A stretch of 42,684 nucleotides of DNA. Source: a virus (Duplodnaviria > Heunggongvirae > Uroviricota > Caudoviricetes). Numbering within the stretch: position 1 is the stretch's first letter; every line of letters begins with the position of its first letter. Of the stretch, positions 1 to 42,684 are shown piece by piece. The notes under the pieces are model-generated. The model did not search any database, was not told the origin of the DNA, and saw only the letters and a list, made by a program, of their open reading frames with translations. Where the stretch lies: IMG/VR virus record IMGVR_UViG_2529292907_000016. The stretch is one strand, 5' to 3'. The position numbers were made by a program, and so were the translations under genes.

Positions 1-933
1 TCATTCACTCTCTTTCAAACCAGTTTTAACTGTTTGTGGTTTTGGGTAAGGCTGGACTTTGAATAGCTTTGTGTTAAGGCGTTTTCTGGCTCTCTTGTCC
101 AGAAACCGGATGTAACGAAACTGACGGAATTTATGAACACTGGCTCTGTCGATATTAGCCCGCAGATGTTCACCTCGCTGTCCTCCTCGTTTGATTGCAT
201 TCTTGCAAATCTCGTGATACCACTCGCCATCAAGTTCATAGAATGTTGTTTCATGACTGCCTACATAATCAAAATTGCTTGCCTGGTACACGACACCAAG
301 ACAGCCACAACGCTCATCTGCAAACGACTGAACCCACTGCACCTGCGGATAAAGTTGTCTGATTAGTTTGAGCGCGTAACTGATTGCCCTTGATTCGGAG
401 TTTCTCGGCATACAGTCATGCAGCCATAACCGGTTAAGCTCCATATATTCGCGGTTCTGCGTGCCAGTTACGACGCGTGCACCATTGTTTGGATTAAGGG
501 CATAACCCCATTGCATTACGCCAACCAGCTCCCGTTCTGAAAATATGCCCAGATGAAGGTAGGAATTATTTACGAAACGATGGCTGTAATGTTTATTGAC
601 GACGACCAGCCGGGCCAGCCAGCAACTTATTGTCTCAACCCGTAACTCACGGGAGCCATAACCGACGATATTGTCGTTATAGTGAATAAGTTCAGGCGTG
701 CTGATGATACGGGATGTAACTTGCTTTCTGTTCCCCACGACAGGATTTCCTTGTGTATGTGGGGTGCTCTGTGGCGCTCTGAGATGTGATTTGATTGAGG
801 GTTTTACAGCGCGGACATTTAACTTCCAGATAACTGAAGCTGGCTCGTGCCAGTAGCTTGTTACAATGTCGGCACCGTATGTTTCGATACATGGCCGCAT
901 AACCTCCTGCTTTGTTGTTGATATCTTTATCAC
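1..933 (-). CDS. mom: Mom-like DNA modification protein; true start probably near the com stop (~700), not the GTG at 933
   Basis: Last ORF before the prophage right end, overlapping a Com-like zinc-finger ORF in another frame as in Mu com/mom; no canonical start codon seen in frame near com stop. Confidence 0.55.
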
Positions 934-937
934 TCAA
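692..937 (-). CDS. com: Com-like zinc-finger translational activator of mom (likely start at ATG 890-892, MYRNIRC...)
   Basis: Motif [10 protein letters not shown]...EVKCPRCK (C4 zinc finger) resembling Mu Com; overlaps mom 5' region. Confidence 0.65.
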
Positions 938-1030
938 TCGATCGACAAAAACGATCGATTTGATTTATTTAATTGATACAACAAATAACACGAAATGTCA
1001 TTAGCGAAAATTTATGAGTTTGATCACTAA
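936..1030. promoter_or_regulatory. Candidate mom/com regulatory region: three GATC sites and a perfect 9-bp inverted repeat (AATCGATCG / CGATCGATT)
   Basis: GATC at ~940, ~953, ~1022 upstream of com; Mu mom promoter is known to be controlled by Dam methylation of upstream GATC sites. Confidence 0.45.
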
Positions 1031-1148
1031 TTTTAAACGGTGCTGTAACGCATAAGTGCTGAATGATTGTACATTTGAATACCGCAAAGCAAACAAATCA
1101 ACTAATTTATAGAAGTCAATTGGTTAATTGCCAGCGTAAGAGGCTGCT

Positions 1149-1442
1149 ATGGACAATCATGTAACGACGAGAAATCGAAAAATGATTGAAAATGCGGAAA
1201 TCTATAATGATTATTTTTCCGATTATTCAGATGCCTGCAAATACAGTTCGAGTGCGGGAGAGTTCATATGCTTCAACTTTTTTATTAAATCTTATGTTTT
1301 TCCTCCACAGCAAGAAGATGGAGGTGTGCCACCTCCTGAAATCACTTTGCACCGTATAGCCTCCGTCTCAATGATGGAGCAACAGGCTAATGAGCTGTAT
1401 AGCATTCTGGGAACGATTCTACAAAAGCGTGAATCGGACTAA
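1149..1442 (+). CDS. Hypothetical protein (97 aa), AT-rich, divergent from com/mom
   Basis: ORF with RBS-like AAGAGG 7 nt upstream of ATG; low-GC relative to flanks. Confidence 0.4.
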   Translation: MDNHVTTRNRKMIENAEIYNDYFSDYSDACKYSSSAGEFICFNFFIKSYVFPPQQEDGGVPPPEITLHRIASVSMMEQQANELYSILGTILQKRESD

Positions 1443-1609
1443 TGATACCGGTTCATTTGCCTGCCCGGATGGGGAAGCAGGATTGACTGCTCCATAAGCA
1501 GCTATATTTCTGAATACGAAATACTATCCAGCGATTACATATGGCTGGATAGCGGCAAAGATGTTTTCATTAGTGTCAAACCGGCAGAGGACACCACCGG
1601 TTTGTATTG

Positions 1610-1864
1610 TTACATCATGGTACTGTCAGTTCCGGGCTGAGCCGGGTCTGGTTGCTCTGGCTGCGCGTCGGTTTTCGGCTCATTATCAGCATCACTGGCC
1701 GCAACTGCTGGCCCAATAAGTTTTGCCAGCACTTCATCAACGTAAGTGTCGATTTGTGCCTCAAAATCCTTGCGGACCTGCGCTTTCAGCAACTTATTTA
1801 CTTCACCGGAATACAGTGCCTGTTTTACCAGGTCTTCAGTGACGGTGCCTTTAATTTCTGGCAT
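1610..1864 (-). CDS. Hypothetical protein (84 aa), acidic Pro-rich C-terminus
   Basis: Strong RBS AAGGAGG upstream of ATG; antisense + ORF 1607..1993 looks like junk. Confidence 0.55.
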   Translation of the reverse strand: MPEIKGTVTEDLVKQALYSGEVNKLLKAQVRKDFEAQIDTYVDEVLAKLIGPAVAASDADNEPKTDAQPEQPDPAQPGTDSTMM

Positions 1865-1899
1865 GTATATCCTCCTTATGCGGGAATAAAGCCCTGCAA

Positions 1900-2094
1900 T
1901 CAGGGCTGGGTCGGGTCTTTTGGGAGCGGAGTTACCTGCGCTGTTTTACTGAGTTTTTCAGCTGCTGCGTCCTCAATTTTGCGGCGAACATAATTTCTGA
2001 TGGCCTTATAACCACCACTCACCAGATATAACGCACATACTGCCGTGCAGAAATACAATAAAATAAGCTGTAAAAATGTCATTATCCCTCCCAA
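1900..2094 (-). CDS. Small membrane protein (64 aa, one N-terminal TM segment)
   Basis: RBS GGGAGGG upstream; hydrophobic stretch FLQLILLYFCTAVCALYLV. Confidence 0.5.
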   Translation of the reverse strand: MGGIMTFLQLILLYFCTAVCALYLVSGGYKAIRNYVRRKIEDAAAEKLSKTAQVTPLPKDPTQP

Positions 2095-2177
2095 TTATTG
2101 ACATGGTGTTGACACCGGTAATATCTGTTAGGTAAAAAGGTGCACTGCATTTTTTGCTTTGGATATAACGATCTTTT

Positions 2178-2220
2178 TGCCGCCGGTTTCTTGTTTTCCC
2201 TTACCGGCGGCATTTTTTTA
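2178..2220 (+). terminator. GC-rich hairpin followed by T7 run (terminator-like on + strand; lies just 3' of the - strand esterase gene)
   Basis: Stem GCCGCCGGT...ACCGGCGGC followed by ATTTTTTTAT on + strand; on the - strand the hairpin is followed by A-rich sequence. Confidence 0.35.
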
Positions 2221-2226
2221 TCCTGC

Positions 2227-4281
2227 TTACGCGTTATTCACTTCCACCACGATACTGTCAATCAGTACCGGGTAAGTCGCATTTTTAGTGATATCGGTCA
2301 CGCGCAACTTGTCTGCCGTAAACGTGCCGACCGGAGACTGCGACAGCATGAATGGTGTCCCGTCCTTACCATCAATGACCGGCGTCACCTCAATACTGTT
2401 GTTACCGGCAAAACGGAAGCCCAGCGTATGCCATTCGTTATTAAATGCGCCGAATGACCCCAGCTTCGTGTTCTGCGCCGTGTTTCCTTTGTGATACATC
2501 ACGTTAAGGTCTGTGGCATCGCTCTGTACGTAGAACGATGCCAGCAGGTTATGACCGGCATTTCCTTCCAGAGTAACCCCTTGCGGCAGGGCAGAAACCG
2601 GCCAGTACAGCGCCAGTGCGTACTGATTAGCCGTAAGCGCGCCATCGAGTTTAAAACGACAACTGACAAGACCACCTTTACCCAGCAGGTCCGCACCATT
2701 ACCAGCATCATGCTCAAGGTACCAGGGGGCTCTTCCTGTTTCCTTGGTCAGTTTCATTGCCTTACCCCCGCTGGCTCCGGCATCATCCACGATTTGAGCC
2801 TTGCCACCTCCGGCAGCCCAACCCTGTGGTGTCAACCGTCCTTCAGACTCAGATGCCCGGTAAGCAAATAGCGTACTCATCGTCGTGGTGTCTGCGGGTG
2901 GCGTGGACGGTTTTGATGGTGTATCAGGTGACGGCTTCTCATCCGGTGGTGTCACGGTCTGCCCGCGCATCAGTTCAGCCGTGCGCCCTGCATGGAGCAT
3001 AATAGCTGAGGCCAGACGGTCTGAAATGACGCCCCTGCGTGCCCATGAGCTGAAATGGCTGTCACGCTGTGTCGAAACAAAACTGCCCTGGGTTCGGGAT
3101 GCTGCACCGTAATACCCGACAGCCACAATATCCGGGTCTTCCGCCGGAGCATTCGTTGGCGTGCTCTGTCCATTCTCATCCGTCAGGAACGGTACAAAGA
3201 AAATTTTCTGTGCTTCCTTGCCTTTGTAGCCACCGTATACTGCCTCATATTTATCGGTGCCAGCGTTTTTCCAGTAATACGTGGTATCTCCGCAAATCCA
3301 CGGCACCGTGGTGGCATTTCCACTCACGCACTGCGCAGCAAGCGGAGCCAGGTCAGTTCTGAACTGCTGAACCATGGCCGTGAATAAACTATTATGCTGC
3401 TGGCTTCCTGAGGCAAGGTCTGCCTCTCCCTGCATCCAGACCACAGCCAGAAGTTTGTTTTTCGGGTTTTTCGCCAGCGCGACTTTGGTGCGGCTTACCA
3501 GGTCCTGATACAGAGGTTTACCGGCCCCCCAGCGTGAAGAATCAGCGGAAGCACCGCTGGCCTCACTGAATGAGCCGTCGGCTCCAGTGGTGAATGCTGA
3601 CCCGCCACGACAACAGGGCACCAGAAGTATCCCGGCATTCTGTGGGATATAGGGAAGCAGTTTTTTGGCAATATGCAACCCCTGACCGACAGTCCCGTAC
3701 TGGCCTTTTGCCAGATCAGCTTTCGGGTGGTTTATCCCGCTCATATCCTGAACATCATGCAGGCAGTGGTCTGCCGGAATGATGTCGTTGTATGTACACG
3801 ACGTACCGTTGGGCGTTACCGTACTGCGGCGTGCCAGTTGCTTAATGCGTGGGTCCGGGCGGTCAAACGAATCCGGTAACGGCAGCCCCTCGCCGTAGGC
3901 CATGCCATTTGACTGACCCGCGAGAATGACAACAAAGTAATATTCCGGCTCTGAACTGCTGCCATTCGTGCTACCGGAAGGCCCGGCGTTATCCGGTGCA
4001 TTCCAGTCGGAGGGCGTGAGCGTTCCGGCCACGTCAGATGTGATTGGAATGATGCCAGTCACGCCTGAACTGGTGATTTCTGCACTGGGATTACCGGATA
4101 CCGGCATTACCCATAATGGCTCTTTCGTGCTGAAGCGGATCACGCAGTCTGCGAAGGTGATCCCCCCTTTATTACCCGAAGGGCGGAAAGGGCTTTCAAT
4201 AAATGCCACCGTGCCACCGGCAACCTTGACTGAAAACTCTCCGGGCATGGCGGAGAGCATTTTCCACTTGGAGTCTGACAT
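2227..4281 (-). CDS. SASA-domain (sialate O-acetylesterase, NanS/NanS-p-like) esterase with Pro/Thr-rich linker and C-terminal beta-rich domain
   Basis: Motifs ILAGQSNGMAYGEG and WMQGEAD typical of SASA family; no signal peptide; linker TPPDEKPSPDTPSKPSTPP. Confidence 0.6.
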   Translation of the reverse strand: MSDSKWKMLSAMPGEFSVKVAGGTVAFIESPFRPSGNKGGITFADCVIRFSTKEPLWVMPVSGNPSAEITSSGVTGIIPITSDVAGTLTPSDWNAPDNAGPSGSTNGSSSEPEYYFVVILAGQSNGMAYGEGLPLPDSFDRPDPRIKQLARRSTVTPNGTSCTYNDIIPADHCLHDVQDMSGINHPKADLAKGQYGTVGQGLHIAKKLLPYIPQNAGILLVPCCRGGSAFTTGADGSFSEASGASADSSRWGAGKPLYQDLVSRTKVALAKNPKNKLLAVVWMQGEADLASGSQQHNSLFTAMVQQFRTDLAPLAAQCVSGNATTVPWICGDTTYYWKNAGTDKYEAVYGGYKGKEAQKIFFVPFLTDENGQSTPTNAPAEDPDIVAVGYYGAASRTQGSFVSTQRDSHFSSWARRGVISDRLASAIMLHAGRTAELMRGQTVTPPDEKPSPDTPSKPSTPPADTTTMSTLFAYRASESEGRLTPQGWAAGGGKAQIVDDAGASGGKAMKLTKETGRAPWYLEHDAGNGADLLGKGGLVSCRFKLDGALTANQYALALYWPVSALPQGVTLEGNAGHNLLASFYVQSDATDLNVMYHKGNTAQNTKLGSFGAFNNEWHTLGFRFAGNNSIEVTPVIDGKDGTPFMLSQSPVGTFTADKLRVTDITKNATYPVLIDSIVVEVNNA

Positions 4282-4355
4282 CGTCTTTTCTGCCTGTTTC
4301 TGAATTAAACAGAGTCAGAATAGCGACCGCTGAAAAATATGTGTTTTGCGGAAAT

Positions 4356-4387
4356 TCAAAAAAGCGTCACGGTACTTTTGGTGACGG
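4356..4387 (-). terminator. Intrinsic terminator at the 3' end of gin
   Basis: Minus-strand RNA: stem CGUCAC/GUGACG with 10-nt loop followed by CUUUUUUG; stem overlaps the last gin codons. Confidence 0.55.
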
Positions 4388-4939
4388 AGCTGGTGAGGCA
4401 GGAAAATAACGATAAAGGGTGGAAAGGCCAATATCAAATATCAGTGCGATTTGTTTACGGGACTCGCCATTAGCCAGCAAACGGGCGATTTGCTCCCGCT
4501 CTTTCTCTGTCAGTTTCTGAGGTCTGCCGCCATGACGCCCCTGAGCACGGGCAGCAGCAAGACCCGCGCGTGTACGTTCAATAATGAGTTCCCGCTCCAT
4601 TTCCGCCAGCGCGCCCATTATATGGAAAAAGAAACGTCCCATGGGAGTGGATGTATCAATATTGTCCGTAATGCTGCGGAAGTTAACGCCGCGTTGCCGG
4701 AGTTCTTCTGTTAAAAGGACAAGGTGCTGCATACTGCGTCCAAGGCGATCCAGTTTCCAGACCAGCAGGGTATCCCCTGGCCGGAGTCGCTTTAATGCGC
4801 GTTTAAGTCCGGGACGCTCCCTTGTCTTACCGCTTATTCTGTCTTCGAAAAACAGCTCACATCCTGCACATTCCAGCGCATTTCTTTGTAGCGCCGTATT
4901 CTGGTCATTTGTTGACACCCTGATATACCCAATCAGCAT
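4367..4939 (-). CDS. gin: Serine DNA invertase (Gin/Hin/Pin/Cin family)
   Basis: N-terminal MLIGYIRVSTNDQ (catalytic Ser region), resolvase fold and C-terminal HTH; adjacent to inverted recombination sites. Confidence 0.9.
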   Translation of the reverse strand: MLIGYIRVSTNDQNTALQRNALECAGCELFFEDRISGKTRERPGLKRALKRLRPGDTLLVWKLDRLGRSMQHLVLLTEELRQRGVNFRSITDNIDTSTPMGRFFFHIMGALAEMERELIIERTRAGLAAARAQGRHGGRPQKLTEKEREQIARLLANGESRKQIALIFDIGLSTLYRYFPASPAPSPKVP

Positions 4940-5004
4940 ACGATTTCCTTATTATAAAAAGCCGGAATTGTCGCATGAGGAATAAAACAGAGTTAATCCT
5001 GGCT

Positions 5005-5030
5005 TTCCTGAAAACCTCGGTTTACGGGAA
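5005..5030. other. gix-like recombination site A (26 bp, 12+2+12, core TC)
   Basis: TTCCTGAAAACC TC GGTTTACGGGAA, an imperfect palindrome matching the Gin/Hin site architecture. Confidence 0.6.
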
Positions 5031-5140
5031 ACGGTAAACAGGGCGGCGAATGCTCTGCCATCGGACGGCACCGCCGTTGCCGCGAATAGACTCGCCACCC
5101 CAAGAAATATTAATGGGGTTCCCTTTGACGGGACGCAGGA
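5019..5140. repeat. Inverted repeat arm (~120 bp) matching 6213..6333
   Basis: ~62 bp near-identical plus ~27 bp identical block in reverse complement, separated by a diverged core. Confidence 0.7.
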
Positions 5141-5378
5141 CATAAACATCACTTCTGGTATAACACAGCAGGATGCGGATTCCCGATATATCCAGGATAT
5201 CAGGCTGGGAGCAGAGAACAGGCAGGTAATGTACGGTGGGGCATATTACTCTGCGTACGGTAATGTTATGGCAGGCCTGCAGATTGACAGTAAAGTTGAT
5301 GCTTCAAACGATTTTATAGCATTCAGACCCCTGCAAAAATTAGTCGGAGGTACATGGATTACGGTATCTCAGTTATAA
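5019..5378 (+). CDS. Alternative tail fibre C-terminal segment (Sv'), no own start; expressed only after inversion
   Basis: Open frame from site A encodes [26 protein letters not shown]..., matching residues of S at the constant/variable junction; stop TAA at 5376-5378. Confidence 0.55.
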   Translation, partial: GLRETVNRAANALPSDGTAVAANRLATPRNINGVPFDGTQDINITSGITQQDADSRYIQDIRLGAENRQVMYGGAYYSAYGNVMAGLQIDSKVDASNDFIAFRPLQKLVGGTWITVSQL

Positions 5379-5429
5379 ATAGTCAGTAAATAATATATTT
5401 TAAAACAGATTTATTTCCAGGAGGATTTT

Positions 5430-5951
5430 ATGGAACTAAAAAATATAACCCGTTATTATCCTGAAAATATGCCATATGGTAATAATGTTCAGTATTTCCA
5501 GAGTGAAGATGGTAAGGATTTCTACGAATCCCTGCCATTATTCACCAAAAAATATAAACTTTGCATAACACCTGACAGCGGCGTTATCTGCTCAATATCA
5601 CAGGACGCCTCGGCGCTGTATCCTGCGGGGTTTTCTGTGGTTGAGGTCGATGAACTCCCTGAAGGCACGGATATTTCAGGAAACTGGAAGTTTGATAATG
5701 GCATAATCTCCCGTATTCCGGTTAACTACGCAAGAAAACTGGAAGCAATGCGCCAGTCATATCTTAATCAGGCATATGAAAAAATTAATGACTGGAGAAC
5801 GGAGCTACAACTGGGCACCATCAGCGATGAAGACAGAGCAGCACTTACCCAATGGATGGCATACATCAGTCAGGTGAAGAAAATGGAACTACCCGCCATT
5901 AAAACAGAAGCTGAATTTAACGCCATTAAATGGCCTGAGCAGCCACAGTAA
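5430..5951 (+). CDS. Tail fibre assembly protein (Tfa/U-like)
   Basis: 173-aa ORF directly after Sv' inside the invertible segment; size and position typical of tail fibre chaperones. Confidence 0.75.
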   Translation: MELKNITRYYPENMPYGNNVQYFQSEDGKDFYESLPLFTKKYKLCITPDSGVICSISQDASALYPAGFSVVEVDELPEGTDISGNWKFDNGIISRIPVNYARKLEAMRQSYLNQAYEKINDWRTELQLGTISDEDRAALTQWMAYISQVKKMELPAIKTEAEFNAIKWPEQPQ

Positions 5952-5982
5952 TAAAGAAGGCCGGAAGGCCTTCTGAATATCA

Positions 5983-6864
5983 TTATATACTTGCAGCCGT
6001 CACCCATGCTCCATTTAACAGATACTGCAACGGCCGGTAATACACGCCGCCGACGTTATCTGCCGTATTCTTACCGACATCCTGTACTTTAATTCCGGTA
6101 AGAACATTGCCGCCCCCCAGATTCAGATCCCAGCTTTCCCATGTTCCGGGCATATGTGCGGTCACCGACCCCAGTCTTATGGCGGTTACTGTTCCTGATG
6201 AGATAGTGATATCCTGCGTCCCGTCAAAGGGAACACCATTAATTGTGTGGGCATTTGCCAGCCTGTTCGCGGCAACGGCGGTGCCGTCCGATGGCAGGGC
6301 ATTCGCCGCCCTGTTTACCGTTTCCCGTAAACCGACGTTATCGATAAAAGCCCCTTTATCCGGAATGTCTGCGCCGTTCTGCTCCCTGCGCAGGTAACGG
6401 TTATCACCTTCGCTTTTGCTGTAAACATCCAGATTATTACGGGCGGTTCCCTTATTCTCCAGGTCGGCGAGATTCTGATCCTTCGCCAGGGCATTAACGT
6501 CAGCGGGACCAAGACTGTTTTTTGTGGCAAGCGTCCCCAGACCAAGATAACCACGGGCCAGACGCTGGGCCTCCGCACCGGCATCAGCAATTTCTTTCAG
6601 GTTATTTTTCCGGGAAAAGGCATTCGCAGCGATAATGGCTTTAATGGACAGCGTAAGCTGGTTTAACTGCGCCTTATCCGGCTGAATACTGGCTTCAGCC
6701 AGAATATTCAGCAGTTCGGCCTGGAGAATATTCAGCCAGTCCTGACCAATCCAGCTGATACCTTTTTGTCCGTCACCTTCGGTAAACCAGGTGGTGGTAT
6801 TACTCTGCGCCGGTGCCAGCGCAGGCATATTCGCCACGCCGGAATTATTATCAACATGAAACAT
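5983..6864 (-). CDS. Tail fibre protein (S-like; constant part 6864..6336 joined to variable part 6335..5983 in this orientation)
   Basis: ORF spans recombination site B; follows the baseplate genes. Confidence 0.75.
6213..6333. repeat. Inverted repeat arm matching 5019..5140
   Basis: Reverse complement aligns with 5019..5140 (one mismatch in the first 62 bp). Confidence 0.7.
6322..6347. other. gix-like recombination site B (core GA), inside the tail fibre gene
   Basis: TTCCCGTAAACC GA CGTTATCGATAA; inner half-site is the exact reverse complement of the inner half of site A. Confidence 0.55.
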
Positions 6865-7424
6865 TAAATAGTCTCCTCTTCATGGCTGTTTGCATAAACG
6901 TAAATAAACGTCTGCCATGCAGGCTTATAACGGTTCAGAATACATTCCAGCGCACCGCCTTCATAAATACGCAGCGGCGTGAGAATATCATCCAGCACAT
7001 TCATATTCCGGTAGCCGGTTTCACTGTTAATCGTGACAATACTGACCCACTGCGAATCCGGTGAGGGCTGAATGTCAATCTGATAACCAAACTCCGCCGC
7101 AAACCGGATATAAAATTCACGGTTCAGCGAGGGCTTCATCCGGTATTTATTTCCGGCATAACGCTGTCGCTCCGTGAGGGTGGCTCCGGCCATATCACAC
7201 TCGGGAAGCCCGAGATAACGCTCCCAGTCTTCCAGCAGCAGGCGCGACGTGTCAGGGAAACGCTCGGCAAGCAGCTGTTTACCCGTCCAGGATACACGCG
7301 CTGTCGAATGACTGAGGCCCAGACATAATGATGCCAGTACGGATGACGGACGCTTGTCCCATGCCAGCCCGTCAGGCAGTAACTGCAACAGGGCGCGCTG
7401 ATGCGGGGTCAGGGTTACAGCCAT
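6864..7424 (-). CDS. Tail protein (Mu gp48-like)
   Basis: Position between baseplate J-like gene and tail fibre, as in Mu. Confidence 0.55.
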
Positions 7425-8497
7425 GTGATTTCTCCTACCGTCAGCAGCTCACTGTCTCCCGCCTGAACTGACGTCAGCGGACTGCGCACTTCAAAATCCT
7501 CCAGATTTTTCACCCCTGCCACCGCCCGCCAGAAAGACGACGGCAGAACCAGACCGCCGGGCCGGGATTCGTTATACAACAGGTCGGTCAGCGCCTGTTT
7601 TACGGCCGCCTGATTCTCCGGTGTTTTCGGGATGATCCTGATGCTGAAGGGCACCGGCTTATTGGTCAGTTTAAACACGGTCACCGTCGGCCCCAGAGGC
7701 TGTCCGACAGGCTGGCCGGTCGCCGGATCATCATGACTGCGGATATAATCCGCCACCCGCTGAACATCACCGTCACCGGGGAAAATATCCGGGTTATTAT
7801 CCTGAACAAACGTTACCCCCACGCTGCCCGCCTGCGGCCATTCCGGGCGGCACCATGCCCGCGTCACGCCCGGCACTTCACGCGCCCAGCGTTCAAAATC
7901 ATACTGCGTGCCGCCGGACGGTGGATTCTGCACCCGGAAAACCAGACGGGAAAGCAGCTCCGGCACGGTTTCCACATCCGCACCACCGGTGATCCCCGTT
8001 CCGGTCACCGTGGCCGTCTGGTTGATCCCCGCCTGCGGTGTGATAAATGTCAGTTTTGTCCCTGCCGGGGCATTCCCCGCACGACCGGCACTTTCGGCTT
8101 CCACACTGACATTCAGCGTACCGGCCTTACCGGTCAGGGAGGTGGTGATACGGTAAACCACGCCATCACTTCGCTGGAGAAGCACACCTTCCTTGATCCC
8201 CGCATCCGTGGTCAGCATCAGCTGAACCGGCCCGTCCCCCCGAGAGGCAGGCTTACGCATGACGCCCCAGAATGCACAGTGTTTCAGCAGTTCGGCTTCA
8301 TCGGCTTCGGTCGGGATGATCTGACGCGCAATCCAGGCCAGATGCTCATGCTCCTGAGCAGATAACCCTGCCTGAGCGTAAGCAATGGCATTCAGGGTGG
8401 TTTCATTCACACCCGGCTGCGAGCCGGGCAGGCGCTGGCTGATATCCTGCTGTGTCTGCGTGATTAACTGTGCCAGCGGTAAAGGCTGATAAGGCAT
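7415..8497 (-). CDS. Baseplate J-like protein (Mu gp47-like)
   Basis: 360-aa ORF in the baseplate cluster; synteny. Confidence 0.7.
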   Translation of the reverse strand: MPYQPLPLAQLITQTQQDISQRLPGSQPGVNETTLNAIAYAQAGLSAQEHEHLAWIARQIIPTEADEAELLKHCAFWGVMRKPASRGDGPVQLMLTTDAGIKEGVLLQRSDGVVYRITTSLTGKAGTLNVSVEAESAGRAGNAPAGTKLTFITPQAGINQTATVTGTGITGGADVETVPELLSRLVFRVQNPPSGGTQYDFERWAREVPGVTRAWCRPEWPQAGSVGVTFVQDNNPDIFPGDGDVQRVADYIRSHDDPATGQPVGQPLGPTVTVFKLTNKPVPFSIRIIPKTPENQAAVKQALTDLLYNESRPGGLVLPSSFWRAVAGVKNLEDFEVRSPLTSVQAGDSELLTVGEITWL

Positions 8498-8934
8498 TAC
8501 TCCCCCTTAAGATCAGCATAAAAAATCATGGGCCTCACTGAACCATCAGGCAGGGTTATGCGCACCGAAAGCGCCAGCCGCGCGTGTCCCACACGTTCTG
8601 CATGACAGACCACGGATGACGCCACGCCATCCTGACTGAGCCAGCCCAGCGCCTCATCCGCGTAAGCACGGGCACGGCTTATCACCGAGGCCAGCGTTTT
8701 TTCCCGGCTGAGAAGCCACAGACGGGAGCCAATGGGGCGCGGGCGAAAACTGTCTCCCCACCATCCCCGGCGGTCGCGCGTACCGTCAGGGATTTCATCC
8801 GATGCCAGCGCCCGGCGGTCAGTAAACAGCGAAATCAGAACGGCCGTCAGCAGACTGTCATCCGTCAGCAGGTCGGCACCGTTCAGTTGCAGCGAACCGC
8901 ATCCCTGATCCCACACAATTGCAATATCAGCCAT
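8497..8934 (-). CDS. Baseplate protein (Mu gp46/W-like)
   Basis: 145-aa ORF after the spike gene; native ATG overlaps the reconstructed stop of the upstream gene (ATGGCTGA). Confidence 0.65.
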   Translation of the reverse strand: MADIAIVWDQGCGSLQLNGADLLTDDSLLTAVLISLFTDRRALASDEIPDGTRDRRGWWGDSFRPRPIGSRLWLLSREKTLASVISRARAYADEALGWLSQDGVASSVVCHAERVGHARLALSVRITLPDGSVRPMIFYADLKGE

Positions 8935-8952
8935 TCTCCGGCACTCCTGTCT

Positions 8953-8960
8953 TACTGCCT
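8953..8960. repeat. 8-bp target site duplication TACTGCCT (IS66 element, lower side)
   Basis: Identical 8-mer directly flanks both ends of the element. Confidence 0.65.
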
Positions 8961-17810: not shown

Positions 17811-19312
17811 TCACAAAATGAAACGGATCTGCGCGGCCATGAAGCGGAACTGGTTAACCAGATCCGGTGTACACATCACATCCAGACGGTTACGGTCTTT
17901 TGTGTTGCGCTCCACGAGCAGATTCTTTTTAAAGGTGTCCAGATTTTCGACCAGCCCGAGTTCCACCCATTCTTCCCCCAGTGCAATCAGCTGGAGCGTC
18001 ATAATCTCCGGCGTCACGATATTCTGACCGGGCCGGACGGGAGTACCGTTATCGGCCAGTTTGTGGCGCGGGAAACGCTGCGTGATAAAGGTGCGCAGGG
18101 AATAACGCAGATATGACAGGGTGTAGATGGTTTCTACATCCAGATAGCTGGGATCGCTTTCGCCGTATGCATTCTGACGGTACATCGTCACCTGACGTTC
18201 AATCTGCACCACATCAGCGGCCGCAACGGTCACCGTGGACATGCCGGTATAAAGCAGGCTGTTTCGCTCTTCCCGCGTCAGACGAGCCGGTGCTTCAGGT
18301 GCCATACGGGCAGGCAGCGCCAGTGTCTGTAATGGTCGGGCCGGATCCGTTGACAGGGAGGGCGCACAGACCGCACAAATGGAGGCCGCCCAGACATAAT
18401 CCGGCTCTGGTGCTTTAGGAATAGAAGTGCAGGTAAACAGGAAGTCATTACGGGATTCACCAAAACTGGTTGCCGTACCGAAGGTGCCGGTATGCGCCAT
18501 CCAGACCATACCGTCCGACATTTTTACCGGTCCCCAGCGTTTCAGCAGTTCATCCGCCAGAATTTTGAGATTTGCCGCATCCTTATAGGGCATGACGATG
18601 TAGTTGTACTGACGATTCCCCATCCCTGAGACGCTACGGGTGATATCGGGGTTTGTTGCCTTCTGTGTTGGCGCGACGAGCTCCAGCGTAAGACCGGCCG
18701 GTGTAGTTTCACCGTCATAATAGTTCACCCGTAAATCATGAGCTGAGCATTCACCGATAAAGCGGGCGTTAACCCCCATGCTCCCTTTAAGTCCTTCAGC
18801 ATTATCACCACTGACTTCAGCTGCGATAGCAGTGAATGGCGCATCAGTGTCAGCGTTAATGACCTTAGCCAGCTCTTCCACAAGCTCTTTACCTTTTTCC
18901 CCTTACTGACGGGCAGGAGGTAACGGCGACCGCCGATGTAAACACTTAACACCCCGTCTGCCAATGCTGTTCCAATGATATTCATCACGCATGCCCTGGA
19001 CTGACCTGTTCCAGCCCCCTGTGCAATGGCATATAACTCTGTGTCAGGGTTAATGGCGATAAATTCCTCTACCATCAGTGCAATCATGGAACCTCGCCCC
19101 CAGAGTTCTCTTGCTTGTGAAGCTCGGGTAATACGTACTGGTACATCAAGCTGACCGCGCCCCTGAATGGTGGTGTCTTTCATTGCAGCCTGACCAAACA
19201 ACAGTACCGCCTGACGCTGTGGTGGAGTGCCGGTCACGGCCATTGAATTATTGATTTCAATCTGTACCAGCGGAATGCGATTGTTATCGCCGATATAATC
19301 AAAGTTAATCAT
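17811..19312 (-). pseudogene. Tail sheath gene (Mu L-like) split by a frameshift in a T5 homopolymer near 18894-18898
   Basis: ORFs 18725..19312 and 17811..18881 together give ~495 aa; frames differ by 1 nt. Confidence 0.7.
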
Positions 19313-19599
19313 CAGGACGTCCCCTTGTCTGATGCTGCGGGTTTTTCAGTCGCGGGTTTTTCAGTCGCAGGTTTTTCTGCTGCCGCTCCCGCGGGTTTTC
19401 CGGCGGCATCAGTCGTTGCAGACGCTGCTGCCGGTGCTGCTTCAGCCGCTTTTTCCACCACAATGACGTCCCCGTCATTAAGACGGCGGCACCAGAACGG
19501 GGTGAAGGGTTTTTCCTCTCCCTCCTGCGCCAGCGGTTTCATGGTGTCCGGATCGCGGATCAGGCATCCCGGCGCGGGTTTGATAAAAATGGTTGTCAT
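19312..19599 (-). CDS. Hypothetical protein (Mu gp38-like), C-terminal TEKPA peptide repeats
   Basis: 95-aa ORF; C-terminus ...EKPATEKPATEKPAA from three 15-bp tandem repeats. Confidence 0.5.
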   Translation of the reverse strand: MTTIFIKPAPGCLIRDPDTMKPLAQEGEEKPFTPFWCRRLNDGDVIVVEKAAEAAPAAASATTDAAGKPAGAAAEKPATEKPATEKPAASDKGTS

Positions 19600-19602
19600 C
19601 TG

Positions 19603-20166
19603 TTATTCCTCTGACGGTCCGGCTTTTTCACCGGCGGCGGTTGCACCTGGCAGGCTGATGTGCGCCTTAAATTCCGGTGTGCCTTCCGGTTCGGTGAAGG
19701 TTTCGTAATGGCGCAGGAAATCATCCAGCGAGCTGATATCAGTCAGCGGTGCGATCATTTCCTCGCAGGAGAAATAAAGCGCATACATCACCGCGCCACT
19801 GTCGGCCTGCGTTTCGGTGTAACCGTTGACCGCCTTTTCAAAGTAAAGCGGTGAGGTTTTTTCGGTTCTGAAGCCGTCCAGCACGGTAATCAGGCGGGCC
19901 ACAATCTGATAAAGCCCGGGACGGCTGACCTCACGGCCATTGAGCATGTCGCCGATGACGTAGAACACCCAGTGGCTGACCAGACGCCCACGGGTACGGC
20001 CTTCACCGGCACCCAGCCAGGCAACGTAGATCGCCGGGGCGCTAATCAGCATGGTGCGCAGCACACTGTCGCTCCAGTCGCCGGGATGCGTGTCAACTGA
20101 CACCAGTTCATTCCCGAAATACTCACGGATACGGGCGATGTACGCTTGCTCGGTTTCCGTAATCAT
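19603..20166 (-). CDS. Tail completion/neck protein candidate (Mu gp37-like)
   Basis: Synteny between head and sheath genes. Confidence 0.5.
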   Translation of the reverse strand: MITETEQAYIARIREYFGNELVSVDTHPGDWSDSVLRTMLISAPAIYVAWLGAGEGRTRGRLVSHWVFYVIGDMLNGREVSRPGLYQIVARLITVLDGFRTEKTSPLYFEKAVNGYTETQADSGAVMYALYFSCEEMIAPLTDISSLDDFLRHYETFTEPEGTPEFKAHISLPGATAAGEKAGPSEE

Positions 20167-20582
20167 ATAAAGCCCTTCTGGTTGCGCCCGAACACCGCCG
20201 CATCAGACTGCACCTGCGGTAAATCCCCGGATTCAGGGGCCGCACCGTCTGTATCCACGCCGACCGGCACGTTACCGTTCATGACATCTTTCAGCCAGGC
20301 CAGCGCCTCACGGTAACGGTCACGCGCCTGATCGGATGCCCGCTGATCGCACAGGTAATAAAAGGCAATCGTGCAGCAATGCTGAACAAGGACCGCCGGA
20401 ACCACCGCCAGCGGCAGCGTGTAACGGGCAGACAGGTAACTGTCGATAAGGGCAGACGCGTCCGTCAGTGCCCGGTTCAGCTTGCGCGCGTCCGGCTCAT
20501 CCGAACGGGGCACGGCCAGTAATGGCCTGAGCAAATCCTCGCGGTAACGTGCCCGCATATCGGTTTCGGTGGCGTAATTCAT
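20163..20582 (-). CDS. Head-tail joining protein candidate (Mu gp36-like)
   Basis: Synteny; start overlaps upstream stop. Confidence 0.5.
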   Translation of the reverse strand: MNYATETDMRARYREDLLRPLLAVPRSDEPDARKLNRALTDASALIDSYLSARYTLPLAVVPAVLVQHCCTIAFYYLCDQRASDQARDRYREALAWLKDVMNGNVPVGVDTDGAAPESGDLPQVQSDAAVFGRNQKGFI

Positions 20583-20932
20583 GCGCGAGCCTTTTTCGCC
20601 TGTCTGGCGTTATTGCCGGTCTTTTTCCGGGGAGCATCCTGTCCGGCTTCGGCTAAATCTGCACCGGTCTCTGCATGAACCACACCCGCCACGGCTCCCG
20701 CATCATCACCAGGCGTCTGTAGTATTCGTACAGTGAGGCATGGCTCCGCTTCCAGTCGGGCAAGCTGCTCCGGGGTGACGTCAACCTGCTGGCGTCCCCG
20801 CATGAACAGGAACCCCGCACGACGAAACTGCGCACGACTGCAACGCACTTCTGCCAGTACCGTGACAGGACTGTCACCACTGACCTGAAGGCCTGAATCA
20901 TCTGTTGCTGCCACAGTGTGATGTTCATTCAT
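20579..20932 (-). CDS. Hypothetical head-associated protein
   Basis: 117-aa ORF after major head gene. Confidence 0.45.
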   Translation of the reverse strand: MNEHHTVAATDDSGLQVSGDSPVTVLAEVRCSRAQFRRAGFLFMRGRQQVDVTPEQLARLEAEPCLTVRILQTPGDDAGAVAGVVHAETGADLAEAGQDAPRKKTGNNARQAKKARA

Positions 20933-20975
20933 ATTTGCCCTCCGCAGGGGCCGGGCCGTAAGCCCGGCTCACCGT

Positions 20976-21923
20976 TTACAGATAATCCGCGACAACCAGC
21001 TCCAGCTTGCCCTTCATCTCGTTAGAGACGGTGGTGTTACCGTCCGCGAACAGCTCGCGCTCCAGCAGCTGCACCGCCTGTTTTTCCAGCGAGGTGGGGA
21101 CAACAATATGGGTGGGTTTGATGCCGAGTTTGCGGCCACCGTCAGCCTTAAAGTCACGCATGGCTGACCAGCCGTGCCACAGCGCATCCAGCGTCAGCGG
21201 TGACTGCATCATGTAGGCCATCTGCCAGAAGCCGTAGCCCACATTGCGACGGGCGGAAGCACCGAACACAAACTCGTTATCAGTAAACGCACGGCCTTCA
21301 TCGACTTTTGTCTGGGCAACCAGTTCGGCCTTGCGGCGATCCTGATAAATCAGCGGTTTTACCGCGCGGGAGCAGTCAAGCAGATACCAGGCCGGGCCGC
21401 TGTAATCCGCCTGTGCACCGACAGAGCCGGTTTTTGCCACAAACATATTGCTGACCATCTGTGCATCACCGGAGCCATCCACTTTGGGGTAAACAGGGTG
21501 TTCGGTATCAAAGAAGTTCTGGCCGTCATAGCAGGCCGCATTCAGACCATCACGCAGTGCAGCAAAGACCAGTTCATCCGGTTGTGCCGCCGCAGCGCGC
21601 CCCATCTCCTGGAACAACGGGGAGTAGATGCCAAGATTGTCGTCTTCAAAGTCATCGCGGCTAATGGCAACGGTGCCTTCAAAGGTTTTGTTCACGATGG
21701 CGTAGCCATAGGCTTTCATCTTCTCGATGACGCGGGAGCCGATCCACTCACGGAACTGCGGGAACTGCCCCAGCCAGCCGTAGGTGTTGGATTTCGACGT
21801 GGACGGTACGGTCATCGCAATTTTCTGGTACTGAGACGGAGCCATGGACATCCCGGCCTGAAAATCAGAACGGTAGCCCGTCATCAGGGCGGTGATCATC
21901 GCCGGTGTGATCGGGGTAGGCAT
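20976..21923 (-). CDS. Major head subunit (Mu T-like)
   Basis: 315-aa ORF after the protease/scaffold gene. Confidence 0.7.
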   Translation of the reverse strand: MPTPITPAMITALMTGYRSDFQAGMSMAPSQYQKIAMTVPSTSKSNTYGWLGQFPQFREWIGSRVIEKMKAYGYAIVNKTFEGTVAISRDDFEDDNLGIYSPLFQEMGRAAAAQPDELVFAALRDGLNAACYDGQNFFDTEHPVYPKVDGSGDAQMVSNMFVAKTGSVGAQADYSGPAWYLLDCSRAVKPLIYQDRRKAELVAQTKVDEGRAFTDNEFVFGASARRNVGYGFWQMAYMMQSPLTLDALWHGWSAMRDFKADGGRKLGIKPTHIVVPTSLEKQAVQLLERELFADGNTTVSNEMKGKLELVVADYL

Positions 21924-23047
21924 TATTGCATTTCCTCTTTCATTTTCAGGAACTCGGCTTCGGTTTTACCCAGCAGATGGGCGGCGGCGATATCTTCAGC
22001 CGACAGCGCAGCGGTGGCGGTCTTTTTATCCGGCACGGTTACGGTGTCGGTCTGAAGAGTGGTCAGAGCCGCAACCGGCTGGCGGGCGTCAAGCTGTGCA
22101 GAAAGTGCCGCAACACCAAGCTGTTGTCCGAGTCCTTCCATGTATCCGCGTTCGCTTTTGAAAATGCGTCCTTCGGACTCGGCCTTATCCAGCAACTGCT
22201 CCAGCGTGGTGCTGCCGTGTTGTGCCGACAACGCGACATATTCGGTACGCAGGGCGTTATACGTCTCAACGGGCACGTATTTCGTCAGATCAATAGTGCC
22301 GCCAGTTGGTGTGCCTTTTGCGGTTTCCAGCTCTGCCGACAGGCTGGCAACCTGCGTTTTCAGGGTGTCGTGCGCATCCGCACGGGTTTTGATCCCGGTA
22401 AGGGCAGACAGCGCCGCCGTGCCCAGTTCCGGTGTAAATTCGTCACCGTCGGCCACGGTCAGACCGAGCGCCGTCAGCAACTGGCGTAATTGCTCATTCA
22501 TGGAGGTGTCCTTTAAAGGAGGGTTTAAGGCGTTATAAAGGTCATCCGCCGACAGTGCGGCGACAGGATTCATGCCAGTCAGACCGGGGTCACCGGTAAT
22601 AGCCAGCATCCGAAGCTCAACAGGTTCACCGGTGATTTCGTCATAACCAATCACCGGGGAAAACCAGGGAAATTCGTTATTGCGCAGGTGTTCAATGGCC
22701 GGAGGGTTCCAGTCCGGACGCACTTCAAAACCCCGCTCTTCACTGAAGCGGAAGTTTTCCGGTGAGGCCATGACAAAACCGGCAGCCGGTGCCGGATGCC
22801 CCTTAATCAGGGTCTGGTGGTTGTAGTCAATTTTTACCGGCTGATTGAGCGCCACAACCCGGGATACCATGCGCTCAACGGCCGCATGGTTAATCAGCCA
22901 GCCTTCCGCCGGTTTTTCCGGGCGACCGTCACGGGCCTTTACCCGACCGGCTGGCATGATCTGACACCAGTCACCGTCCCCGTCTGCGGACAGGCTGATG
23001 GCATTCAGAATGGCATAAGCAAGTTTGGGCGTGTTTTTCGTCTTCAT
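21923..23047 (-). CDS. Head maturation protease/scaffold (Mu I-like)
   Basis: 374-aa ORF with Ala-rich coiled C-terminal half, upstream of major head gene. Confidence 0.65.
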   Translation of the reverse strand: MKTKNTPKLAYAILNAISLSADGDGDWCQIMPAGRVKARDGRPEKPAEGWLINHAAVERMVSRVVALNQPVKIDYNHQTLIKGHPAPAAGFVMASPENFRFSEERGFEVRPDWNPPAIEHLRNNEFPWFSPVIGYDEITGEPVELRMLAITGDPGLTGMNPVAALSADDLYNALNPPLKDTSMNEQLRQLLTALGLTVADGDEFTPELGTAALSALTGIKTRADAHDTLKTQVASLSAELETAKGTPTGGTIDLTKYVPVETYNALRTEYVALSAQHGSTTLEQLLDKAESEGRIFKSERGYMEGLGQQLGVAALSAQLDARQPVAALTTLQTDTVTVPDKKTATAALSAEDIAAAHLLGKTEAEFLKMKEEMQ

Positions 23048-23224
23048 TCCGGCAGCATAAGCCGGTGTTTTTCGGGGCCGGTTTTGCGGGACTTCAGAAA
23101 GTGCTGACAGGGGAAAAATGAGAAAGGCGCTTCACGCAGATTTTAAAGCCCGTTAAATACAGGTTAGAAAATCACGACACGCGCCTGAAGAGGGTAAGGT
23201 AATGCGTTTGTATACCTTAAACCA
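23048..23224. promoter_or_regulatory. G-I intergenic region: candidate late promoter and possible strong-gyrase-site equivalent
   Basis: Only sizeable intergenic gap in the head cluster; in Mu the PI promoter and the strong gyrase site lie between G and I. Confidence 0.3.
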
Positions 23225-23698
23225 TTACGGCGTTTCTGTGGCCTTTTTAAAGCGTTTTCTGATTTCGTCCATGATCTCCTGTTCTGCCACCTGATCAAAG
23301 CCCATATACGGACGTGCGCCAATGGCCGCCGGTCCCGGTGGCATACCAGGCAGGCCACCCCACTGATGAATGGCCGCATAAGGTTCATTTGATCCAATCA
23401 GCGCCCAGGTATCGCCATAATCCGTGGTCAGGCGGCGGGCCAGATCGCCGTTCAGTGTCAGGATTTTGCCGGGCGTGTATCCCTTACGGGTACGCCACTT
23501 GCGGTAAGGATCTGACCAGTCATGCCAGCGTTCGCCGTCCGGCTCTTTTTCCTGTTCAAACGCCATTTCTGACGAGGACAGAAGACTCTCCGCCACACTG
23601 CGGGCCAGGTCTTTTCCGCCGCCCACAAACTGAAGCCGGGCAAACACCCGCTGGAGACGCGTAACGTCAACAACGACAGCGGCATCAATGGATGACAT
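23225..23698 (-). CDS. Virion morphogenesis protein (Mu G-like)
   Basis: 157-aa ORF between F-like and I-like genes. Confidence 0.6.
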   Translation of the reverse strand: MSSIDAAVVVDVTRLQRVFARLQFVGGGKDLARSVAESLLSSSEMAFEQEKEPDGERWHDWSDPYRKWRTRKGYTPGKILTLNGDLARRLTTDYGDTWALIGSNEPYAAIHQWGGLPGMPPGPAAIGARPYMGFDQVAEQEIMDEIRKRFKKATETP

Positions 23699-23819
23699 AT
23701 TGCCTCCGCATAAAGGATGAATATAAAATAAACAGGCGGTCAGTGTACGCTTAACTGGTAAAGTCGGTGCCTGCCTCCGGGTGGATCATGTATGCGGGTT
23801 CGACCCCCGCCACTGACCG

Positions 23820-25151
23820 TTAATCAATTTGTCCTTCCAGCACCTCAAGCATTCCGCCCCGGATATCCGATTTCAGCTTATCCATATTGATAACCCGGTA
23901 AGCATTCACAATCACATCCAGTTTGTCGGGCTGACGTTTCAGACTGTACGGTGCATTAACGGCAATCTGCACACTGCCATCCTTATTTTCCACGATATAC
24001 ATCAGATTTTTGTGCCGTTTGTCCCACAGCACCGCTTTTGGCTTTGCCAGCATTGCCGGTAAGCGCCCGAAGTCCTCTGGCATCAGGGCGATGCCGTCAT
24101 TCTGATGTTTCACACTGTCTGCATGGAGCACATTTTTACCGCTCATCGCCAGCAGGCGGGCCGGTGGCGTTCCCGTCCGGCTTTCCACTGCCTGCGCAAT
24201 GCTTTCAGTCATAAAGCCCAGCGTGCGGATATCGTTACCACCTCGCCGGGTCTGCATGATGTTTTTTGCCCAGATGCGGAACGCCAGCTGCCGCTCCGGG
24301 CTGTTGTTCATCTCCTGAACCACCATTTCCCGTAACGCCGGGCTTTTCACCTCGATCAGTTTGCGGATCAGCGCCTGGTCTGTGCCGAACGCTGCCGAGC
24401 CGGGGTTATATGACCAGCCCACATCCGGTGTCATGGTTCTGGTGCCATCTGAATATGTGGTCACCGGCATTTCTCTGACTTCTCCGGTCTGTTTATCCAC
24501 GCCAGCCTCAACATTGCGGGTGGAGAGATGATCCTCACCGGATGAAACGGATAACCCCATTGCATCCAGACGAGCCTGAGACAATGGCCGCACACGGCAG
24601 CGGCAGTTCCAGCCATTAGGTGGGTAGTGTGTTTTCCAGAACGGATCGTCATAGCGGAATACCAGACCGTTAAGGGCGGAATGCGACGGGCGGGTACGGC
24701 TGTCCATGACCGCCACATACTGCCAGAACGGATGCGTGTCCGTGTTGTTCATCATCTGCGTGTAACGCCCGGCATTGTAAGCCACACGGGTGTTCACGTT
24801 GTAAATCAGCGCCAGACGACGGGGACTGCCCAGTTGCACTTCTTCCGCGTTACCGTCGCTGTCCACCACAATCTGCTTTCCCCACCATCCCAGCTTTTGC
24901 AGGCGTGGCGTCAGCGTGCGGATAAATGCTTTCTGTGAAATTCCCTCATCAATGGCCCGCTGCACTTCGGCCTGTAACGTGGTCACCACATCCAGGCGTG
25001 CCGCTTTTGCTGCCGTGAATGAGCGGGCATGAACATCCGCGGCTGTTTCGAACCAGTTCCAGCTGATATGCGCCCCTTTGACACGGAAGTATGCTACCGC
25101 CTCTTTTGAGGGAAGCGTGGCGGCATAACCTAAATCAATCCCCTGTGTCAT
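23820..25151 (-). CDS. Head morphogenesis protein (Mu F-like)
   Basis: 443-aa ORF directly after portal gene. Confidence 0.7.
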   Translation of the reverse strand: MTQGIDLGYAATLPSKEAVAYFRVKGAHISWNWFETAADVHARSFTAAKAARLDVVTTLQAEVQRAIDEGISQKAFIRTLTPRLQKLGWWGKQIVVDSDGNAEEVQLGSPRRLALIYNVNTRVAYNAGRYTQMMNNTDTHPFWQYVAVMDSRTRPSHSALNGLVFRYDDPFWKTHYPPNGWNCRCRVRPLSQARLDAMGLSVSSGEDHLSTRNVEAGVDKQTGEVREMPVTTYSDGTRTMTPDVGWSYNPGSAAFGTDQALIRKLIEVKSPALREMVVQEMNNSPERQLAFRIWAKNIMQTRRGGNDIRTLGFMTESIAQAVESRTGTPPARLLAMSGKNVLHADSVKHQNDGIALMPEDFGRLPAMLAKPKAVLWDKRHKNLMYIVENKDGSVQIAVNAPYSLKRQPDKLDVIVNAYRVINMDKLKSDIRGGMLEVLEGQID

Positions 25152-26724
25152 CCAGCATCCCCTTCATTTCCGCAGCAAACATGGCATCACTGAGCAGCGT
25201 CATCAGGCGGGAATCATCCATTTCACGATAAAGGGCAGGCAGGTCTGCCAGCGCATCCGCCAGCCCCCGCGTTCTGATGGCATCAATGACCGGCTCCAGT
25301 ACCGGGTCGATGGCCTCCTGTAAGCGGCGGGCAGGCACCGCGTCCCCCATATCATCCAGTTCATCACGCGGCGTGCTTTTCGCTTCCGGCAGTCTGGCTG
25401 ACAGCGCCGTCTGCTCTGTTTTTTCCTGTTTTTCCGGTGGTGTTTCCCTGTCGGTCTGAGCCGGTTCATTGCCACTCTGACGGACACGGAATATGGCTTC
25501 ACCGGGCGTGGGCTGCGGAATACCGGTCTGCTCCCGTATCCAGGGATCAGAAATATCCATCCCCGTACTGAGCTGCATCACCGCACTGGTGATTTTGGTG
25601 ATATCACCTGGTTCTTTGGTCTGGAAGCAGATACGTGGCAGACGGCGGATATCAATAGTGTGCGTGGTGTTCAGGGCGTACAGCGGATACACCAGATCGC
25701 GGTTCAGGGTTGCAGCCAGCTGCCGTAAATCAGAATCCCTGATTTCCCGGCGCACCTCGTTATGCACCTCACCCAGCGAGCGCGCGCCTTTGTCTCCGGC
25801 TTCCGTGGTCAGCGTGCCGCCGAGTATTGCTTTGGAGATGGAACGCTCCCCCCACGAAATCATGGTTTCAAATGGATCGGCCTGACCGTTTGCTGCCGCC
25901 TGAAATTCCAGCGACATCCCGGCCGGGATGATCCCGCCTGTACGTCGCCCGATATCCATCACCGCCCGCATCAGGGCGCTTTTCTGCTCCGGTGTTGCCC
26001 CGGACGGGTATTTCCCGACCTTCATCGGCAGTCCGTACACCTCCAGAAATTCGGCCAGATCGCGCACGGAATAGTTTTTGAAAATGAACGGCCAGATAAG
26101 CGTCCTGACAAGCCCCGTTGCGCCACCGTAACCGGTCCGTGAACGTGACTGATGCACTATCCAGCCAAAAGGCTGAAACGCCACCCCGGCATGGCTGCCG
26201 TCACGCAGCCGCAGTTCGCTCAAATCATCCGGGTTAAGGCAGAAATGCCCGCTGTCACGCCAGCGGATGGCGCGGATGATGTGCATTTTACCGAGCATCC
26301 CGTGCTCAATTTCCATGCAGGAATAGCCCTTCAGGATGGCATCCGTGGCGTCAAACAGCATGGCATCAAACCAGTCTGCGGAATGCAGATATTCGTCGAG
26401 CATTTCCGCGTCCTTTTTCTCATTCGCGCTGGCGTTCGGTGGCGGCTCAATACTCCATGGCACCCCCTGAATGGCAAGACGTCGCTTGCCCAGCTCCGCA
26501 AAAAGGTGGGTGTCCTTTTCTTCAATATCAGCGGCCAGATCGGACTGGGCAATCAGATCGCCACGTTCAGCCCCGCGAAGGCACTGCGCCGCCCGGTTCG
26601 GGGTGATACCCGAAGCCGGATGTTCAATATAACGGCTGGCAATCTGCGGAATATCCAGCGCGGCACTCTGCATCTCCGGGTCAAAGGAGAAAGGTTTTCC
26701 GTCAGTATCAATGATGCGTCCCAC
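25135..26724 (-). CDS. Portal protein (Mu gp29/H-like)
   Basis: 529-aa ORF following large terminase. Confidence 0.75.
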   Translation of the reverse strand: MGRIIDTDGKPFSFDPEMQSAALDIPQIASRYIEHPASGITPNRAAQCLRGAERGDLIAQSDLAADIEEKDTHLFAELGKRRLAIQGVPWSIEPPPNASANEKKDAEMLDEYLHSADWFDAMLFDATDAILKGYSCMEIEHGMLGKMHIIRAIRWRDSGHFCLNPDDLSELRLRDGSHAGVAFQPFGWIVHQSRSRTGYGGATGLVRTLIWPFIFKNYSVRDLAEFLEVYGLPMKVGKYPSGATPEQKSALMRAVMDIGRRTGGIIPAGMSLEFQAAANGQADPFETMISWGERSISKAILGGTLTTEAGDKGARSLGEVHNEVRREIRDSDLRQLAATLNRDLVYPLYALNTTHTIDIRRLPRICFQTKEPGDITKITSAVMQLSTGMDISDPWIREQTGIPQPTPGEAIFRVRQSGNEPAQTDRETPPEKQEKTEQTALSARLPEAKSTPRDELDDMGDAVPARRLQEAIDPVLEPVIDAIRTRGLADALADLPALYREMDDSRLMTLLSDAMFAAEMKGMLDDTGD

Positions 26725-28391
26725 TACCAGCCCCCCCGATCAAATTCATGATATGCCTCATCGTCATCACGATAACCGCCCTCCATTGCCCGCGACCGCT
26801 CCGGTAGCGCCTGACAGGCTGATTCATCCAGGATGAAGCCCTCCATGTATGACGCCCGGTTTGCCATACAGAGCGCCACGGCAAAATCACCATGGCGGCG
26901 GGCGTTCGCAGCCGTTGCGTTCTGGTCCTTCGTGCGCCCCTTGTCGATTTGCGGGATACCATTCACTACCTTCACATGGCGCAAATCATCAAGCGTGGTC
27001 TGATGGCGGGCGACGAGGATATTCTGATCTTCAAACTCGGCTTTCAGTTTTGGCATCCACTCGCCGTACCACTTCGGCGACAACATCACGCAGTCGATGA
27101 TATCCGGGCCAAAGGCCAGCAGTGCGGCCTCTGCCAGATAGCCGCCGTTACCGGTGGCGTCGAACGCCGCACCGACCAGCGCCGGAACGCGGGTCAGGAT
27201 GTACATCATCACCTGTTCCTGCTGGGCATACGGCAGGTTGCGCAGCTCCACGCGAAACACCTCGCGCTTTGCCAGGGATTCGGTGATTTCCAGCAGCACA
27301 AAGCAGGACAGGTCACCGGTGCGGGCAAAGTCTTCCCCGAAGCTGAAGCGGGAACGGGGATTTAATTTCTCTAAAAGCGGTTTTAAATGTTCTTCACACC
27401 AGGTTAAAACTTCCGATTCACGCAGCCATGCGGCACGGCTGATGAAGTTGTCCGGGGCTTCAAACGTCAGAATCGGGATGTCGCGGATCATCGCCATTTC
27501 AATAAGCGCGTGGGGGATATAGGCACCGCCGGATTTTTTCGGGATACAGCCGTATTCCTCGTCGGCATCCTCACGGGTCGGGGCGTTTTTGTAGAGATCA
27601 TCACGCCATTTCTGCTCGCTTTCCGGTGACCATTCCTGATCGGTGACGTAACAGATACGACGGTACAGCCCGTCCGCAATGGCATCATCCAGGGTTATGC
27701 GGTGGACGCTGTAATCCTTGCGCCCCTCGCGGGCTTCCTGAATGTACTGATTAAACAGATTATCGACGCCGTTATGCGTGGAGATAATACGCACGCGCGC
27801 GCCCCACATAGTGAGCGCCATTGCCGCCTTGAGAAGCTCATCCAGTGACTCGTGGAACGCGGCTTCATCAATCACCACATCCCCCTGAAGGCCGCGCAGG
27901 TTTGACGGACGGGAAGACAATGCCTGAATTTTGAATCCACTGTTCGGAAAGCGGATCATGTAGGTCAAAATTTCTTCTTTTTTATCCCGATCCCAGAATG
28001 TCTGCTCATACACATCAGCATCTGCCAGCTGGTTAAAGGCACGGGAGAACAGCGCGCAGGCAGAAATATATTCCAGCGCCATCTCCTGCTTTGATCCCAC
28101 ATAAAACACATTGCGGCCACCACGACGCTTCGGTTTTGCAGCAGTAATGACGTTACGCCCGGCTTCCGCCCAGGTAAGACCGGTGCGGCGGGATTTCTCC
28201 GCGATGCAGACCTGACTTTCATCTGCAAACCAGCGGGCCTGATAATCCAGAAACACCGGCATATCACCGGGCAAATCAAGGCTGTCCGGCACATCCACGC
28301 CCAGCAGGGCTTTTTCACCTGACAGATCAATTTTGCGGGGAGGCGTCATTTGCATCAGTGAAGGCGACGTTTCTCTGGCTTTGTTCATCAT
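26724..28391 (-). CDS. Terminase large subunit
   Basis: 555-aa ORF upstream of portal. Confidence 0.75.
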   Translation of the reverse strand: MMNKARETSPSLMQMTPPRKIDLSGEKALLGVDVPDSLDLPGDMPVFLDYQARWFADESQVCIAEKSRRTGLTWAEAGRNVITAAKPKRRGGRNVFYVGSKQEMALEYISACALFSRAFNQLADADVYEQTFWDRDKKEEILTYMIRFPNSGFKIQALSSRPSNLRGLQGDVVIDEAAFHESLDELLKAAMALTMWGARVRIISTHNGVDNLFNQYIQEAREGRKDYSVHRITLDDAIADGLYRRICYVTDQEWSPESEQKWRDDLYKNAPTREDADEEYGCIPKKSGGAYIPHALIEMAMIRDIPILTFEAPDNFISRAAWLRESEVLTWCEEHLKPLLEKLNPRSRFSFGEDFARTGDLSCFVLLEITESLAKREVFRVELRNLPYAQQEQVMMYILTRVPALVGAAFDATGNGGYLAEAALLAFGPDIIDCVMLSPKWYGEWMPKLKAEFEDQNILVARHQTTLDDLRHVKVVNGIPQIDKGRTKDQNATAANARRHGDFAVALCMANRASYMEGFILDESACQALPERSRAMEGGYRDDDEAYHEFDRGGW

Positions 28392-28636
28392 GCTTTACCT
28401 GTCAGAATGCTTTTGATTCGGGACTCAAGCTCTTCAGTCATCACGTCCACGCCGCTCAACTCATCAGTGGCAGCCTCTGCCAGCAGCGAATGCAGTTGTT
28501 CCAGGGATATTTCCCCGGCAATGCTGAGTTCAGTCAACTCACGACATACCTTTATGGTTTCAGGAGGTAACTGTGTTGCAAGACTGAATGCTTTCTGATG
28601 GGCACTGCTCATCAGTGAGCGGTTATCTGTTGCCAT
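28388..28636 (-). CDS. Hypothetical 82-aa protein with a C-terminal tail similar to that of the small-terminase-like protein
   Basis: ...ELSGVDVMTEELESRIKSILTGKA vs ...ELRGVDGMSEQIEFRIRQMLLGKA; ~24 bp near-identical DNA stretch. Confidence 0.45.
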   Translation of the reverse strand: MATDNRSLMSSAHQKAFSLATQLPPETIKVCRELTELSIAGEISLEQLHSLLAEAATDELSGVDVMTEELESRIKSILTGKA

Positions 28637-28646
28637 GATTCACCTC

Positions 28647-29228
28647 CTACGCCTTACCCAGCAGCATCTGCCTGATACGGAATTCGATCTGCTCGCTCAT
28701 GCCATCCACGCCGCGCAACTCATCGGTGACCGCATTCGCCATCTCTTCAGCAAATGCGGCCCGGATTTCTTTTTCACGCTTAATGCTGCGCTCGGCGGCA
28801 CTTTCTGCACGCTGTGCCGACAGGAGGATGTCCTTAATAAGGCGCATATCCACATCGCTGTCGCTGTTCAGGGATTCGGTGGCGGCACGCAGACGGCGGT
28901 ACATCAGGGCACGGGACATCTCCAGAATCAGTGCCGTGGTTTCACCGGTCGGCTTATCCCCCAGTTCGGCCATCATGGCTTTTGTCTGCTCGCGTAAATC
29001 ACGCAGATTACGGGCAATCAGCTCATTACGGGAGGCTTCCCGGCTGATGGCCGCCGGTGAGAGCTGCTGCTCTTCCGGCAGACCTGCTTCACGGATCAGA
29101 CGGTTGATTTCCTCGCGGATCTGGACCTGCGTCAGACGTTTTTCACGCAGCATTTCCAGCAGCGGCTTACGGATGCTGTCGGGGAGCAAATCCACCTTGC
29201 GTACACGGCCACGCGTTGGCTTATCCAT
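28647..29228 (-). CDS. Terminase small subunit candidate (Mu gp27-like)
   Basis: 193-aa helical, charged protein immediately upstream of large terminase. Confidence 0.55.
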   Translation of the reverse strand: MDKPTRGRVRKVDLLPDSIRKPLLEMLREKRLTQVQIREEINRLIREAGLPEEQQLSPAAISREASRNELIARNLRDLREQTKAMMAELGDKPTGETTALILEMSRALMYRRLRAATESLNSDSDVDMRLIKDILLSAQRAESAAERSIKREKEIRAAFAEEMANAVTDELRGVDGMSEQIEFRIRQMLLGKA

Positions 29229-29230
29229 CG

Positions 29231-29521
29231 TTACCCCCTTGCGCGTGGTTTCTTCACACCCGGAACGGTGGCGCGGCCTTCCGCCACATCCTGACCCCGG
29301 CCGGTCAGTTCAGCGATGAAATAACCGTTAACAAGCGTGCGCTTACGCACCAGTCCCTGCTCGGCAAGCCAGGCAATGTGGGTATGAACGGTGTCGCGGG
29401 ACACGCGGTGACCGTAATCATCCAGGCAGTCCTGAAGCACGGATTCGCCCAGTTCGCCGTTGTAATCCGCCAGCGACCGCAGAATGACAAGACGCTGATC
29501 TTCAGTAATGAAATCACTCAT
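29231..29521 (-). CDS. Hypothetical protein (Mu gp26-like position)
   Basis: 96-aa ORF; synteny. Confidence 0.45.
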   Translation of the reverse strand: MSDFITEDQRLVILRSLADYNGELGESVLQDCLDDYGHRVSRDTVHTHIAWLAEQGLVRKRTLVNGYFIAELTGRGQDVAEGRATVPGVKKPRARG

Positions 29522-29825
29522 TGTGTTTTTTCCTTACAGCCTGCTCCAGCAGCAGTTCGTTCTGATGGGAGACGGATTTCAGGGTGGCATTGGTGGCCTT
29601 AAGCTCACCGCGCAGGGTGGTGATTTCGATATTGAGTCTGTTCACCTCCTGCTGCGTGGGCAGGCCGGAAATCCGGCTCTCCACCCGCTCAACCCGGTCG
29701 GAGAGTTTTTCAAAGGCCTCGCGGGGGACAAAGGTTTTGCGCATCAGCGCCATGAAGATCCCCCCGGCTGTGGCCGTTGCCGACAGGATCGGCACGACAT
29801 AATCTTTAACGATGCTGACCCACAT
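29514..29825 (-). CDS. Membrane protein with coiled coil (Mu gp25-like, lysis-associated candidate)
   Basis: N-terminal TM segment then coiled coil; downstream of lysis genes. Confidence 0.5.
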   Translation of the reverse strand: MWVSIVKDYVVPILSATATAGGIFMALMRKTFVPREAFEKLSDRVERVESRISGLPTQQEVNRLNIEITTLRGELKATNATLKSVSHQNELLLEQAVRKKHNE

Positions 29826-30099
29826 GACCGGCCTCCATGATGTTCTGGCAGTTCACACAACGGATGGCATCCGGCACGGCAACCAGACGGGCAGCCGGAA
29901 TGTCACCCCCGCAGTCCGCGCATACACGCCTGCCCGGTGTCTCCGCCACCCGGCGCTTACGTGTCAGCCGGTCACAAAGGGCGCGTTCTGTTGCACGCTC
30001 CATGACTGCCTGAGCACAATCTGAATCATCCATACCTTTTTCCTTACTTCGTCTTTCCTGCCGGAACAGCAGTCGTTCCGGCCATATCAGTAAATTCAT
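29806..30099 (-). CDS. TraR/DksA-family C4 zinc-finger protein (likely start at internal MDDSDC...)
   Basis: CADCGGDIPAARL...CVNCQ motif. Confidence 0.6.
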   Translation of the reverse strand: MNLLIWPERLLFRQERRSKEKGMDDSDCAQAVMERATERALCDRLTRKRRVAETPGRRVCADCGGDIPAARLVAVPDAIRCVNCQNIMEAGHVGQHR

Positions 30100-30415
30100 G
30101 CTGTCGCTGTGTCTCCAGACGGCGGATGCTGGCCTTGTCCACGTTGCAGTTTTTAATCACCGCCAGCAGTTGCAGGTTGTAAGTGACCGATGCACCAAAC
30201 GTGAACGGCTGCGGCGCGGGAGGGACCAGGCAGTCAGCCAGCCATTCAGCGGGGATCGGCACCGGCGGCACAGGGACGAATTTCACAGACGGCCCGCCGC
30301 ACCCGGTCAGCCACATCATCAGGCACAGGCACAGCGGCAGCAGGCACCGTTGCCAGTGACCGGCGGACAATGCTCTGCTGTTCCTCGCTGTGCTGCATGT
30401 TCTGCTGTTTTTCAT
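30044..30415 (-). CDS. Rz1-like o-spanin lipoprotein (start uncertain)
   Basis: Lipobox LTGC followed by Pro-rich sequence; overlaps Rz in another frame. Confidence 0.5.
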   Translation of the reverse strand: MKNSRTCSTARNSRALSAGHWQRCLLPLCLCLMMWLTGCGGPSVKFVPVPPVPIPAEWLADCLVPPAPQPFTFGASVTYNLQLLAVIKNCNVDKASIRRLETQRQHEFTDMAGTTAVPAGKTK

Positions 30416-30710
30416 TCGTGGCCGCCTTGCTGATTTGTGAAATGAGTTGCAGGGTGCTTTGCTGGTTTGCCAGCACCAGACGGGCTTCGTCCCGTTCACG
30501 CACAAGCACATGATTATTGTCCTCAAGGCGCTGCGTCTTCTGGTGCATTCCCCATACCACGGCAGCCAGCACGCTCATCACCCCCAGCGCCGCCATACAG
30601 CCTCCGGCAATCAGGGCCGGTAAGGGATTGTTCACCGCAGACACAGCACACCCCGCAGCAGCACAACGGCACACAGCAGCGCAATCATGAGCGGTCGCCA
30701 GAAGCGGTTC
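30246..30710 (-). CDS. Rz-like i-spanin (start uncertain; ORF as tracked begins inside lys)
   Basis: TM segment followed by coiled coil; overlapping Rz1 frame. Confidence 0.55.
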   Translation of the reverse strand, partial: EPLLATAHDCAAVCRCAAAGCAVSAVNNPLPALIAGGCMAALGVMSVLAAVVWGMHQKTQRLEDNNHVLVRERDEARLVLANQQSTLQLISQISKAATNEKQQNMQHSEEQQSIVRRSLATVPAAAVPVPDDVADRVRRAVCEIRPCAAGADPR

Positions 30711-31209
30711 AGACTTTCGGCAAATCGTAACGACATAACCATTCATCCGCCGAACGGCGGGCCTCAAGACCGGGGAGTTTTACCCCCTTTGAATAAATCC
30801 AGCGGATATACTGCTTACAGGACGCGGGCATCTGCCCGGCATTGATAAGGCGCAGGAGCGTGGAGTTGCGAAAGTTCGTTTCACCGGCCCAGAAAATCCA
30901 GGAGGCCAGCGCCACCGTCTGACCACGGGTAAGCGGCACCTGAACATGACGATCGATAGCCGCAAAGGCCCATTTCATGTCCTTTTCCAGCAGCTCCAGA
31001 CACTCTTCATCAGTTTTTGTCATCCCCGGTTTCACATCCGGGCCGGTATGGCCGTAACAGATGGTGGGGGTGCCGGTGGGATCAATGTACGTGGTGTTTT
31101 CTTTCCCTTCCCAGTAGCCGGTGTAGTGCGTGGCAATGGTGAACGTCCCGGCTCCGGCCAGAACAAGGGCAATCAGCTTTTTACGCAGGGGTGCGGGGAG
31201 TTTTGGCAT
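30709..31209 (-). CDS. lys: SAR endolysin (T4-lysozyme-like)
   Basis: N-terminal hydrophobic SAR-like segment then EG...D...T lysozyme motif region. Confidence 0.75.
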   Translation of the reverse strand: MPKLPAPLRKKLIALVLAGAGTFTIATHYTGYWEGKENTTYIDPTGTPTICYGHTGPDVKPGMTKTDEECLELLEKDMKWAFAAIDRHVQVPLTRGQTVALASWIFWAGETNFRNSTLLRLINAGQMPASCKQYIRWIYSKGVKLPGLEARRSADEWLCRYDLPKV

Positions 31210-31280
31210 TGTTACGCTGTCTCATGGTGTTCTCTGAGTCAGCGTAACCGTGAGGAAAAGGGGGCAGGATTTGCGGAATA
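31210..31280 (-). promoter_or_regulatory. Candidate late promoter upstream of lys
   Basis: Intergenic gap between Mor/C-family activator and lys, as for Mu Plys. Confidence 0.3.
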
Positions 31281-31703
31281 TCAGAAAAGCCGGGGCTGCG
31301 TGCGCTCCTGATGCAGGCGACGCTGGTTGCGGATAACGGAGTAAATCTGCGTCTCTGACATCTGGTAGTGGCGGCGCAGGGTTTCAATTTTTTCGCCCTG
31401 GCTCCAGCGGGAAAAAATTTCATTATTGCGCAGTTCGGTGAAAAGGGATTCACCGACCGGGAGATAATAACCACGCCCGCCCATGTACCCGGCCTGTGCG
31501 GCTGCAACCTTACGGGCAAGCATTCCCGCCTGAGCAGGTTCAATCCCCTGACGGTGCAGTTCAGCACTGATCACATCAACCAGGTCCCGCAGCGTGCCGG
31601 GCCAGTTCTTTTTCAGCTCATCATCAGGAATATCATCCAGACGGTCAATCAGCGCGTGCAGCTGTTCGCTGTCACCAAACATGCTCATCTGTGTTTCAGC
31701 CAT
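31281..31703 (-). CDS. Mor/C-family transcription activator (only one copy present)
   Basis: 140 aa with GGRGYYLPVG motif and C-terminal HTH; lies between gemA and lys. Confidence 0.7.
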   Translation of the reverse strand: MAETQMSMFGDSEQLHALIDRLDDIPDDELKKNWPGTLRDLVDVISAELHRQGIEPAQAGMLARKVAAAQAGYMGGRGYYLPVGESLFTELRNNEIFSRWSQGEKIETLRRHYQMSETQIYSVIRNQRRLHQERTQPRLF

Positions 31704-31773
31704 ACCCGCCTCCGGTCATCATTACACAGGGCAAGTTTAAAATAAAAATCCCGCGCTGTGGCGGGATTTGGGG

Positions 31774-32286
31774 TTAACGGGGGAATGATTTTTCATACAG
31801 CCTGCAAACACGCTCATAACTCATCACTGCACGTTCCGACATATCCAGGGCTGCCAGCATTTTGCGGCGGTGCCAGCGTTTGAGACGCTCCAGCACATCA
31901 GAGGCCAGCGCGGGTTGTTGCTCCAGCCACTGCCAGTTAGCCACACCTTCGCCGTCGTTCTGCGCGGCCGTCTGCGATTTCACCCAGCGGTTAAGGGCCG
32001 TTTCCCCGCCATCAGAGATAAATCCCTGCCGGTGCATCACTTTCCAGATGGCGCGAATTTTGGCGGTCACCGTACCCGGTTTTAAGGCCCGGTTAACCGG
32101 CTTCTGACGCACTTTAAAACCGCGTTTTTTGAAAACATCCAGCACGCGGGATAACTCACCGGGTGACATATCACGGCAACTGGATTTGCCGGTGGCTGCC
32201 AGCAGCGCGGATGTATAGGTATCATGGTCAAGCTGTAGATCGCGTTTTGCGACATGTATTAAGGTAATCAGGGAAGCGCGATTCAT
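31774..32286 (-). CDS. gemA: GemA-like early regulatory protein
   Basis: 170-aa ORF MNRASLITLIHVAKRDL... upstream of Mor/C gene. Confidence 0.6.
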   Translation of the reverse strand: MNRASLITLIHVAKRDLQLDHDTYTSALLAATGKSSCRDMSPGELSRVLDVFKKRGFKVRQKPVNRALKPGTVTAKIRAIWKVMHRQGFISDGGETALNRWVKSQTAAQNDGEGVANWQWLEQQPALASDVLERLKRWHRRKMLAALDMSERAVMSYERVCRLYEKSFPR

Positions 32287-32299
32287 TATCGTGGCTCCA

Positions 32300-32330
32300 T
32301 AAAAAATGGGCGGTGTTACCGCACCGCCAT
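32300..32330 (-). terminator. Intrinsic terminator on - strand just upstream of gemA
   Basis: Minus RNA: stem GGCGGUG/CACCGCC followed by CAUUUUUUAU. Confidence 0.55.
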
Positions 32331-32356
32331 GTCAATTAACATAAAAGGAAAAATCT

Positions 32357-32596
32357 ATGTCAGATATAAAAAATGCACTTGATGTTGCCGCATTCACAAT
32401 GGCTGGAAATCTTATGGTAACCCTGTTCGATAAGGGGCTGATTTCCCGTGAGGAGGCAATACATATTATCAATCTCGCTCAAAAAAACTCTACCCCGGAA
32501 AATGCAGAAGATATCCAGGATGGCTCATATATTAATACCGACTGGCATTTCGACAATCTCCGGGCCTGTATGGGGATTACCGCTGAAAAAGATTAA
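32357..32596 (+). CDS. Hypothetical protein (79 aa), antisense to the early operon, in a low-GC island
   Basis: ORF with RBS-like GGAAAAA upstream; converges on and overlaps 32577..32879 by ~20 bp. Confidence 0.4.
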   Translation: MSDIKNALDVAAFTMAGNLMVTLFDKGLISREEAIHIINLAQKNSTPENAEDIQDGSYINTDWHFDNLRACMGITAEKD

Positions 32597-32879
32597 AAAT
32601 TTTTGCATAATGTTCAGATGTAAGAATTGCTGAACCATCAACACCGAGCCTGCGGCGAACGTATTCCTCGCGGGCTATTTTATTATCCAGAGATACAGCA
32701 TCCTTAATCAGGTTAATCTCCCGCTCCATTATCAAAAGGGCTTCTCTGGCTGCAAGATTTTCTTTTATCGCATATTCGATAATGTCCCGCATACGTTCAA
32801 GCATGCCGATTTTAGCCAGTTCTTCGTCGATAGATTTAGGCGCAAATTTGATTTCTTTTTCCATATTATTCATCCTCAC
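32577..32879 (-). CDS. Hypothetical protein (likely start at MEKEIKF, ~32864)
   Basis: ATG immediately after the stop of the upstream small ORF; low-GC. Confidence 0.45.
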   Translation of the reverse strand: MRMNNMEKEIKFAPKSIDEELAKIGMLERMRDIIEYAIKENLAAREALLIMEREINLIKDAVSLDNKIAREEYVRRRLGVDGSAILTSEHYAKIFNLFQR

Positions 32880-33009
32880 AATTTATACATGCAGTGTCGT
32901 CGCCCATATCGCAGTGGTTACATTTTATCTCACCACAATGTGGGCACTCTTTCAGATACTCCGGGTCCTCATTTCCACAGGTGGGACATTCAACAATTTG
33001 CTCATCCAT
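32866..33009 (-). CDS. Cys-rich zinc-ribbon protein (~47 aa), not in ORF track
   Basis: Manual translation MDEQIVECPTCGNEDPEYLKECPHCGEIKCNHCDMGDDTACINCEDE; start overlaps upstream stop (ATGGATGA). Confidence 0.4.
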   Translation of the reverse strand: MDEQIVECPTCGNEDPEYLKECPHCGEIKCNHCDMGDDTACINCEDE

Positions 33010-33334
33010 TATGTATCCCCTGTAATTCCGGCAAGGCCGAAAGATGGCACCAGTGCGTCACCTGTCCGTCCTCATCTTCAAGGCAGGCTCCGGTTTCTTC
33101 ATCAATAAAAAAGCCTTCATACCCCATATGGCCGATGCGCAGTTCCTGTTGGTCACCATACTGAACAATCAGCACGACAGCCTCCATATCAGGCGGAAAT
33201 GCGTCATCCAGTGAATGCCAGGGATAACCGCGCAAATCCCCGAAATAAACGCCGGTCAGCGTTCCGCCACAGAGCGGCATTCCGGCGGCACACACAAGAG
33301 GTTCATCTGATTCAACAAATAAGGTCGTTATCAT
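33002..33334 (-). CDS. Hypothetical protein (110 aa)
   Basis: ORF in early operon, translationally coupled neighbours. Confidence 0.45.
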   Translation of the reverse strand: MITTLFVESDEPLVCAAGMPLCGGTLTGVYFGDLRGYPWHSLDDAFPPDMEAVVLIVQYGDQQELRIGHMGYEGFFIDEETGACLEDEDGQVTHWCHLSALPELQGIHNG

Positions 33335-33882
33335 GGCGTTAACTCCCGTAATACAGCGTCCTCGGCAGTCCGGCGACGGTAATAAACTGCGTGAGCAGAA
33401 TGTTCAGATATTCCAAACTTTTCGCCAATTTCCCGGAATGACAGACGGCGTGGGTAATCGGAATCACGCAGCGCACGTATAAGACGTACATCATCATCAG
33501 ATATGCGCGTGCCGGGGCGTAACTCTCCGCACTTTGTTAATCCAGCACCAATCATTCCTGCCCGACATCTGACAGAATCTTTATTACGTCCGAGATATTC
33601 TCCCATTTGCTGGCAGGTCATTGTTCTGGCATTTTTTCGAATAAACTTATCTTCATCAGGTGTAAATCTTGGGTGTTTATATTTCAGTAACTCCGGGTAT
33701 GAACTGCGCAATACACCAGTCCGGTTATATACAGCCCAGACAGTTCTTTTTATTCTGGCAGCAATATCCTTAACCGGGGTGGATGAATAAAGCGCAATCA
33801 GCAGCGCATCTTCTTCAGGTGTCCACGGACGGACATGAGCGGGGGCGCGACCTTTTAGTCCCATGGGTTGTAATTTCATCAT
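33331..33882 (-). CDS. Hypothetical protein with three HTH/Myb-like repeats (possible DNA-binding)
   Basis: Repeated W/F-TP-E/D-ED...I...motifs (WTPEEDALLIALY, FTPDEDKFIRK). Confidence 0.45.
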   Translation of the reverse strand: MMKLQPMGLKGRAPAHVRPWTPEEDALLIALYSSTPVKDIAARIKRTVWAVYNRTGVLRSSYPELLKYKHPRFTPDEDKFIRKNARTMTCQQMGEYLGRNKDSVRCRAGMIGAGLTKCGELRPGTRISDDDVRLIRALRDSDYPRRLSFREIGEKFGISEHSAHAVYYRRRTAEDAVLRELTP

Positions 33883-33885
33883 GCA

Positions 33886-34401
33886 TCACCCCCTGACTCG
33901 CTTTTCAGCAGCATAAAACTCATCAGACAGTATTTCGGTCATTTTCTGTTTTGCGGGTTTTACGCCGCACTGAAGGTAAATCACATCGTCAACGCAGAAC
34001 CACTTCACAGGGCCAAACAGGATTGCCGAGAAATCAATACCCAGCCAGAACAACAGCGCATCGGTTCTGGCATACGTGACGGGCGAATATTCACGCCACA
34101 GACTGTTCAGTTCATCAGAGGCAACACGCAGGGTTTTAGGGATACGTGATGTGCGCGGTGTGCAGCTCCAGCCATTCGACGCAGTCGGTTTTCGCCATAA
34201 GTCGCGATGAAAAGGATATTTGTCCTCCGTAAAACGCAGTCCCTTAAAGCAAAATCCACTGATACCGGATACAAATACCGACCGGCACGCAACATTCAGC
34301 ACGGCCTCAAGGCGTTTTGCCTCATCCTTAACTTTCTGGCAGTCCTGCTGGTATTTTTGCCACGCAGCCAGCGCGGAAGGGTTTGATGTTTTAAAGAACA
34401 T
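33886..34401 (-). CDS. Hypothetical protein (171 aa)
   Basis: ORF in early operon. Confidence 0.45.
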   Translation of the reverse strand: MFFKTSNPSALAAWQKYQQDCQKVKDEAKRLEAVLNVACRSVFVSGISGFCFKGLRFTEDKYPFHRDLWRKPTASNGWSCTPRTSRIPKTLRVASDELNSLWREYSPVTYARTDALLFWLGIDFSAILFGPVKWFCVDDVIYLQCGVKPAKQKMTEILSDEFYAAEKRVRG

Positions 34402-34934
34402 TACGCCACCTCCGCAGATATCCCTGCCGATGCCGCTGTCCGGTCAATAATCAGGTAACGCAGAACGCGCCCGGTGATGTTCCAGCCGCTTAAGCCGCAG
34501 ATAATGACGCCCAGGCGAATGTCGATATACGCCATCACAAACTGGGGCACGCCTTCTTTCATGGCCTGCTCATCAACTTCAGCCACCACATAAACGGTTT
34601 CGCAGGTCAGTACTCCCTGAGCAAATTCCCACGCCATCGACGGAATATCATGCCCCTCAATCCACGGCAGGGATTTTCTGAAGCTGCACCACTGAACATC
34701 ATCAGCCGCACCTTCCTGGCTGCATTTGCGACGAACCGCCTGCACCGGGCGGGGACGCGGAATATCATAAAAACCGTTACGGTCCGTCAGCACCCCGGCA
34801 TCGACCGCATCACGCAGAAAATAAACCATGGAGGATAGCGGCATATTCATTTTTTCTGCCAGAGAACGACTGGTCAGACGGCCAGAAAAACGCAGCCAGC
34901 TTTTAACCCCTTCAAGCACTTTTGCATCAATCAT
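34401..34934 (-). CDS. Hypothetical protein (177 aa)
   Basis: ORF in early operon. Confidence 0.45.
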   Translation of the reverse strand: MIDAKVLEGVKSWLRFSGRLTSRSLAEKMNMPLSSMVYFLRDAVDAGVLTDRNGFYDIPRPRPVQAVRRKCSQEGAADDVQWCSFRKSLPWIEGHDIPSMAWEFAQGVLTCETVYVVAEVDEQAMKEGVPQFVMAYIDIRLGVIICGLSGWNITGRVLRYLIIDRTAASAGISAEVA

Positions 34935-34937
34935 GAA

Positions 34938-35480
34938 TTATTCCTCCGTCAGCGCCACATATTCAGAATGTTTAATTTCCTGGCATTCTTCAGGAATACC
35001 CCCTTTTATTTCCCTGCCATAAGCGCCTACTTTAAACACCACGCACAGGGCATCACGGGAGAGCGACGGGGTCCACCAGGAGTCCGTGTTAAACATGGAG
35101 GGGATTCTCATTACCCCCAGCTTTTCACAGAGCCAGACAAGGAAATCAGGACGCTTTCTTAACTCACGTTCAGCGGTTTCAATCATTGCGGCAATCGCCG
35201 GACCTTCAGGGCATGACTCATCAGGTCTGGCAATAAAGCACGGTCCGTCCCCGATAAAAGCCACATCATCGCGCTTACGCCAGCCCGCAGGCAGAGAACC
35301 AGAAAAATAAAACTCACTGATTACGTCCATGGCGAACGGCTTTAAGCGCAATCCGGCAGCGCCTGTATTTTTCAGTAATGCCCGAAGAATACTGTTGCGT
35401 AGCGGTAAAACATCCCGCTGATATTCGGTTAAATATTTATTTGTGTACACTATGTCTAATTTGAAATAAAAATATGCCAT
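34938..35480 (-). CDS. Hypothetical protein (180 aa)
   Basis: ORF preceded by ~100-bp AT-rich gap after gam. Confidence 0.45.
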   Translation of the reverse strand: MAYFYFKLDIVYTNKYLTEYQRDVLPLRNSILRALLKNTGAAGLRLKPFAMDVISEFYFSGSLPAGWRKRDDVAFIGDGPCFIARPDESCPEGPAIAAMIETAERELRKRPDFLVWLCEKLGVMRIPSMFNTDSWWTPSLSRDALCVVFKVGAYGREIKGGIPEECQEIKHSEYVALTEE

Positions 35481-35577
35481 ATTTCCTGTTCCTTATTTTC
35501 AGTTTACAGGCGCAGGCAGTCCCCTGACGCGAGCGCCATAATTAACACGATGTGATATTTAAAGATTTAATGCGGTG

Positions 35578-36108
35578 TTATTTATTCAGTCCGGCGTCCT
35601 GTTCAAAAGGCTCGACATAAAAACTTTCAGCGCCTTTATTCACCTTTATACCGGCAATGCCCTTCACCGCATCTGGCTCCGCCAGGACAGCTTGCTTATT
35701 CACTTCCTCTTTCGTGCGGATGAAGCGCTCAAGGCCCATACGGCGCAGCATTTCAATCACGCCTTCCACATCACGGCTGACGCTGCATGATGGCGTTCCC
35801 AGCCGCCATGACACCGTTCCGGTGGTCAGATTGGCTGTTTTGGTTTCGCCGCCGTTCGTCAGCTCATTGCGGTTGGTTTTACACCAGTCATGAATCCCCT
35901 TAAAAAGCACTTTGATTTCTTTTTTAAGGTTTTCAATCTGCGGCGTATAACGGGCGGTGATTTCTGCCACTTCGTCATTCATCGCCGTTTCCAGGCGTAG
36001 TGCCTCACGCTGCATATCCCCAAAGCGTCGGATATCGCGGCTGACCTCTTCACGGGTCTGCGGTGCTGCCTCGGCTGCGGCCTTTAATTTTGTAACGCGT
36101 TTAGCCAT
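35578..36108 (-). CDS. gam: Gam-like host-nuclease inhibitor (DNA end-binding)
   Basis: 176 aa; strong resemblance to Mu Gam (…DIRRFGDMQREALRLETAMNDEVAEI…NGGETKTANLTTGTVSWR…). Confidence 0.8.
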   Translation of the reverse strand: MAKRVTKLKAAAEAAPQTREEVSRDIRRFGDMQREALRLETAMNDEVAEITARYTPQIENLKKEIKVLFKGIHDWCKTNRNELTNGGETKTANLTTGTVSWRLGTPSCSVSRDVEGVIEMLRRMGLERFIRTKEEVNKQAVLAEPDAVKGIAGIKVNKGAESFYVEPFEQDAGLNK

Positions 36109-36119
36109 TTTGTTTTTCC

Positions 36120-36440
36120 TTATTGCAGTGTGCCTGATGCTTTATGCACGCGGTGGCGTTTAATGATGGCATCCGCCCCAAAAGCCTGTACAGATGCCTG
36201 AAATTCCGCTGAGAGAAACTGAATAATTTCAGGACTGTGATACTGGAGAATACTTGCATAAACGTCACAGAGTGACGTCGGCCTGTTATCCGTATCACGT
36301 TCTGTTTTTACATCCACACCAATCTTTTCATGCACTTCAACACTGTCATTGCCTGCCGGTTTTTCGTCATGCGAAACATGCTCAAATTCAAAAATAACGC
36401 GTACTTTGCTCATGGAATTACCCCTGCTGATTAAATTCAT
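36120..36440 (-). CDS. Hypothetical protein, paralogue of 36418..36690 (likely start MSKVRVIFEFE at ~36413)
   Basis: Shares N-terminus MSKV(V)R(V/I)IFE(F/Y) with the neighbour. Confidence 0.45.
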   Translation of the reverse strand: MNLISRGNSMSKVRVIFEFEHVSHDEKPAGNDSVEVHEKIGVDVKTERDTDNRPTSLCDVYASILQYHSPEIIQFLSAEFQASVQAFGADAIIKRHRVHKASGTLQ

Positions 36441-36690
36441 TACCGTTAATAACCCCGGAAGCCATGCCCCTGTCTTTCATGAATGCACTGGCTTTCATTG
36501 CCACAAGCTCTGCGAAGTTTCTGCTTTCTGCCAGCATAACCACCCCAAAAATCATGGCGGGGCTATCATTTTTCTGCTTTATTCCGGTTGAACGTATATC
36601 CAGACTTACCCCCATGTGCACTGTTCCATCAGCGTTTTTACGGATAACGTCCTCCTTGTATTCGAAAATAATGCGCACGACTTTACTCAT
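36418..36690 (-). CDS. Hypothetical protein, tandem paralogue
   Basis: MSKVVRIIFEYKED... Confidence 0.45.
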   Translation of the reverse strand: MSKVVRIIFEYKEDVIRKNADGTVHMGVSLDIRSTGIKQKNDSPAMIFGVVMLAESRNFAELVAMKASAFMKDRGMASGVINGNEFNQQG

Positions 36691-36968
36691 CCTCTGGCCC
36701 TCGTTCTGTTTGGATAACTGACCCGGCGTCTGACCTCACGGCAGAACTGAACCATGGCATTAAAGGCTTCTTCTTCCGTCACCGCTTCCGGTATTCCAGG
36801 AACCAGTAGCTGTTCCTGTTCATCGCGTCCATGACGCGCCACAACATCAATCACATGCCGTACCGTGGCGGGCTTTCCGGCAACTATCGGCAATGCACCT
36901 TCCGGCAGGACGTAACCAAACTCAATAAGACCACTCGACCACGCCCATGCAATGAGATTTTTTTTCAC
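36687..36968 (-). CDS. Hypothetical early protein (93 aa)
   Basis: ORF in early operon. Confidence 0.4.
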   Translation of the reverse strand: MKKNLIAWAWSSGLIEFGYVLPEGALPIVAGKPATVRHVIDVVARHGRDEQEQLLVPGIPEAVTEEEAFNAMVQFCREVRRRVSYPNRTRARG

Positions 36969-36969
36969 C

Positions 36970-42684: not shown

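Follow-up and report, generated by a model that had tools for sequence, protein, structure and literature searches.

The closest described relatives of the locus analyzed here are the com-mom operons of phages Mu, D108, and SfMu, with which it shares its genes and an overlap of com with mom in the +1 frame; in these operons, transcription is under Dam, OxyR, and C control, and mom translation depends on Com by way of a hairpin over the start site. In Mu, the promoter Pmom is controlled by Dam and OxyR (PMC3378877), and the GUG start codon of Mom is located in the stem of a translation-inhibition structure, termed TIS (PMC6483171). The same work reports a SELEX-derived Com motif and a GA dinucleotide that is crucial for recognition by Com (PMC6483171). 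In Mu (AF083977), com spans 35768-35956 and mom is annotated from GTG 35907, preceded by a ribosome-binding site at 35896-35899; the two genes overlap by 50 nt, with mom in the +1 frame. The late promoter, annotated with a length of 67 nt, is situated wholly between the last GATC and the ribosome-binding site of com. A parallel can also be drawn to the Dam/OxyR switches of Salmonella P22 gtr, opvAB, and E. coli agn43, in which GATC sites are likewise 13 nt apart in a ATAGnTnnnAnCTAT-like dyad corresponding to an OxyR dimer half site. In P22 gtr, each GATC pair with this spacing is contained in one OxyR half site, and OxyR no longer binds once the GATCs are methylated (PMC2909390). In FluMu (HI1522.1/HI1523), Pnm1, and B3, com precedes a non-Mom methyltransferase (N6-adenine), whereas the gene following com in our case encodes a true Mom that is 78% identical to Mu Mom.

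The window, that is the whole stretch of 42,684 nt that was analyzed and to which all coordinates refer, is a Mu-like E. coli prophage in reverse orientation. Its bases 1-1200 are 100% identical to prophages across many complete E. coli genomes, and a relative of the locus is present in 233 of 5426 genomes searched. The mom product gives a full-length match to Pfam PF25680 (E 1.6e-77, 260 bits, profile positions 1-202 of 202), is assigned to PHROG 1384, and aligns with Mu Mom from residue 1. The com product matches Pfam PF10122 (Zn_ribbon_Com, E 7.5e-13) and the PHROG ‘gpCom control of modification’, and shares 45% identity with Mu Com, including the CxxC...CxxC cysteines; NCBIfam models matched neither Mom nor Com. 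PGAP (NCBI) annotates identical DNA with mom at 738..1 and com at 892..692, naming the latter ‘Com family DNA-binding transcriptional regulator’, which is misleading because the literature describes an RNA-binding translational activator. A sequence-only reading had placed a Mu-like com/mom control region here, and comparison with Mu, including homology of the upstream palindrome to the Dam/OxyR region of Pmom, supports the assignment to a Mu-type control region of this DNA-modification operon. Coordinates of all features are collected in Table 1.

Table 1 Features of the com/mom control region, in positions of the 42,684-nt window
Feature	Position	Strand	Details
mom coding sequence	1..738	-	245 aa; GTG start 738-736, stop 3-1
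com coding sequence	692..892	-	66 aa, zinc-ribbon translational activator; stop codon 694-692
TIS (translation-inhibition hairpin)	733..764	-	CCCCAC (764-759) pairs with GUGGGG (738-733)
mom GTG start	736..738	-	Within 3' arm of TIS; homologous to annotated Mu GTG 35907 and its RBS
Com-target RNA hairpin	764..777	-	Stem GCGC/GCAC with one C.A mismatch; 6-nt loop CACAGA ending in GA
com Shine-Dalgarno AGGAGG	903..908	-	10 nt before com ATG; read from sequence; kept throughout the clade of the window
Putative promoter H1, candidate weak -10 GTGATAAAGATATCAA	918..933	-	Aligns with TATACT/TATAGT -10 hexamers of L049-L051
Palindrome AATCGATCG-N7-CGATCGATT	936..960	.	Conserved GATC-N9-GATC (940-943, 953-956); presumed Dam-sensitive OxyR half-operator
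Best match to 37-nt OxyR tetramer consensus	941..977	-	ATCAATTAAATAAAT-N7-ATCGTTTTTGTCGAT; 13/20
Putative alternative promoter H2	973..1001	-	ATGACA (1001-996)-N17-TATCAA (978-973); read from sequence
Third GATC	1022..1025	.	Not conserved, probably incidental

We interpret the region as a module of a Mu-like prophage that regulates its com-mom operon in two layers as in Mu, and assign this reading a probability of about 0.78. At the DNA layer, the GATC-N9-GATC palindrome would serve as a Dam-methylation-sensitive operator, most likely consisting of one OxyR dimer half-site and a weaker half-site at 977-963. Un- or hemimethylated, the operator would be bound and the promoter shut; full Dam methylation would prevent binding. 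At the RNA layer, com and mom would be co-transcribed and mom translated from a GTG inside com, in the +1 frame, whose hairpin would lock both the start codon and its Shine-Dalgarno sequence until Com, by binding to the GA-loop hairpin adjacent to it, opens the mom start site.

The DNA layer is supported by conservation of the GATC pair. GATC-N9-GATC occurs a single time in 42.7 kb, and of 36 distinct relatives, 30 carry it upstream of com, phage Mu among them; both GATCs are invariant in alignment A3, with variable flanking bases. For Mom homologues lacking com, the preceding 330 nt contain at most one GATC and in no case the pair, which thus travels with com. Homology with Mu extends beyond the tetramers: the Mu sequence AATCGATCGgtaatacaGATCGATT is preceded by ATCAATTAAA, the window sequence AATCGATCGtttttgtCGATCGATT by ATCAATTAAAtaaatca, and both phages have, upstream of com, a AATCGATCG...GATCGATT palindrome bearing two GATCs at a distance of 13 nt as well as the ATCAATTAAA flank. 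The 13-nt geometry also equals that of P22 gtr, and the core ATCG-N7-CGAT resembles ATAG-N7-CTAT. The OxyR consensus match has the same score and a homologous position in Mu, and its half-site scores 7/10, but 13% of composition-matched shuffles reach the full score (6% for Mu). The inference of OxyR as the binding protein therefore draws on homology to Mu and not on the motif. Compared with gtr, which has two GATC pairs, and agn43, which has three sites, both with demonstrated phase variation, the window has a single conserved pair together with the translational lock by Com.

The promoter itself is less Mu-like. Mu late promoters share an ATAAyCCC-type element, located at Pmom between the GATC region and a weak -10, and the regions upstream of lys (Plys-like) and I (PI-like) in the window carry CCCC cores; in contrast to Mu, the region upstream of com has neither an ATAAyCCC C-activator box nor a T6 run with a TAAGAT -10. 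Neither a Mu-type C box nor any CCC run was detected in 893-1148, and the Mu transcription model can therefore not be transferred one to one. A C-family activator, 40% identical to Mu C, is encoded at 31281-31703. A scan for consensus sigma-70 promoters in 600-1500 returned none on the minus strand. Spacing differs likewise: the GATC pair starts 64 nt from the com ATG in the window compared with 91 nt in Mu, and GATCGATT lies 43 nt from it versus 70. Distances of 64-70 nt are found in the clade of the window, L006, and L049-L051, distances of 84-106 nt in Mu, a D108-like contig (L056), L007, L017, L018, L052, and L054. With the pair 27 nt closer to com and the C box missing, the operator must overlap or follow the core promoter, an arrangement also present in gtr and agn43. 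Two candidate promoters can be read from the DNA. H1 would put the -10 near 930-923, the most variable stretch within the clade. The alternative, H2, consists of ATGAC and TATCAA elements, which the subgroup of the window shares with the L033 subgroup where the homology between the two ends, and lacks a -7 T; it would place the GATC pair at about +5 to +30.

These deviations bear on the strongest competing explanation, in which a factor other than OxyR would recognize the GATC pair in a methylation-sensitive manner, either SeqA acting on hemimethylated replicating phage DNA or the C homologue (31281-31703), with Pmom rewired. The shift toward com, the lack of a Mu-type C box, and the non-significant OxyR motif match all fit such a scenario, and the palindrome would lie roughly in the activator zone if the -10 is at ~930-923. 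On the other hand, homology to the Dam/OxyR-governed region of Mu is clear for both the palindrome and the ATCAATTAAA flank to its left, and no copies of the palindrome arm were found at the equivalents of the lys, I, and P late promoters in the window; the absence of CGATCGATT (up to one mismatch) from these other late promoters argues against a C site. We regard a non-OxyR factor as unlikely. A somewhat less doubtful, still tentative proposal concerns the whole compact group, namely the clade of the window, L006, and L049-L051: the GATC pair may have been shifted into or just downstream of the core promoter with loss of the C box, so that mom would be gated mainly by methylation of the two GATCs, as in agn43 and gtr and possibly as a phase-variable lysogen switch, or the C homologue may recognize another site, which may itself be sensitive to methylation. 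Either variant, if true, would amount to a rewiring of the classic Pmom circuit.

A role of the palindrome in RNA was also considered, as an intrinsic terminator on the plus strand or as a stem in the 5' untranslated region of the com mRNA. A terminator scan indeed flags 936-960 on the plus strand, followed by TGATTTATTT, and transcription from H2 would place the hairpin in the com leader. However, plus-strand transcription toward the palindrome could only be antisense to mom and com, the minus strand has no U-run, and the arms change without compensation among relatives (TTGATCA versus CGATCGA in L051) while the GATC tetramers and the N9 spacing are invariant. This pattern fits a site for a protein or methylase and not a stem, and makes the RNA-hairpin explanation very improbable compared with the DNA operator.

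Three relatives, L049, L050, and L051, have a small hairpin of another kind in their com leaders, ~20-40 nt upstream of the com ATG, with compensatory changes (GCCAC...GTGGC versus GCCG...CGGC) and a loop containing CCTCC or CTTCC, the complement of the com Shine-Dalgarno GGAGG. This hairpin is absent from the window and may provide com itself with an additional block to translation.

GTG is a standard start codon in bacteria. Scanning the mom frame within 933-480 for ATG, GTG, and TTG yielded positions 933, 900, 738, and 516 only; none occurs in 735-517 and hence none at or past the com stop. The sequence-only reading had reported the lack of a mom start near the com stop, which holds for this downstream stretch, but had missed the GTG at 738-736 within the com/mom overlap, inside com and 44 nt upstream of its stop. 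Its suggestion that mom lacks a canonical start and may be initiated non-canonically is contradicted by this codon, which is conserved, has a Shine-Dalgarno sequence (AAGGAA, 752-747) 9 nt upstream, and is homologous to the Mu GUG. It has the same frame relation as in Mu, with an overlap of 47 compared with 50 nt, and the N-terminus of Mu Mom, MGKEKK--SRI, aligns with Mom read from this position. PGAP selected the identical start on 100% identical DNA. The GTG is kept in all close and many distant relatives; in L006, L009, and L069 it is the sole available mom start, and in L033-L046, which are the closest relatives with 97% Mom identity, the frame is closed by a stop 27 codons 5' of it, with no start in between. 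The idea of a non-canonical codon (ATC, ATT, or ACG near the com stop) or of an unconventional Com-driven mechanism could draw on the stretch 735-517 being free of ATG, GTG, and TTG, yet given the conserved GTG with its AAGGAA and the homologous GUG of Mu (PMC6483171) it deserves hardly any credence. The mom start, as read from the DNA, is the canonical, conserved GTG 738-736, and since it sits in a hairpin within com as in Mu, an unusual start codon is unnecessary.

The mom frame of the window is open for 65 further codons upstream of the GTG, across the whole of com (738-933, minus strand), a feature confined to its own subgroup. A longer Mom isoform, using this 310-codon open frame from the in-frame ATG at 900-898, was rejected: this ATG sits only 2 nt past the com AGGAGG, and close relatives have the stop 27 codons 5' of the GTG and no alternative start. 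The extended frame is thus an accident of the subgroup.

Folding of the RNA at 780-731 predicts two adjacent hairpins with a minimum free energy of -14.3 kcal/mol (z -2.17; 4 of 200 shuffles equally stable), and the same layout was recovered in six of six sequences folded (the window, Mu, and four other relatives). As in Mu, a CCCAC/GUGGG stem holds the GTG in its 3' arm and the Shine-Dalgarno sequence in its loop, and a Com hairpin (4 bp, 6-nt loop) is located immediately 5' of the TIS stem. In the predicted fold of the window TIS, AAGGAA is additionally paired with UCCUGU in an inner helix, so that GTG and Shine-Dalgarno are both sequestered, one by the outer stem and the other by the inner helix. 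The window TIS has 6 bp and a 20-nt loop with this helix, compared with 5-6 bp and an 11-nt loop in Mu; being longer and pairing the Shine-Dalgarno sequence, it is predicted to be more stable than that of Mu. The CCCAC...GUGGG stem with the Shine-Dalgarno in its loop and the GTG in the Mom frame is kept in ten diverse relatives, including Edwardsiella, Scandinavium, and several viral contigs. Its bases are invariant among relatives because two reading frames constrain them; the TIS itself displays no covariation, and its support thus derives from conservation and energetics.

Covariation is found at the adjacent Com-target hairpin. All four of its pairs show compensatory changes across 11 relatives, with 93% of cells paired (AUGC/GCAU in Mu, GCAC/GUGC in L006 and L054, GCGU/ACGC in L051); the covariation score was matched by none of 500 shuffles and slid-register controls collapse. 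The loop ends in GA in every relative aligned, and 780-761 (AGAGCGCCACAGAGCACCCC; A GAG CG CC ACA GAG CA CC CC) fits the SELEX-derived motif for Com, NGAGNNCC(N)2-3GAGNNCCNN, without deviation. Unlike in Mu, the window hairpin carries a C.A mismatch, and it is weak when folded alone; in variant L028 a synonymous change restores a U-A pair at the mismatch. C764 has two possible pairings, one within the Com hairpin and one that makes up the sixth pair of the TIS. In a model consistent with this dual pairing, Com binding would favor the small hairpin and loosen the TIS. The RNA anatomy as a whole is best read as Com-dependent translation of mom. Searching 500-1700 against Rfam with permissive E-values returned no curated family for the com/mom leader; the single match, to IS102 (E 0.54), is attributed to chance.

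Regarding the number of GATC sites, the three sites upstream of com and the perfect 9-bp inverted repeat (AATCGATCG / CGATCGATT, arms 936-944 and 952-960, 7-nt spacer) that contains GATC were described correctly in the sequence-only reading; conservation in relatives applies to the pair at 940 and 953 and fails for the third site at 1022, which is absent from close relatives. The latter is limited to the subgroup of the window (L024, L041), and the L033-L048 group (97% identical) has unrelated sequence at this position. It is not homologous to the first GATC of Mu, which has no counterpart in the window. Counts alone do not exceed chance, and the pair is meaningful because it is conserved: the window contains 127 GATCs versus 162 ± 13 in dinucleotide-preserving shuffles (100 of 100 reach at least 127), that is fewer than expected, a second GATC triplet within 86 nt exists elsewhere, and five perfect 9-bp inverted repeats with spacers of up to 12 nt compare with ~2.3 in shuffles. 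An origin of cluster and palindrome by chance in AT-rich intergenic DNA, as these unremarkable counts of triplets and repeats might suggest, is excluded for the GATC pair by its conservation across genera, always upstream of com and missing from com-less mom loci, and is the best reading only for the third GATC at 1022.

The surroundings of the operon differ from those of Mu. In Mu, gin abuts the GATC sites, whereas the upstream neighbors in the window are a divergent small ORF and DUF826, DUF1378, and DUF6645 genes. The gin-com interval contains genes without Mu counterpart at 1182-1442 (+), 1610-1864 (-), 1900-2082 (-), and 2227-4281 (-), encoding the divergent 86-aa ORF (no Pfam or PHROG match), DUF826 (phrog_311), DUF1378 (phrog_494), and a 684-aa DUF6645 protein. 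Because of these extra genes, the com upstream region is bounded differently from that of Mu.

Mapping by blastn against an otherwise 99% identical prophage in NZ_OZ547136 revealed a 2.77-kb insertion at 8961-11726, harboring an IS66-family transposase (9323-10924; PF03050, E 2.7e-90) and an IS66 Orf2-like TnpB (10931-11617). The baseplate gene region is disrupted by this insertion, which probably renders this copy of the prophage defective. The stretches 40391-41730 and 41819-42684 have no match in the NZ_OZ547136 prophage locus, and the left-end (immunity/early) region, host flank, and insertion site therefore appear to be different.

ARAGORN found no tRNAs in the window, and a ‘tRNA-OTHER’ annotated by PGAP in the reference (L004 20966-21045) is unsupported. 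Among Mom homologues lacking both com and the GATC cluster (~69% identical), a same-strand tRNA-Gly(UCC) gene or remnant adjoins mom in 10 of 39 loci, with diverse tRNA sequences: genes are present in L086 (633-706), L088 (1310-1384), L094 (1306-1379), L097 (1218-1291), L101 (1306-1379), and L015 (2457-2531), remnants at ~1225-1285 in L079, L090, L092, and L093. The co-substrate of Mom is Gly-tRNA(Gly) (PMC13219725); a term search of the text of this paper found no mention of a linkage between mom and tRNA-Gly. The linkage could reflect co-substrate supply or merely a tRNA-linked insertion site.

Collectively, the locus belongs to the well-studied Mu com/mom system, and its only mildly novel aspect is a compact promoter without recognizable C box. 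No exotic initiation needs to be assumed for mom, whose GTG start, TIS, and Com hairpin all follow the textbook pattern of Mu, and the earlier misreading is corrected accordingly. Comparison with relatives contributes covariation in support of the Com-target hairpin and points at the GATC-N9-GATC pair, instead of three GATCs, as the conserved core of the presumed Dam-sensitive operator in enterobacterial com/mom loci. The shorter promoter without C box is a modest, testable variation, which could tell how a toxic anti-restriction gene stays silent in a prophage of ~4% of complete E. coli genomes.

What the first reader, a model, noticed from the sequence alone, without database searches (positions are those of the whole stretch)
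938..2226. Cargo island of small genes next to the esterase
Between com and the esterase lie an AT-rich divergent 97-aa ORF (+), an 84-aa acidic protein and a 64-aa single-TM protein (both - strand, strong RBS). Hairpins near 1580-1610 and 2178-2220 separate them. None has an obvious Mu counterpart; small membrane proteins at phage ends are often superinfection-exclusion or defence-related.
Basis: inference. Interest (0 to 1): 0.45.

Follow-up and report, generated by a model that had tools for sequence, protein, structure and literature searches.

The report
Lambdoid gene block with antisense sRNA
The "island" in this E. coli Mu-like prophage is a mosaic: two small genes of known but uncharacterised families that travel with a sialic-acid esterase shared with lambda-like (Shiga-toxin-type) phages, a probable unannotated small-RNA gene between them, and a swap-in slot holding one orphan gene. 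It is a useful re-annotation rather than a new kind of system.

Summary
The ORFs and hairpins exist as described, with small corrections. The membrane protein is 60 aa from an ATG, not 64 aa. The hairpins are at 1578-1603 and 2179-2211.

The interval is not one island of three independent genes. It has four parts:
- **895-1003:** the conserved com/mom control region, not cargo.
- **~1004-1577:** a hypervariable slot. Here it holds ORF97 (+), an orphan whose only remote relative sits just downstream of cI in lambdoid prophages.
- **1610-2082 (-):** DUF826 and DUF1378. With the NanS-p-type esterase they form a three-gene module, in the same order as upstream of the holin in lambdoid and Stx prophages. 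Both are under purifying selection. A covarying coding-strand stem-loop closes the module.
- **~2109-2220 (+):** a candidate ~76-nt antisense sRNA (TTGACA-N18-TAAAAA, GC hairpin, U7) next to the esterase stop codon. PasA, PasC and EcOnc52 have this position, orientation and architecture. Covariance-model support is marginal (E~0.01).

No protein matches a known defence family, and the functions of the three proteins remain unknown. Members of known kinds in a new (Mu-like) setting; moderate interest.

The parts
895..1003 (-). Conserved com/mom upstream control region, including the palindrome AATCGATCG-N7-CGATCGATT (936-960) with GATC sites at 940 and 953. Not cargo.
   Evidence: It aligns with the GATC-containing mom control region of Mu. 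The last 109 nt before com are 87-92% identical in all 29 Mu-like loci, whereas the DNA beyond them differs.
1004..1577 (.). Hypervariable cargo slot between the com/mom control region and the DUF826 3' hairpin. In this phage it holds ORF97.
   Evidence: The same breakpoints (~1001/1002 and ~1576-1581) appear against FORC_069, M18 and the Stx2c-associated Mu-like phage. 29 Mu-like loci give 18 distinct slot sequences in at least 6 length classes (460-1047 bp), carrying unrelated small ORFs. G+C is 39.7%.
1149..1442 (+). ORF97 (97 aa; alternative start at 1182 gives 86 aa). Acidic, soluble, no known family, divergent from com.
   Evidence: No Pfam, PHROG, NCBIfam or PADLOC hit. Relatives of 78% identity or more occur only in E. 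coli and Shigella. One remote homologue, P0080, also 97 aa, was found in the 1.84-billion-protein library (profile E 7e-4; pairwise 31% identity over 80 aa, E 9e-13). dN/dS is 0.36 against the CI5-type copy. An AAGAGG/GAGAGG ribosome-binding site before the 1149 start is conserved in CI5. The AF2 model is poor (pLDDT 51).
1578..1603 (-). 10-bp stem-loop 6 nt downstream of the DUF826 stop codon. It is the 3' end structure (weak terminator or stabiliser) of the esterase-DUF1378-DUF826 transcript.
   Evidence: Covariation across 11 distinct Mu-like sequences: 92.7% of cells paired against 18-51% when partners are slid; 2 pairs changed on both sides (AU<->CG, GC<->AU via GU). The G.U wobbles pair only in the minus-strand RNA (sequence). 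A U-rich tail follows in FORC_069-type loci and is weak here. The two lambdoid DUF826-holin spacers examined (L003, L009) show no such hairpin.
1610..1864 (-). DUF826 protein (84 aa). Helical N-terminal domain, then a disordered acidic Pro/Glu/Gln-rich tail ending in a hydrophobic ...TMM.
   Evidence: PF05696, 58.7 bits against a cutoff of 25; phrog_311 E 5e-28. AF2 predicts helices 10-17 and 20-50 (block-mean pLDDT 87-97 over residues 11-50) and disorder over 54-84. dN/dS is 0.08-0.29. The identical protein was seen on at least 1000 contigs.
1900..2082 (-). DUF1378 protein (60 aa). N-terminal transmembrane helix (residues ~3-25), a basic juxtamembrane helix and a short Pro-rich tail.
   Evidence: PF07125, 109.1 bits against a cutoff of 25; phrog_494 E 1.6e-32. 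Invariant LYFC...LYL.SGGY core. KD19 of 2.27 at residues 3-21 and pI 9.3. dN/dS is 0.14-0.28.
2109..2220 (+). Candidate antisense (convergent) sRNA gene: -35 TTGACA (2109-2114), 18-nt spacer, -10 TAAAAA (2133-2138), predicted start ~2145, terminator hairpin 2179-2211 (9 bp, 15-nt loop) and U7 (2213-2219). The predicted RNA is ~76 nt and ends 7 nt before the esterase stop codon (2227-2229).
   Evidence: The U tract is present only on the + strand; z = -3.8. TTGAC(A/T)-N17/18-TAAAAA, a GC hairpin and a U tract of at least 6 are kept in all 22 distinct copies, although the four sequence classes are only ~37-42% identical to each other. A covariance model built from PasA, PasC, EcOnc52 and PP2-unit2 gives its best non-training hit exactly here (27.3 bits, E 0.0098). 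The reciprocal model hits PasC (E 0.033), PP2-unit2 (0.068) and EcOnc52 (0.3). A weak Rfam Esr41 match lies at 2139-2221 (22.2 bits against a gathering score of 102). The element is present and unannotated in 361 of 5426 complete E. coli genomes.
2227..4281 (-). NanS-p-type esterase (684 aa; SASA/SGNH esterase domain plus DUF6645). It is the first gene of the module and lies outside the reported interval, but it is the key to interpreting it.
   Evidence: PF03629 and PF20350; phrog_143 E 1.7e-296. A lambdoid prophage (L044) carries an esterase 98% identical at protein level.

Best explanation
The interval is a mosaic at the gin-com junction of an E. coli Mu-like prophage. It is not one island of three independent genes.

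(1) **DUF1378 and DUF826 belong to a three-gene module.** DUF1378 is a 60-aa inner-membrane protein and DUF826 an 84-aa soluble helical protein with an acidic tail. They are the two distal genes of esterase -> DUF1378 -> DUF826. Lambdoid and Stx prophages carry the same module in their late region, directly upstream of the class II holin and SAR-endolysin genes. In this Mu-like lineage the module sits in what is a 94-bp gap in Mu, in the same orientation as gin and com-mom. A coding-strand stem-loop (1578-1603) closes it ahead of the tightly controlled mom operon. The two small genes have no promoter of their own that I could find, so they are most likely read together with the esterase (inferred). 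Both are maintained by purifying selection even without an adjacent holin (shown). I therefore infer that they act as a membrane-anchored pair, with the basic cytoplasmic helix of DUF1378 binding the acidic DUF826. Their role would be tied to late-stage release (lysis or esterase release) and would not require the lambdoid holin in cis. Their biochemical function is not known.

(2) **A small-RNA gene lies between the esterase stop and the DUF1378 start.** It is on the opposite strand: a near-consensus sigma-70 promoter, a ~76-nt transcript, a GC hairpin and U7. It is the positional and architectural counterpart of the Hfq-dependent prophage sRNAs PasA and PasC (EPEC) and EcOnc52 (EHEC). Being fully complementary to the esterase-DUF1378 intercistronic RNA, it would act in cis on that transcript (convergent transcription and duplex formation). 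Like its relatives, it may also act in trans on host mRNAs (inferred).

(3) **The rest (~1004-1577) is a replaceable slot.** In this phage it carries ORF97, divergent from com. It may be expressed in the absence of the late activator C from a momP2-like divergent promoter, that is, in the lysogen (inferred from Mu). ORF97 is the only element for which a host-protective 'moron' role is a reasonable guess.
For: **Context.** The window is Mu-like: Mom, Com, Gin, Mu portal, MuB, GemA, Mu-type repressor and transposase domains. Homology to Mu is interrupted between mom and gin, and Mu's own gin-com gap is 94 bp.

**Module.**
- The order esterase -> DUF1378 -> DUF826 -> class II holin -> (YdfR) -> lysozyme is seen in O157:H7 and other lambdoid prophages. 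It is noted for Stx2a phages in PMC10462455.
- 27 of 33 IMG/VR loci with DUF1378 are Mu-like (gin-esterase-DUF1378-DUF826-slot-com-mom). They fall into two lineages whose esterases are only 62-67% identical.
- A lambdoid esterase is 98% identical to this one, and identity along the module is mosaic.
- dN/dS is 0.14-0.28 for DUF1378 and 0.08-0.29 for DUF826, including Mu-like against Mu-like comparisons.
- Both phage types use SAR-type PF00959 endolysins, judged from the N-terminal sequences.
- DUF826 structure. DUF1378 topology.
- 3' hairpin covariation with strand-specific G.U pairs.

**sRNA.**
- Strand-specific U7 and fold z-score.
- Promoter and terminator are conserved across four otherwise dissimilar sequence classes.
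- PasA and PasC are antisense RNAs between the esterase and the holin. PasC, and the minor 236-nt form of PasA, have 3' ends next to the esterase stop codon (PMC8550237 Table S6; sequences).
- EcOnc52 is an Hfq-bound RNA lying antisense at the stop codon of the esterase gene ECs_1088 (Tree 2014 Table S2).
- Reciprocal covariance-model hits fall at the equivalent intergenic region in 6 of 6 independent loci.

**Slot and ORF97.**. P0080 lies directly downstream of cI (HTH + S24), as the first of three small genes, in a lambdoid prophage whose cI gene is 90.5% identical to that of a Yersinia enterocolitica phage. A divergent promoter, momP2, is active at Pmom without C in Mu (PMC3378877).
Against: - No experiment or known homologue gives a function for DUF1378, DUF826 or ORF97. 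The pairing of DUF1378 with DUF826 rests only on adjacency, opposite charge and two rare fused ORFs that may be sequencing artefacts.
- Lambdoid prophages with the 616-aa esterase type have a class II holin but no DUF1378 or DUF826. The pair is therefore not needed for that holin.
- A solitary DUF1378 gene in Cedecea neteri has no esterase, no DUF826 and no sRNA element. This argues that DUF1378 can act alone.
- sRNA: the -10 hexamer lacks the usual final T. Covariance-model E-values are marginal and roughly calibrated (0.01-1.2). There is no BLAST-level similarity to PasA or PasC.
- The Sakai Sp5 copy of the element corresponds to none of the 63 Hfq-bound orphan RNA sites listed for that strain.
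- In classes B and C one stem position is A.C on the sRNA strand but G.U on the coding strand. The hairpin may therefore also, or instead, serve the esterase mRNA. Class A shows no covariation because it is too conserved.
- ORF97: there is only one informative dN/dS comparison, the start codon is uncertain, no convincing promoter was found by scanning, and the structure model is poor.
Confidence: 0.6

Rival explanations
1. One reading: the three small genes are independent cargo that protects the lysogen (superinfection exclusion or anti-phage defence), with the membrane protein as effector.
For: - The DNA is absent from Mu.
- DUF1378 is a small membrane protein.
- A solitary DUF1378 occurs at the end of a tail-gene cluster in Cedecea, like an autonomous moron.
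- The neighbouring slot is hypervariable.
- The ORF97 homologue sits in the rex-like position downstream of cI.
Against: - No hits above noise in PADLOC for any of the proteins, or for the alternative slot proteins.
- DUF1378 and DUF826 lie in the late operon between the esterase and the holin in lambdoids. That region is expressed on induction, not in lysogeny (PMC10462455).
- They co-vary with the esterase module rather than with the variable slot.
- They have no recognisable promoter of their own.
Confidence: 0.15
2. DUF1378 and DUF826 are accessory proteins of the lambdoid pinholin/SAR-endolysin lysis cassette (for example, lysis-timing modulators). They were merely carried along with the esterase into the Mu-like phage, where they have no role.
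For: In every lambdoid locus examined they lie immediately upstream of the class II holin. The architecture is a small membrane protein plus a small cytoplasmic helical protein. From my own knowledge, this recalls the two-component antiholin pairs of other phages, such as T4 RI/RIII.
Against: - Both ORFs are intact and under purifying selection in two deeply diverged Mu-like lineages that lack the holin.
- Class II holins occur without them in E2348/69 PP2.
- Cedecea has a solitary DUF1378.
- There is no sequence similarity to any known holin or antiholin family.
Confidence: 0.2
3. The 2179-2211 hairpin is only a structural element of the esterase mRNA (a 3' stabiliser or processing site, or a barrier to stray antisense transcription). 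There is no discrete sRNA gene.
For: - In sequence classes B and C one stem pair is G.U on the coding strand but A.C on the antisense strand.
- The Sakai Sp5 copy corresponds to none of the Hfq-bound sites reported for that strain.
- The -10 element is imperfect (TAAAAA).
- Covariance-model E-values are marginal.
Against: - A run of at least 6 T on the antisense strand immediately 3' of the stem is kept in all 22 distinct copies (7-8 in 19 of them). A perfect or near-perfect TTGAC(A/T) at a fixed distance from TAAAAA is kept too, while the sequence between them is replaced wholesale.
- The coding strand has no U tract.
- Experimentally verified RNAs (PasA, PasC, EcOnc52) have the same layout at the same place.
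Confidence: 0.25
4. ORF97 is not a gene. It is a chance open frame in AT-rich spacer DNA.
For: It has no family hit, a poor structure model, a narrow distribution, an uncertain start codon, and no clear promoter or terminator. The first 11 codons show only non-synonymous differences.
Against: - It is intact in all full-length relatives. The CI5-type copy is 78% identical at protein level, with third-position bias (14/7/18 differences by codon position) and dN/dS of 0.36 (0.29 from codon 12 onward).
- A 97-aa remote homologue is collinear over 80 residues (31% identity, E 9e-13) in an unrelated prophage context.
- A conserved ribosome-binding site precedes the 1149 start.
Confidence: 0.12

Closest known systems
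The nanS-p - DUF1378 - DUF826 segment of the late region of Stx and other lambdoid prophages (for example Sakai Sp5 ECs_1207/ECs_5706, ECs_1210, ECs_1211, then the ECs_1212 lysis protein; O157:H7 TR01)
   Same: Same three protein families, same order and orientation, homologous intergenic DNA including the hairpin and the TTGACA/TAAAAA element. The esterase is up to 98% identical. The presence of DUF826/DUF1378 ORFs between nanS-p and S is reported in PMC10462455.
   Different: Here the module is not downstream of Q/pR' and is not followed by holin or endolysin genes. It lies between gin and com-mom of a transposable Mu-like phage and ends in a lineage-specific stem-loop. The function of the two small proteins is unknown in either setting.
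PasA/PasC (EPEC E2348/69) and EcOnc52 (EHEC Sakai): Hfq-associated prophage sRNAs encoded antisense at the 3' end of SASA esterase genes
   Same: Same position (within a few nt of the esterase stop codon for PasC, EcOnc52 and the long form of PasA). Same antisense orientation ('> < >'). Same layout: TTGACA, ~18-19 nt with a shared CTGT, an A-rich -10, a 75-85-nt RNA, a GC hairpin and U7. Reciprocal covariance-model hits.
   Different: No BLAST-level similarity in the body or 'seed'. The neighbouring esterase is the 684-aa DUF6645 type, not the 616-aa type. The next gene is DUF1378, not the holin. Expression and Hfq binding are untested, and the Sakai Sp5 copy corresponds to none of the Hfq-CRAC sites in that strain's list.
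Bacteriophage Mu right end (gin - Pmom - com - mom), with Dam/OxyR-controlled GATC sites and the divergent promoter momP2
   Same: gin, com and mom are homologous. The GATC-containing control region aligns. Divergent transcription from the mom control region is documented in Mu (PMC3378877).
   Different: Mu has 94 bp between gin and com; this phage has ~3.4 kb. The distance from the GATC palindrome to the com start is shorter than in Mu, and no C-binding site was identified.
Lysogeny-expressed 'moron' or immunity-region slots such as lambda cI-rexA-rexB
   Same: The only remote relative of ORF97 (P0080) lies just downstream of cI on the same strand, as the first of three small genes ahead of an N-like gene. 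The ORF97 slot itself is hypervariable and AT-rich.
   Different: No sequence relationship to RexA or RexB, or to any PADLOC family. ORF97 stands alone in the Mu-like phage. Expression in lysogens is not shown.
Type I toxin-antitoxin loci with a divergently encoded antisense RNA (tisB/istR-1, zorO/orzO type; from my own knowledge)
   Same: A small hydrophobic membrane protein gene (DUF1378), with a small-RNA promoter lying divergently ~27 nt upstream of its start codon.
   Different: Toxicity of DUF1378 is unknown. The RNA is complementary to the upstream intercistronic region, not to the ribosome-binding site. The same RNA type occurs next to holin genes without DUF1378, and DUF1378 occurs without the RNA in Cedecea.

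Membership tests
Pfam PF07125 (DUF1378) | Profile score above the curated gathering threshold over the full domain | tested here: met
   109.1 bits against a cutoff of 25, residues 5-62 of the 64-aa reading matching profile positions 1-58 of 59. phrog_494 E 1.6e-32. PGAP names the identical protein 'DUF1378 family protein'.
Pfam PF05696 (DUF826) | Profile score above the curated gathering threshold | tested here: met
   58.7 bits against a cutoff of 25, residues 1-57. phrog_311 E 4.9e-28. All 65 first-round homologues carry PF05696.
Lambdoid late-region module nanS-p - DUF1378 - DUF826 | Gene order and orientation: esterase, then DUF1378, then DUF826, with homologous intergenic DNA | tested here: met
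Lambdoid late-region module nanS-p - DUF1378 - DUF826 | Location downstream of Q/pR' (the moron site) and immediately upstream of the class II holin and endolysin genes | tested here: not met
   In the window and 26 other Mu-like loci the module is flanked by gin and by the slot plus com-mom. The phage's own lysozyme gene is 27 kb away.
PasA/PasC/EcOnc52-type prophage sRNAs | Encoded antisense to, and at the 3' end of, a SASA-family esterase gene | tested here: met
   The predicted RNA ends at 2219/2220 and the esterase stop codon is at 2227-2229, on the opposite strand. Compare PasC, EcOnc52 and the long form of PasA.
PasA/PasC/EcOnc52-type prophage sRNAs | Own promoter plus a Rho-independent terminator with a poly-U tail (likely Hfq-binding module) | tested here: met
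   At sequence level only: TTGACA-N18-TAAAAA, a 9-bp GC stem and U7. These are conserved in all 22 distinct copies.
PasA/PasC/EcOnc52-type prophage sRNAs | Sequence and structure similarity to the described members | tested here: inconclusive
   The covariance model from the four known sequences hits window 2109-2222 at 27.3 bits, E 0.0098 (training sequences score 108-134 bits). The reciprocal model hits PasC at E 0.033, PP2-unit2 at 0.068, EcOnc52 at 0.3 and PasA at 1.2. E-values are roughly calibrated. The bodies of the RNAs do not align.
PasA/PasC/EcOnc52-type prophage sRNAs | Detected transcript of the expected size, Hfq-dependent stability or binding | not testable with these tools
   No expression data are available here. 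The Sakai Sp5 copy corresponds to no site in the Sakai Hfq-CRAC list.
Rfam RF02676 (Esr41) | Covariance-model score at or above the gathering threshold | tested here: not met
   22.2 bits against a gathering score of 102, E 0.47. Esr41 itself is encoded in SpLE1, a different locus (PMC5286369).
Known anti-phage defence systems (PADLOC-DB 2.0) | Any component protein matching a defence-system profile | tested here: not met
   No hits for ORF97, DUF1378, the esterase, five alternative slot proteins, P0080 or its two neighbours. DUF826 gave only a 12.9-bit match (E 0.0076) to a helical stretch of PbeC.
Holin / antiholin / spanin families | Profile match to a described lysis-protein family | tested here: not met
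   Pfam, PHROGs and NCBIfam return only the two DUFs and unknown-function PHROGs. There is no PDB relative by sequence or by fold.
Type I toxin-antitoxin | The small membrane protein is toxic on expression and is repressed by the adjacent antisense RNA | not testable with these tools
   Only the gene layout is suggestive.
Mu-type mom control region | Cluster of Dam (GATC) sites upstream of com, alignable with Mu | tested here: met
   GATC at 940 and 953 within AATCGATCG-N7-CGATCGATT, aligned with Mu's ...AAATCGATCGGTAATACAGATCGATT.... Binding of C, OxyR or RNA polymerase was not tested.

The most novel reading that the evidence does not exclude
The antisense RNA element is one allele of a large, sequence-diverse superfamily: PasA, PasC, EcOnc52 and the classes A-D found here. 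This superfamily would mark the 3' end of the NanS-p-type esterase genes in both lambdoid and Mu-like phages. Together with the small membrane protein gene immediately downstream (DUF1378, or the holin where DUF1378 is absent), it would form a portable gate, similar to a type I toxin-antitoxin. The RNA would silence leaky read-through into a membrane-active protein in the lysogen and also reprogramme host mRNAs in trans. In parallel, the adjacent gin-com slot would be the Mu-like phages' hotspot for lysogeny-expressed protective genes, driven by a momP2-like promoter. ORF97 and P0080 would then be a new exclusion-gene family shared with the rex position of lambdoid phages.
Probability: 0.15. 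Interest if true: 0.6.

Novelty: new member of a known kind. Interest (0 to 1): 0.35.

Why it matters
- **Virulence context.** NanS-p esterase modules and prophage-encoded sRNAs are part of how pathogenic E. coli exploit mucus sugars and rewire host regulation.
- **A different vector.** The esterase, DUF1378 and DUF826 block, with a likely sRNA gene, also rides on transposable Mu-like prophages, and its parts are exchanged mosaically with lambdoid phages. This widens the set of vehicles for these traits beyond lambdoid phages.
- **An annotation gap.** The candidate sRNA is unannotated although present in about 6.7% of complete E. coli genomes. BLAST-based surveys of Pas sRNAs would miss it. 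If it is expressed, the family is larger and more diverse than described.
- **Targets for screening.** The work pinpoints a precise, conserved-flank variable slot in Mu-like phages. It also links one orphan family (ORF97/P0080) to the cI-downstream position. Both are practical starting points for screens of prophage-encoded protective genes.
- **Limit.** None of this changes the fact that the three proteins themselves remain functionally uncharacterised.

Tried and rejected
- **Deposited phage genomes.** No near match to the interval. The distant search found only two Stx phages that carry an inserted Mu-like phage. tblastn with ORF97 found nothing.
- **Esr41.** The Rfam hit is far below threshold, and Esr41 maps to SpLE1, so this identification was rejected.
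- **YdfR.** I first assumed the YdfR protein between holin and lysozyme was a DUF826 paralogue. Alignment shows 16-17% identity, so it was dropped.
- **K-12 YbcW.** I recalled it as DUF1378. The K-12 record calls it only 'uncharacterized protein' and I did not verify it, so I make no claim.
- **Structure route.** DUF826 is essentially one long helix plus a disordered tail. Foldseek against the PDB gave 0 matches, and the PDB sequence search gave only noise. The ORF97 model is too poor (pLDDT 51) to search.
- **Literature by locus tags** (ECs1210/1211, Z1467/8, L0106/7): nothing relevant.
- **Covariation within class A of the RNA element:** none, because the sequences are too similar.
- **Scan of one genome per species for DUF1378:** a single hit, in Cedecea neteri. 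The family is very narrowly distributed, and the planned cross-genus synteny test was not possible.
- **Consensus promoter and terminator scan of 600-5100:** no more sites than in shuffled sequence. It missed the 2179-2211 hairpin because of the 15-nt loop.
- **Promoters for the module.** I looked by eye for a promoter for DUF1378 on the coding strand and for a C-dependent promoter upstream of the esterase. Nothing was convincing.


Full report
**What the window is.** It is a Mu-like prophage of E. coli read in reverse orientation.
- Mom (1-709/933, -), Com (692-894, -) and a Gin-type recombinase (4367-4939, -) are at the left end.
- Further in lie a Mu portal, MuB, GemA, a Mu-type repressor and transposase domains, and a SAR-type lysozyme.
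- The reported interval is identical in 14 complete E. coli genomes, where it lies inside such a prophage.
- DNA homology to phage Mu covers mom (window 41-689) and gin (4509-5042), with nothing in between.
- In Mu, gin ends 94 bp before com, and that gap holds only the late promoter Pmom.
- So about 3.4 kb (938-4366) is extra DNA relative to Mu.

**Checking the observation.** The three ORFs exist.
- ORF97 (1149-1442, +) lies in 40% G+C DNA, against 53.6% for the window.
- The acidic protein (1610-1864, -) has pI 4.2 and an AAGGAGG ribosome-binding site.
- The membrane protein is better read as 60 aa from the ATG at 2082, preceded by GGAGGG, than as 64 aa from a TTG. Its residues 3-21 are strongly hydrophobic and are followed by a basic stretch.
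- The 2179-2211 hairpin folds far better than shuffled sequence (z about -3.5 to -3.8).
- The 1578-1603 hairpin is unremarkable alone but is validated by comparative data, described below.

**The two minus-strand genes belong to the esterase.**
- They are members of Pfam DUF1378 (109 bits) and DUF826 (59 bits), and of PHROGs 494 and 311, all of unknown function.
- The 684-aa neighbour is a SASA/SGNH esterase with a DUF6645 domain, the NanS-p type.
- In lambdoid prophages of O157:H7 and other E. coli the order is Q ... tRNAs ... esterase, DUF1378, DUF826, class II holin, (YdfR), lysozyme. This is the same order and strand as here.
- A study of Stx2a phages notes ORFs with these DUF domains between nanS-p and S (PMC10462455).
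- Of 33 IMG/VR loci encoding a DUF1378 relative, 27 are Mu-like (gin-esterase-DUF1378-DUF826-slot-com-mom), 5 are lambdoid, and one is unassigned.
- The Mu-like loci form two lineages whose esterases share only 62-67% protein identity. Yet one lambdoid esterase is 98% identical to the window's.
- Identity along the module is mosaic. The module is therefore old in Mu-like phages and still exchanges segments with lambdoid phages. I cannot tell the direction of the original transfer.

**Are the small genes functional here?** Pairwise dN/dS is 0.14-0.28 for DUF1378 and 0.08-0.29 for DUF826, including comparisons within Mu-like phages, with differences concentrated at third codon positions. They are thus maintained without an adjacent holin.
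- DUF826 is predicted as a short helix plus one long helix (residues 10-50; block-mean pLDDT 87-97 over residues 11-50), followed by a disordered acidic Pro/Glu/Gln-rich tail. In most family members the tail ends in a short hydrophobic motif.
- DUF1378 has an invariant LYFC...LYL.SGGY membrane core followed by a basic helix.
- Nothing similar is in the PDB by sequence or fold, in NCBIfam or in PADLOC.
- Two rare database ORFs fuse DUF1378 to DUF826, but they look like read-through of the short spacer and carry little weight.

Three observations limit the possible roles:
- Class II holins occur without the pair next to the 616-aa esterase type.
- The pair travels with the DUF6645-type esterase into Mu-like phages.
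- A solitary DUF1378 gene follows the tail-fibre genes of a prophage in Cedecea neteri.

I found no promoter for the pair on the coding strand. The hairpin after the esterase has no U tract on that strand, so co-transcription with the esterase is the simplest reading. My working model is a membrane-anchored DUF1378-DUF826 pair acting late, in lysis or release. This is inference, not demonstration.

**The hairpin at 2179-2211 and a probable sRNA gene.** On the + strand, antisense to all three genes, the stem is followed by U7. On the coding strand it is preceded by A7 and followed by no U tract.
- Upstream on the + strand are a perfect -35 hexamer TTGACA (2109-2114), an 18-nt spacer and TAAAAA (2133-2138).
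- This predicts a ~76-nt U-rich RNA ending 7 nt before the esterase stop codon.
- The esterase-DUF1378 spacer occurs in at least four sequence classes that are only ~37-42% identical to each other and are swapped independently of the flanking genes.
- All 22 distinct copies keep TTGAC(A/T), the spacing, TAAAAA, a GC-rich hairpin and a U tract of at least 6.
- The first stem pair is G-C in class A and C-G in classes B and C.

Independent literature describes the same arrangement.
- PasA and PasC of EPEC E2348/69 are Hfq-stabilised sRNAs encoded antisense ('> < >') between a sialic-acid esterase gene and the holin (PMC8550237 Table S6; bioRxiv 10.64898/2026.05.13.724894).
- PasC ends 2 nt from the esterase stop codon. 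The 236-nt form of PasA ends right at its esterase stop codon, after reading through a second unit.
- The Hfq-bound RNA EcOnc52 of EHEC Sakai lies antisense at the stop codon of esterase gene ECs_1088. The second unit in E2348/69 PP2 is nearly identical to the DNA at the EcOnc52 locus.
- Their promoters share TTGACA-N10-CTGT-N4/5-(T/A)AAAA(A/T) with the window.

Covariance models give reciprocal but marginal support.
- A model built from these four known sequences gives its best non-training hit at window 2109-2222 (+) (27.3 bits, E about 0.01). It also hits the equivalent spacer in five other loci.
- The reciprocal model, built from classes A-D, finds the untrained Sakai Sp5 copy (E 7e-6), then PasC, PP2-unit2, EcOnc52 and PasA (E 0.03-1.2).
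- I read this as a shared architecture and probable distant homology.

Caveats on the sRNA reading:
- The E-values are marginal and roughly calibrated.
- The RNA bodies do not align.
- The Sakai Sp5 copy corresponds to none of the 63 orphan Hfq sites in that strain's list.
- In classes B and C one stem position pairs only on the coding strand (G.U against A.C), so the hairpin may serve both strands.
- The weak Rfam Esr41 match is not a membership: it is far below threshold, and Esr41 is encoded elsewhere.

The class A element is present and unannotated in 361 of 5426 complete E. coli genomes.

**The hairpin at 1578-1603.** In 11 distinct Mu-like sequences the 10-bp stem, 6 nt after the DUF826 stop codon, is 92.7% paired, against 18-51% when partners are slid.
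- It shows AU<->CG and GC<->GU<->AU exchanges.
- The wobble pairs work only in the minus-strand RNA.
- In FORC_069-type loci it is followed by a U-rich tail; in the window the tail is weak.
- The two lambdoid DUF826-holin spacers I examined show no such hairpin.
- It is therefore the 3' end structure of the esterase-DUF1378-DUF826 unit. It plausibly limits read-through toward the slot and the toxic mom operon.

**The slot and ORF97.** Against FORC_069, M18 and a Mu-like phage inserted in an Stx2c phage, similarity breaks at ~1001/1002 and resumes at ~1576-1581.
- Across 29 Mu-like loci, the last 109 nt before com are 87-92% identical. This stretch includes the AATCGATCG-N7-CGATCGATT palindrome that aligns with Mu's GATC region.
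- The DNA between that stretch and the hairpin comes in 18 distinct versions and at least 6 length classes.
- The alternatives encode unrelated small proteins: 99, 68 and 66 aa; a 175-201-aa zinc-ribbon protein with a hydrophobic (possibly membrane-spanning) stretch; and a 64-aa zinc-ribbon protein. None has a known function or a PADLOC match.
- ORF97 has close relatives only in E. coli and Shigella, and none in 50,697 deposited phage genomes.
- An exhaustive profile search found one remote relative, P0080, also 97 aa (31% identity over 80 residues).
- P0080 lies directly downstream of a cI-type repressor gene on the same strand. It is the first of three small genes, ahead of an N-like gene.
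- That is the position rexAB holds in lambda, in a lambdoid prophage whose cI gene is 90.5% identical to that of a Yersinia enterocolitica phage.
- dN/dS against the CI5-type copy is 0.36.
- In Mu, RNA polymerase occupies a divergent promoter (momP2) at Pmom when the activator C is absent (PMC3378877). A comparable promoter here would express the slot gene in lysogens, but I could not identify it.

ORF97 is therefore a real but uncharacterised gene. A lysogeny-expressed, host-protective role is plausible and untested.

**Verdict.** It misses three points:
- Two of the three genes are known-family members tied to the esterase module shared with lambdoid and Stx phages.
- One 'separator' hairpin is probably the terminator of an unannotated Pas/EcOnc52-like antisense sRNA.
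- The other hairpin is the module's own 3' end.

No new kind of system is demonstrated, and the proteins' functions remain unknown. Interest is moderate, mainly for the sRNA candidate and the defined variable slot.

Noticed in passing
window 9323-10924 (-), with neighbouring ORF 10931-11617 (-): An IS66-family transposase (DDE_Tnp_IS66, zf-IS66 and LZ domains) sits in the middle of the baseplate and tail gene region. The prophage may therefore be defective.
   Followed up: no
window 39131-40576 (-) and 38468-39061 (-): The MuA-like transposase ORF is only 481 aa (Mu DNA-binding domain at its N terminus) and is followed by a separate 197-aa ORF. This may be a frameshifted or split transposase gene.
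   Followed up: no
window 5010-5158 and 6194-6342: Inverted repeats of 86 nt (93% complementary) and 50 nt (84%) flank ~1 kb next to gin that contains a tail-fibre assembly gene (5430-5951). This is a G-segment-like invertible region. The related prophages CI5 and M18 lack gin altogether.
   Followed up: partly
window 692-937 / L001 5756-5955: In strain JE86-ST05, PGAP marks com as frameshifted, and its mom coordinates are offset by one base relative to the window. The window has an intact 66-aa com from the ATG at 894. The mom frame is open for 310 codons from a GTG and overlaps com.
   Followed up: partly
L032-L039 and L007 (class C spacer), about 25-40 nt after the TAAAAA element: The class C version of the antisense element carries an internal ACUCC-UUCG-GGAGU hairpin (UUCG tetraloop) that classes A and B lack.
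   Followed up: no
L010 2764-2867 (-) (E2348/69 PP2, between PasA and the esterase stop): A second promoter-hairpin-U7 unit lies between PasA and the esterase. It is nearly identical to the DNA at the EHEC EcOnc52 locus. The 'minor 236-nt PasA' appears to be read-through of PasA into this unit.
   Followed up: partly
P0102 (162 aa) and P0127 (122 aa): Two database proteins fuse DUF1378 to DUF826 through translation of the 35-nt spacer. Each was seen on one short contig. They could be natural fusions or sequencing or gene-calling artefacts.
   Followed up: partly
L052 4501-4665 (Cedecea neteri NBRC 105707): This was the only DUF1378 relative found in one genome per species of 185,579 species. 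It is a solitary 54-aa gene after the baseplate and tail-fibre genes, and is followed by a hairpin and a 261-aa ORF that looks like a DNA methyltransferase (my reading; not checked against Pfam). It has no esterase, no DUF826 and no antisense element.
   Followed up: partly
L047 6001-6951 (also L048-L050): A three-gene operon (97, 95 and 123 aa; the last two match phrog_17259 and phrog_5954, both of unknown function) lies immediately downstream of cI in lambdoid prophages. The cI gene of L047 is 90.5% identical to that of a Yersinia enterocolitica phage. This is an uncharacterised occupant of the rex position.
   Followed up: partly
window 1001-1045 (+): The sequence ATGAGTTTGATCAC... at the edge of the slot is a diverged remnant of the start of the 99-aa divergent ORF (ATGATTCAGGGAGGTGATTAT...) that most other Mu-like variants carry next to the com control region. 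This suggests the ORF97 cassette replaced an older divergent gene.
   Followed up: no

Follow-up and report, generated by a model that had tools for sequence, protein, structure and literature searches.

The DNA analysed here (hereafter the window) is a stretch of 42,684 nucleotides, the IMG/VR virus record IMGVR_UViG_2529292907_000016, assigned to the class Caudoviricetes. Its backbone is that of a transposable Mu-like myovirus prophage carrying the Gin invertase, Com, Mom, Mu Gp45 and GP46 as markers, and the window is colinear with an annotated Mu-like prophage of Escherichia coli O157:H7. One end shares order and orientation with the right end of phage Mu, where an invertible fibre segment is followed by gin, com and mom, and a GATC-rich palindrome is found at the position of the Mu mom regulatory region, upstream of com (Table 1). 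The two differ in the distance between gin and com, which is 94 bp in Mu, a gap that contains Pmom, and ~3.4 kb in the lineage of the window, where it is filled by an esterase gene, two companion genes and a variable ORF on the opposite strand. The location given in the original prediction, between gin and com/mom of a Mu-like backbone, is thus correct. The esterase gene also lies directly beside the region of the Gin-invertible tail-fibre segment.

The prophage copy in the window is probably defective. Its MuA shares 97.7% identity with the transposase annotated as Mu-type at another locus (L041), yet it is interrupted by an internal stop (nonsense) codon, and the baseplate operon carries an insertion of the IS66 family, which is missing from the copy in strain 23CRST047. 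Because of these two lesions, the lytic cycle of this prophage probably cannot deliver the esterase in its present host. The esterase ORF is intact despite the damage to the MuA gene and the baseplate operon.

Table 1. Features of the esterase locus and its surroundings in the window (aa, residues of the 684-aa esterase)
Feature	Position	Strand	Description and basis
com and mom	1..960 (com 692-892, mom 1-738)	(-)	downstream of the esterase gene; Pfam Mom and Zn_ribbon_Com; RefSeq annotation
GATC-rich palindrome	936-960		AATCGATCG/CGATCGATT; upstream of com
Hairpin at module end	1577..1604		8-bp stem; immediately 3' of the DUF826 stop, separating convergent DUF826 and ORF97
DUF826 gene	1610..1864	(-)	small acidic protein, 84 aa; Pfam PF05696, E 6.4e-16
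DUF1378 gene	1900..2082	(-)	small predicted membrane protein, 60 aa from ATG; Pfam PF07125, E 1.2e-31; RefSeq WP_000143468.1
Hairpin 3' of the esterase stop	2178..2212		perfect 10-bp GC-rich stem, 15-nt loop
nanS-p-like esterase gene	2227..4281	(-)	684 aa, ATG start, stop codon 2227-2229; ORF, PDB, Pfam, PHROG and RefSeq matches
C-terminal lectin-like jelly-roll domain (DUF6645)	2230..2877	(-)	aa 469-684; 6YP6 match
Linker 2	2878..2985	(-)	aa 433-468, Pro/Thr/Ser-rich; translation
Catalytic NanS/SASA SGNH type II esterase domain	2986..3945	(-)	aa 113-432; 3PT5 match
Linker 1	3946..4026	(-)	aa 86-112, Ser/Gly/Pro-rich, predicted disordered; pLDDT <50 at aa 82-111; alignment
N-terminal domain	4027..4281	(-)	aa 1-85, all-beta (predicted), lineage-specific, in place of DUF1737
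gin DNA invertase	4367..4939	(-)	upstream neighbour of the esterase gene; Pfam Resolvase and HTH_7; phrog_125
Inverted repeats of the Gin-invertible tail-fibre segment	5010-5158 and 6194-6342		

The esterase matches phrog_143 with an E-value of 1.7e-296, and its RefSeq counterpart (WP_001284083.1) is named 'DUF6645 domain-containing protein'. Residues 110–428 resemble E. coli NanS/YjhS (PDB ID: 3PT5; E 1.8e-117), the catalytic Ser and His being in register, whereas residues 469–683 resemble the C-terminal, lectin-like part of the phage protein NanS-p (PDB ID: 6YP6; E 7.1e-98), in agreement with the beta-rich C-terminal domain that had been proposed from the translation. The SASA family (PF03629) matches residues 117–312 (E 1.5e-13) at 51.3 bits, well above its Pfam cut-off of 24.8 bits, and DUF6645 (PF20350; residues 533–650, E 7e-68) likewise exceeds its cut-off; the assignment to SASA-type esterases, with the GQSN and QGE motifs present, is therefore upheld. 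The pN/pS values are 0.23/0.76 for the N-terminal domain, 0.19/0.71 for the SASA domain and 0.16/0.55 for the C-terminal domain, which indicates that all three are under purifying selection. A chance ORF can be ruled out because E-values of 1e-117 and 1e-98 coincide with saturated pS and low pN. Taken at the sequence level, these matches place the 684-aa protein firmly within the NanS-p family already known from prophages. A PHROG 'tail protein' match (E 1e-6), confined to the SGNH core, was too weak to identify the protein as a tail fibre or tailspike, and the esterase matched no PADLOC model, so that it was not considered a defence gene; the same search found no PADLOC family for ORF97.

The catalytic residues of the family are in place. 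GQSN occupies residues 122–125 (nt 3907–3918), including Gln123 (codon 3913–3915) and Ser124 (codon 3910–3912); QGE occupies residues 284–286; and the catalytic His409 (codon 3055–3057) lies within an RDSH motif (residues 406–409). The equivalents of NanS Gln18, Ser19 and His301 are thus all kept; the roles of these residues in NanS have been described (PMC9063846), as have the variants of the SGNH blocks that characterize NanS-p (PMC10462455). A complete Ser/His/Asp triad had been anticipated. Conservation of Ser and His was confirmed, but the expectation of an Asp was mistaken, the NanS family naturally lacking it and using a Ser-His dyad instead (PMC9063846). In the C-terminal domain, Y554, Y559, Y584 and F654 correspond to Y510, Y515, Y540 and F611 of the phi24B protein, the four aromatic residues of a proposed carbohydrate-binding site (PMC10462455), and all four are conserved. 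The predicted Pro/Thr linker was found at residues ~441–467, reading TVTPPDEKPSPDTPSKPSTPPADTTT; this linker 2 is weakly conserved (dN/dS 0.55). Linker 1 terminates in SSSEP immediately ahead of the catalytic domain.

The catalytic domain and the absence of the triad Asp are common to the window protein and chromosomal NanS. NanS, with ~330 aa, consists of one domain only, whereas the window protein is prophage-borne and has additional domains at both ends; both differences speak against orthology with chromosomal nanS. The chromosomal enzyme has an export signal. Hydropathy inspection of the whole window protein revealed neither a signal peptide nor a transmembrane segment, as foreseen in the original prediction: there is no hydrophobic N-terminal stretch, and the maximum Kyte-Doolittle value is 1.65 in the first 70 residues (11-residue window) and 1.03 over the whole protein (19-residue window). 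The closest characterized relatives are the NanS-p proteins of lambdoid Stx phages, 933W L0105 (z1466) and phi24B vb_24B_21 (gp84), which have the same variants of GQSN, QGE and RxSH and the same aromatic binding-site residues, and likewise lack a signal peptide. The catalytic and lectin-like domains of L0105 are ~71% and ~69% identical, respectively, to those of the window protein.

The resemblance to the lambdoid phages extends beyond the esterase. What had been described as a single cargo gene is in fact the first of three, since nanS-p is followed by genes for DUF1378 and DUF826 also in 933W, Stx2_95 and PhiR12_1. DUF1378 is 53% identical to the product of the ORF right behind nanS-p in 933W, and DUF826 is 39% identical to its 933W counterpart; in every record cross-checked, DUF1378 begins ~150 bp downstream of nanS-p. 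Only pairwise protein comparison reveals that the two small proteins are homologous to the lambdoid ones, and DNA-level and tblastn searches with the DUF1378/DUF826 region of the window retrieved other Mu-like copies and nothing else. On the sense strand, an A-run precedes the hairpin behind the esterase stop, and the opposite strand therefore reads as stem plus T-run; a hairpin occupies the same position in 933W, Stx2_95, PhiR12_1 and the Mu-like prophage of O157, although the stem sequences differ. Flanking hairpins on both sides had been proposed for the esterase gene; the downstream one is present, but no hairpin, inverted repeat or terminator-like site was found in the 85 bp (positions 4282–4366) toward gin. 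Esterase, hairpin, DUF1378 and DUF826 form a module homologous to the one that precedes holin S in Stx phages of lambdoid type. The settings are different: the 933W-type module is situated between Q/stx and holin S, whereas that of the window lies between gin and com/mom, away from the lysis genes. The two small genes thus accompany the esterase in two unrelated backbones, which links them with the esterase and not with the lysis cassette that they adjoin in lambdoid phages.

The arrangement was found in about 235 of the 5426 complete E. coli genomes, a count that matches the number of carriers of the com-mom of this lineage. The Mu-type N-terminal domain was present in 205 + 28–32 complete genomes, compared to 233 genomes with this com-mom. 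Carriers, which make up about 4% of the complete E. coli genomes, are mostly STEC, O157:H7 strains among them. Within the limits of each contig, all 34 loci in IMG/VR displayed the order gin, esterase, DUF1378, DUF826, com, mom, and a gene with the same N-terminal domain fused to SASA is located downstream of gin also in a Mu-like prophage of Salmonella. Among complete E. coli genomes, no detected copy of this Mu-like lineage appears to lack the module, which is fixed in this one lineage rather than sporadically acquired. The view that such an esterase is notable in a Mu-like backbone consequently holds for the lineage, but not for this window specifically. Homologues were found in 349 phage records, almost all of them Stx/lambdoid, and are typically ~65% identical over residues ~94–683; complete genomes contain more than 1000 lambdoid alleles. 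A literature search for NanS-p linked to Mu-like or Sp18 prophages retrieved no paper.

These distributions bear on whether the gene might be an inactive remnant of recombination with a lambdoid prophage. The probable defectiveness of the copy in the window would be compatible with such decay. The ORF, however, is full-length with all catalytic residues kept, the three domains are under strong purifying selection, and the gene is retained in essentially all of the ~235 lineage-carrying genomes as well as in Salmonella. A decaying passenger is accordingly highly improbable, and identification of the gene as a pseudogene is contradicted by selection and conservation. We are instead largely confident that the locus encodes a 9-O-acetyl-sialate esterase of the NanS-p type, carried in a three-gene module that is fixed in a Mu-like lineage, with its N-terminal domain replaced.

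Similarity to lambdoid NanS-p starts at residues ~94–112. The N-terminal ~110 residues, which had been overlooked in the original prediction, form a domain unrelated to the DUF1737 of the lambdoid proteins. In 933W, DUF1737 covers residues 3–53; it is absent from the window protein, which has an unrelated beta domain of ~85 aa instead. Forced alignment of this domain to lambdoid N-termini gives 12–20% identity. Residues 1–113 have no Pfam match even at E<=10, and searches of PHROG, NCBIfam and PADLOC with the N-terminal domain likewise gave no match. A HMMER search against 1.84 billion representatives yielded fragments of the same protein, one fragment from Salmonella and P0006, a probable chance match. 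The domain was not found in the scan of species-representative genomes; scans of IMG/VR and metagenomes recovered two E. coli allele groups only, and no paralogue was found elsewhere within the prophage. In the databases scanned it was seen solely in fusion with the esterase in Mu-like prophages. Residues 1–85 are predicted to be all-beta, whereas DUF1737 consists of a helix and three strands (bioRxiv 10.64898/2026.04.10.717836); single-sequence AlphaFold modelling of the full protein was uninformative (mean pLDDT 33). This N-terminal domain of no known family, standing in place of the capsid-binding domain of Stx phages, is the sole unusual trait of the esterase.

The replacement raises the possibility that the Mu-specific domain anchors the enzyme to a particle of Mu type, be it at the capsid hexons, the tail or the baseplate, as DUF1737 reportedly does on phi24B, in which case the esterase would be a structural decoration for binding or modifying mucus or cell-surface glycans and not only a fitness factor released by lysis. 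In phi24B, gp84 is a major virion protein and hexamers of DUF1737 are positioned on the central capsid hexons, according to an unreviewed preprint of 2026 (bioRxiv 10.64898/2026.04.10.717836). It is precisely DUF1737 that has been exchanged here, the remainder still being homologous. The type of N-terminal domain tracks the phage backbone, Mu-like versus lambdoid, while SASA and C-terminal alleles swap between backbones; for instance, the SASA domain of locus L002 is 81% identical to that of 933W, compared to 70% to the window allele. A predicted folded beta domain under purifying selection, on a disordered tether of ~25 aa, is what would be expected of a displayed enzyme. Its confinement to esterases of Mu-like prophages is a further point in favour. 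On the other hand, the domain has no structural match among known decoration or adaptor proteins, and recombination alone would give the linkage to the backbone, since the stretch in common with lambdoid alleles does not include the domain. Moreover, the head genes of the two E. coli Mu-like prophage types are 94% identical but their N-terminal domains only 60%, whereas tight contact with the capsid predicts otherwise. Display on the virion is thus a possibility, though not the favoured one. The more general proposal, that the domain is an unrecognised virion-attachment module and the catalytic and lectin parts a portable payload recombining between phages, each with its own anchor, is held still more tentatively. 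The tailspike of phage G7C is a virion-borne SGNH O-antigen deacetylase, a tail-spike domain with known particle attachment. Phage-carried SGNH esterases of this type may offer a model if the window enzyme is particle-bound, although their substrate is O-antigen and not sialic acid.

A different role, deacetylation of bacterial O-antigen or of an O-acetylated polysialic-acid capsule, which would aid adsorption or alter the surface of the lysogen, has been raised for NanS-p (PMC8065619), and virion esterases of some other coliphages act in this way. The location next to the host-range region fits this idea, as does the fact that esterase, gin and fibres constitute the most divergent block between the prophage types. 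All assayed members of the family, however, act on Neu5,9Ac2 and mucin glycans (summarised in PMC8065619), the catalytic and lectin-site residues of the window protein are those of the sialate-specific enzymes, and the allele of the tail-fibre assembly gene does not co-vary with that of the esterase across loci. We therefore regard a receptor- or surface-modifying role as unlikely.

We favour a sialate esterase, in which the SGNH type II domain would use the Ser124/His409 dyad, with an oxyanion hole presumably formed by Gln123 and a backbone Gly, to strip O-acetyl groups from Neu5,9Ac2 and mucin-bound sialic acids, and the jelly-roll domain would direct the enzyme to glycans. Identity to the catalytic domains of characterized NanS-p enzymes is only ~70%, so that substrate specificity could differ. 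The lineage-specific beta domain, in place of DUF1737, would be tethered by the disordered linker. The protein is probably synthesized in the cytoplasm and, having no signal peptide, would make contact with its substrate only upon cell lysis, either free or attached to phage particles. The earlier characterization as a lysis-released esterase of lambdoid type is accordingly right with respect to homology to NanS-p, but 'lysis-released' may be incomplete, given the capsid location of the phi24B homologue.

Expression of the gene would depend on read-through from gin and/or on late transcription, with the esterase as the first gene of the module between gin and the mom operon. A scan for promoters and terminators detected sites no more numerous than in shuffled sequence, and none upstream of the esterase gene. 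Lambdoid nanS-p is induced together with the late genes (PMC10462455; PMC8065619), but late co-expression with lysis in the lambdoid manner is not to be assumed here because the module is not adjacent to lysis genes. Constitutive transcription together with gin during the prophage state is conceivable; the gene would then benefit the intact lysogen, and DUF1378 and DUF826 would provide some non-classical means of export. The gap to gin is short and terminator-free, DUF1378 is a small predicted membrane protein and a constant companion of the esterase in both backbones, and the ORF has outlasted the damage to the MuA gene and baseplate operon. Lysogenic conversion of this kind is nevertheless improbable in our judgement, considering the lack of a signal peptide or transmembrane segment, the late induction of the lambdoid genes and the absence of any known export function for DUF1378 and DUF826.

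The enzyme family is known, and what is new is a variant of its domain composition and context. STEC genomes contain many copies of NanS-p, and these esterases are believed to assist pathogenic E. coli in feeding on O-acetylated sialic acids of mucin. The family extends beyond lambdoid prophages, one Mu-like lineage having its own version, which inventories of nanS-p have probably missed on account of its RefSeq name and its lack of DUF1737. If the swap of anchors is true, the Mu-like and lambdoid proteins would represent a natural experiment on mounting the same enzyme on different particles, and would allow the recently claimed role of NanS-p as a structural decoration protein to be tested independently. 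Should the N-terminal domain indeed be an anchor, modification of sialoglycans would be a property of phage particles and not only of lysates.

Pfam searches with the 684-aa product matched SASA (PF03629) over aa 117–312 (E = 1.5e-13, above the gathering score), bearing out the family membership proposed in the original prediction, and DUF6645 (PF20350) over aa 533–650 (E = 7e-68). In PHROGs, aa 71–684 matched phrog_143 (E = 1.7e-296), which has no assigned function. Among solved structures, the similarities were to NanS/YjhS of Escherichia coli O157:H7 (3PT5; aa 110–428, E = 1.8e-117) and, consistent with the C-terminal domain that had been predicted, to that of phage NanS-p (6YP6; aa 469–683, E = 7.1e-98), the prophage sialate O-acetylesterase of lambdoid phages. 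The predicted GQSN motif was read directly in the sequence, as was RDSH; the predicted QGE is located at aa 284–286, and the Pro/Thr linker is TVTPPDEKPSPDTPSKPSTPPADTTT. As had also been anticipated, a hydropathy scan revealed no signal-peptide-like segment, nor any transmembrane one. Ser19, His301 and Gln18 of NanS correspond in the 3PT5 alignment to Ser124, His409 and Gln123 of the esterase. The conserved Asp expected alongside Ser and His is not appropriate for this family, because NanS catalysis relies on Ser19 and His301, the oxyanion hole includes Gln18 and the usual triad Asp is missing (PMC9063846). The four aromatic residues of the carbohydrate site proposed for the phi24B C-terminal domain (Y510, Y515, Y540 and F611; PMC10462455) map to Y554, Y559, Y584 and F654.

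Its sequence marks the protein as a NanS-p-type sialate O-acetylesterase with all defining features of these enzymes save the DUF1737 domain and the location in the lambdoid late region. Within this well-known family it represents a variant whose architecture and context are new, and which is already abundant in databases under uninformative names. No paper tying NanS-p to Mu-like prophages was found in the searchable literature, key subscription papers lying outside its reach. Homologues were detected by tblastn in 349 phage records, nearly all of them Stx-converting or other lambdoid phages; these are typically ∼65% identical to the esterase, only from residue ∼94–112 on, and DNA similarity to 933W begins at position 3949 (aa ∼111).

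The preceding N-domain (aa 1–∼85) had no match in Pfam, PHROG or NCBIfam and could not be meaningfully aligned with lambdoid DUF1737 N-termini (12–20% identity). AlphaFold, run on a six-sequence alignment, predicted an all-beta domain with moderate confidence (pLDDT about 70–89 for aa 1–80) followed by a disordered linker (aa 82–111). When 1.84 billion representatives were searched exhaustively with HMMER, only copies of the same fusion emerged. Comparison with the O157 allele yielded pN 0.227 and pS 0.761 for the N-domain and pN 0.194 and pS 0.713 for the catalytic domain; the N-domain is under purifying selection. At three O157-type loci (L002, L037 and L040), N-domains that are 98% identical are nevertheless joined to catalytic domains of 68–69% and C-terminal domains of 36–47% identity, and the catalytic and C-terminal domains of the O157 allele resemble those of 933W more (81% and 79% identity) than those of the window (70% and 73%). 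The esterase gene is thus strongly mosaic: its enzyme-plus-lectin part is swapped between phage types, and the N-domain remains with the backbone. The mosaicism also suggests that Mu-like and lambdoid nanS-p genes residing in the same STEC genomes recombine frequently.

The phi24B homologue, gp84, is reported to be an abundant virion protein whose DUF1737 forms hexamers on the central capsid hexons, the remainder being cleaved off later (2026 preprint, bioRxiv 10.64898/2026.04.10.717836); the replacement of DUF1737 is therefore the most interesting feature of the esterase. Since exactly this capsid-hexon domain is what Mu-like prophages replace, the N-domain may anchor the protein to the Mu-type particle in its stead. 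We consider such a role less likely than not: linkage of the N-domain to the backbone would also follow from recombination geometry alone, structural similarity to known decoration proteins was looked for and not found, and identity between N-domain alleles is 60%, against 94% for the head genes.

The predicted placement of the esterase between gin and com/mom was confirmed (see table); in phage Mu, by contrast, gin and com are separated by just 94 bp. Hairpins had been predicted on both sides of the gene. The one 3' of the stop codon is present, preceded by an A-run, and its position is kept, with differing stems, in the O157 Mu-like prophage, 933W, Stx2_95 and PhiR12_1, whereas the interval between gin and the start codon contains no hairpin-like or terminator-like site. 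That gin is followed by no terminator suggests transcriptional read-through into the esterase gene. Directly upstream of com lies a perfect 9-bp palindrome with GATC sites (AATCGATCG ... CGATCGATT), at the place of Mu's Dam/OxyR-controlled mom regulatory region, to which it would, by position, correspond. On the other side of gin, inverted repeats of ∼150 bp (84–93% complementary) bound a ∼1.0-kb Gin-invertible segment holding the tail-fibre assembly gene and a fibre C-terminal fragment; its orientation in the O157 prophage L002 is opposite to that in the window.

Features of the esterase region and of altered loci in the prophage
Feature	Position	Strand	Remarks
mom	1-738		
com	692-892		
Palindrome	936-960		
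ORF convergent with DUF826	1149-1442	plus	RefSeq start 1182; 86–97 aa
DUF826 gene	1610-1864		downstream of esterase; Pfam
DUF1378 gene	1900-2082		downstream of esterase; Pfam
Hairpin	2178-2212		after esterase stop codon
Esterase ORF	2227-4281	minus	684 aa
gin	4367-4939		upstream neighbour of esterase, 85 bp from start codon
Inverted repeats	5010-5158 and 6194-6342		
Tail-fibre assembly gene	5430-5951		
IS66-family ORFs	9323-10924 and 10931-11617	minus	transposase with DDE_Tnp_IS66; IS66 Orf2/TnpB
MuA gene	38468-40576	minus	in-frame stop at 39131-39133

In 933W, the ORFs directly after nanS-p (L0105) are 53% and 39% identical to DUF1378 and DUF826 of the window, respectively, and in Stx2_95 and PhiR12_1 the same trio is located immediately upstream of holin S; genes of both families have been noted previously between nanS-p and S (PMC10462455). 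DUF1378 of the 933W type occurs in 309 phage records; in each one cross-checked it lies ∼150 bp beyond the point where the nanS-p match ends. Because both genes still adjoin the esterase in the window, where the lysis genes are ∼26 kb away, their functional link may be with the esterase instead of lysis. The opposite-strand ORF convergent with DUF826 has promoter-like sites (1128–1214) and could be placed in no family of Pfam, PHROG, NCBIfam or PADLOC; most, not all, window-type loci have it, other sequence taking its place in O157-type prophages.

Over its first 6 kb, the window has 100% identical counterparts in prophages of roughly a dozen complete E. coli genomes, one of these prophages being inserted next to cmoM/mukF. 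The same layout is found in the O157:H7 Mu-like prophage and in a Mu-like phage that has inserted into Stx phages, and the order fibre-assembly gene, gin, esterase, DUF1378, DUF826, com, mom holds, within contig extent, in all 34 IMG/VR loci encoding the N-domain. Window-type N-domain DNA occurs in 28–32 complete E. coli genomes and the O157-type in 205 (246 places), compared with 233 genomes (285 places) for com-mom of this lineage, so that the module is to all intents fixed within the lineage. At several window-type loci (L011–L014, L016, L019, L025–L027) only a ∼87-nt remnant of gin is left while the esterase module is intact, so invertase loss is not coupled to module loss. A Salmonella enterica Mu-like prophage (L005) carries Mu gp45–48, fibre, gin, two small ORFs and then a gene for an N-domain (30% identical) followed by a SASA domain, inside which gene the contig stops. 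The small ORFs (9426–9910 of L005), unrelated to DUF1378 or DUF826, encode 58 aa with a C-terminal hydrophobic helix and 87 aa with a weak HTH match.

An in-frame stop divides the MuA gene into ORFs of 481 and 197 aa, so that this copy has probably lost the ability to transpose or replicate; the stop aside, MuA and the intact O157 prophage transposase share 97.7% identity over 694 aa. An IS66-family element (9323–11617) separates the Mu baseplate genes gp46 and gp45 (region 8960–11729), where it probably disrupts the gp45 3' end and the operon; neither the O157:H7 Mu-like prophage nor an otherwise identical copy in strain 23CRST047 contains it. Owing to these two lesions the prophage is probably defective, with its esterase module intact.

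NanS-p enzymes remove O-acetyl groups from Neu5,9Ac2 and from mucin glycans, and also support growth on the former (PMC8065619). By homology, the chemistry and targeting of the esterase would be the same, and it would have to leave the cell through lysis because it has no signal peptide. The enzyme itself is ordinary; the swap of its N-terminus is a concrete, testable lead.

Follow-up and report, generated by a model that had tools for sequence, protein, structure and literature searches.

How does a Mu-type invertible tail fibre segment work when it carries only one gene for a tail fibre assembly (Tfa) chaperone? The question is raised by positions 4940-6864 of the window, the 42,684-nt stretch of viral DNA (IMG/VR record IMGVR_UViG_2529292907_000016) that was analysed here. 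A first-pass annotation described this region as an asymmetric Gin-invertible segment in which the fibre gene ends, in the present orientation, in a short variable part with no chaperone behind it. The region is a working, compact, Mu-type invertible host-range switch of an E. coli Mu-like prophage, and it belongs to an ordinary kind. Both Gin/gix switches and chaperones of the Tfa type are well known from textbooks, and Tfa is usually treated as the dedicated partner of the fibre gene immediately upstream. The switch described below has one Tfa gene where Mu has two.

The window can be identified as an E. coli prophage of the Mu-like transposable type from Pfam matches and from the annotation of the near-identical JE86-ST05 prophage, which shares 99.9% identity with window positions 1-8960. 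The annotation of the latter begins with Mu transposases A and B, Mor/C, and the lysis, head, tail and baseplate modules, and ends with gp46, gp47 and gp48, followed by the fibre gene, the recombinase, a DUF6645 protein, com and mom. This is the gene order of Mu-like prophages, with gin between the tail genes and com-mom. In the window, gp47, gp48 and Mom are supported by Pfam matches, and a 684-aa SASA/DUF6645 gene, which Mu lacks, is inserted between gin and com-mom. The prophage is probably of a compact, Sp18-like type within the Mu-like transposable group.

The window's own copy carries an IS66-family element of 2,766 bp (8961-11726, target duplication TACTGCCT). The element separates the baseplate genes from the fibre operon, its insertion point lying immediately ahead of gp46 and 26-33 nt short of the stop codon that ends baseplate gene V. 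Because of this insertion the window copy may be polar-defective for the fibre operon and may make no tails. The gin gene, the gix sites and all genes of the switch are intact in the window despite the element.

The recombinase gene (4367-4939, minus strand) lies beside and outside the segment and is transcribed away from it, as in Mu. It encodes a 190-aa protein that begins MLIGYIRVSTNDQ and matches the Pfam families Resolvase (1.6e-51) and HTH_7 (4.9e-15). Over residues 1-184 it aligns with the Mu Gin structures 4M6F/3UJ3 at E=2.5e-88, vs 2e-29 for gamma-delta resolvase. It is thus a small serine recombinase of the invertase subfamily, as found beside the segments of Gin/Hin/Cin/Pin systems, and it is intact and 100% conserved among the prophage copies compared. 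These systems use a Fis-bound recombinational enhancer in cis, which in Mu lies inside the 5' part of gin. The 5' part of the window gene is ~80% identical to Mu in DNA. One match to the Fis consensus, at gin nt 71-85, is kept in Mu, the window and the O157 type, although coding constraint confounds this comparison. A search for a second consensus site at the expected spacing found none.

The two 26-bp gix-like sites claimed in the first-pass annotation, bounding a segment of ~1.3 kb, were confirmed. The gin-proximal site (5005-5030) reads TTCCTGAAAACC|TC|GGTTTACGGGAA with its core TC at 5017-5018 and aligns with Mu gixR, its inner half-site being GGTTTACgGGAA vs GGTTTACAGGAA in Mu. The fibre-internal site (6322-6347) reads TTCCCGTAAACC|GA|CGTTATCGATAA with its core GA at 6334-6335; its position is homologous to that of Mu gixL inside gene S, where the boundary of the Mu G segment is annotated. 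Both sites match Mu gixL/gixR column for column in the alignment. They are mutually inverted, their cores lie 1317 bp apart, and the 2-bp cores TC and GA are reverse-complementary, as they must be for a serine invertase to invert the DNA between them.

From the sites an inverted repeat runs inward, with a left arm at 5005-5158 and a right arm at 6194-6347 that includes the fibre-internal gix site. Its first block pairs 5010-5095 with 6257-6342 (86 nt, 93%) and its second pairs 5109-5158 with 6194-6243 (50 nt, 84%). The repeat, put at ~120 bp before, is therefore real and somewhat longer, about 150 bp. Its arms code for a shaft stretch common to both forms of the fibre, a shared peptide of 38 letters in the left arm. 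It had also been proposed that the repeat could drive gene conversion. Among relatives, the identity of the two arms within one locus ranges from 66 to 99%: it reaches 97-99% in L043-L045 and is 66-86% elsewhere. Blocks, one of them 24 protein letters long, switch arms from locus to locus. The mean within-locus identity (0.815) is not above the between-locus mean (0.811). These observations fit gene conversion that homogenises the arms occasionally, in episodes, and the proposal holds in that limited form.

The current fibre gene (5983-6864, minus strand) encodes a 293-aa Mu S-like protein, ends at a hairpin, and has no Tfa gene after it on the same strand. The whole protein matches phrog_1833 (6.7e-141), and over its first ~190 residues it shares 49% identity with Mu S residues 1-191. 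The constant N-terminal part, Sc (6336-6864, minus strand, ~177 aa), lies outside the segment, and the crossover site lies within the reading frame. The expressed variable part, Sv (5983-6333, minus strand), is 116 aa long and carries the 'trans' tip T1. The silent alternative C-terminus, Sv' (5019-5378, plus strand), is 119 aa long, carries the 'cis' tip T2 and has no start codon of its own. A constant N-terminus with two alternative C-termini is the arrangement of the Mu G segment. Over its last ~70 residues the fibre shows homology to the tip domain found at the C-terminus of Mu S/S': the Sv' tip corresponds to Mu S residues 435-502, and T1 resembles the short-fibre tip of phage phiTE (E=1.3e-10) and, weakly, Mu S'. 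The ~240-residue middle of the Mu variable region is missing. The earlier description of a short fibre end without a chaperone was right in that no Tfa gene follows it, with one correction: the two variable parts are equally short (116 and 119 aa), and the layout is asymmetric only in its chaperone gene.

The segment contains one Tfa gene (5430-5951, plus strand, 173 aa), preceded by an AGGAGG Shine-Dalgarno sequence and separated from Sv' by a 51-nt AT-rich spacer. It runs in the same direction as the silent tip and converges on the expressed one. The protein belongs by sequence to the Pfam family Caudo_TAP (PF02413, 4.8e-19, 69.2 bits vs a cut-off of 22.1), matches phrog_136 (4.7e-56), and aligns over residues 18-153 with Mu U (PDB 5YVQ_B, E=4.2e-16). 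In-silico inversion of 5019-6333 gives a 296-aa fibre followed by the Caudo_TAP gene, as the first-pass annotation had predicted. A missed second chaperone gene would have undone its one-sided layout. None was found in the whole 42.7-kb window by tblastn with three Tfa queries at E up to 10, and the small reading frames inside the segment (5522-5704 and 4952-5152) gave no Tfa match in Pfam and PHROG scans. Only one of the two alternative C-termini is thus followed by a Tfa gene, vs both in the Mu G segment.

Between the convergent stop codons of tfa and the fibre gene lies a GC-rich, terminator-like hairpin (5955-5974; fold -16.4 kcal/mol, z=-3.4). In the O157-type allele another sequence occupies this place and folds into a stem of 9 bp, so that between allele classes the sequence differs and the form does not. 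The hairpin is likely a bidirectional terminator.

Natural isolates carry the segment in both orientations and so confirm that it inverts. One of them, E. coli NCCP 13983, has it flipped: the 2.7-kb region is annotated with a 296-aa fibre and then tfa on the same strand. When both junctions of this strain and the window were aligned, the reciprocal exchange fell within 39 columns (92-130) that contain the gix core. The interval begins at the core, which places the exchange inside the gix site and inverted repeat. A search of 5,426 complete E. coli genomes recovered the inverted 2701-bp form at full length and 99.7-99.9% identity in four, DLI.5a, TOE17, NCCP 13983 and FORC_043, and the form of the window at full length and at least 99% identity in at least 17. 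DLI.5a and TOE17 each hold two prophage copies, one per orientation. Among IMG/VR loci of the family, tfa is convergent to the fibre gene in 13 and co-oriented in 6, so the orientation of the window is the majority one in both collections. The O157-type and T5-type alleles were likewise found in both orientations, making three tip-allele sets in all. The switch shares this occurrence in two orientations with the Gin/Hin/Cin/Pin systems.

Related loci (n=81) were surveyed by tblastn, which distinguished three layouts. The scan of viral contigs was the productive one; a scan of genome contigs with the Sc alignment returned a single locus, from Pantoea. In the classic Mu type (11 loci and Mu) the order is Sc, long Sv, tip, Tfa, reversed Tfa, tip and Gin. 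In the compact type, to which the window belongs, it is Sc, tip, one Tfa, tip, Gin and the SASA gene. The locked type has a deletion that removes the second tip and most of gin. One Tfa gene was found in 36/36 compact or locked loci, and two were found in the 11 loci of Mu proper. T1 and T3 (the O157-type Sv tip) are convergent with tfa in all 36 compact or locked loci, and T2, T4 and T5 are always co-oriented with it. We considered that tfa might flip independently of the tips; the perfect linkage of tip class and tfa orientation in the 36 loci excludes this. The single-Tfa layout is therefore not the product of a missed gene. It is the fixed, standard layout of a common E. coli family of compact prophages that includes the O157:H7-type alleles. 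The one-sided layout had been called unusual, and it is so relative to Mu and P1, but within this family it is the rule.

The convergent T1 tip, which has no chaperone gene behind it, is under purifying selection. Compared with two diverged alleles (STEC2017-197 and SCU-171), the Sv tip has a dN/dS of 0.13-0.15 (about 0.14) at a dS of 0.34-0.38. A second line of evidence comes from the locked lineage, which has lost Sv' and most of gin in a shared deletion and is fixed with tfa convergent. It has one deletion junction, which implies a single origin, and its carriers, 8 IMG/VR loci and 7 complete genomes, come from several sources that are unrelated to one another. The locked copy of S1-CAM-01-A, the one copy checked in full, is a full-length Mu-like prophage in bcsA with all of its structural genes annotated as intact. 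Purifying selection, the majority orientation, the spread of the locked lineage and the full-length S1-CAM-01-A prophage indicate that the orientation of the window is functional and not a defective state.

The locked lineage also keeps its chaperone gene. An intact 173-aa tfa reading frame is present in 9/9 locked loci that were translated (8 IMG/VR loci and strain M3), and a tail fibre assembly gene is annotated at the same position in the other six locked genomes. Pairwise dN/dS of tfa within the lineage is 0.11-0.23, although recombination with invertible relatives could import tfa diversity, so these low values are not clean proof of selection after locking.

What does T1 fold with? The best reading, drawn from comparative sequence evidence, is that one Tfa may serve both tips. 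It is supported by several observations, among them the retention of tfa in the locked lineage. A non-invertible relative (L076) has a T3-like tip (60% identity, E=4e-30) followed after 14 nt by a co-oriented Tfa gene, the product of which is 61% identical to the window Tfa. Three Mu-type loci (L059, L070, L072) have their own Tfa gene directly after T1-like tips. Any given Tfa allele can be found with different tip alleles, and such free combination is expected of a generalist Tfa. Finally, the spacer between Sv' and tfa is AT-rich and 51-120 nt long, vs 2 nt between S and U in Mu, which leaves room for a promoter.

We propose, with moderate confidence in the whole, that the region is a Gin/gix host-range switch in which one Tfa serves both tips. 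The Gin-family invertase recombines the two inverted gix sites, one at about fibre codon 177 and the other on the gin side, and the 1.3-kb flip joins the constant N-terminus to either of the ~117-aa C-termini, each ending in a ~70-aa tip of the Mu S/S' type. The repeat arms encode the shared shaft and undergo occasional gene conversion. In the co-oriented state the fibre gene and tfa would be read together from the late operon. In the orientation of the window tfa lies convergent to the fibre gene behind the putative hairpin terminator, and its transcription would have to start on the gin side or in the spacer that precedes it. That this one Tfa serves both tips and is made in either orientation, with the late operon as its source in the one and an orientation-independent promoter, convergent to the fibre gene, in the other, is a tentative reading with slightly under an even chance; alternatively, the switch may toggle Tfa production, changing both the tip and a Tfa cap.

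Searches for such a promoter gave no significant result. Consensus scans of the window and two relatives gave no excess over shuffled sequence. A position weight matrix scan gave allele-specific candidates only, at the 87th-99th percentile of background. The Mu C-box (TTAT-N6-ATAA), which is visible in Mu Pmom, was not evident upstream of tfa. The junction of the locked lineage happens to carry ATGATA/ACGATA-17-TATAAT.

The absence of a significant tfa promoter in the convergent orientation is one of the points in favour of the main rival explanation, that the T1/T3 tip folds without a chaperone. Tfa would then serve the co-oriented tip only, perhaps as an extra host-binding cap, and inversion would toggle between Tfa-free and Tfa-capped fibres. 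Consistent with this, tfa can be co-transcribed only with T2, T4 and T5, and late transcription in the other orientation would be antisense to it. Yet wherever such tips occur outside the compact invertible loci, as in the four loci described above, they precede a co-oriented Tfa gene, and tfa has stayed intact in the locked lineage even though the one tip in need of it is gone there. We regard folding of T1/T3 without a chaperone as unlikely, but as deserving some weight.

A chaperone might also be supplied in trans in the orientation of the window, by the Tfa of other resident prophages. Tfa alleles do appear interchangeable among tips, and E. coli hosts often carry several prophages, with second Mu-like copies present in JE86-ST05, DLI.5a and TOE17. 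Against this, a phage that infects new hosts cannot depend on their prophage content, and the intact tfa of the locked lineage would be left unexplained. We think supply in trans improbable.

Another set of objections concerns the switch itself, which might flip by RecA-dependent recombination of the 150-bp arms and not by Gin, or might mainly benefit the host, like PinQ/e14 StfE2. The arms do have the length that homologous recombination needs, they contain gene conversion tracts, and a host-defence role has been reported for prophage fibre inversion (PMC12529663). The mapped exchange nevertheless falls in the narrow interval containing the gix core, gin is intact and fully conserved with sites that match those of Mu, and the prophage otherwise looks like a complete phage, which makes both variants very doubtful. 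Last, the orientation of the window could be an OFF state of on/off phase variation, with misfolded fibres and non-infectious particles; it does lack a co-transcribed chaperone gene, but the idea is very improbable given that the Sv tip is under purifying selection, that this orientation is the commoner one in lysogens (at least 17 vs 4 genomes; 13 vs 6 IMG/VR loci), and that the locked lineage has spread to several unrelated strains with one copy at a Mu-type insertion site inside bcsA.

A single Tfa gene, which in the reading we prefer serves both tips, sets this switch apart from its closest well-known counterpart. It resembles the Mu G segment in the order gp47, gp48, fibre gene, invertible segment and gin, with com-mom further on, in its homologous Gin, in gix sites that agree base for base and occupy the same place in the fibre gene, in the fibre N-terminus and in tips from the same domain family. 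Unlike Mu, the segment is 1.3 kb and not 3.06 kb long, and its variable parts are ~117 aa vs ~330 aa, as they lack Mu's long middle shaft. Mu has two Tfa genes, one per orientation, as claimed earlier and borne out by the Mu annotation. P1 (C segment) and e14 (P segment) also have a Tfa gene for each orientation. In both, as here, an invertase of the Gin/Hin/Cin/Pin group (Cin and Pin, respectively) switches tail fibre C-termini (for e14, PMC12529663). The repeat arms of the window, at ~150 bp, also differ from the 34-bp repeat quoted for Mu and SfMu in PMC4406740.

An identical compact layout is seen in the O157:H7-type allele set, which strain 13E0780 carries, as do many genomes of O157:H7, and whose flanks are 78-86% identical to those of the window. 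This set differs in its tips, T3/T4 and not T1/T2, and in a Tfa allele that is 61% identical. Prophage Sp18 of O157:H7 Sakai has been reported as intact, with its DNA packaged into particles, and as carrying 'an invertible host-specificity region' with genes that differ from those of Mu (PMC2669165). By inference, the O157-type loci are probably Sp18-like. The Sp18 paper (PMC2669165) contains no description of the single-chaperone layout. A systematic inversion survey (PMC9881135) lists only the classic two-Tfa Mu type. Its long-read-confirmed Mu-like fibre inversion in CP066032 was considered as a case of the same type as the window and was rejected, as it is classic two-Tfa. The phiTE structure paper makes no mention of a chaperone for the closest solved tip. 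A passage in PMC9608196, citing North et al. 2019, describes the TfaMu-type family as having a variable N-domain that binds the fibre and a conserved C-domain that trimerises; the window, by contrast, pairs one Tfa with two alternative tips, and one of these is encoded convergently with it.

Neither the single-Tfa layout nor the locked lineage turned up in full-text literature searches. An invertible region with genes unlike those of Mu had already been noted for Sp18 (PMC2669165). In other respects the element is a typical representative of a class that is well understood.

Engineering of phage host range commonly copies a fibre gene and its chaperone gene as a pair. The family described here keeps one Tfa for two interchangeable tips, and a successful lineage within it has fixed tfa on the strand opposite the fibre gene. 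It therefore offers a natural system for studying how specific Tfa is for its tips and whether its expression can be uncoupled from the late operon. It is also the smallest Mu-type switch in the survey (1.3 kb, fibres of <300 aa), which makes it convenient for engineering. If Tfa is indeed made in either orientation, the locked lineage would be a natural phage that always transcribes its fibre chaperone gene in opposition to the late operon.

The locked lineage shares one deletion, which took out the second tip together with one of the gix sites and codons 1 to ~161 of gin. The lineage comprises eight of the related loci (L004, L013, L015, L017, L020, L025, L026 and L033) and prophages of E. 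coli strains M1/M3/M18, JE86-ST05/ST02, S1-CAM-01-A and CI5. In all of these the tail-fibre assembly gene tfa is fixed convergent to the fibre. Some copies carry the T1 tip and others the O157-type T3 tip, and tip exchange is therefore later than the shared deletion. The stop codons of the fibre gene and tfa are separated by a hairpin (window 5955-5974). Comparison with locked locus L013 and related loci showed that its sequence varies by allele class, AGAAGGCC/GGCCTTCT in the window versus AAAGGGTGC/GCACCCTTT in the others. Despite this change, the position and form of the hairpin are the same across allele classes.

Two Mu-like prophage copies of the window's kind were observed per host in E. 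coli DLI.5a, TOE17 and JE86-ST05, and also in IMG genomes 2617271340 (loci L043/L044) and 2617270962 (L013/L015). Some of the two-copy hosts contain opposite segment orientations within one host. Of the two copies in JE86-ST05, which lie ~120 kb from each other, one is invertible and the other is locked.

In the related locus L016 gin is frameshifted and the expressed tip is truncated (7537-8107 and 6359-6490); this switch is decaying. Another asymmetric fibre layout was seen in L008 of Candidatus Pantoea persica (6001-8889). Its 576 aa fibre ORF is Mu S-like and has a C-terminal part resembling a Tfa fused to it; next come a 149-aa tail-collar-like ORF on the reverse strand and an invertase. 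No second Tfa was found within this layout.

The only matches to the window's prophage family in the phage collection were LC727881 (L001) and LC727895. Both are Stx-converting phage records into which an O157-type Mu-like phage has inserted, so genomes of isolated virions of this family are absent from the collection.

Host genes flank the left end of the prophage (window 38498-42684), namely an RHS fragment, ybfC, ISAs1 remnants, ybgA and phrB. The opposite end of the window falls within mom, where ORF 1-933 runs off the window start. A 2,766 bp IS66-family element, whose TnpB-like and DDE_Tnp_IS66 ORFs lie on the minus strand, occupies window 8961-11726, flanked by the 8-bp target duplication TACTGCCT. 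The insertion lies within the 3' part of baseplate gene V, a short way upstream of gp46, and in this copy the late tail operon is probably interrupted by it. The JE86-ST05 prophage, otherwise 99.9% identical to the window, is without the element.

A minus-strand gene at window 2227-4281 fills an interval that is empty in Mu, the one separating gin from com-mom. Its 684-aa product combines a sialate O-acetylesterase (SASA) domain with DUF6645 at the C-terminus. In related loci L047 and L048 this gene lies ~2-2.5 kb beyond a Mu S-like N-terminus that is 76-77% identical over ~130 aa. No Tfa, Mu-type tip or gin was detectable there, and the fibre of these loci is presumably of a different, non-invertible type. 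The SASA/DUF6645 protein is kept in all compact (one-Tfa invertible) and locked relatives at 50-100% identity. Its role may be enzymatic, as a second protein for host recognition or for O-antigen modification.

Follow-up and report, generated by a model that had tools for sequence, protein, structure and literature searches.

A tail sheath gene split by one base in a Mu-like prophage of Escherichia coli, probably through a homopolymer undercall in a draft assembly

The sheath gene and its two reading frames

The stretch of DNA analysed here (the window, 42,684 nucleotides, IMG/VR record IMGVR_UViG_2529292907_000016) carries a tail sheath gene, homologous to gpL of phage Mu, at positions 17811 to 19312 of the minus strand. 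It is flanked by a DUF2635 gene and by the tail tube gene, as in its relatives, the tube gene lying 8 nt downstream, and it measures 1502 nt as against 1503 nt (500 aa) in all relatives. A single uninterrupted sheath reading frame, found in all of these relatives, is absent from the window, where the gene is distributed over two frames:

18725 to 19312, minus strand: N-terminal open reading frame, ATG at 19312, stop at 18727-18725, 195 codons plus stop
17811 to 18902, minus strand: C-terminal frame, 363 sense codons after a TAA at 18905-18903, stop at 17813-17811

The frame changes in a run of five A residues, positions 18898 to 18894 of the minus strand (T5 on the plus strand), in the context GGGG-AAAAA-GG, and the minus strand at the break reads GTC AGT AAG GGG AAA AAG GTA. 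A preliminary description of this DNA had placed the break in the TTTTT run at 18894-18898, which is indeed where the frame switches, and had predicted that one extra T would restore the gene. Adding one A to the minus strand (T on the plus strand) does so: it gives GGG AAA AAA GGT AAA GAG and a continuous 500-codon sheath gene that matches all close relatives. The same description gave the two parts as about 138 and about 356 codons of a protein of about 495 aa; the division between two frames stands, while the figures have to be corrected to 140 + 360 = 500 aa. Only residues 1-140 of the N-terminal reading frame are true sheath, the following 55 codons (141-195) being out of frame, and a Pfam search of the 195-codon reading frame returned no match. 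A homologue search with the N-terminal 140 aa recovered fragments only, from which no useful distribution of lengths could be drawn. The C-terminal frame corresponds to sheath residues 141-500 and includes both Pfam sheath domains; the GTG at 18881 is simply the first start codon given for it in the list of open reading frames. The two frames overlap by 58 codons (18902 to 18728).

Once repaired by one base, the sheath matches PHROG 165 'tail sheath' with E = 3.5e-194 over residues 1-500, and contains PF04984 (Phage_sheath_1) at residues 217-377 (E = 3e-34) and PF17482 (Phage_sheath_1C) at 385-498 (E = 3e-22). It is collinear with Mu gpL over the full length, with 49.7% identity across residues 2-500, so the earlier identification of a Mu L-like sheath was right. 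Some small PHROG families match sheath residues 1-134 and 345-500, and they were presumably built from fragments of split genes such as this one.

The prophage and its other lesions

The whole window is a Mu-like prophage, with mom at 1-738, transposase and repressor genes at about 38.5-41.5 kb, and the host gene ycgV beginning at 41819. It bears an insertion element and a nonsense codon:

8961 to 11726, open reading frames on the minus strand: IS66-family element of 2766 bp, encoding TnpA-like, TnpB_IS66 and DDE_Tnp_IS66 proteins
39131 to 39133, minus strand: amber codon in the MuA-like transposase gene (40552 to 38471), TGG to TAG after residue 473 of 694

The IS66 element is bordered by an 8-bp target duplication, TACTGCCT, at 8953-8960 and 11727-11734. 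It has entered the 3' end of the baseplate gene gp45, where 197 of the 204 residues precede it, and it parts gp45 from gp46. The insertion is missing in E. coli AF39 and in HH35 and present in modern lineage-mates, and because it is common to the latter it is real. At least 20 contigs, metagenomic ones and an NCTC-type genome among them, have the transposase amber, and in each the prophage occupies the same ycgV site; being common to independent contigs, the codon marks the prophage as genuinely transposition-defective. That the prophage is dead through the transposase amber and the IS66 insertion is well supported.

Several further features of the element and its relatives were observed. The prophage divides ycgV, an autotransporter gene, whose N-terminal part lies at the repressor end (41819-42684) and whose C-terminal part follows mom just beyond position 1 (18833-20641 in the related locus L039). 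The beginning of the window coincides exactly with the mom stop codon and its end with the start of an open reading frame, so that it seems to have been cut at gene boundaries. Between 11727 and 29306, comparison with five related loci shows a strongly mosaic pattern: stretches with 0 differences give way to stretches that diverge by 3-7% (19.5-21 kb and 21-29 kb are examples), and boundaries between them fall within about 200-600 bp of the sheath gene, which indicates frequent recombination among related Mu-like prophages. The region 4370-6864 is a G-segment-like invertible region, with a Gin-like recombinase gene, genes for the tail fibre and its assembly protein in opposite orientations, and a second, partial copy of the tail-fibre gene; short-read contigs of relatives break consistently at the window-equivalent position 6306. 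RefSeq annotates a 'tRNA-OTHER' in relatives between the gpG-like and gpF-like genes (about 23740-23820 of the window; 23517-23596 in relative L007), and ARAGORN detected no tRNA in the entire window. In the clone-mate DEC6A (AIFV01000013.1) little of the prophage is left downstream of gam, and an IS1 transposase gene is followed directly by host treA, which suggests an IS1-mediated deletion, and in GCA_900450155.1 another insertion sequence (rve family) breaks the MuB gene.

Sheath homologues and independent copies of the same prophage

Homologues encode the sheath in one piece. Most of the query is held in a single place in 212 of the 232 E. coli genome records that match it and in 184 of 190 matching records of a phage collection; all 60 rows inspected in that collection show a one-piece sheath, and every fetched E. 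coli relative annotates a 1503-bp gene. A natural split of homologues at the junction, which the preliminary description had considered, is ruled out by these single reading frames, found in E. coli genomes and in the phage collection alike. At the site itself, close relatives have A6, and more distant alleles have CAAAAA or CAGAAA. Alignment of the window with AF39, its closest complete-genome relative, shows exactly one indel in 29.5 kb besides the 2766-bp insertion.

The window is 100% identical to the draft contig AIFW01000016.1 of E. coli DEC6B, with 0 differences over 20,588 + 6,594 bp (27.2 kb compared). Three features mark the members of its lineage: an IS66 element flanked by the 8-bp target duplication, a transposase gene interrupted by the TGG-to-TAG change, and integration in ycgV. 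Some of these members have been sequenced independently. The ENA contig ERZ27246379 k141_57840 shows 0 substitutions against the window over 20,633 bp, IS66 insertion included, and differs from it solely by having A6; ERZ809753 likewise shows 0 substitutions over 8,264 bp, A6 again being the sole difference. In GCA_900450015.1, the 4.39-Mb contig matches the window at 100% identity along 18,497 bp, and its sheath is called at 500 aa. Within the IS66-positive, ycgV-inserted lineage, A6 is thus read in 3 of 3 datasets that do not belong to the 2010-2011 era of sequencing discussed below. The one-base homopolymer change is in this way contradicted by independent sequences of the same element, identical to it over up to 20.6 kb except for A6, and evidence for T6 on the plus strand was obtained indirectly from these copies. 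The lesion does not follow phylogeny as an inherited pseudogene should: A5 crosses haplotypes and follows the sequencing era.

Distribution of the five-A and six-A alleles

The exact 195-aa frameshift product was found in at least 11 contigs from 9 samples, with E. coli DEC6B and DEC6D and Shigella sonnei 3226-85 and 53G as named sources, and stands in public databases under EHV61704.1 for E. coli DEC6B and EIQ40783.1 for S. sonnei 3226-85. The loci of this product all show A5 or its equivalent. A first conclusion, that A5 is real because this product recurs in so many contigs and samples, was overturned, most of the samples being from 2010-2011 and carrying other homopolymer errors. Logan re-assemblies were rejected as independent support for A5 since they derive from the same reads, and ERR14061149, CXCY01000024.1 and ERR025737 were rejected as supporters because all of them have A6 with different lesions.

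All A5 loci had been retrieved through the broken product, and the site was therefore also sampled without regard to phenotype. A junction-centred query recovered the 102-nt span with A6 in 19 of 19 complete E. coli genomes; an allele-neutral pattern gave AAAAAA in all 20 contigs that it matched, 10 from IMG/VR and 10 from metagenomes; and the loci retrieved through the gp47 gene were A6 in 9 of 9 cases. The intact sheath protein is present in at least 1000 contigs, compared with about 11-14 for the A5 product.

True A5 followed by GG was found in seven datasets or drafts of 2010-2011, namely SRR065192, SRR094061, SRR094137, SRR094138, SRR354113 and the DEC6B and S. sonnei 3226-85 assemblies. 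These span at least three prophage haplotypes, up to 250 substitutions apart in mosaic blocks, and reach outside the DEC6 lineage to the S. sonnei H3 type and P0008 type haplotypes. Outside 2010-2011 the same allele was seen in just two short recent contigs, Logan SRR27681218 (2.8 kb) and ENA ERZ28578559 (1.1 kb), both 100% identical to the window. Seven of nine A5 loci come from 2010-2011, as against 0 of 17 non-A5 loci, a strong association (Fisher p = 5.5e-5, with clone-mate datasets counted as independent). The first of the recent contigs, SRR27681218_10299, joins the window-equivalent segments 20986-20570, 19828-17859 and 12656-12271, and represents a prophage remnant with internal deletions or, alternatively, a chimera of the assembly.

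Relatives carry other lesions in the sheath gene. A6 is read in S. sonnei CXCY01000024.1 and in run ERR025737, whose sheath is instead broken by a GAG to TAG change at window-equivalent 18875, 20 nt downstream of the run. ERR14061149 reads GGGG-AAAAAA-G-TAAAG, that is, A6 followed by the loss of one G (window-equivalent 18893), which yields the same 195-aa product. The lesions in these three records are genuine and independent and constitute no evidence for the A5 of the window. One of the sheath copies of E. coli JE86-ST05 (AP022815.1) has an extra C upstream, and further truncated sheath alleles occur in P0076 and in P0081/P0083.

Homopolymer noise in the 2010-2011 data

The light signal in pyrosequencing is proportional to run length, and long A/T runs are prone to being under-called. 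The datasets of 2010-2011 show sporadic and mutually inconsistent one-base changes in seven further runs, at each of which later datasets agree with one another:

17407: A7
25853: G6
36965: A8
38682: A6
8525: T6
6767: A5
12214: A4

Other error-prone runs are miscalled in about 50-70% of these datasets, whereas A5 is called in 7 of 7 datasets of this era. The window also has a second private contraction, at 38459 to 38464 of the minus strand, where the window has A6 in place of A7, in the intergenic spacer that separates the transposase gene from MuB. A7 is read there in 14 of 14 lineage-mate loci, including a re-assembly of SRR094137 that otherwise has no substitutions relative to the window. 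Measured against the lineage consensus, the window differs by 2 homopolymer contractions of its own and by 0 private substitutions. Contemporaneous E. coli drafts of the same institute were produced with 454 Titanium (paired-end) reads only and Celera assembly (PMC3491183), and artificial frameshifts arising from such homopolymer artefacts are a documented concern (PMC4746626).

Interpretation of the split

The reading we favour, with a probability of roughly 70%, is that A5 is a homopolymer undercall of flow chemistry (454-type) in the DEC6B draft, and that the organism itself has A6 and an intact sheath of 500 aa. The one-base difference is restricted to one data era and co-occurs there with noise in other homopolymer runs; from this we infer a 454-type platform and a true length of A6 in DEC6B. 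Most reads would have under-called the site, so that the consensus would have lost one base; the undercall would then have been kept in the DEC6B draft assembly, the source of the window, and a gene caller working on the shortened consensus would have reported two open reading frames. An artefact is favoured because lineage-mates are identical except for A6, unselected samples all have A6, A5 is tied to the era, and noise is present in other runs. Of the two readings offered by the preliminary description, an inactivating lesion or a homopolymer error, it is the error that is preferred and the lesion that is probably wrong, T5 tracking sequencing era and not phylogeny. Some observations nevertheless speak against an artefact. 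An undercall would require a hot spot at which the error is unusually deterministic; several of the era datasets are DEC6 clone-mates, for which one real mutation is an equally good explanation; the prophage was already dead, with no selection against a real frameshift; and two recent contigs that match the window at 100% identity also read A5, which makes it probable that the allele is real in some source.

These points lead to the alternative that A5 is a real one-base slippage deletion of A6 in the DEC6 clone, which arose after the prophage was inactivated and left the sheath a pseudogene, its product having 140 real residues and a 55-residue nonsense tail and lacking both sheath domains. 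We consider this unlikely, though with a substantial share of the remaining probability. Such a deletion would be neutral, since the prophage is truly defective (the transposase amber and the IS66 element that clips gp45 are both seen in modern, high-accuracy datasets too); all DEC6-type datasets read A5, as do the two recent window-identical contigs (SRR27681218 and ERZ28578559), and clearly real lesions have independently struck the same gene in relatives. Set against this, the closest lineage-mates differ from the window at this base alone, and A5 is absent from every sample that was not selected on phenotype. Its presence on unrelated haplotypes, essentially only in 2010-2011, would require several independent identical mutations within one era. 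The second private contraction, contradicted by all 14 lineage-mates, and the lack of private substitutions also weigh against a deletion: E. coli mutation spectra make two homopolymer indels with zero substitutions unlikely for real divergence.

A5 might also be real and compensated by recoding. A -1 slip on the zero-frame G_AAA_AAG, in which tRNA-Lys on AAG re-pairs with AAA, would give VSKGKK-GKELVEE, that is, the wild-type sheath, a consequence that follows directly from the sequence, and the overlap of the two frames leaves room for slippage. The tetranucleotide A_AAG, present here in the zero frame, is documented as prone to -1 shifts in E. coli (PMC5009743), and suppression of single-base deletions can reach an aggregate 1-10% in this species (PMC10861913). 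However, a slippery heptamer X_XXY_YYZ is missing from the zero frame, GGG AAA AAG offering only the tetranucleotide, and the 94 nt downstream hold no stimulatory RNA structure beyond chance (MFE -24.2 kcal/mol against a shuffle mean of -24.2, z = -0.01). The flanks are those of the ancestral A6 context with no adaptation seen, homologues have no two-frame arrangement at this site, sheath protein is required in large stoichiometric amounts, and the prophage is unable to replicate anyway. Compensation of this kind is accordingly very improbable, and it is just as hard to credit that -1 slippage has allowed a genuine A5, as a compensated frameshift in a major structural gene, to persist among older isolates of E. 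coli and Shigella on several haplotypes of Mu-like prophages.

Significance for databases and annotation

The split observed in the window is correct as a description, and most likely the feature itself is not biological; it would be ordinary in either case. If the base were truly missing, the loss would still be a neutral slip of an ordinary kind that turned a gene of a defunct prophage into a pseudogene. Reading A5 as a lesion would overstate the decay of the element. The consequences are seen in public databases, where the split sheath stands as two 'tail sheath domain' proteins (EHV61704.1 and EHV61740.1, with S. sonnei equivalents) and also seeds small fragment families. The main value of the case is one of caution.

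Comparison with known systems

The -1 frameshifting sites of dnaX and of IS elements (A_AAA_AAG, A_AAG) are like the window in having a zero-frame A_AAG and in that a -1 slip restores the protein. The window differs from them in that the full heptamer, the stimulatory structure and the conserved split are all absent, and the similarity is one of resemblance only. With frameshifts caused by pyrosequencing miscalls in draft genomes it shares a one-base contraction in an A/T run of six and the presence of other discordant runs in the same family of data; unlike the usual miscalls, the same error recurs here in every era dataset examined and is more deterministic than those at other runs.

The sheaths of Mu (gpL), SfMu and D108 are alike over their full length to the repaired sheath of the window (49.7-50.9% identity, residues 2-500), and they share with it PF04984, PF17482 and the gene order DUF2635/gp38-like, sheath, tube. 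The window departs from Mu in belonging to a distinct E. coli/Shigella group of Mu-like prophages, at about 50% identity, and in having its sheath in two frames with one base missing. A further close match is the intact allele encoding WP_021554363.1 (E. coli AF39 and JKHS016; ERZ27246379 k141_57840), the gene DNA of which is identical to that of the window, with A6 instead of A5.

Follow-up and report, generated by a model that had tools for sequence, protein, structure and literature searches.

What kind of gene lies between the two terminase genes of a Mu-like phage, why does its product end in the same way as the small terminase, and does it take part in packaging? The window that we analysed is a stretch of 42,684 nucleotides (IMG/VR record IMGVR_UViG_2529292907_000016), and the reading frame in question, hereafter ORF82, is encoded within the late operon of a complete Mu-like E. 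coli prophage. On the minus strand the genes follow in the order gp27, ORF82, TerL, which agrees with an earlier sequence-only reading that placed a small ORF between both terminase genes. The first gene, gp27 (28647–29228, minus strand), encodes a Mu-type small terminase (TerS) of 193 aa that covers the whole profile of PF11985 (Phage_Mu_Gp27; hmmscan, 116 bits, E=3e-33) and matches phrog_426, labelled “terminase small subunit” (E=9e-55), while its RefSeq name is “phage protein Gp27 family protein”. Its stop codon TAG is followed by a 10-nt spacer (together 28637–28649, minus strand; the coding strand reads TAGGAGGTGAATCATG) that holds a strong Shine-Dalgarno sequence for ORF82 (AGGAGGTG), of consensus strength and at optimal spacing. 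ORF82 itself (28388–28636, minus strand; 82 aa; WP_000179787.1, “hypothetical protein” in RefSeq) leads into the large terminase gene TerL (26724–28391, minus strand; 554/555 aa; phrog_2, “terminase large subunit”, E=6e-43), whose start codon(s) ATGATG overlap the ORF82 stop TGA (junction GGTAAAGCATGATGAAC). The same overlap joins gp27 to TerL in related prophages where gp27 abuts TerL and ORF82 is missing, and we refer to these as type 1, to the ORF82-bearing arrangement as type 2 and to a further junction, described below, as type 3.

The resemblance between the two protein ends is genuine homology, as the sequence-only reading had claimed. Residues 52–82 of ORF82 (LAEAATDELSGVDVMTEELESRIKSILTGKA, tail copy 2; 28391–28483, minus strand) align without gaps to residues 163–193 of gp27 (MANAVTDELRGVDGMSEQIEFRIRQMLLGKA, tail copy 1; 28650–28742, minus strand), with 18/31 positions identical and 24/31 positive (BLASTP E=3e-10, a value that refers to one single pairwise comparison), and 62 of the 93 nt in the last 31 codons are identical. 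The two copies lie in direct orientation 259 nt apart, and the near-identical DNA stretch of about 24 bp that had been noted corresponds to a core in which 22/24 nt agree (28446–28469 vs 28705–28728). An automated repeat scan left the pair unlisted despite exact seeds of 10 and 9 nt, and it was verified by direct reading and alignment. Among the E. coli, Mu, Yersinia and Vibrio phages compared, no part of gp27 is better conserved than this tail, and ORF82 shares homology over its last ~30 residues with the conserved tail of the Mu gp27 family (PF11985/DUF3486; phrog_426; A.AVTDEL.GVD.M.E.LE.RI..L.GKA), likewise ending (..LLGKA) directly on the TerL start codon. The other ~160 residues of that family are missing from ORF82, and with them the helix-turn-helix-like region at the N-terminus and the long helices in the centre; hmmscan against Pfam-A gave no PF11985 match for it at E<=0.1. 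Judged by sequence, ORF82 is not a small terminase. In an AF2 model (pLDDT 70) it is predicted to form four helices, and a fold search with this model against BFVD returned no match with E<0.8; the gp27 tail is modelled, at low confidence, as a helix, a loop (GVDGMS) and a terminal helix (single-sequence gp27 model, pLDDT 62, read for secondary structure only).

The rest of ORF82 belongs to a different small gene. We use X as a name for the small ORF found immediately 3′ of gp27 in some Mu-like phages, a minority, with products that are 56–67 aa long and helical. Residues 1–55 of ORF82 (28472–28636, minus strand) match residues 1–59 of a 67-aa protein (P0012, hereafter X67, whose junction defines type 3) at 54% identity (BLASTP, E=2e-20); X67 is in turn 31% identical to the Muvirus X56 over 55 of its 56 residues (E=1e-8), and the match between ORF82 and X58 of Yersinia phage Tongde is limited to residues 1–21 (E=7e-5). 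In the window, in L011 (X67), in Tongde (X58) and in four IMG/VR Muvirus-like contigs (L026–L029, X56), X starts 10 nt past the gp27 stop, upstream of TerL and on the same strand; in all but the window, that is in three settings, the X in this slot is tail-less, and X was always between TerS and TerL in the loci seen. ORF82 is also a full-length member of phrog_30922 (residues 2–82 on profile positions 2–82 of 82, E=6.9e-52), a PHROG that has no annotation itself and is composite (X plus terminase tail), with a profile that independently matches gp27 residues 162–193 (E=6e-8) and X67 residues 2–59.

The family is sparsely represented. A profile search of 1.84 billion representatives recovered four proteins only, X67 among them; neither ORF82 nor X67 was found when contigs from one genome per species were scanned, and the type 3 junction was not found in complete E. 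coli genomes or GenBank phages. Neither ORF82 nor X67 nor X56 fell into a family of Pfam, NCBIfam or PADLOC, and ORF82 matched nothing in PHROG besides phrog_30922. X56 and X58 matched phrog_220 weakly (E~5e-4 to 1e-3), as X67 did a transposase PHROG (E=0.005), and we judged these hits uninformative. By these comparisons X is a small-gene family without previous annotation, located at the TerS/TerL junction of Mu-like phages.

The sequence-only reading had suggested that the repeated tail may be a partial gene duplication, and as a local event this interpretation did not hold. If the 3′ end of the resident gp27 had been copied in tandem at the locus, and the upstream part of ORF82 had formed de novo or diverged beyond recognition, this would explain why two gp27-tail-like copies stand in the same orientation at this short distance. 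However, the first 55 residues of ORF82 are a recognisable copy of X, and X is unrelated to gp27 in a profile-profile comparison (hhalign, probability 0.1%), which also rules out X as a diverged piece of gp27. Moreover, the second tail has closer counterparts in other lineages than in its own neighbour, sharing 22/31 aa and 71–72/93 nt with the gp27 tails of type 1 E. coli prophages, which is more than it shares with its own neighbour, and the flanking genes are 93–97% identical between types whereas the two tails agree at just 67% at the DNA level. We therefore consider a local duplication highly improbable. Since the tail is nearer to the tails of other lineages and X has no relation to gp27, the tail would have come by inter-lineage recombination, and it is very probable, as far as sequence comparison can tell, that ORF82 is a fusion of X with a gp27 tail made by recombination between phage lineages.

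Comparison of the junction types delimits the exchanged DNA. The block replaced between types 1 and 2 begins at gp27 codon ~180 and ends at TerL codon ~18, the flanking DNA being 93–97% identical, and it includes a variable N-terminal TerL leader (first ~17 codons; 28341–28391, minus strand) ahead of the conserved PRKIDL motif. This leader differs among junctions of types 1, 2 and 3 and changes together with the junction module. The tail of the type 2 gp27 is the one that in type 3 accompanies a different TerL leader, and ORF82 carries the tail that is physically linked to the resident leader. Types 1 and 2 differ in length by exactly 259 bp, the same distance as between the repeats, which would be expected if the ORF82 arrangement were ancestral and recombination between the tail repeats had deleted these 259 bp to give the ORF82-less form. 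Such a deletion would also fit the hybrid look of the type 1 tail, whose first 18 codons resemble type 2 gp27 (45/54 nt) and whose last 13 codons are slightly nearer to the ORF82 tail (30/39 vs 26/39 nt; LESRIKGILLGKA vs LESRIKSILTGKA). The type 1 tail, however, simply matches the family consensus, a Vibrio phage tail (LEDRIRGILLGKA) is equally close, and neither Mu nor the Vibrio phage has X. In addition, the TerL leaders of types 1 and 2 differ by about 24% in DNA, and therefore type 1 is no recent deletion product of any type 2 sampled; an ancestral ORF82 seems improbable to us.

Our best explanation overall, held with about even confidence, is that ORF82 is a chimeric late gene produced by recombination and that it is probably a tolerated by-product, the latter reading of function being much less certain than the origin and anatomy. 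The gene would consist of a complete accessory gene X in frame with the last ~30 codons of a Mu-type gp27. One parent would have been an X-bearing phage with the order gp27, 10 nt, X, gap and TerL, and the other an X-less phage in which the gp27 stop overlapped the TerL start; the right-hand crossover would have fallen at a short patch of similarity between the 3′ end of X (..LVAHA / ..LLAEA) and the gp27 tail (..MANAV). The product would be an intact gp27 with its own tail, followed by X, whose frame continues into another gp27 tail of foreign origin; this second tail would remain joined to its TerL leader through the original stop/start overlap. No donor lineage in which such a tail and TerL leader occur together was found (its gp27 would end ..ELSGVDVMTEELESRIKSILTGKA, or be a close relative, and abut a TerL starting MNKAKE.SPSL.QMTPP), and therefore we infer this recombination history rather than observe it. 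ORF82 would now be co-transcribed with the late head operon, translated from its strong Shine-Dalgarno sequence, and placed upstream of TerL, where X-less phages have gp27; because the ORF82 stop overlaps the TerL start, translation of TerL is probably coupled to it.

This arrangement has the features of what are called novel joints and morons in mosaic phage genomes (the Hendrix/Hatfull concept), for which HK97 and HK022, as described by Juhala et al. in 2000, are reportedly an example. As in that concept, two neighbouring conserved genes may or may not have a small optional gene between them, its edges are sharply defined and coincide with short similarity patches, and a partial gene copy is left behind. 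In contrast to a moron, ORF82 has no promoter or terminator of its own that we could find and would be read within the late operon: a scan of 28200–29400 found no sigma-70-like promoter (the scan was consensus-only, and Mor/C-dependent late promoters are undetectable by it), and there was no minus-strand terminator-like site between gp27 and the TerL start, the sole such site (28270–28256) being inside TerL. Classic morons also differ in that they are not fused in frame to a fragment of a neighbouring essential gene.

ORF82 is carried by 25/230 E. coli genomes with this prophage family and is absent from about 205/230 related prophages, as well as from phage Mu; the ORF is thus not absent in all relatives, but it is missing in about 89% of them, and therefore it is not needed for packaging. 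Its distribution is confined to E. coli, where it forms 11 database clusters, and the gene is dispensable, rare and a feature of E. coli prophages. Type 2 prophages occupy six or more insertion sites (ycgV, the Flag-2 locus, hsdR, torZ, a fimbrial usher gene and a lambdoid tail gene), with up to three copies in a single genome. Given this number of insertion sites, phages that carry ORF82 are viable, and its presence would be compatible with packaging.

Is ORF82 a working gene at all? It could be an untranslated or meaningless frame left by recombination, as its narrow distribution (one species, 11 clusters and 4 hits in 1.8 billion representatives), the relaxed constraint described below, the lack of any family, fold or structure match that yields a function and the frameshifted or indel variants seen in metagenome assemblies (P0003, P0004, P0010, P0011) would suggest. 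Against this, all 13 of the 13 genomic copies examined are intact although they represent 8 DNA alleles with up to 12% DNA divergence, the Shine-Dalgarno sequence is of consensus strength and optimally spaced, and the X part is conserved at the protein level across very divergent phages. The ratio of non-synonymous to synonymous change (omega) for ORF82 is about 0.5 (P=0.03 vs neutrality). This value lies below 1, if only at borderline significance, and no copy has lost the open frame, so that some selection on the protein exists. We hence regard a non-functional frame as quite improbable. Coupling to TerL alone fails to explain why the frame was kept, since Mu, L011 and the X56 phages do without the overlap, their TerL being separated from the upstream ORF by 7–119 nt.

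The constraint on ORF82 is nonetheless weak. Omega is about 0.01 for gp27 (11 alleles) and 0.1 for TerL, and the difference in constraint between ORF82 and gp27 is pronounced (Fisher P=1.5e-9); for the first 20 codons of TerL, omega is about 0.7. Within the tail, ORF82 accumulated 5 synonymous and 6 non-synonymous changes, whereas the gp27 tail of the same prophages accumulated 12 and 0. In addition, four positions that read R, G, S and L in all gp27 tails compared are S, V, T and T in every ORF82 allele. The tail would most likely be a tolerated relic that has drifted at sites where genuine small terminases do not vary, and any binding to TerL is probably weak or absent. On the other hand, both X and the tail could be targets of the selection detected on ORF82, and the four fixed substitutions could have arisen not by decay but as an adaptation to the type 2 TerL leader as a changed partner.

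An alternative, which refines the competitor or adaptor idea of the sequence-only reading, is a functional terminase accessory, in which the borrowed tail would dock X onto the N-terminal region of TerL and would either compete with gp27, thereby tuning the initiation of packaging, or recruit an X activity to the motor. In lambda (gpNu1–gpA) and in P22 (gp3 140–162 with gp2 1–58), the TerS C-terminus docks on the TerL N-terminus (PMC9611059). By analogy, the gp27-type tail is probably a TerL-binding element: here too a short C-terminal TerS peptide stands beside a variable TerL leader, and the two are exchanged as one mosaic module, as expected of an interacting pair. The lambda and P22 terminases have no sequence homology to the Mu-type pair, and the analogy serves as a lead and not as a test; searches of the PDB by sequence with gp27 and TerL returned nothing usable, and a literature search on Mu gp27, DUF3486 and the Mu-like small terminase found nothing on ORF82 or on gp27–TerL contacts. 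An accessory role would also agree with the strong conservation of the tail in gp27, with the match of the type 2 gp27 tail to that of type 3, which has another leader, while the ORF82 tail is linked to the resident one, with the intact copies, ribosome-binding site and omega below 1, and with the invariable position of X between TerS and TerL. It is weakened by the low constraint on the ORF82 tail and its changes at four gp27-invariant positions, by the absence of the gene from most close prophage relatives and from Mu, and by the three contexts in which X has no tail, whereas linkage of tail and TerL leader is expected from adjacency alone. We see such a role as possible but doubtful, and a competitor or adaptor function in particular, while possible by analogy, is not favoured by the selection data; the changes in the tail lean against strictly conserved binding.

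Small proteins that act on terminases are known from satellites: Rpp of PICIs and Ppi of SaPIs are satellite-encoded, bind TerS and block the helper phage (PMC6739421). ORF82 might similarly act as a small helical protein that contacts the terminase complex, but unlike these it is phage-encoded, its expected target would be TerL and it is compatible with phage spread; comparisons through Pfam, NCBIfam, PADLOC and PHROG detected no similarity to Rpp or Ppi. ORF82 may also be viewed as a natural “tagged” protein, in which X captured a TerL-docking peptide and is delivered to the packaging motor, which we think unlikely. If this were true, ORF82 could modulate initiation, for instance through competition with gp27 for TerL or through a shielding of TerL against interference from satellite or host, and the block of tail and TerL leader would act in Mu-type terminases as a specificity module that can be exchanged. 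A tail that still binds would map the TerS–TerL contact of these terminases, as a natural experiment that marks a peptide of ~30 residues and a TerL leader of ~17 residues, and it would illustrate how a phage gene can be equipped with a docking tag through recombination. If, as we think more likely, the tail is a relic, the locus would be a clean, datable case of a mosaic joint that created a chimeric ORF in an essential operon with the phage surviving. In practice little follows from either outcome, since the gene is rare and dispensable and occurs in E. coli prophages only.

Under either reading the locus flags the X family at the TerS/TerL junction of Mu-like phages. The untranslated gaps that follow X in L026 and L011 were considered as decayed copies of the tail, in which case the tail duplication would have belonged to the original insertion of X; this was rejected, local alignments being no better than shuffles. 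The gap in L026 is instead a deleted remnant of the second inserted ORF of Tongde.

The window carries a Mu-like Escherichia coli prophage that interrupts the autotransporter gene ycgV. Its late genes lie on the minus strand, where a lysozyme gene (30709-31209) is followed, in order, by the spanins, a TraR-like zinc finger and a DUF2730 protein, and a gp26-like winged helix protein (29231-29521) sits just upstream of the small terminase gene gp27 (28647-29228; PF11985 Phage_Mu_Gp27, E=3e-33; phrog_426 'terminase small subunit'). Between gp27 and the large terminase gene TerL (26724-28391; phrog_2), itself followed by a Mu-type portal gene, stands an ORF of 82 codons (ORF82, 28388-28636), whose stop codon overlaps the TerL start. 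ORF82 is annotated only as a 'hypothetical protein' (WP_000179787.1) and belongs to phrog_30922, a PHROG without assigned function. It is no small terminase, having neither a PF11985 match nor a part for DNA binding or oligomerisation.

The sequence-only reading had ORF82 ending in a peptide closely similar to the C-terminus of gp27, and pairwise comparison bears this out, with an ungapped match between ORF82 residues 52-82 and gp27 residues 163-193 (18/31 identical, 24/31 similar, E=3e-10). The DNA of these two tails is identical at 62 of 93 nt, the copies are direct repeats 259 nt apart, and the near-identical stretch of about 24 bp that had also been noticed proved identical at 22 of 24 positions (28446-28469 vs 28705-28728). 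The PHROG profile of the ORF82 family likewise matches gp27 residues 162-193 (E=6e-8), and judged by these alignments the ORF82 tail is homologous to that of gp27.

Residues 1-55 of ORF82 do not resemble gp27. When 1.84 billion representative proteins were searched with a profile, only four relatives came up, one of which (P0012, 67 aa, here X67) matches residues 1-55 with 54% identity (E=2e-20) and stops after the matched region, without any terminase tail. Six metagenomic contigs encode X67, and on the longest, L011, it occupies exactly the place of ORF82, 3' of a 193-aa gp27 whose last 31 residues equal those of the window's gp27 in protein (88/93 nt) and behind the same 10-nt spacer, GGAGGTGAATC. 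Between X67 and the next gene, a TerL whose N-terminal leader (the residues before the PRKIDL motif) is different, lies a gap of 119 nt. On the reverse strand of this gap (4205-4323), inspection by eye shows what appears to be a small antisense ORF behind a strong ribosome-binding site (GAGAGGAGAG ATG ATG CTG..); as read from the sequence only, it has ~40 codons and runs back into the X67 3' end.

True Mu relatives have more distant members of this family, termed X, in the same place 3' of gp27. Yersinia phage vB_YpM_Tongde (MT591577) has an unannotated 58-codon X ORF 10 nt 3' of gp27 (1387-1562, minus strand), and its DNA homology with the window spans the gp27 stop, the spacer and ~21 codons. 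Four IMG/VR Muvirus-like contigs (L026-L029) have a 56-codon X (X56, 3104-3274) at the same 10-nt distance from the gp27 stop. Behind the Tongde X lies another inserted ORF (66 aa, phrog_21398), of which L026 keeps only an internally deleted remnant. X67 and X56 align ungapped over their full length (31% identity, E=1e-8), and both end in the motif KQL..L, whose ORF82 counterpart, EQLHSLL, comes directly before the tail. Profile-profile comparison ruled out X as a gp27 relative (probability 0.1%), and no fold, structure or family match pointed to a function for X. Given the X67 and X56 matches, and since X is unrelated to gp27, ORF82 is a whole X joined in frame to the tail of a small terminase, the two meeting at residues 52-55 (LAEA). 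ORF82 codons 1-20 (window 28577-28636 vs 2778-2837 of L002) have two strongly divergent alleles, MATDNRSLMSSAHQKAFSLA and MEKNIRALIISARHEAFNLA; dS between the two is 0.65-1.0 over the first ~20 codons, and the rest of the gene differs by a few percent only. By sequence there is thus a second, tiny mosaic boundary inside the 82 codons.

Conservation in related prophages was checked across 5,426 complete E. coli genomes, and of the 230 with this prophage family 25 carry ORF82. The remaining ~205 (e.g., O157:H7 strains) are of type 1, in which the gp27 stop directly overlaps the TerL start; we distinguish this junction from type 2, with ORF82 as in the window, and type 3, with tailless X67 as in L011. 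The type 1 and ORF82-bearing forms differ in length by exactly 259 bp, and the differing block reaches from gp27 codon ~180 to TerL codon ~18 in prophages that are 93-97% identical outside it; that type 1 is a deletion product of type 2 we consider improbable. At the type 1 junction the gp27 tail (..LESRIKGILLGKA) meets the TerL leader MNNAEELSPLLTNTVST; at type 2 the gp27 tail (..IEFRIRQMLLGKA) is followed by the ORF82 tail (..LESRIKSILTGKA) and the leader MNKA.E.SPSL.QMTPP; and at type 3 the gp27 tail (..IEFRIRQMLLGKA) is followed by X67, the gap and the leader MSKRTGEEKIKPDTGLIKLSPP. The leader (window 28341-28391, codons 1-17) is hypervariable between otherwise near-identical prophages, with three unrelated versions of 17-22 residues (omega ~0.7 within type 2), and is always swapped together with the end of the upstream gene.

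The closer match to the ORF82 tail is the tail of type 1 (22/31 aa; 71-72/93 nt), not the adjoining gp27 tail (18/31 aa; 62/93 nt). Type 2 thus resembles type 3 in its left half and a type 1-like phage in its right half, as would be expected if an X-bearing phage had recombined with an X-less one, the right-hand crossover joining the X 3' end to the gp27 tail. The partial gene duplication proposed earlier keeps its tail homology but not its local origin, given the closer type 1 tail and the X identity of residues 1-55, and duplication in situ now appears very improbable. On this evidence ORF82 is best described as a chimeric ORF made by recombination. The exact donor was not found among the tail matches, the best of which is only 76% identical in DNA, implying that the recombination is old or the donor unsampled; the type 3 junction was absent from complete E. 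coli genomes and GenBank phages. The gaps after X in L011 and L026 were considered as decayed tails and rejected, so the tail did not belong to the original X insertion.

ORF82 has a Shine-Dalgarno sequence of consensus strength 5 nt upstream of its start codon (GTG in the commonest allele), with no promoter or terminator between it and its neighbours. Each of the 13 copies examined, from genomes and IMG/VR, is intact (8 DNA alleles, up to 12% divergence), and omega of ORF82 from segregating changes, ~0.5, is below neutrality (P=0.03). Like in-situ duplication and the deletion origin of type 1, an untranslated frame is ranked less likely, and we find it quite implausible. Constraint on ORF82 is nevertheless relaxed against gp27 (omega ~0.01; 44 synonymous, 1 non-synonymous) and TerL (~0.1) in the same prophages (Fisher P=1.5e-9 and 4e-5, respectively). 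Within the tails, the gp27 copy shows 12 synonymous and 0 non-synonymous changes and the ORF82 copy 5 and 6. Across E. coli, Mu, Yersinia and Vibrio phages gp27 is best conserved in its C-terminal 45 residues, yet at four positions that read R (ELRG), G (DG), S (SE) and L (LLGKA) in all gp27 tails compared, every ORF82 allele carries S, V, T and T. AlphaFold2 predicts four helices for ORF82 (pLDDT 70), the tail forming a helix, loop (SGVDVMT) and helix, as in a low-confidence gp27 model. The selection data do not favour a function for the ORF82 tail.

The small terminases of lambda and P22 dock through their C-terminus on the large terminase, at its N-terminal ~20-60 residues (review PMC9611059), so by analogy the gp27 tail and the adjoining, co-exchanged TerL leader are likely a contact pair in Mu-type terminases. 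Our best reading, which we hold to be about evenly balanced, is that ORF82 would be translated and would replace gp27 immediately upstream of TerL, probably inheriting its translational coupling, with the tail a drifting relic whose TerL binding would be weak or absent. The main alternative, which we regard as rather unlikely, is that the tail may still dock X on TerL, as a gp27 competitor or to bring X to the motor. It would agree with the make-up of type 2, where a 'type 3' gp27 tail is paired with a TerL leader that is not of type 3 and the ORF82 tail is the one that came with the resident leader, but simple linkage explains this pairing equally well.

ORF82-bearing prophages interrupt six targets, namely ycgV (window), the Flag-2 locus, hsdR, torZ, a fimbrial usher gene and a lambdoid prophage tail gene, and one strain has three ORF82 copies. 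Repeated infection or transposition by such phages follows from this, and strong inhibition of packaging by ORF82 can be ruled out. JE86-ST05 (NZ_AP022815.1) gave three matches to the X part, and the similarly named JE86-ST02 (NZ_AP022811.1) was matched in two places by the ORF82 region; the multiple JE86 copies suggest recent replicative transposition or repeated lysogeny by an ORF82-bearing Mu-like phage. Being optional between two conserved neighbours, ORF82 is like a moron, except that it lacks expression signals of its own. Chimeric ORFs at the mosaic joints of tailed-phage genomes are a well-known phenomenon (Hendrix and Hatfull laboratories), and ORF82 resembles them. ORF82 is unlike Rpp and similar satellite proteins, whose target is TerS and which block the helper phage (PMC6739421). 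Our literature search found no paper on ORF82, the X family or any gp27-TerL contact.

Around ORF82, a 1-kb region matches E. coli strain 102651 at 100% identity; elsewhere the window is only ~94% identical to that strain's prophage, and the insertion sites differ. The window's ycgV right flank (41850-42684) marks a site unlike those of all five other ORF82-bearing prophages examined. ARAGORN found no tRNA or tmRNA anywhere in the window; in a related prophage (L017, NZ_CP189662) RefSeq annotates a 'tRNA-OTHER' at 23739-23826 (~23700-23830 of the window), between the virion morphogenesis and minor head protein genes. The MuA-like transposase gene (within 38468-40576, minus strand) has an in-frame stop at 39131-39133 (..AMRDLPS*SELIDAIRDG..) that splits it into ORFs of 481 and 197 codons, the strain 102651 homologue being intact at 696 codons, and the window's own prophage copy is therefore probably defective in transposition.

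Follow-up and report, generated by a model that had tools for sequence, protein, structure and literature searches.

How does a Mu-like prophage pass from early to late transcription with a single gene of the Mor/C activator family, and does the hairpin in front of its gemA gene cut that activator off from the early transcript? Both points go back to an earlier note on this DNA, which described one Mor/C-family gene between gemA and lys, where Mu has separate Mor and C activators, and a strong intrinsic terminator immediately 5' of gemA that would set gemA and the activator apart.

The prophage and its gene content

The window (the whole 42.7-kb stretch of DNA that was analysed, to which all positions refer) contains an entire Mu-like prophage of E. 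coli, running along the minus strand from the repressor gene (40995..41513, plus strand) to mom (933..1, minus strand). In the region of interest, gemA (170 aa; 31774..32286, minus strand) was identified by Pfam GemA (E=1.8e-28) and PHROG 286 (E=1.7e-53), and lys, encoding an endolysin of 166 aa (30709..31209, minus strand), by Pfam Phage_lysozyme (E=1e-36). Divergent from gemA is the small orf79 (32357..32596, plus strand; PHROG 32893, E=1.3e-45), which lies in an AT-rich block of the GC profile (around 32300-33000, 39-43% GC) and carries the RefSeq annotation WP_001280088.1 in the prophage of E. coli HH35 (NZ_CP136993.2), which is 99.8% identical, has an intact A gene and is annotated with the same gemA/activator/lys gene content. 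An early SANT/Myb-like protein of 183 aa is encoded at 33882..33331 (minus strand) and was assigned to PHROG 323, 'transcriptional regulator, D5-like' (E=2e-52), with weak Pfam Myb/HTH matches. An in-frame amber codon (W482*, 39133..39131) interrupts the transposase gene A, and the cascade may therefore not operate in this copy. ARAGORN found no tRNA in the window, although RefSeq places a 'tRNA-OTHER' between genes F and G of the near-identical prophage. With a permissive threshold, Rfam returned sub-threshold chance matches only (Trp_leader and one snoRNA family).

The single activator gene and its class

The activator gene (31281..31703, minus strand; 140 aa) matches the Pfam Mor family (PF08765, E=6.7e-31) with 106.9 bits against a cutoff of 24.9, and positions 2-107 of the 107 in the profile are aligned. 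The Mor/C family is marked by a length of about 100-150 aa and by an invariant Gly-Gly in GGxxxY(I/L)P, ahead of the C-terminal DNA-binding region; in the activator these residues are G75 and G76, within YMGGRGYYLPVG, compared to FLGGRQFYIPCG in Mu C and HLGGGQVYIPRG in Mor. The six-frame translation of all 42.7 kb was searched by phmmer and hmmsearch with the window activator itself, with Mor and C of Mu and with a profile built from 3 sequences. This turned up no further Mor/C-like ORF, the next best match having E > 0.04. The earlier note, which had proposed a search for a second such gene elsewhere, had therefore counted correctly.

The protein has the same length as Mu C, aligns with it end to end and is closer to it (103 bits, 41% identity) than to Mor (47 bits, 31% identity), and against the PDB it matched MuC (9l0x, E=2e-28) better than Mor (1rr7, E=2.5e-11). 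It falls in PHROG 532, 'late transcriptional activator', and its gene is located directly upstream of lys, with a Plys-type promoter in between. Clamp-binding motifs have been described for MuC at two positions (PMC12867686), and in the alignment with MuC the activator has QMSMF (residues 5-9) opposite QHDLF and QPRLF (136-140) opposite QPDLF, so that both positions are occupied, each with one position off the family consensus; clamp binding is thus putative. Sequence and position together mark it as a C-type, late activator, which makes mor the missing gene. In the three-tier arrangement of Mu, mor overlaps the end of gemA, whereas here gemA is followed by a 70-nt spacer that contains a second hairpin, T2.

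The single-activator layout among relatives

In a set of relative loci taken from IMG/VR, one C-like gene was present in 53 of the 53 non-Mu loci sampled, whereas Mor and C were both present in all 25 Mu-proper loci. The lone activators are 40-100% identical to that of the window, score higher to C than to Mor in every one of the 53 loci, and lie directly upstream of lys in all but five, in which lys was either off a short contig or too diverged for detection. Within the phage collection, Mu, D108, SfMu and Yersinia Mu-type phages matched the activator query at two places per record, and nearly all other listed phages, including BcepMu, phiE255, Vibrio phages (among them martha 12B12) and HS6, gave one match each, like the window. 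The window activator protein itself was found in about 1,000 or more E. coli and Shigella contigs, and the same layout is also present in E. coli copies with an intact A gene. Two scans of a genome-contig collection with one genome per species returned no relative and two Pasteurellaceae loci only, respectively.

The single-activator layout had already been reported for inducible Mu-like phages: Mannheimia 3927AP2 and phiMhaMu2 and Haemophilus SuMu have one mor-like gene with lys immediately downstream, and a separate C is missing (PMC4553209). These phages resemble the window in that one Mor/C-family gene adjoins lys with gemA upstream, but their authors named the gene mor and regarded C as lost, in contrast to the closer similarity to C of the window-type genes; the terminator and promoter anatomy given here for the window was not described there. 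A single C-type activator adjoining lys is, therefore, the usual layout of Mu relatives, and what the earlier note had pointed out is the standard state.

Hairpins before and after gemA

The hairpin before gemA (T1; 32299..32328, minus strand) comprises GGCGGTG-CGGTAA-CACCGCC (32328..32309) followed by CATTTTTTAT (32308..32299). It has a 7-bp stem with six G-C pairs, a 6-nt loop and six T after the stem, with a folding energy of -12.4 kcal/mol, and CATTTTTTAT abuts the gemA Shine-Dalgarno GGAG. T1 and T2 are the two top-ranked terminator-like matches of the minus strand between 20 and 40 kb, both of them intergenic. In a simple scan, however, terminator-like sites between 28 and 35 kb numbered nine against 6.8 ± 2.6 expected, and the T1 region folded only modestly better than its shuffles (z = -1.7). 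The T-run begins 2 nt past the stem, with a tail T of 1.62 and d = -27.5 compared to -3.6 for Mu t9.2, a d'Aubenton-Carafa-type score which with modern energies is negative even for t9.2 and is of use for ranking only. Hence a hairpin with six T does stand before gemA, but to call it a strong terminator was an overstatement.

Homologous hairpins were found in Mu and in eight other lineages, with 97% of the stem cells paired and with a fixed distance to the gemA Shine-Dalgarno. The stem shows one compensatory change (U-A to C-G), its conservation being mostly at the level of sequence, and the tail behind it varies from CCCTTTCC to T8. Seven lineages have a run of 5-8 T directly behind the G+C-rich stem; kept in this way, the T-run may terminate more than the tail score suggests. 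The hairpin usually adjoins the start of a reverse-strand gene, and in the window, too, its upstream neighbour is a reverse-strand gene. Where the activator is 99-100% identical, relatives occur that are devoid of T1 and have gemA coupled to an upstream same-strand ORF. Conservation, and not window statistics alone, shows that T1 is real, and it is best described as a conserved leader element common to Mu and not as a clear transcription stop. T1 is not placed where a transcription unit would end: only 22 nt separate its stem from the gemA ATG, and these are occupied by the T-run and the Shine-Dalgarno; as there is no room for a promoter between them, every gemA transcript must cross T1. The promoter scan called no sigma-70-like promoter upstream of T1 on the minus strand.

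The hairpin between gemA and the activator gene (T2; 31739..31769, minus strand), which the earlier note did not mention, starts 4 nt after the gemA stop and consists of AAATCCCGC-CACAGC-GCGGGATTT (31769..31746) followed by TTATTTT, i.e. a 9-bp stem, a 6-nt loop and the tail UUUUUAUUUU. It folds at -12.9 kcal/mol with z = -3.2, and its d of -5.3 is to be compared with -3.6 for Mu t9.2, which it also resembles in stem energy (-11.7 kcal/mol for t9.2), in having the same tail score and in its position, behind the last early gene and just upstream of the -10 that belongs to the next regulatory gene. The hairpin is kept after gemA in lineages whose activators are 44-100% identical to that of the window. 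Fold, tail score and conservation thus predict termination at T2, which would be a better terminator than T1, and we propose it as the end of the early operon and the counterpart of t9.2. Since T2 lies between gemA and the activator, gemA would stay in the early operon and only the activator would be set apart. This position, the 22-nt gap, the Mu homologue of T1 and the relatives that do without it all speak against the view that T1 isolates both genes.

Candidate promoters of the activator and late genes

The putative promoter of the activator gene (P_act; 31734..31762, minus strand) would consist of a -35-like GCCACA (31762..31757), a 17-nt spacer and a -10-like TAAACT (31739..31734), with the -35-like hexamer inside the T2 loop, the T-run inside the spacer and an alternative -10, TATTTT, at 31744..31739. 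Directly upstream of the activator gene, every lineage has a T-run, then 1-4 nt and then a -10-like hexamer (TATACT, TATAGT, TATAAT, TATATT, TATGCT or TAAACT), and this arrangement persists in L039, whose hairpin has lost its 5' arm, and in L053 and L082, which have no hairpin; this makes activity of P_act plausible. The TAAACT of the window is the weakest -10 variant of the family (4/6), its -35-like hexamer scores 3/6, and P_act fell below the threshold of the promoter scan. T2 was also considered as a late-type, activator-dependent promoter and was rejected, as the exact pattern, the PWM and the -10-anchored identity all failed, bar a nominal match to Plys.

Mor/C-family activators act, from an upstream site, on sigma-70 promoters with a -10 and no -35, and two sites in the window are candidate targets, each with a conserved box 20 nt from a -10. 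The Plys-type promoter (31241..31286, minus strand) reads TTCTGA-N4-CCGCAAATCC (box 31276..31267), 20 nt, -10 TACGCT (31246..31241), and was located by alignment with Mu Plys and relatives, in which the 71-nt spacer between activator and lys aligns with Mu Plys at the box, the -10 and the downstream CTGxCxTCAGAGAA. The PI-type promoter (23054..23099, minus strand; pattern and PWM) reads TTCTGA-N4-CCGCAAAACC, 20 nt, TATGCT, with 6 nt between its -10 and the start codon of gene I (ATG at 23047). The pattern CGCAAANCC-N19-21-TANNNT matched at these two sites only, with 0.12 matches expected by chance. A third, weak look-alike, TTTTGAATTTCCGCAAAAC ... TATTCT (4315..4361, minus strand), which follows the invertase gene and precedes a 684-aa SASA/DUF6645 ORF and mom, was the best match outside the training sites to a late-promoter PWM that, being built on six sites, is overfitted and meaningful for ranking alone. 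The PWM search of late promoters recognised no PP-type promoter.

A hairpin in the lys leader (31211..31248, minus strand) pairs the -10 region of Plys with the sequence just before the lys ATG, at -20.4 kcal/mol and z = -3.68, and none of 200 shuffles matched it. Five relatives (L001, L041, L042, L006 and L007) have a hairpin of this design built from other sequences. No terminator was detected between the activator gene and lys.

Comparison with Mu

The window shares with the Mu cascade (Pe, t9.2/Pm, C, Plys/PI/PP/Pmom) the gene order gemA, activator, lys, the homologous Plys and PI promoters with a -10 and no -35, and an intrinsic terminator fused to the next promoter region (T2 in the window, t9.2/Pm in Mu). 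Also shared are the gemA leader hairpin and the upstream gp13-gp14-reverse-ORF cassette, in which the Mu reverse ORF, unannotated, is distantly related to orf79; the one sign of this homology is a weak PHROG link (E = 5.9e-4), BLASTP between the two being not significant. Unlike Mu, the window has no mor, Pm or gp18-gp20, which makes the cascade one of two tiers instead of three, and it also differs in the absence of a terminator between the activator gene and lys, in the lack of a recognisable PP-type promoter and in the run of six T behind T1, absent from the Mu hairpin.

The Mor site of Pm can be placed at AF083977 9173-9188 by its published anchors, namely -57G and -54A (PMC4390567) together with a dyad at -51..-36 (PMC4287176). 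There it overlaps the t9.2 hairpin, and fusion of a terminator to the next promoter is therefore a known design of Mu. The -10 of Pm lies 14 nt past the T-run, with the centre of the Mor dyad at -43.5, whereas in the window the -10 candidate lies at most 4 nt past the T-run and no full activator site is present. A Pm-type promoter has a dyad-symmetric site for its activator around -43.5 and a -10, but lacks a -35; P_act, in comparison, has a -10 without a good -35, but a half-box only, the wrong spacing and a low PWM score.

The 'semi-early promoter' and gem operon of the Mu record (AF083977) involve the same hairpin family at the same distance from the gemA Shine-Dalgarno, but no matching sigma-70 promoter is recognisable in the window, and the hexamers of this promoter could not be identified by eye.

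A probable two-step cascade and its alternatives

Gene content, the hairpins and their conservation, and the promoter homology with Mu are established, and the reading that we consider probable on this basis is a two-step Mu-type cascade, early and then late, with one C-type activator. Early transcription would start at a repressor-controlled promoter and proceed on the minus strand through T1, which may attenuate it partially, into gemA, and most of it would end at T2, a canonical intrinsic terminator directly after gemA. Leak-through at T2 and a weak P_act would provide low-level expression of the activator, which would then switch on Mu-type late promoters with a -10 and no -35, namely Plys, PI and perhaps one near mom. 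On read-through transcripts the lys leader hairpin would keep lys untranslated; on those started at Plys it could not form. The two-step model still lacks some element of control, because a lysogen would be endangered by a constitutive promoter before its late activator gene.

The role of T1 allows other readings. An efficient T1 could end the early operon before gemA, leaving gemA and the activator as a separate unit with its own promoter: T1 is the first strong terminator-like site of the minus strand downstream of the early genes, with its G-C-rich 7-bp stem and six T, a 'semi-early promoter' is annotated over the homologous hairpin in the Mu GenBank record, and the gem operon of Mu is reported to be expressed constitutively (cited in the reference list of PMC3820752). 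This is nevertheless unlikely, given that no promoter fits behind T1 or was called upstream of it, that its tail is offset and scores far below t9.2, that close relatives dispense with it, and that T2 would in any case preclude a single gemA-activator unit. A somewhat better, though still doubtful, case can be made for T1 being mainly something other than a terminator, either a DNA palindrome or promoter element that serves orf79 and gemA as a divergent pair or a stem-loop with a U-rich leader that stabilises the gemA mRNA and aids its translation. The fixed distance to the Shine-Dalgarno despite a variable tail, the sequence-level conservation of the stem, the usual proximity of a reverse-strand gene start and the promoter placed over the hairpin in the Mu record agree with such a role, but the T-runs of seven lineages fit at least partial termination, and no regulator or promoter can be assigned to T1 from its sequence.

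Other alternatives concern what switches on the activator gene. The activator might bind the 5' arm of T2 and activate its own promoter, T2 leak-through priming a switch that replaces the Mor step. In that arm, CCCCAAATCC is one mismatch from the late-promoter box CCGCAAATCC, and the phage strand carries CAAATCC[C/T]GCC at exactly three places (at Plys, in T2 and inside the tape-measure gene); an exact 13-mer, CCAAATCCCGCCA, is common to T2 and the start of the tape-measure gene (16761..16749), where no -10 follows. Anchored on the -10, P_act and Plys share 13/23 identities, with 27-34 of 2000 shuffles as good (nominal), the -10 with a poor -35 is as in Mor/C-dependent promoters (PMC4287176), and in Mu Pm the activator site likewise overlaps a terminator hairpin. 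However, T2 has the proximal half-box only and misses the distal TTCTGA half, the half-box lies 24 nt from the conserved -10 against a rigid 20 nt in Plys and PI, T2/P_act ranks far below the real late sites (PWM score -13 vs. 39-45), P_act does not resemble PI significantly, no such similarity is seen in other lineages, and the half-box is lost in L039, L053 and L082 though the -10 stays, so that we hold this autoregulation to be possible but doubtful. That a second activator of another family, the SANT/Myb-like protein or another early product, switches on P_act as Mor would is improbable: besides its PHROG and Pfam matches, the SANT/Myb-like gene is present in every window-clade locus with enough upstream sequence and absent from Mu, which has Mor, but it is also absent from L006, L041-L044 and L047-L057, all of them single-activator loci and several with the same T2/P_act sequence, and the protein has no informative match to a solved structure and nothing that ties it to P_act. 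Loss of mor by deletion from a decaying, defective prophage, to which the amber codon in gene A might point, is very improbable and already contradicted by the comparative data, the same layout being found in all 53 non-Mu loci, in the intact-A E. coli copies and in inducible phages (PMC4553209).

Taken as a whole the finding is ordinary, with a few useful details, since neither the single activator nor the gemA hairpin is unusual, and existing knowledge of the mode of action of Mor/C proteins is unchanged. In annotation, 'late (C-type) activator' would suit the lone gene better than 'Mor', and the hairpin after gemA is a better choice for the end of the early operon than the one in front of it. 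A bolder and rather speculative extension of the two-step cascade is that, in single-activator Mu relatives, RNA and DNA architecture replaces the Mor step, with leaky T1 and T2 in series metering early transcription, a T2-embedded promoter boosted by the activator itself via the 5'-arm half-box, and a lys hairpin that blocks lys translation on transcripts not started at Plys. If true, T1, T2, the embedded promoter and the lys hairpin together would form a self-priming timer that needs no second activator. The fusion of T2 with a promoter and the lys hairpin would offer simple explanations of late-gene timing and lysis control without Mor, and the comparison suggests that the three-tier cascade of Mu, the textbook model, is the exception within its own family.

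A single C-type activator between gemA and lys

Strong Pfam matches were obtained for gemA (32286..31774), for a single Mor-domain activator gene (31703..31281) and for lys (31209..30709), as expected from the earlier note, which had placed one Mor/C-family gene between gemA and lys and had proposed looking for a second one elsewhere. When a six-frame translation of the entire window was searched with the activator itself, with Mor and C of Mu and with a small profile, no second Mor/C-like ORF came up, the next best E-value being > 0.04. The activator has 140 aa, the same length as C, and showed 41% identity to Mu C (103 bits) vs. 31% to Mor (47 bits). Its alignment with the MuC chains of known structure spans the full length (E = 2e-28, vs. 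2.5e-11 for Mor), and its gene adjoins lys on the upstream side, which is the position of C. Two clamp-binding motifs of MuC, QHDLF and QPDLF, were recently reported as essential (PMC12867686); QMSMF and QPRLF of the window activator align with them as candidate clamp-binding motifs. Judged by its sequence, the activator is C-type.

The number of activators was also assayed in 73 related IMG/VR loci and in further loci of E. coli, Salmonella and metagenomic origin, each searched for Mor/C, GemA and lysozyme ORFs. Mu-proper loci all carried C plus Mor, with mor overlapping the end of gemA, whereas all the other loci (n = 53) had exactly one Mor/C gene inside 10 kb. These lone activators were 40-100% identical to that of the window, closer by score to C than to Mor in every case, and encoded immediately 5' of lys in all but five loci, in which lys lies beyond the end of a short contig or has diverged too far to be detected. 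In a phage collection, the window activator matched two places per record in Mu, D108, SfMu and Yersinia Mu-type phages, and one in nearly all other phages listed, including BcepMu, phiE255, Vibrio phages and HS6. As relatives share this layout and it has already been described (PMC4553209), the absence of a second activator is real but ordinary, a single activator being the normal state. These data suggest that the missing gene is mor, not C.

The prophage and its near-identical copies

The window holds a complete Mu-like E. coli prophage with its genes on the minus strand, ordered as repressor (40995..41513, +), transposase A, B, gam, small early genes, gemA, the Mor-family gene, lys, head/tail genes, invertase and mom, the latter at the left edge. 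For region 30600-33200, five complete E. coli genomes have prophages with 99.7-99.8% identity, and prophages in > 200 others match this region, wholly or in part, at 80-99%. These genes are also annotated by RefSeq in strain HH35, and the exact activator protein was found on at least 1,000 contigs.

Transposase gene A (40576..38468, −) carries an in-frame amber TAG at 39131..39133, where the HH35 prophage, 99.8% identical, has TGG (W482); it divides the gene into ORFs of 481 and 197 aa. This prophage copy is probably unable to transpose. The A-B spacer contains a hairpin (38432..38461, +) with a 13-bp stem and flanking A- and T-runs (AAATAACCTGAGTC-GCCG-CTCGGGTTATTT) that may terminate transcription in both directions or act as an attenuator inside the early operon. 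A 180-aa ORF without family match (34938..35480, −) has no counterpart in the HH35 prophage, which is otherwise 99.8% identical (498-bp indel); it was seen again in other relatives and so behaves like a cassette of variable presence in the early region.

The hairpin before gemA

The earlier note had described a strong terminator immediately 5' of gemA. A hairpin with a T-run is indeed present there (T1, GGCGGTG-CGGTAA-CACCGCC, 32328..32309, followed by CATTTTTTAT and directly by the gemA Shine-Dalgarno GGAG), but 'strong' goes too far. Its stem energy (−12.4 kcal/mol) was comparable to that of the Mu early terminator t9.2 (−11.7); the tail score, used for ranking only, was poor (d = −27.5 vs. 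−3.6 for t9.2) because the U-run begins 2 nt past the stem. Folding of the region was modestly better than that of shuffles (z = −1.7), and terminator-like sites were not enriched around it (9 found vs. 6.8 ± 2.6 expected).

Conservation nonetheless shows T1 to be a real element. The arrangement GGCGGTG-N6-CACCGCC, pyrimidine-rich stretch, GGAG(G), ACGAT(A/C)ATG precedes gemA in Mu and eight other lineages, with 97% of cells paired across 11 stem variants. As the stem changes amount to one compensatory U-A to C-G and a few G-U, what is conserved is chiefly the sequence. The tail differs between lineages, with CCCTTTCC in Mu, 5-8 T in seven lineages and six T in the window. T1 is accompanied by a cassette shared with Mu, which in the window lies inside an AT-rich block; it comprises homologues of gp13 (Zn-ribbon) and gp14 together with a small gene on the reverse strand (in the window orf79, 32357..32596, PHROG 32893). 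In Mu (AF083977), an unannotated 88-aa reverse-strand ORF (7896..8162, −) lies just 5' of the gemA hairpin and matches PHROG 8747 over its full length (E = 6.6e-60) and PHROG 32893 weakly; the annotated plus-strand Mu_54 (7960..8127), antisense to it, had no PHROG match.

The 22 nt between T1 and the gemA ATG are occupied by the T-run and the Shine-Dalgarno, and therefore every gemA mRNA has to traverse T1. In Mu, Mor is an early product, from a transcript crossing the hairpin upstream of gemA. Relatives with activators 84-100% identical to that of the window have a different cassette without T1, and the ORF 5' of gemA, on the same strand, is then directly coupled to it. Since T1 is conserved in Mu, crossed by every gemA mRNA and absent from some relatives, it probably belongs to the gemA leader, would attenuate transcription no more than partially, and is probably not the end of the early operon. 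The exclusion of gemA from the early transcript by T1 is thus improbable.

A predicted terminator and putative promoter between gemA and the activator gene

A second hairpin, T2 (AAATCCCGC-CACAGC-GCGGGATTT plus TTATTTT, 31769..31739), missed in the earlier note, begins 4 nt past the gemA stop codon. It folds far beyond chance (z = −3.2), with energy and tail score on par with t9.2. A T2-type terminator follows gemA in lineages with activators 44-100% identical to that of the window, and loci with extra genes between gemA and the activator have one copy after gemA and a second, often partial, before the activator (L019, L025, L039, L040, L043-L047 and L056). In another related locus, L015, the loop of T2 is interrupted by an IS element with a 445-aa transposase (about 8490..10000), inserted with duplication of 11 bp of target (GCCACAGCGCG) and putting 1.5 kb between gemA and the activator gene.

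In every lineage the T-run is immediately followed by a −10-like hexamer (TATACT, TATAGT, TATAAT, TATATT or TATGCT; TAAACT in the window), kept even where the hairpin has lost its 5' arm (L039) or is missing (L053, L082). In the hairpin loop, 17 nt 5' of this hexamer, lies a poor match to a −35 (GCCACA or CCGCCA, 3/6). From this pattern we infer a weak activator-gene promoter, P_act, fused to the early terminator. Mu t9.2 is likewise fused to the Mor-dependent middle promoter Pm that follows it: mapped through the published anchors (−57G, −54A and dyad −51..−36; PMC4390567, PMC4287176), the Mor site of Pm (AF083977 9173-9188) falls on the t9.2 hairpin, where it spans the loop and the 5' arm. 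T2 plus P_act, not T1, is the probable early/late boundary.

Late promoters and the lys leader

The activator-lys spacer can be aligned with Mu Plys, and within the window's clade the common elements are TTCTGA-N4-CCGCAAAnCC, exactly 20 nt and then TAnnCT. The pattern CGCAAANCC-N19-21-TANNNT had just two matches, one 5' of lys (31275..31241) and one 5' of gene I (23088..23054), with 0.12 matches expected by chance. A third look-alike lies 3' of the invertase gene (4361..4315). Downstream of it, between the invertase gene and mom, a 684-aa ORF (2227..4281, −) with a SASA (sialate O-acetylesterase-like) domain and DUF6645 may be cargo; Mu has only com and mom there.

In contrast to Mu, no terminator follows the activator gene in the window. 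A strong predicted hairpin in the lys leader (31248..31211, −; −20.4 kcal/mol, z = −3.68) joins the −10 region of Plys to the bases that immediately precede the lys ATG, in the ribosome-binding region, and equivalent hairpins of different sequence were predicted in five related loci (L001, L041, L042, L006 and L007). A transcript started at Plys would be without the 5' arm, so the predicted hairpin could not form. Both arms would be present on read-through transcripts, and pairing between them would occlude the ribosome-binding region of lys. Translation of lys could thus be blocked on read-through transcripts but not on those started at Plys.

At the gene I promoter PI (stretch from −10 to start codon, 23047..23059, −), the −10 (TATGCT) ends 6 nt ahead of the ATG of this protease/scaffold gene, which appears to be the real start because the N-terminus aligns with Mu I. 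This distance is 6-7 nt in three diverged lineages (L041, L042, L048), and the −10 is inside the loop of a small hairpin (CCGGC/GCCGG) whose stem shows covariation from lineage to lineage (GACCG/CGGTC). Transcripts from PI may thus lack a leader. Between F and G, at a place corresponding to 23739..23818 (+) of the window, RefSeq marks a 'tRNA-OTHER' in the HH35 relative; ARAGORN detected no tRNA in the whole window.

Control of the activator and proposed cascade

The activator could bind the T2 5' arm and control its own promoter, as this arm (CCCCAAATCC) is one base off the late-promoter box and the phage strand has exactly three copies of CAAATCC[C/T]GCC. However, T2 offers the proximal half-site only, 24 nt and not 20 from the conserved −10, with a PWM score far under those of real late-promoter sites. 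The −10-anchored identity between P_act and Plys was nominal (13/23, equalled by about 30/2000 shuffles), but not significant against PI, nor in other lineages. Such autoregulation is possible, but unsupported and rather improbable. An exact 13-mer (CCAAATCCCGCCA) shared with the T2 5' arm is present at the tape-measure gene start (16749..16761, −; ~0.001 expected by chance), preceded by ATATTTCCGC, similar to the Plys box, and no −10 follows it. Another candidate regulator is an early 183-aa SANT/Myb-like putative transcription regulator (33882..33331, −; PHROG 323 'transcriptional regulator', E = 2e-52), found in all loci of the window's clade with enough sequence on the upstream side and without counterpart in Mu, but missing also from many other single-activator lineages.

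The most likely mechanism, in which we place somewhat more trust than doubt, is a two-tier cascade with a single C-type activator. The early operon would traverse T1 and gemA and mostly stop at T2; the activator, produced at low level from P_act plus leak-through at T2, would turn on Plys and PI, with a promoter near mom as a further possible target, and premature lys translation would be stopped by the hairpin in the lys leader. The observation in the earlier note is confirmed and its interpretation holds in part, with a C-type gene and the probable boundary at T2 plus P_act instead of T1 as additions, together with the predicted lys leader hairpin. MuC requires a DNA-loaded sliding clamp (PMC12867686). 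If C-type activators shared this need, late transcription would be coupled to replication, which, speculatively, could render a separate Mor step dispensable.

Follow-up and report, generated by a model that had tools for sequence, protein, structure and literature searches.

A tandem pair of small, very probably anciently diverged genes in the early operon of an Escherichia coli Mu-like prophage

The window analyzed here, a stretch of 42,684 nucleotides, is an Escherichia coli Mu-like prophage of host type O157 with its genes on the minus strand. The initial annotation of this DNA had pointed to two adjacent open reading frames (ORFs) with nearly the same beginning, and both are indeed found there on the minus strand, sharing the N-terminus MSKV(V)R[IV]IFE[YF]. 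We refer to the upstream gene as P1 and to the downstream gene as P2. They belong to an early operon that runs in the order MuB ATPase, 75-aa ORF, kil, g93, P1, P2, gam, and its relevant features are as follows:

37461-38393, minus strand: MuB-type AAA ATPase of the same early operon (ORF and PGAP)
37237-37464, minus strand: 75-aa ORF between the MuB ATPase and kil
36970-37224, minus strand: kil homologue (phrog_2679, E 7.8e-46; PGAP start), upstream border of the variable slot
36687-36968, minus strand: g93, upstream neighbor of P1 (93 aa, phrog_1518), with a presence that varies among relatives
36418-36690, minus strand: P1 (90 aa, pI 9.2, phrog_4107), an E. coli-restricted branch of the family, beginning MSKVVRIIFEYKED
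36652-36690, minus strand: P1 codons 1-13, N-terminal motif MSKVVRIIFEYKE, predicted first beta strand
36414-36425, minus strand: P1-P2 junction, with an AGGGG Shine-Dalgarno-like run in the end of P1, TAA and a 4-nt spacer ahead of the P2 ATG
36120-36413, minus strand: P2 (97 aa, pI 5.8, phrog_2230; PGAP CDS WP_000049302.1), beginning MSKVRVIFEFEHV; a branch that occurs beside gam/DUF3164 in Enterobacterales Mu-like prophages, with relatives in Salmonella, Serratia and Klebsiella
36381-36413, minus strand: P2 codons 1-11, N-terminal motif MSKVRVIFEFE, predicted first beta strand
35578-36108, minus strand: gam, host-nuclease inhibitor (PF07352, E 6.9e-40), downstream border of the slot

The genes are closely packed: the stop codon of g93 overlaps the ATG of P1 as ATGA, and the ATG of P2 lies 4 nt past the P1 TAA, with the AGGGG run 8 nt upstream. 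In the program-made ORF list, P2 begins at an ATG further upstream (36440), whereas PGAP and all homologues support the start at MSKV. The coding strand between P1 and P2 is without any promoter- or terminator-like site, a search of Rfam over 35400-37600 returned nothing credible, and neither the plus-strand ORFs at 36349-36591 and 36464-36721 nor the out-of-frame minus-strand ORF at 36101-36298 match any PHROG. GC content is 42-45% in the 75-aa ORF, P1 and P2, compared with 53.6% across the window and 52-56% in B, kil and gam, a base composition consistent with these three genes being horizontally exchanged accessory cassettes.

Two further features of the locus deserve mention. The frame of transposase A (38468-40576, minus strand) is interrupted by an in-frame TAG at 39131-39133, which splits it into ORFs of 481 aa and 197 aa (...MRDLPS*SELIDAIRDG...), and from this stop codon the window is probably a transposition-defective copy of the prophage. 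For g93, PHROGs labels phrog_1518 as 'host nuclease inhibitor', while Pfam yields no match; in E. coli variants that do without g93 (L012, L036 3010-3430), a Mu E7-like 139-aa gene precedes kil and an in-frame remnant lies immediately upstream of P1.

The initial annotation regarded P1 and P2 as paralogues, and their similarity does reach past the first residues. Aligned directly, the two proteins match by BLASTP with an E value of 0.009 and 22% identity over 74 aa. A hidden Markov model (HMM) of the P2 family, built from 84 sequences and run on the 556 ORFs of the window, identifies P1 as its sole further match (E 1.4e-5, aligned over residues 1-79; best decoy 0.62), and comparison of the P1 family with a widened P2 family by hhalign yields 93% probability and an E value of 2.8e-7 over 75 columns. 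In the full-length column-shuffle control, the observed score of 39.8 compares with 10.7 ± 2.3 for shuffled profiles, none of which reached it in 100 trials (z 12.7). With the N-terminal 11-13 residues removed, hhalign retains an E value of 4.2e-5 over 54 columns (0/100 shuffles, z 6.5), and a trimmed HMM still places P1 as the top non-self match (E 0.0066; best decoy 0.51), so that the likeness extends well into the protein bodies. The alignment is collinear over its 75 columns and includes a common G/S-P motif and a helix. At the nucleotide level, the 5′ ends of the two genes differ mostly synonymously (AGT/AGC, GTC/GTA, TTC/TTT), which indicates that the motif is maintained as a protein feature and does not owe its likeness to a recent exchange of DNA. 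P2 matches phrog_2230 (E 2.7e-40, residues 3-97 on profile positions 1-88 of 89) and P1 matches phrog_4107 (E 4.5e-56, residues 1-90 of 90) as full-length members. These two families, both of 'unknown function', are separate in PHROGs and are joined here by profile comparison; one family protein, P0163, matches both. We consider it very probable that P1 and P2 belong to the same family and diverged anciently.

Structure prediction had also been proposed as a check. AlphaFold2 returns the same order of elements for both proteins, an N-terminal beta hairpin followed by helices, in models of low confidence (pLDDT 60 and 66.5); the predicted hairpin spans E6-18/E24-36 in P1, followed by one helix, and E4-18/E26-39 in P2, followed by helices. 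The N-terminal motif, M[SA]K(V)x[VI]I[FI]E, is predicted to supply the opening strand of this long hairpin, behind which two helices follow. Fold searches were all empty, and a sequence search of the PDB revealed no relative of either protein; the profile matches obtained there were spurious, as exemplified by a designed TIM barrel (E 5e-4 over 31 residues). Neither gene matches Pfam, in which PF07352 is matched only by the downstream gam, nor NCBIfam or PADLOC, and the DNA-binding families among the Pfam, PHROGs and NCBIfam/PADLOC profiles contain no match to P1 or P2.

Similar beginnings are also found on other small phage proteins. In IMG/VR, many small phage ORFs (58-89 aa; L111-L159) with unrelated bodies start with MAKVIIE[FIL]; this set was picked by search pattern, with 49 found against an estimated 5 or so chance matches. 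Several lie in Mu-like contigs (L120, L125, L140, L149 at about 4199, L152, and L145 at 6647-6832). In distant Mu-like contigs, one of 69 aa (MAKVIIEITGKGSGF...) is flanked by a kil-like gene and by DUF3164, in the slot that P1 and P2 occupy, and another of 61 aa adjoins DUF3164 and an HU-like gene.

The P1-P2 pair is kept in 226 of 5426 complete E. coli genomes, with both genes annotated by PGAP, and stands in tandem in 65 of 66 IMG/VR loci; the great majority of these 226 genomes and 65 loci have both genes intact. Mean pairwise dN/dS is 0.31 for P1 (17 alleles) and 0.44 for P2 (20 alleles), whereas B and Gam are at 0.10, and g93 and kil at 0.13-0.14. P1 and P2 are intact, constrained coding genes. 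The family is narrow, as indicated by an exhaustive HMMER search with the P2 profile that returned only 11 representatives. A tblastn search of 50,697 phage records with P1 and P2 found only two Stx-phage records with an inserted Mu-like element, with Mu itself unmatched, and scans of metagenomes with the MAKVI subfamily and of IMG/VR with the L077 protein yielded no confirmed relatives and no intermediates. In one E. coli sequence, P0036, an in-frame deletion joins P1 1-49 to P2 80-97 at a common 'FG' dipeptide, which implies that the two genes can recombine illegitimately into a hybrid.

A survey of copy number among related Mu-like phages, another check put forward with the initial annotation, proved informative: every examined related Mu-like prophage outside the Sp18-like E. 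coli lineage carries exactly one member of the family, and that lineage carries two. Single members are present in prophages of Salmonella (L004, L009), Klebsiella (L007), Serratia (L006), an Enterobacteriaceae isolate (L077) and Kluyvera (L080), as well as in L010 and the Yersinia Muvirus vB_YpM_5. The single member sits directly upstream of gam, or of a DUF3164 gene that replaces gam; in L004 and L007 (Salmonella and Klebsiella; 4303-4941 in both), the gene that directly follows the family gene encodes a DUF3164 protein of 212 aa instead of Gam. E. coli CI5 has P2 and is without g93 and P1.

Comparison of related phages reveals the P1/P2-family gene as the most diverged gene of the early operon. 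Between CI5 and the window, amino-acid identity is 98% for B, 94% for Kil, 95% for Gam and 96% for gp11, and 62% for P2; dS is 0.72 for P2 and 0.15-0.27 for the flanks. The excess of synonymous divergence implies that the P2 allele is older than its surroundings, which points to an exchange of alleles and not simply to a gene that changes fast in place. Between L010 and the window, Gam is 85% and B 72% identical, and the slot gene 22-25%. The clearest case is provided by Mu and vB_YpM_5, in which kil, E5, E7 and E8 share 97-100% nucleotide identity and the intervening sequence, which begins at around codon 6 of E6 and ends with the E6 stop codon, only 27-50%; the vB_YpM_5 protein in the E6 position (MAKVIFEFTW..., 89 aa) is a member of the P2 family (HMM E 1.5e-14). 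What is swapped is thus a cassette the size of one gene, and the slot has diverged far more than the genes around it. The family, whose proteins measure roughly 85-100 aa, occupies this hypervariable position in Mu-like transposable phages of Enterobacterales, bounded by kil on one side and by gam or DUF3164 on the other.

The occupant of this slot in Mu has an experimental phenotype. Mu E6 (gp7, Mup07, NP_050611.1, NC_000929 4784-5047) is gnarl2 (Silas et al., Nat Commun 2025; PMC12373910; preprint bioRxiv 10.1101/2023.04.06.535777), which its authors chose as an accessory gene of a highly variable region. When expressed in wild E. coli, gnarl2 shifts O-antigen bands down, and it raises T5 infection 10^5- to 10^6-fold in ECOR1 and ECOR22 (PMC12373910). 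Like P1 and P2, gp7 is a short early protein (87 aa) encoded in the kil-gam slot, of a similar length class and with the same N-terminal motif (MAKVIIEI, compared with MSKVRVIFE). The Mu order kil-E5-E6-E7-E8-gam parallels kil-g93-P1-P2-gam in the window, and in vB_YpM_5 a P2-family gene exactly replaces Mu E6 between flanks 97-100% identical to those of Mu. Mu differs in having one copy where the window has two; its gp7 is without the G/S-P motif of P1 and P2 and is assigned to phrog_10252, whereas P1 and P2 fall in other PHROGs, and the O-antigen phenotype is reported for Mu gp7 only.

Profile comparisons connect gp7 to the family weakly. Variants of gp7 match phrog_2230 over their full length (E 3e-4 and 9e-3), and the gp7 family aligns with a MAKVI-type subfamily (vB_YpM_5, L077, L080) at 88.7% probability (E 2.6e-6, 71 columns), which in turn aligns with the P2 family at 97.8% (E 1e-12). 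Compared with the whole P2 family, gp7 reaches 9% probability and an E value of 0.0035, with 0/100 shuffles as good. Once its 9 N-terminal residues are trimmed, the match of gp7 to the MAKVI subfamily drops to a probability of 2% (E 0.022, with 1/100 shuffles scoring as well), so that beyond these residues its relation to P1 and P2 is not demonstrable in profile comparisons. Neither P1 nor P2 matches phrog_10252, and Mu gp7 finds nothing among shallow P1 or P2 profiles. Membership of P1 and P2 in the Gnarl2 family, argued mainly from position and N-terminal motif together with weak similarity, is probable and unproven.

Taken together, these data favor a reading that we judge, as a whole, to be somewhat better than an even bet: P1 and P2, very probably of one family and long diverged, fill the slot that E6 holds in Mu and serve as accessory proteins. 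The genes would share the transcript of A, B, kil and gam, started at the early promoter upon infection or induction, and P1 and P2 may be translationally coupled. Their small size, their variability and the lack of any domain match suggest protein binders rather than enzymes, which would act non-enzymatically on host proteins in host takeover or in the modification of a host barrier. That so variable a gene lies between conserved flanks suggests a partner that varies as well, for which a host factor is the simplest candidate. The pair would then represent two stacked alleles of different specificity; the opposite net charges of the proteins (pI 9.2 and 5.8) fit either two different targets or a heterodimer. 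That P1 and P2 are host-directed accessory proteins seems to us reasonably likely. The initial annotation had suggested proteins evolving against a host target, and this idea stands as plausible and indirect: the hypervariable slot, the dN/dS of 0.31-0.44 against 0.10 in core genes and the Gnarl2 phenotype speak for it, but dN/dS above 1, the mark of positive selection, was found for neither P1 nor P2. By analogy with Mu E6, the target might lie specifically in O-antigen/LPS biogenesis, a proposal that we make tentatively and give a low probability, clearly below that of a host-directed role as such. DNA mimicry was considered and rejected, given that the proteins are not strongly acidic.

The initial annotation spoke of tandem duplication with divergence, and a recent duplication in place, followed by very fast divergence under positive selection, would explain why P1 and P2 are adjacent, co-oriented, similar in length and alike at the N-terminus, with dN/dS above that of core genes. 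We nevertheless think it unlikely, and as a recent event the duplication is not supported. The two proteins are only 19% identical; the top P2-family matches of P1 are P0161-P0163 of the Klebsiella/Salmonella branch (E about 1e-6), not its neighbor P2 (E 0.13); and a neighbor-joining tree places P1 outside the clade formed by E. coli P2 and the Salmonella, Serratia and Klebsiella genes. The synonymous differences between the 5′ ends and the dN/dS below 1 in both genes also speak against it, as does the fact that each gene keeps one junction of the ancestral type: P1 retains the Salmonella-type upstream junction, the ATGA overlap with a g93 homologue, and P2 the short spacer to gam seen in single-copy loci. 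Two old alleles stacked side by side, or a very old duplication, fit these sequences better, and unequal or illegitimate recombination between phages could have brought such alleles together. Another alternative denies any relationship beyond the shared N-terminus and sees in it a tag, retained at the 5′ border of an exchangeable cassette, where it would serve as a linker for recombination or for the initiation of translation. Such a tag would account for the divergence between the Mu and vB_YpM_5 cassettes setting in only past about codon 6, for MAKVIIE recurring in small phage ORFs whose bodies are unrelated and of which some occupy the same slot, and for the collapse of the gp7 link on trimming. 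The P1-P2 signal, however, outlasts the same treatment (E 4.2e-5, z 6.5, with P1 as the top non-self HMM match), the alignment runs collinearly through the G/S-P motif and the helix, the predicted order of secondary-structure elements is identical, and synonymous differences within the tag argue for selection on the peptide; we therefore judge this alternative very unlikely.

Alternatives concerning function must also be weighed. That one or both ORFs are functionless, decaying remnants in a defective prophage might be suspected from the in-frame TAG in transposase A of the window and from the frameshifted and fused variants held in databases (P0036, P0055 and P0060, for instance), but the intactness of both genes across most of the 226 genomes and the 65 IMG/VR loci, along with dN/dS far below 1, renders decay highly improbable. 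A phage-directed role has more to recommend it, and we treat it as a minor candidate. P1 and P2 could be small factors that bind DNA or act as regulators, perhaps paired as a basic/acidic heterodimer, and that tune the transposition or replication of Mu or the expression of its early genes: they lie in the early operon near A, B and gam, P1 is basic and P2 acidic, and a predicted beta hairpin with helices is compatible with nucleic-acid binders. To our knowledge, several phenotypes of the semi-essential early region of Mu have never been assigned to genes, which leaves room for such factors. Yet the prospective phage partners A, B and Gam are well conserved and the slot holds the most variable gene, P1 is absent from some relatives, slot content is swapped between near-identical phages as is typical of dispensable accessory genes, and no DNA-binding family is matched.

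A bolder extension of the preferred, host-directed reading may be envisaged, which we put forward as doubtful: the E6 slot of transposable phages would hold one very large, hypervariable family whose common N-terminal strand, M[AS]KVxI[IF]E, docks or dimerizes, and whose variable body sets specificity for host proteins of envelope (O-antigen/LPS) biosynthesis that differ between strains, with the O157 prophage stacking two such specificities. Were this true, a single phage could remodel or mask more than one surface type upon induction, allele type should track host O-serogroup, and the slot would amount to a natural collection of small, serotype-specific proteins that inhibit O-antigen enzymes.

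Several aspects of these results are new. Two PHROG families, phrog_2230 and phrog_4107, are joined into one; the joined family is placed in the slot of E6/Gnarl2, the only member of the slot with an experimental phenotype; and the tandem pair is interpreted as two old alleles, not as a fresh duplicate. Small, fast-evolving accessory genes constitute the phages' store of host-manipulating tools, most of them without known function, and in pathogenic E. coli (O157, O26, O111) one such gene is present as two divergent copies within Mu-like prophages. Mosaic accessory genes will not surprise a specialist, but the link to Gnarl2 makes a specific function directly testable, and the alleles of the slot provide a natural set for seeking the target of Gnarl2. 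Should that link fail, the pair would count as ordinary mosaic accessory genes.

Among known systems, the internal proteins of phage T4 provide an architectural analogy only: Ip1-Ip3 also combine a short conserved N-terminus with highly variable bodies, each with its own host target. The T4 proteins are made late and packaged, and their N-terminus directs them to the capsid, whereas P1 and P2 belong to the early operon and the corresponding segment is predicted to form a beta strand of the structure; for these reasons a T4-like signal for targeting or cleavage at the N-terminus was set aside. Gnarl3, a small protein of a lytic phage that binds GalU (PMC12373910), serves as a working analogy for a small non-enzymatic accessory protein that changes the O-antigen by binding a host enzyme. 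It comes from another type of phage and has no sequence relationship to P1 or P2, and is thus a model for action, not for membership. Closer at hand are kil and gam of the Mu semi-essential region, which belong to the same operon and are dispensable and host-directed, as proposed for P1 and P2, although their sequences are unrelated and Kil and Gam are far better conserved than the slot. Seen against these systems, P1 and P2 are fast-evolving accessory genes of the Mu semi-essential early region, of a kind already known, in a two-copy arrangement.
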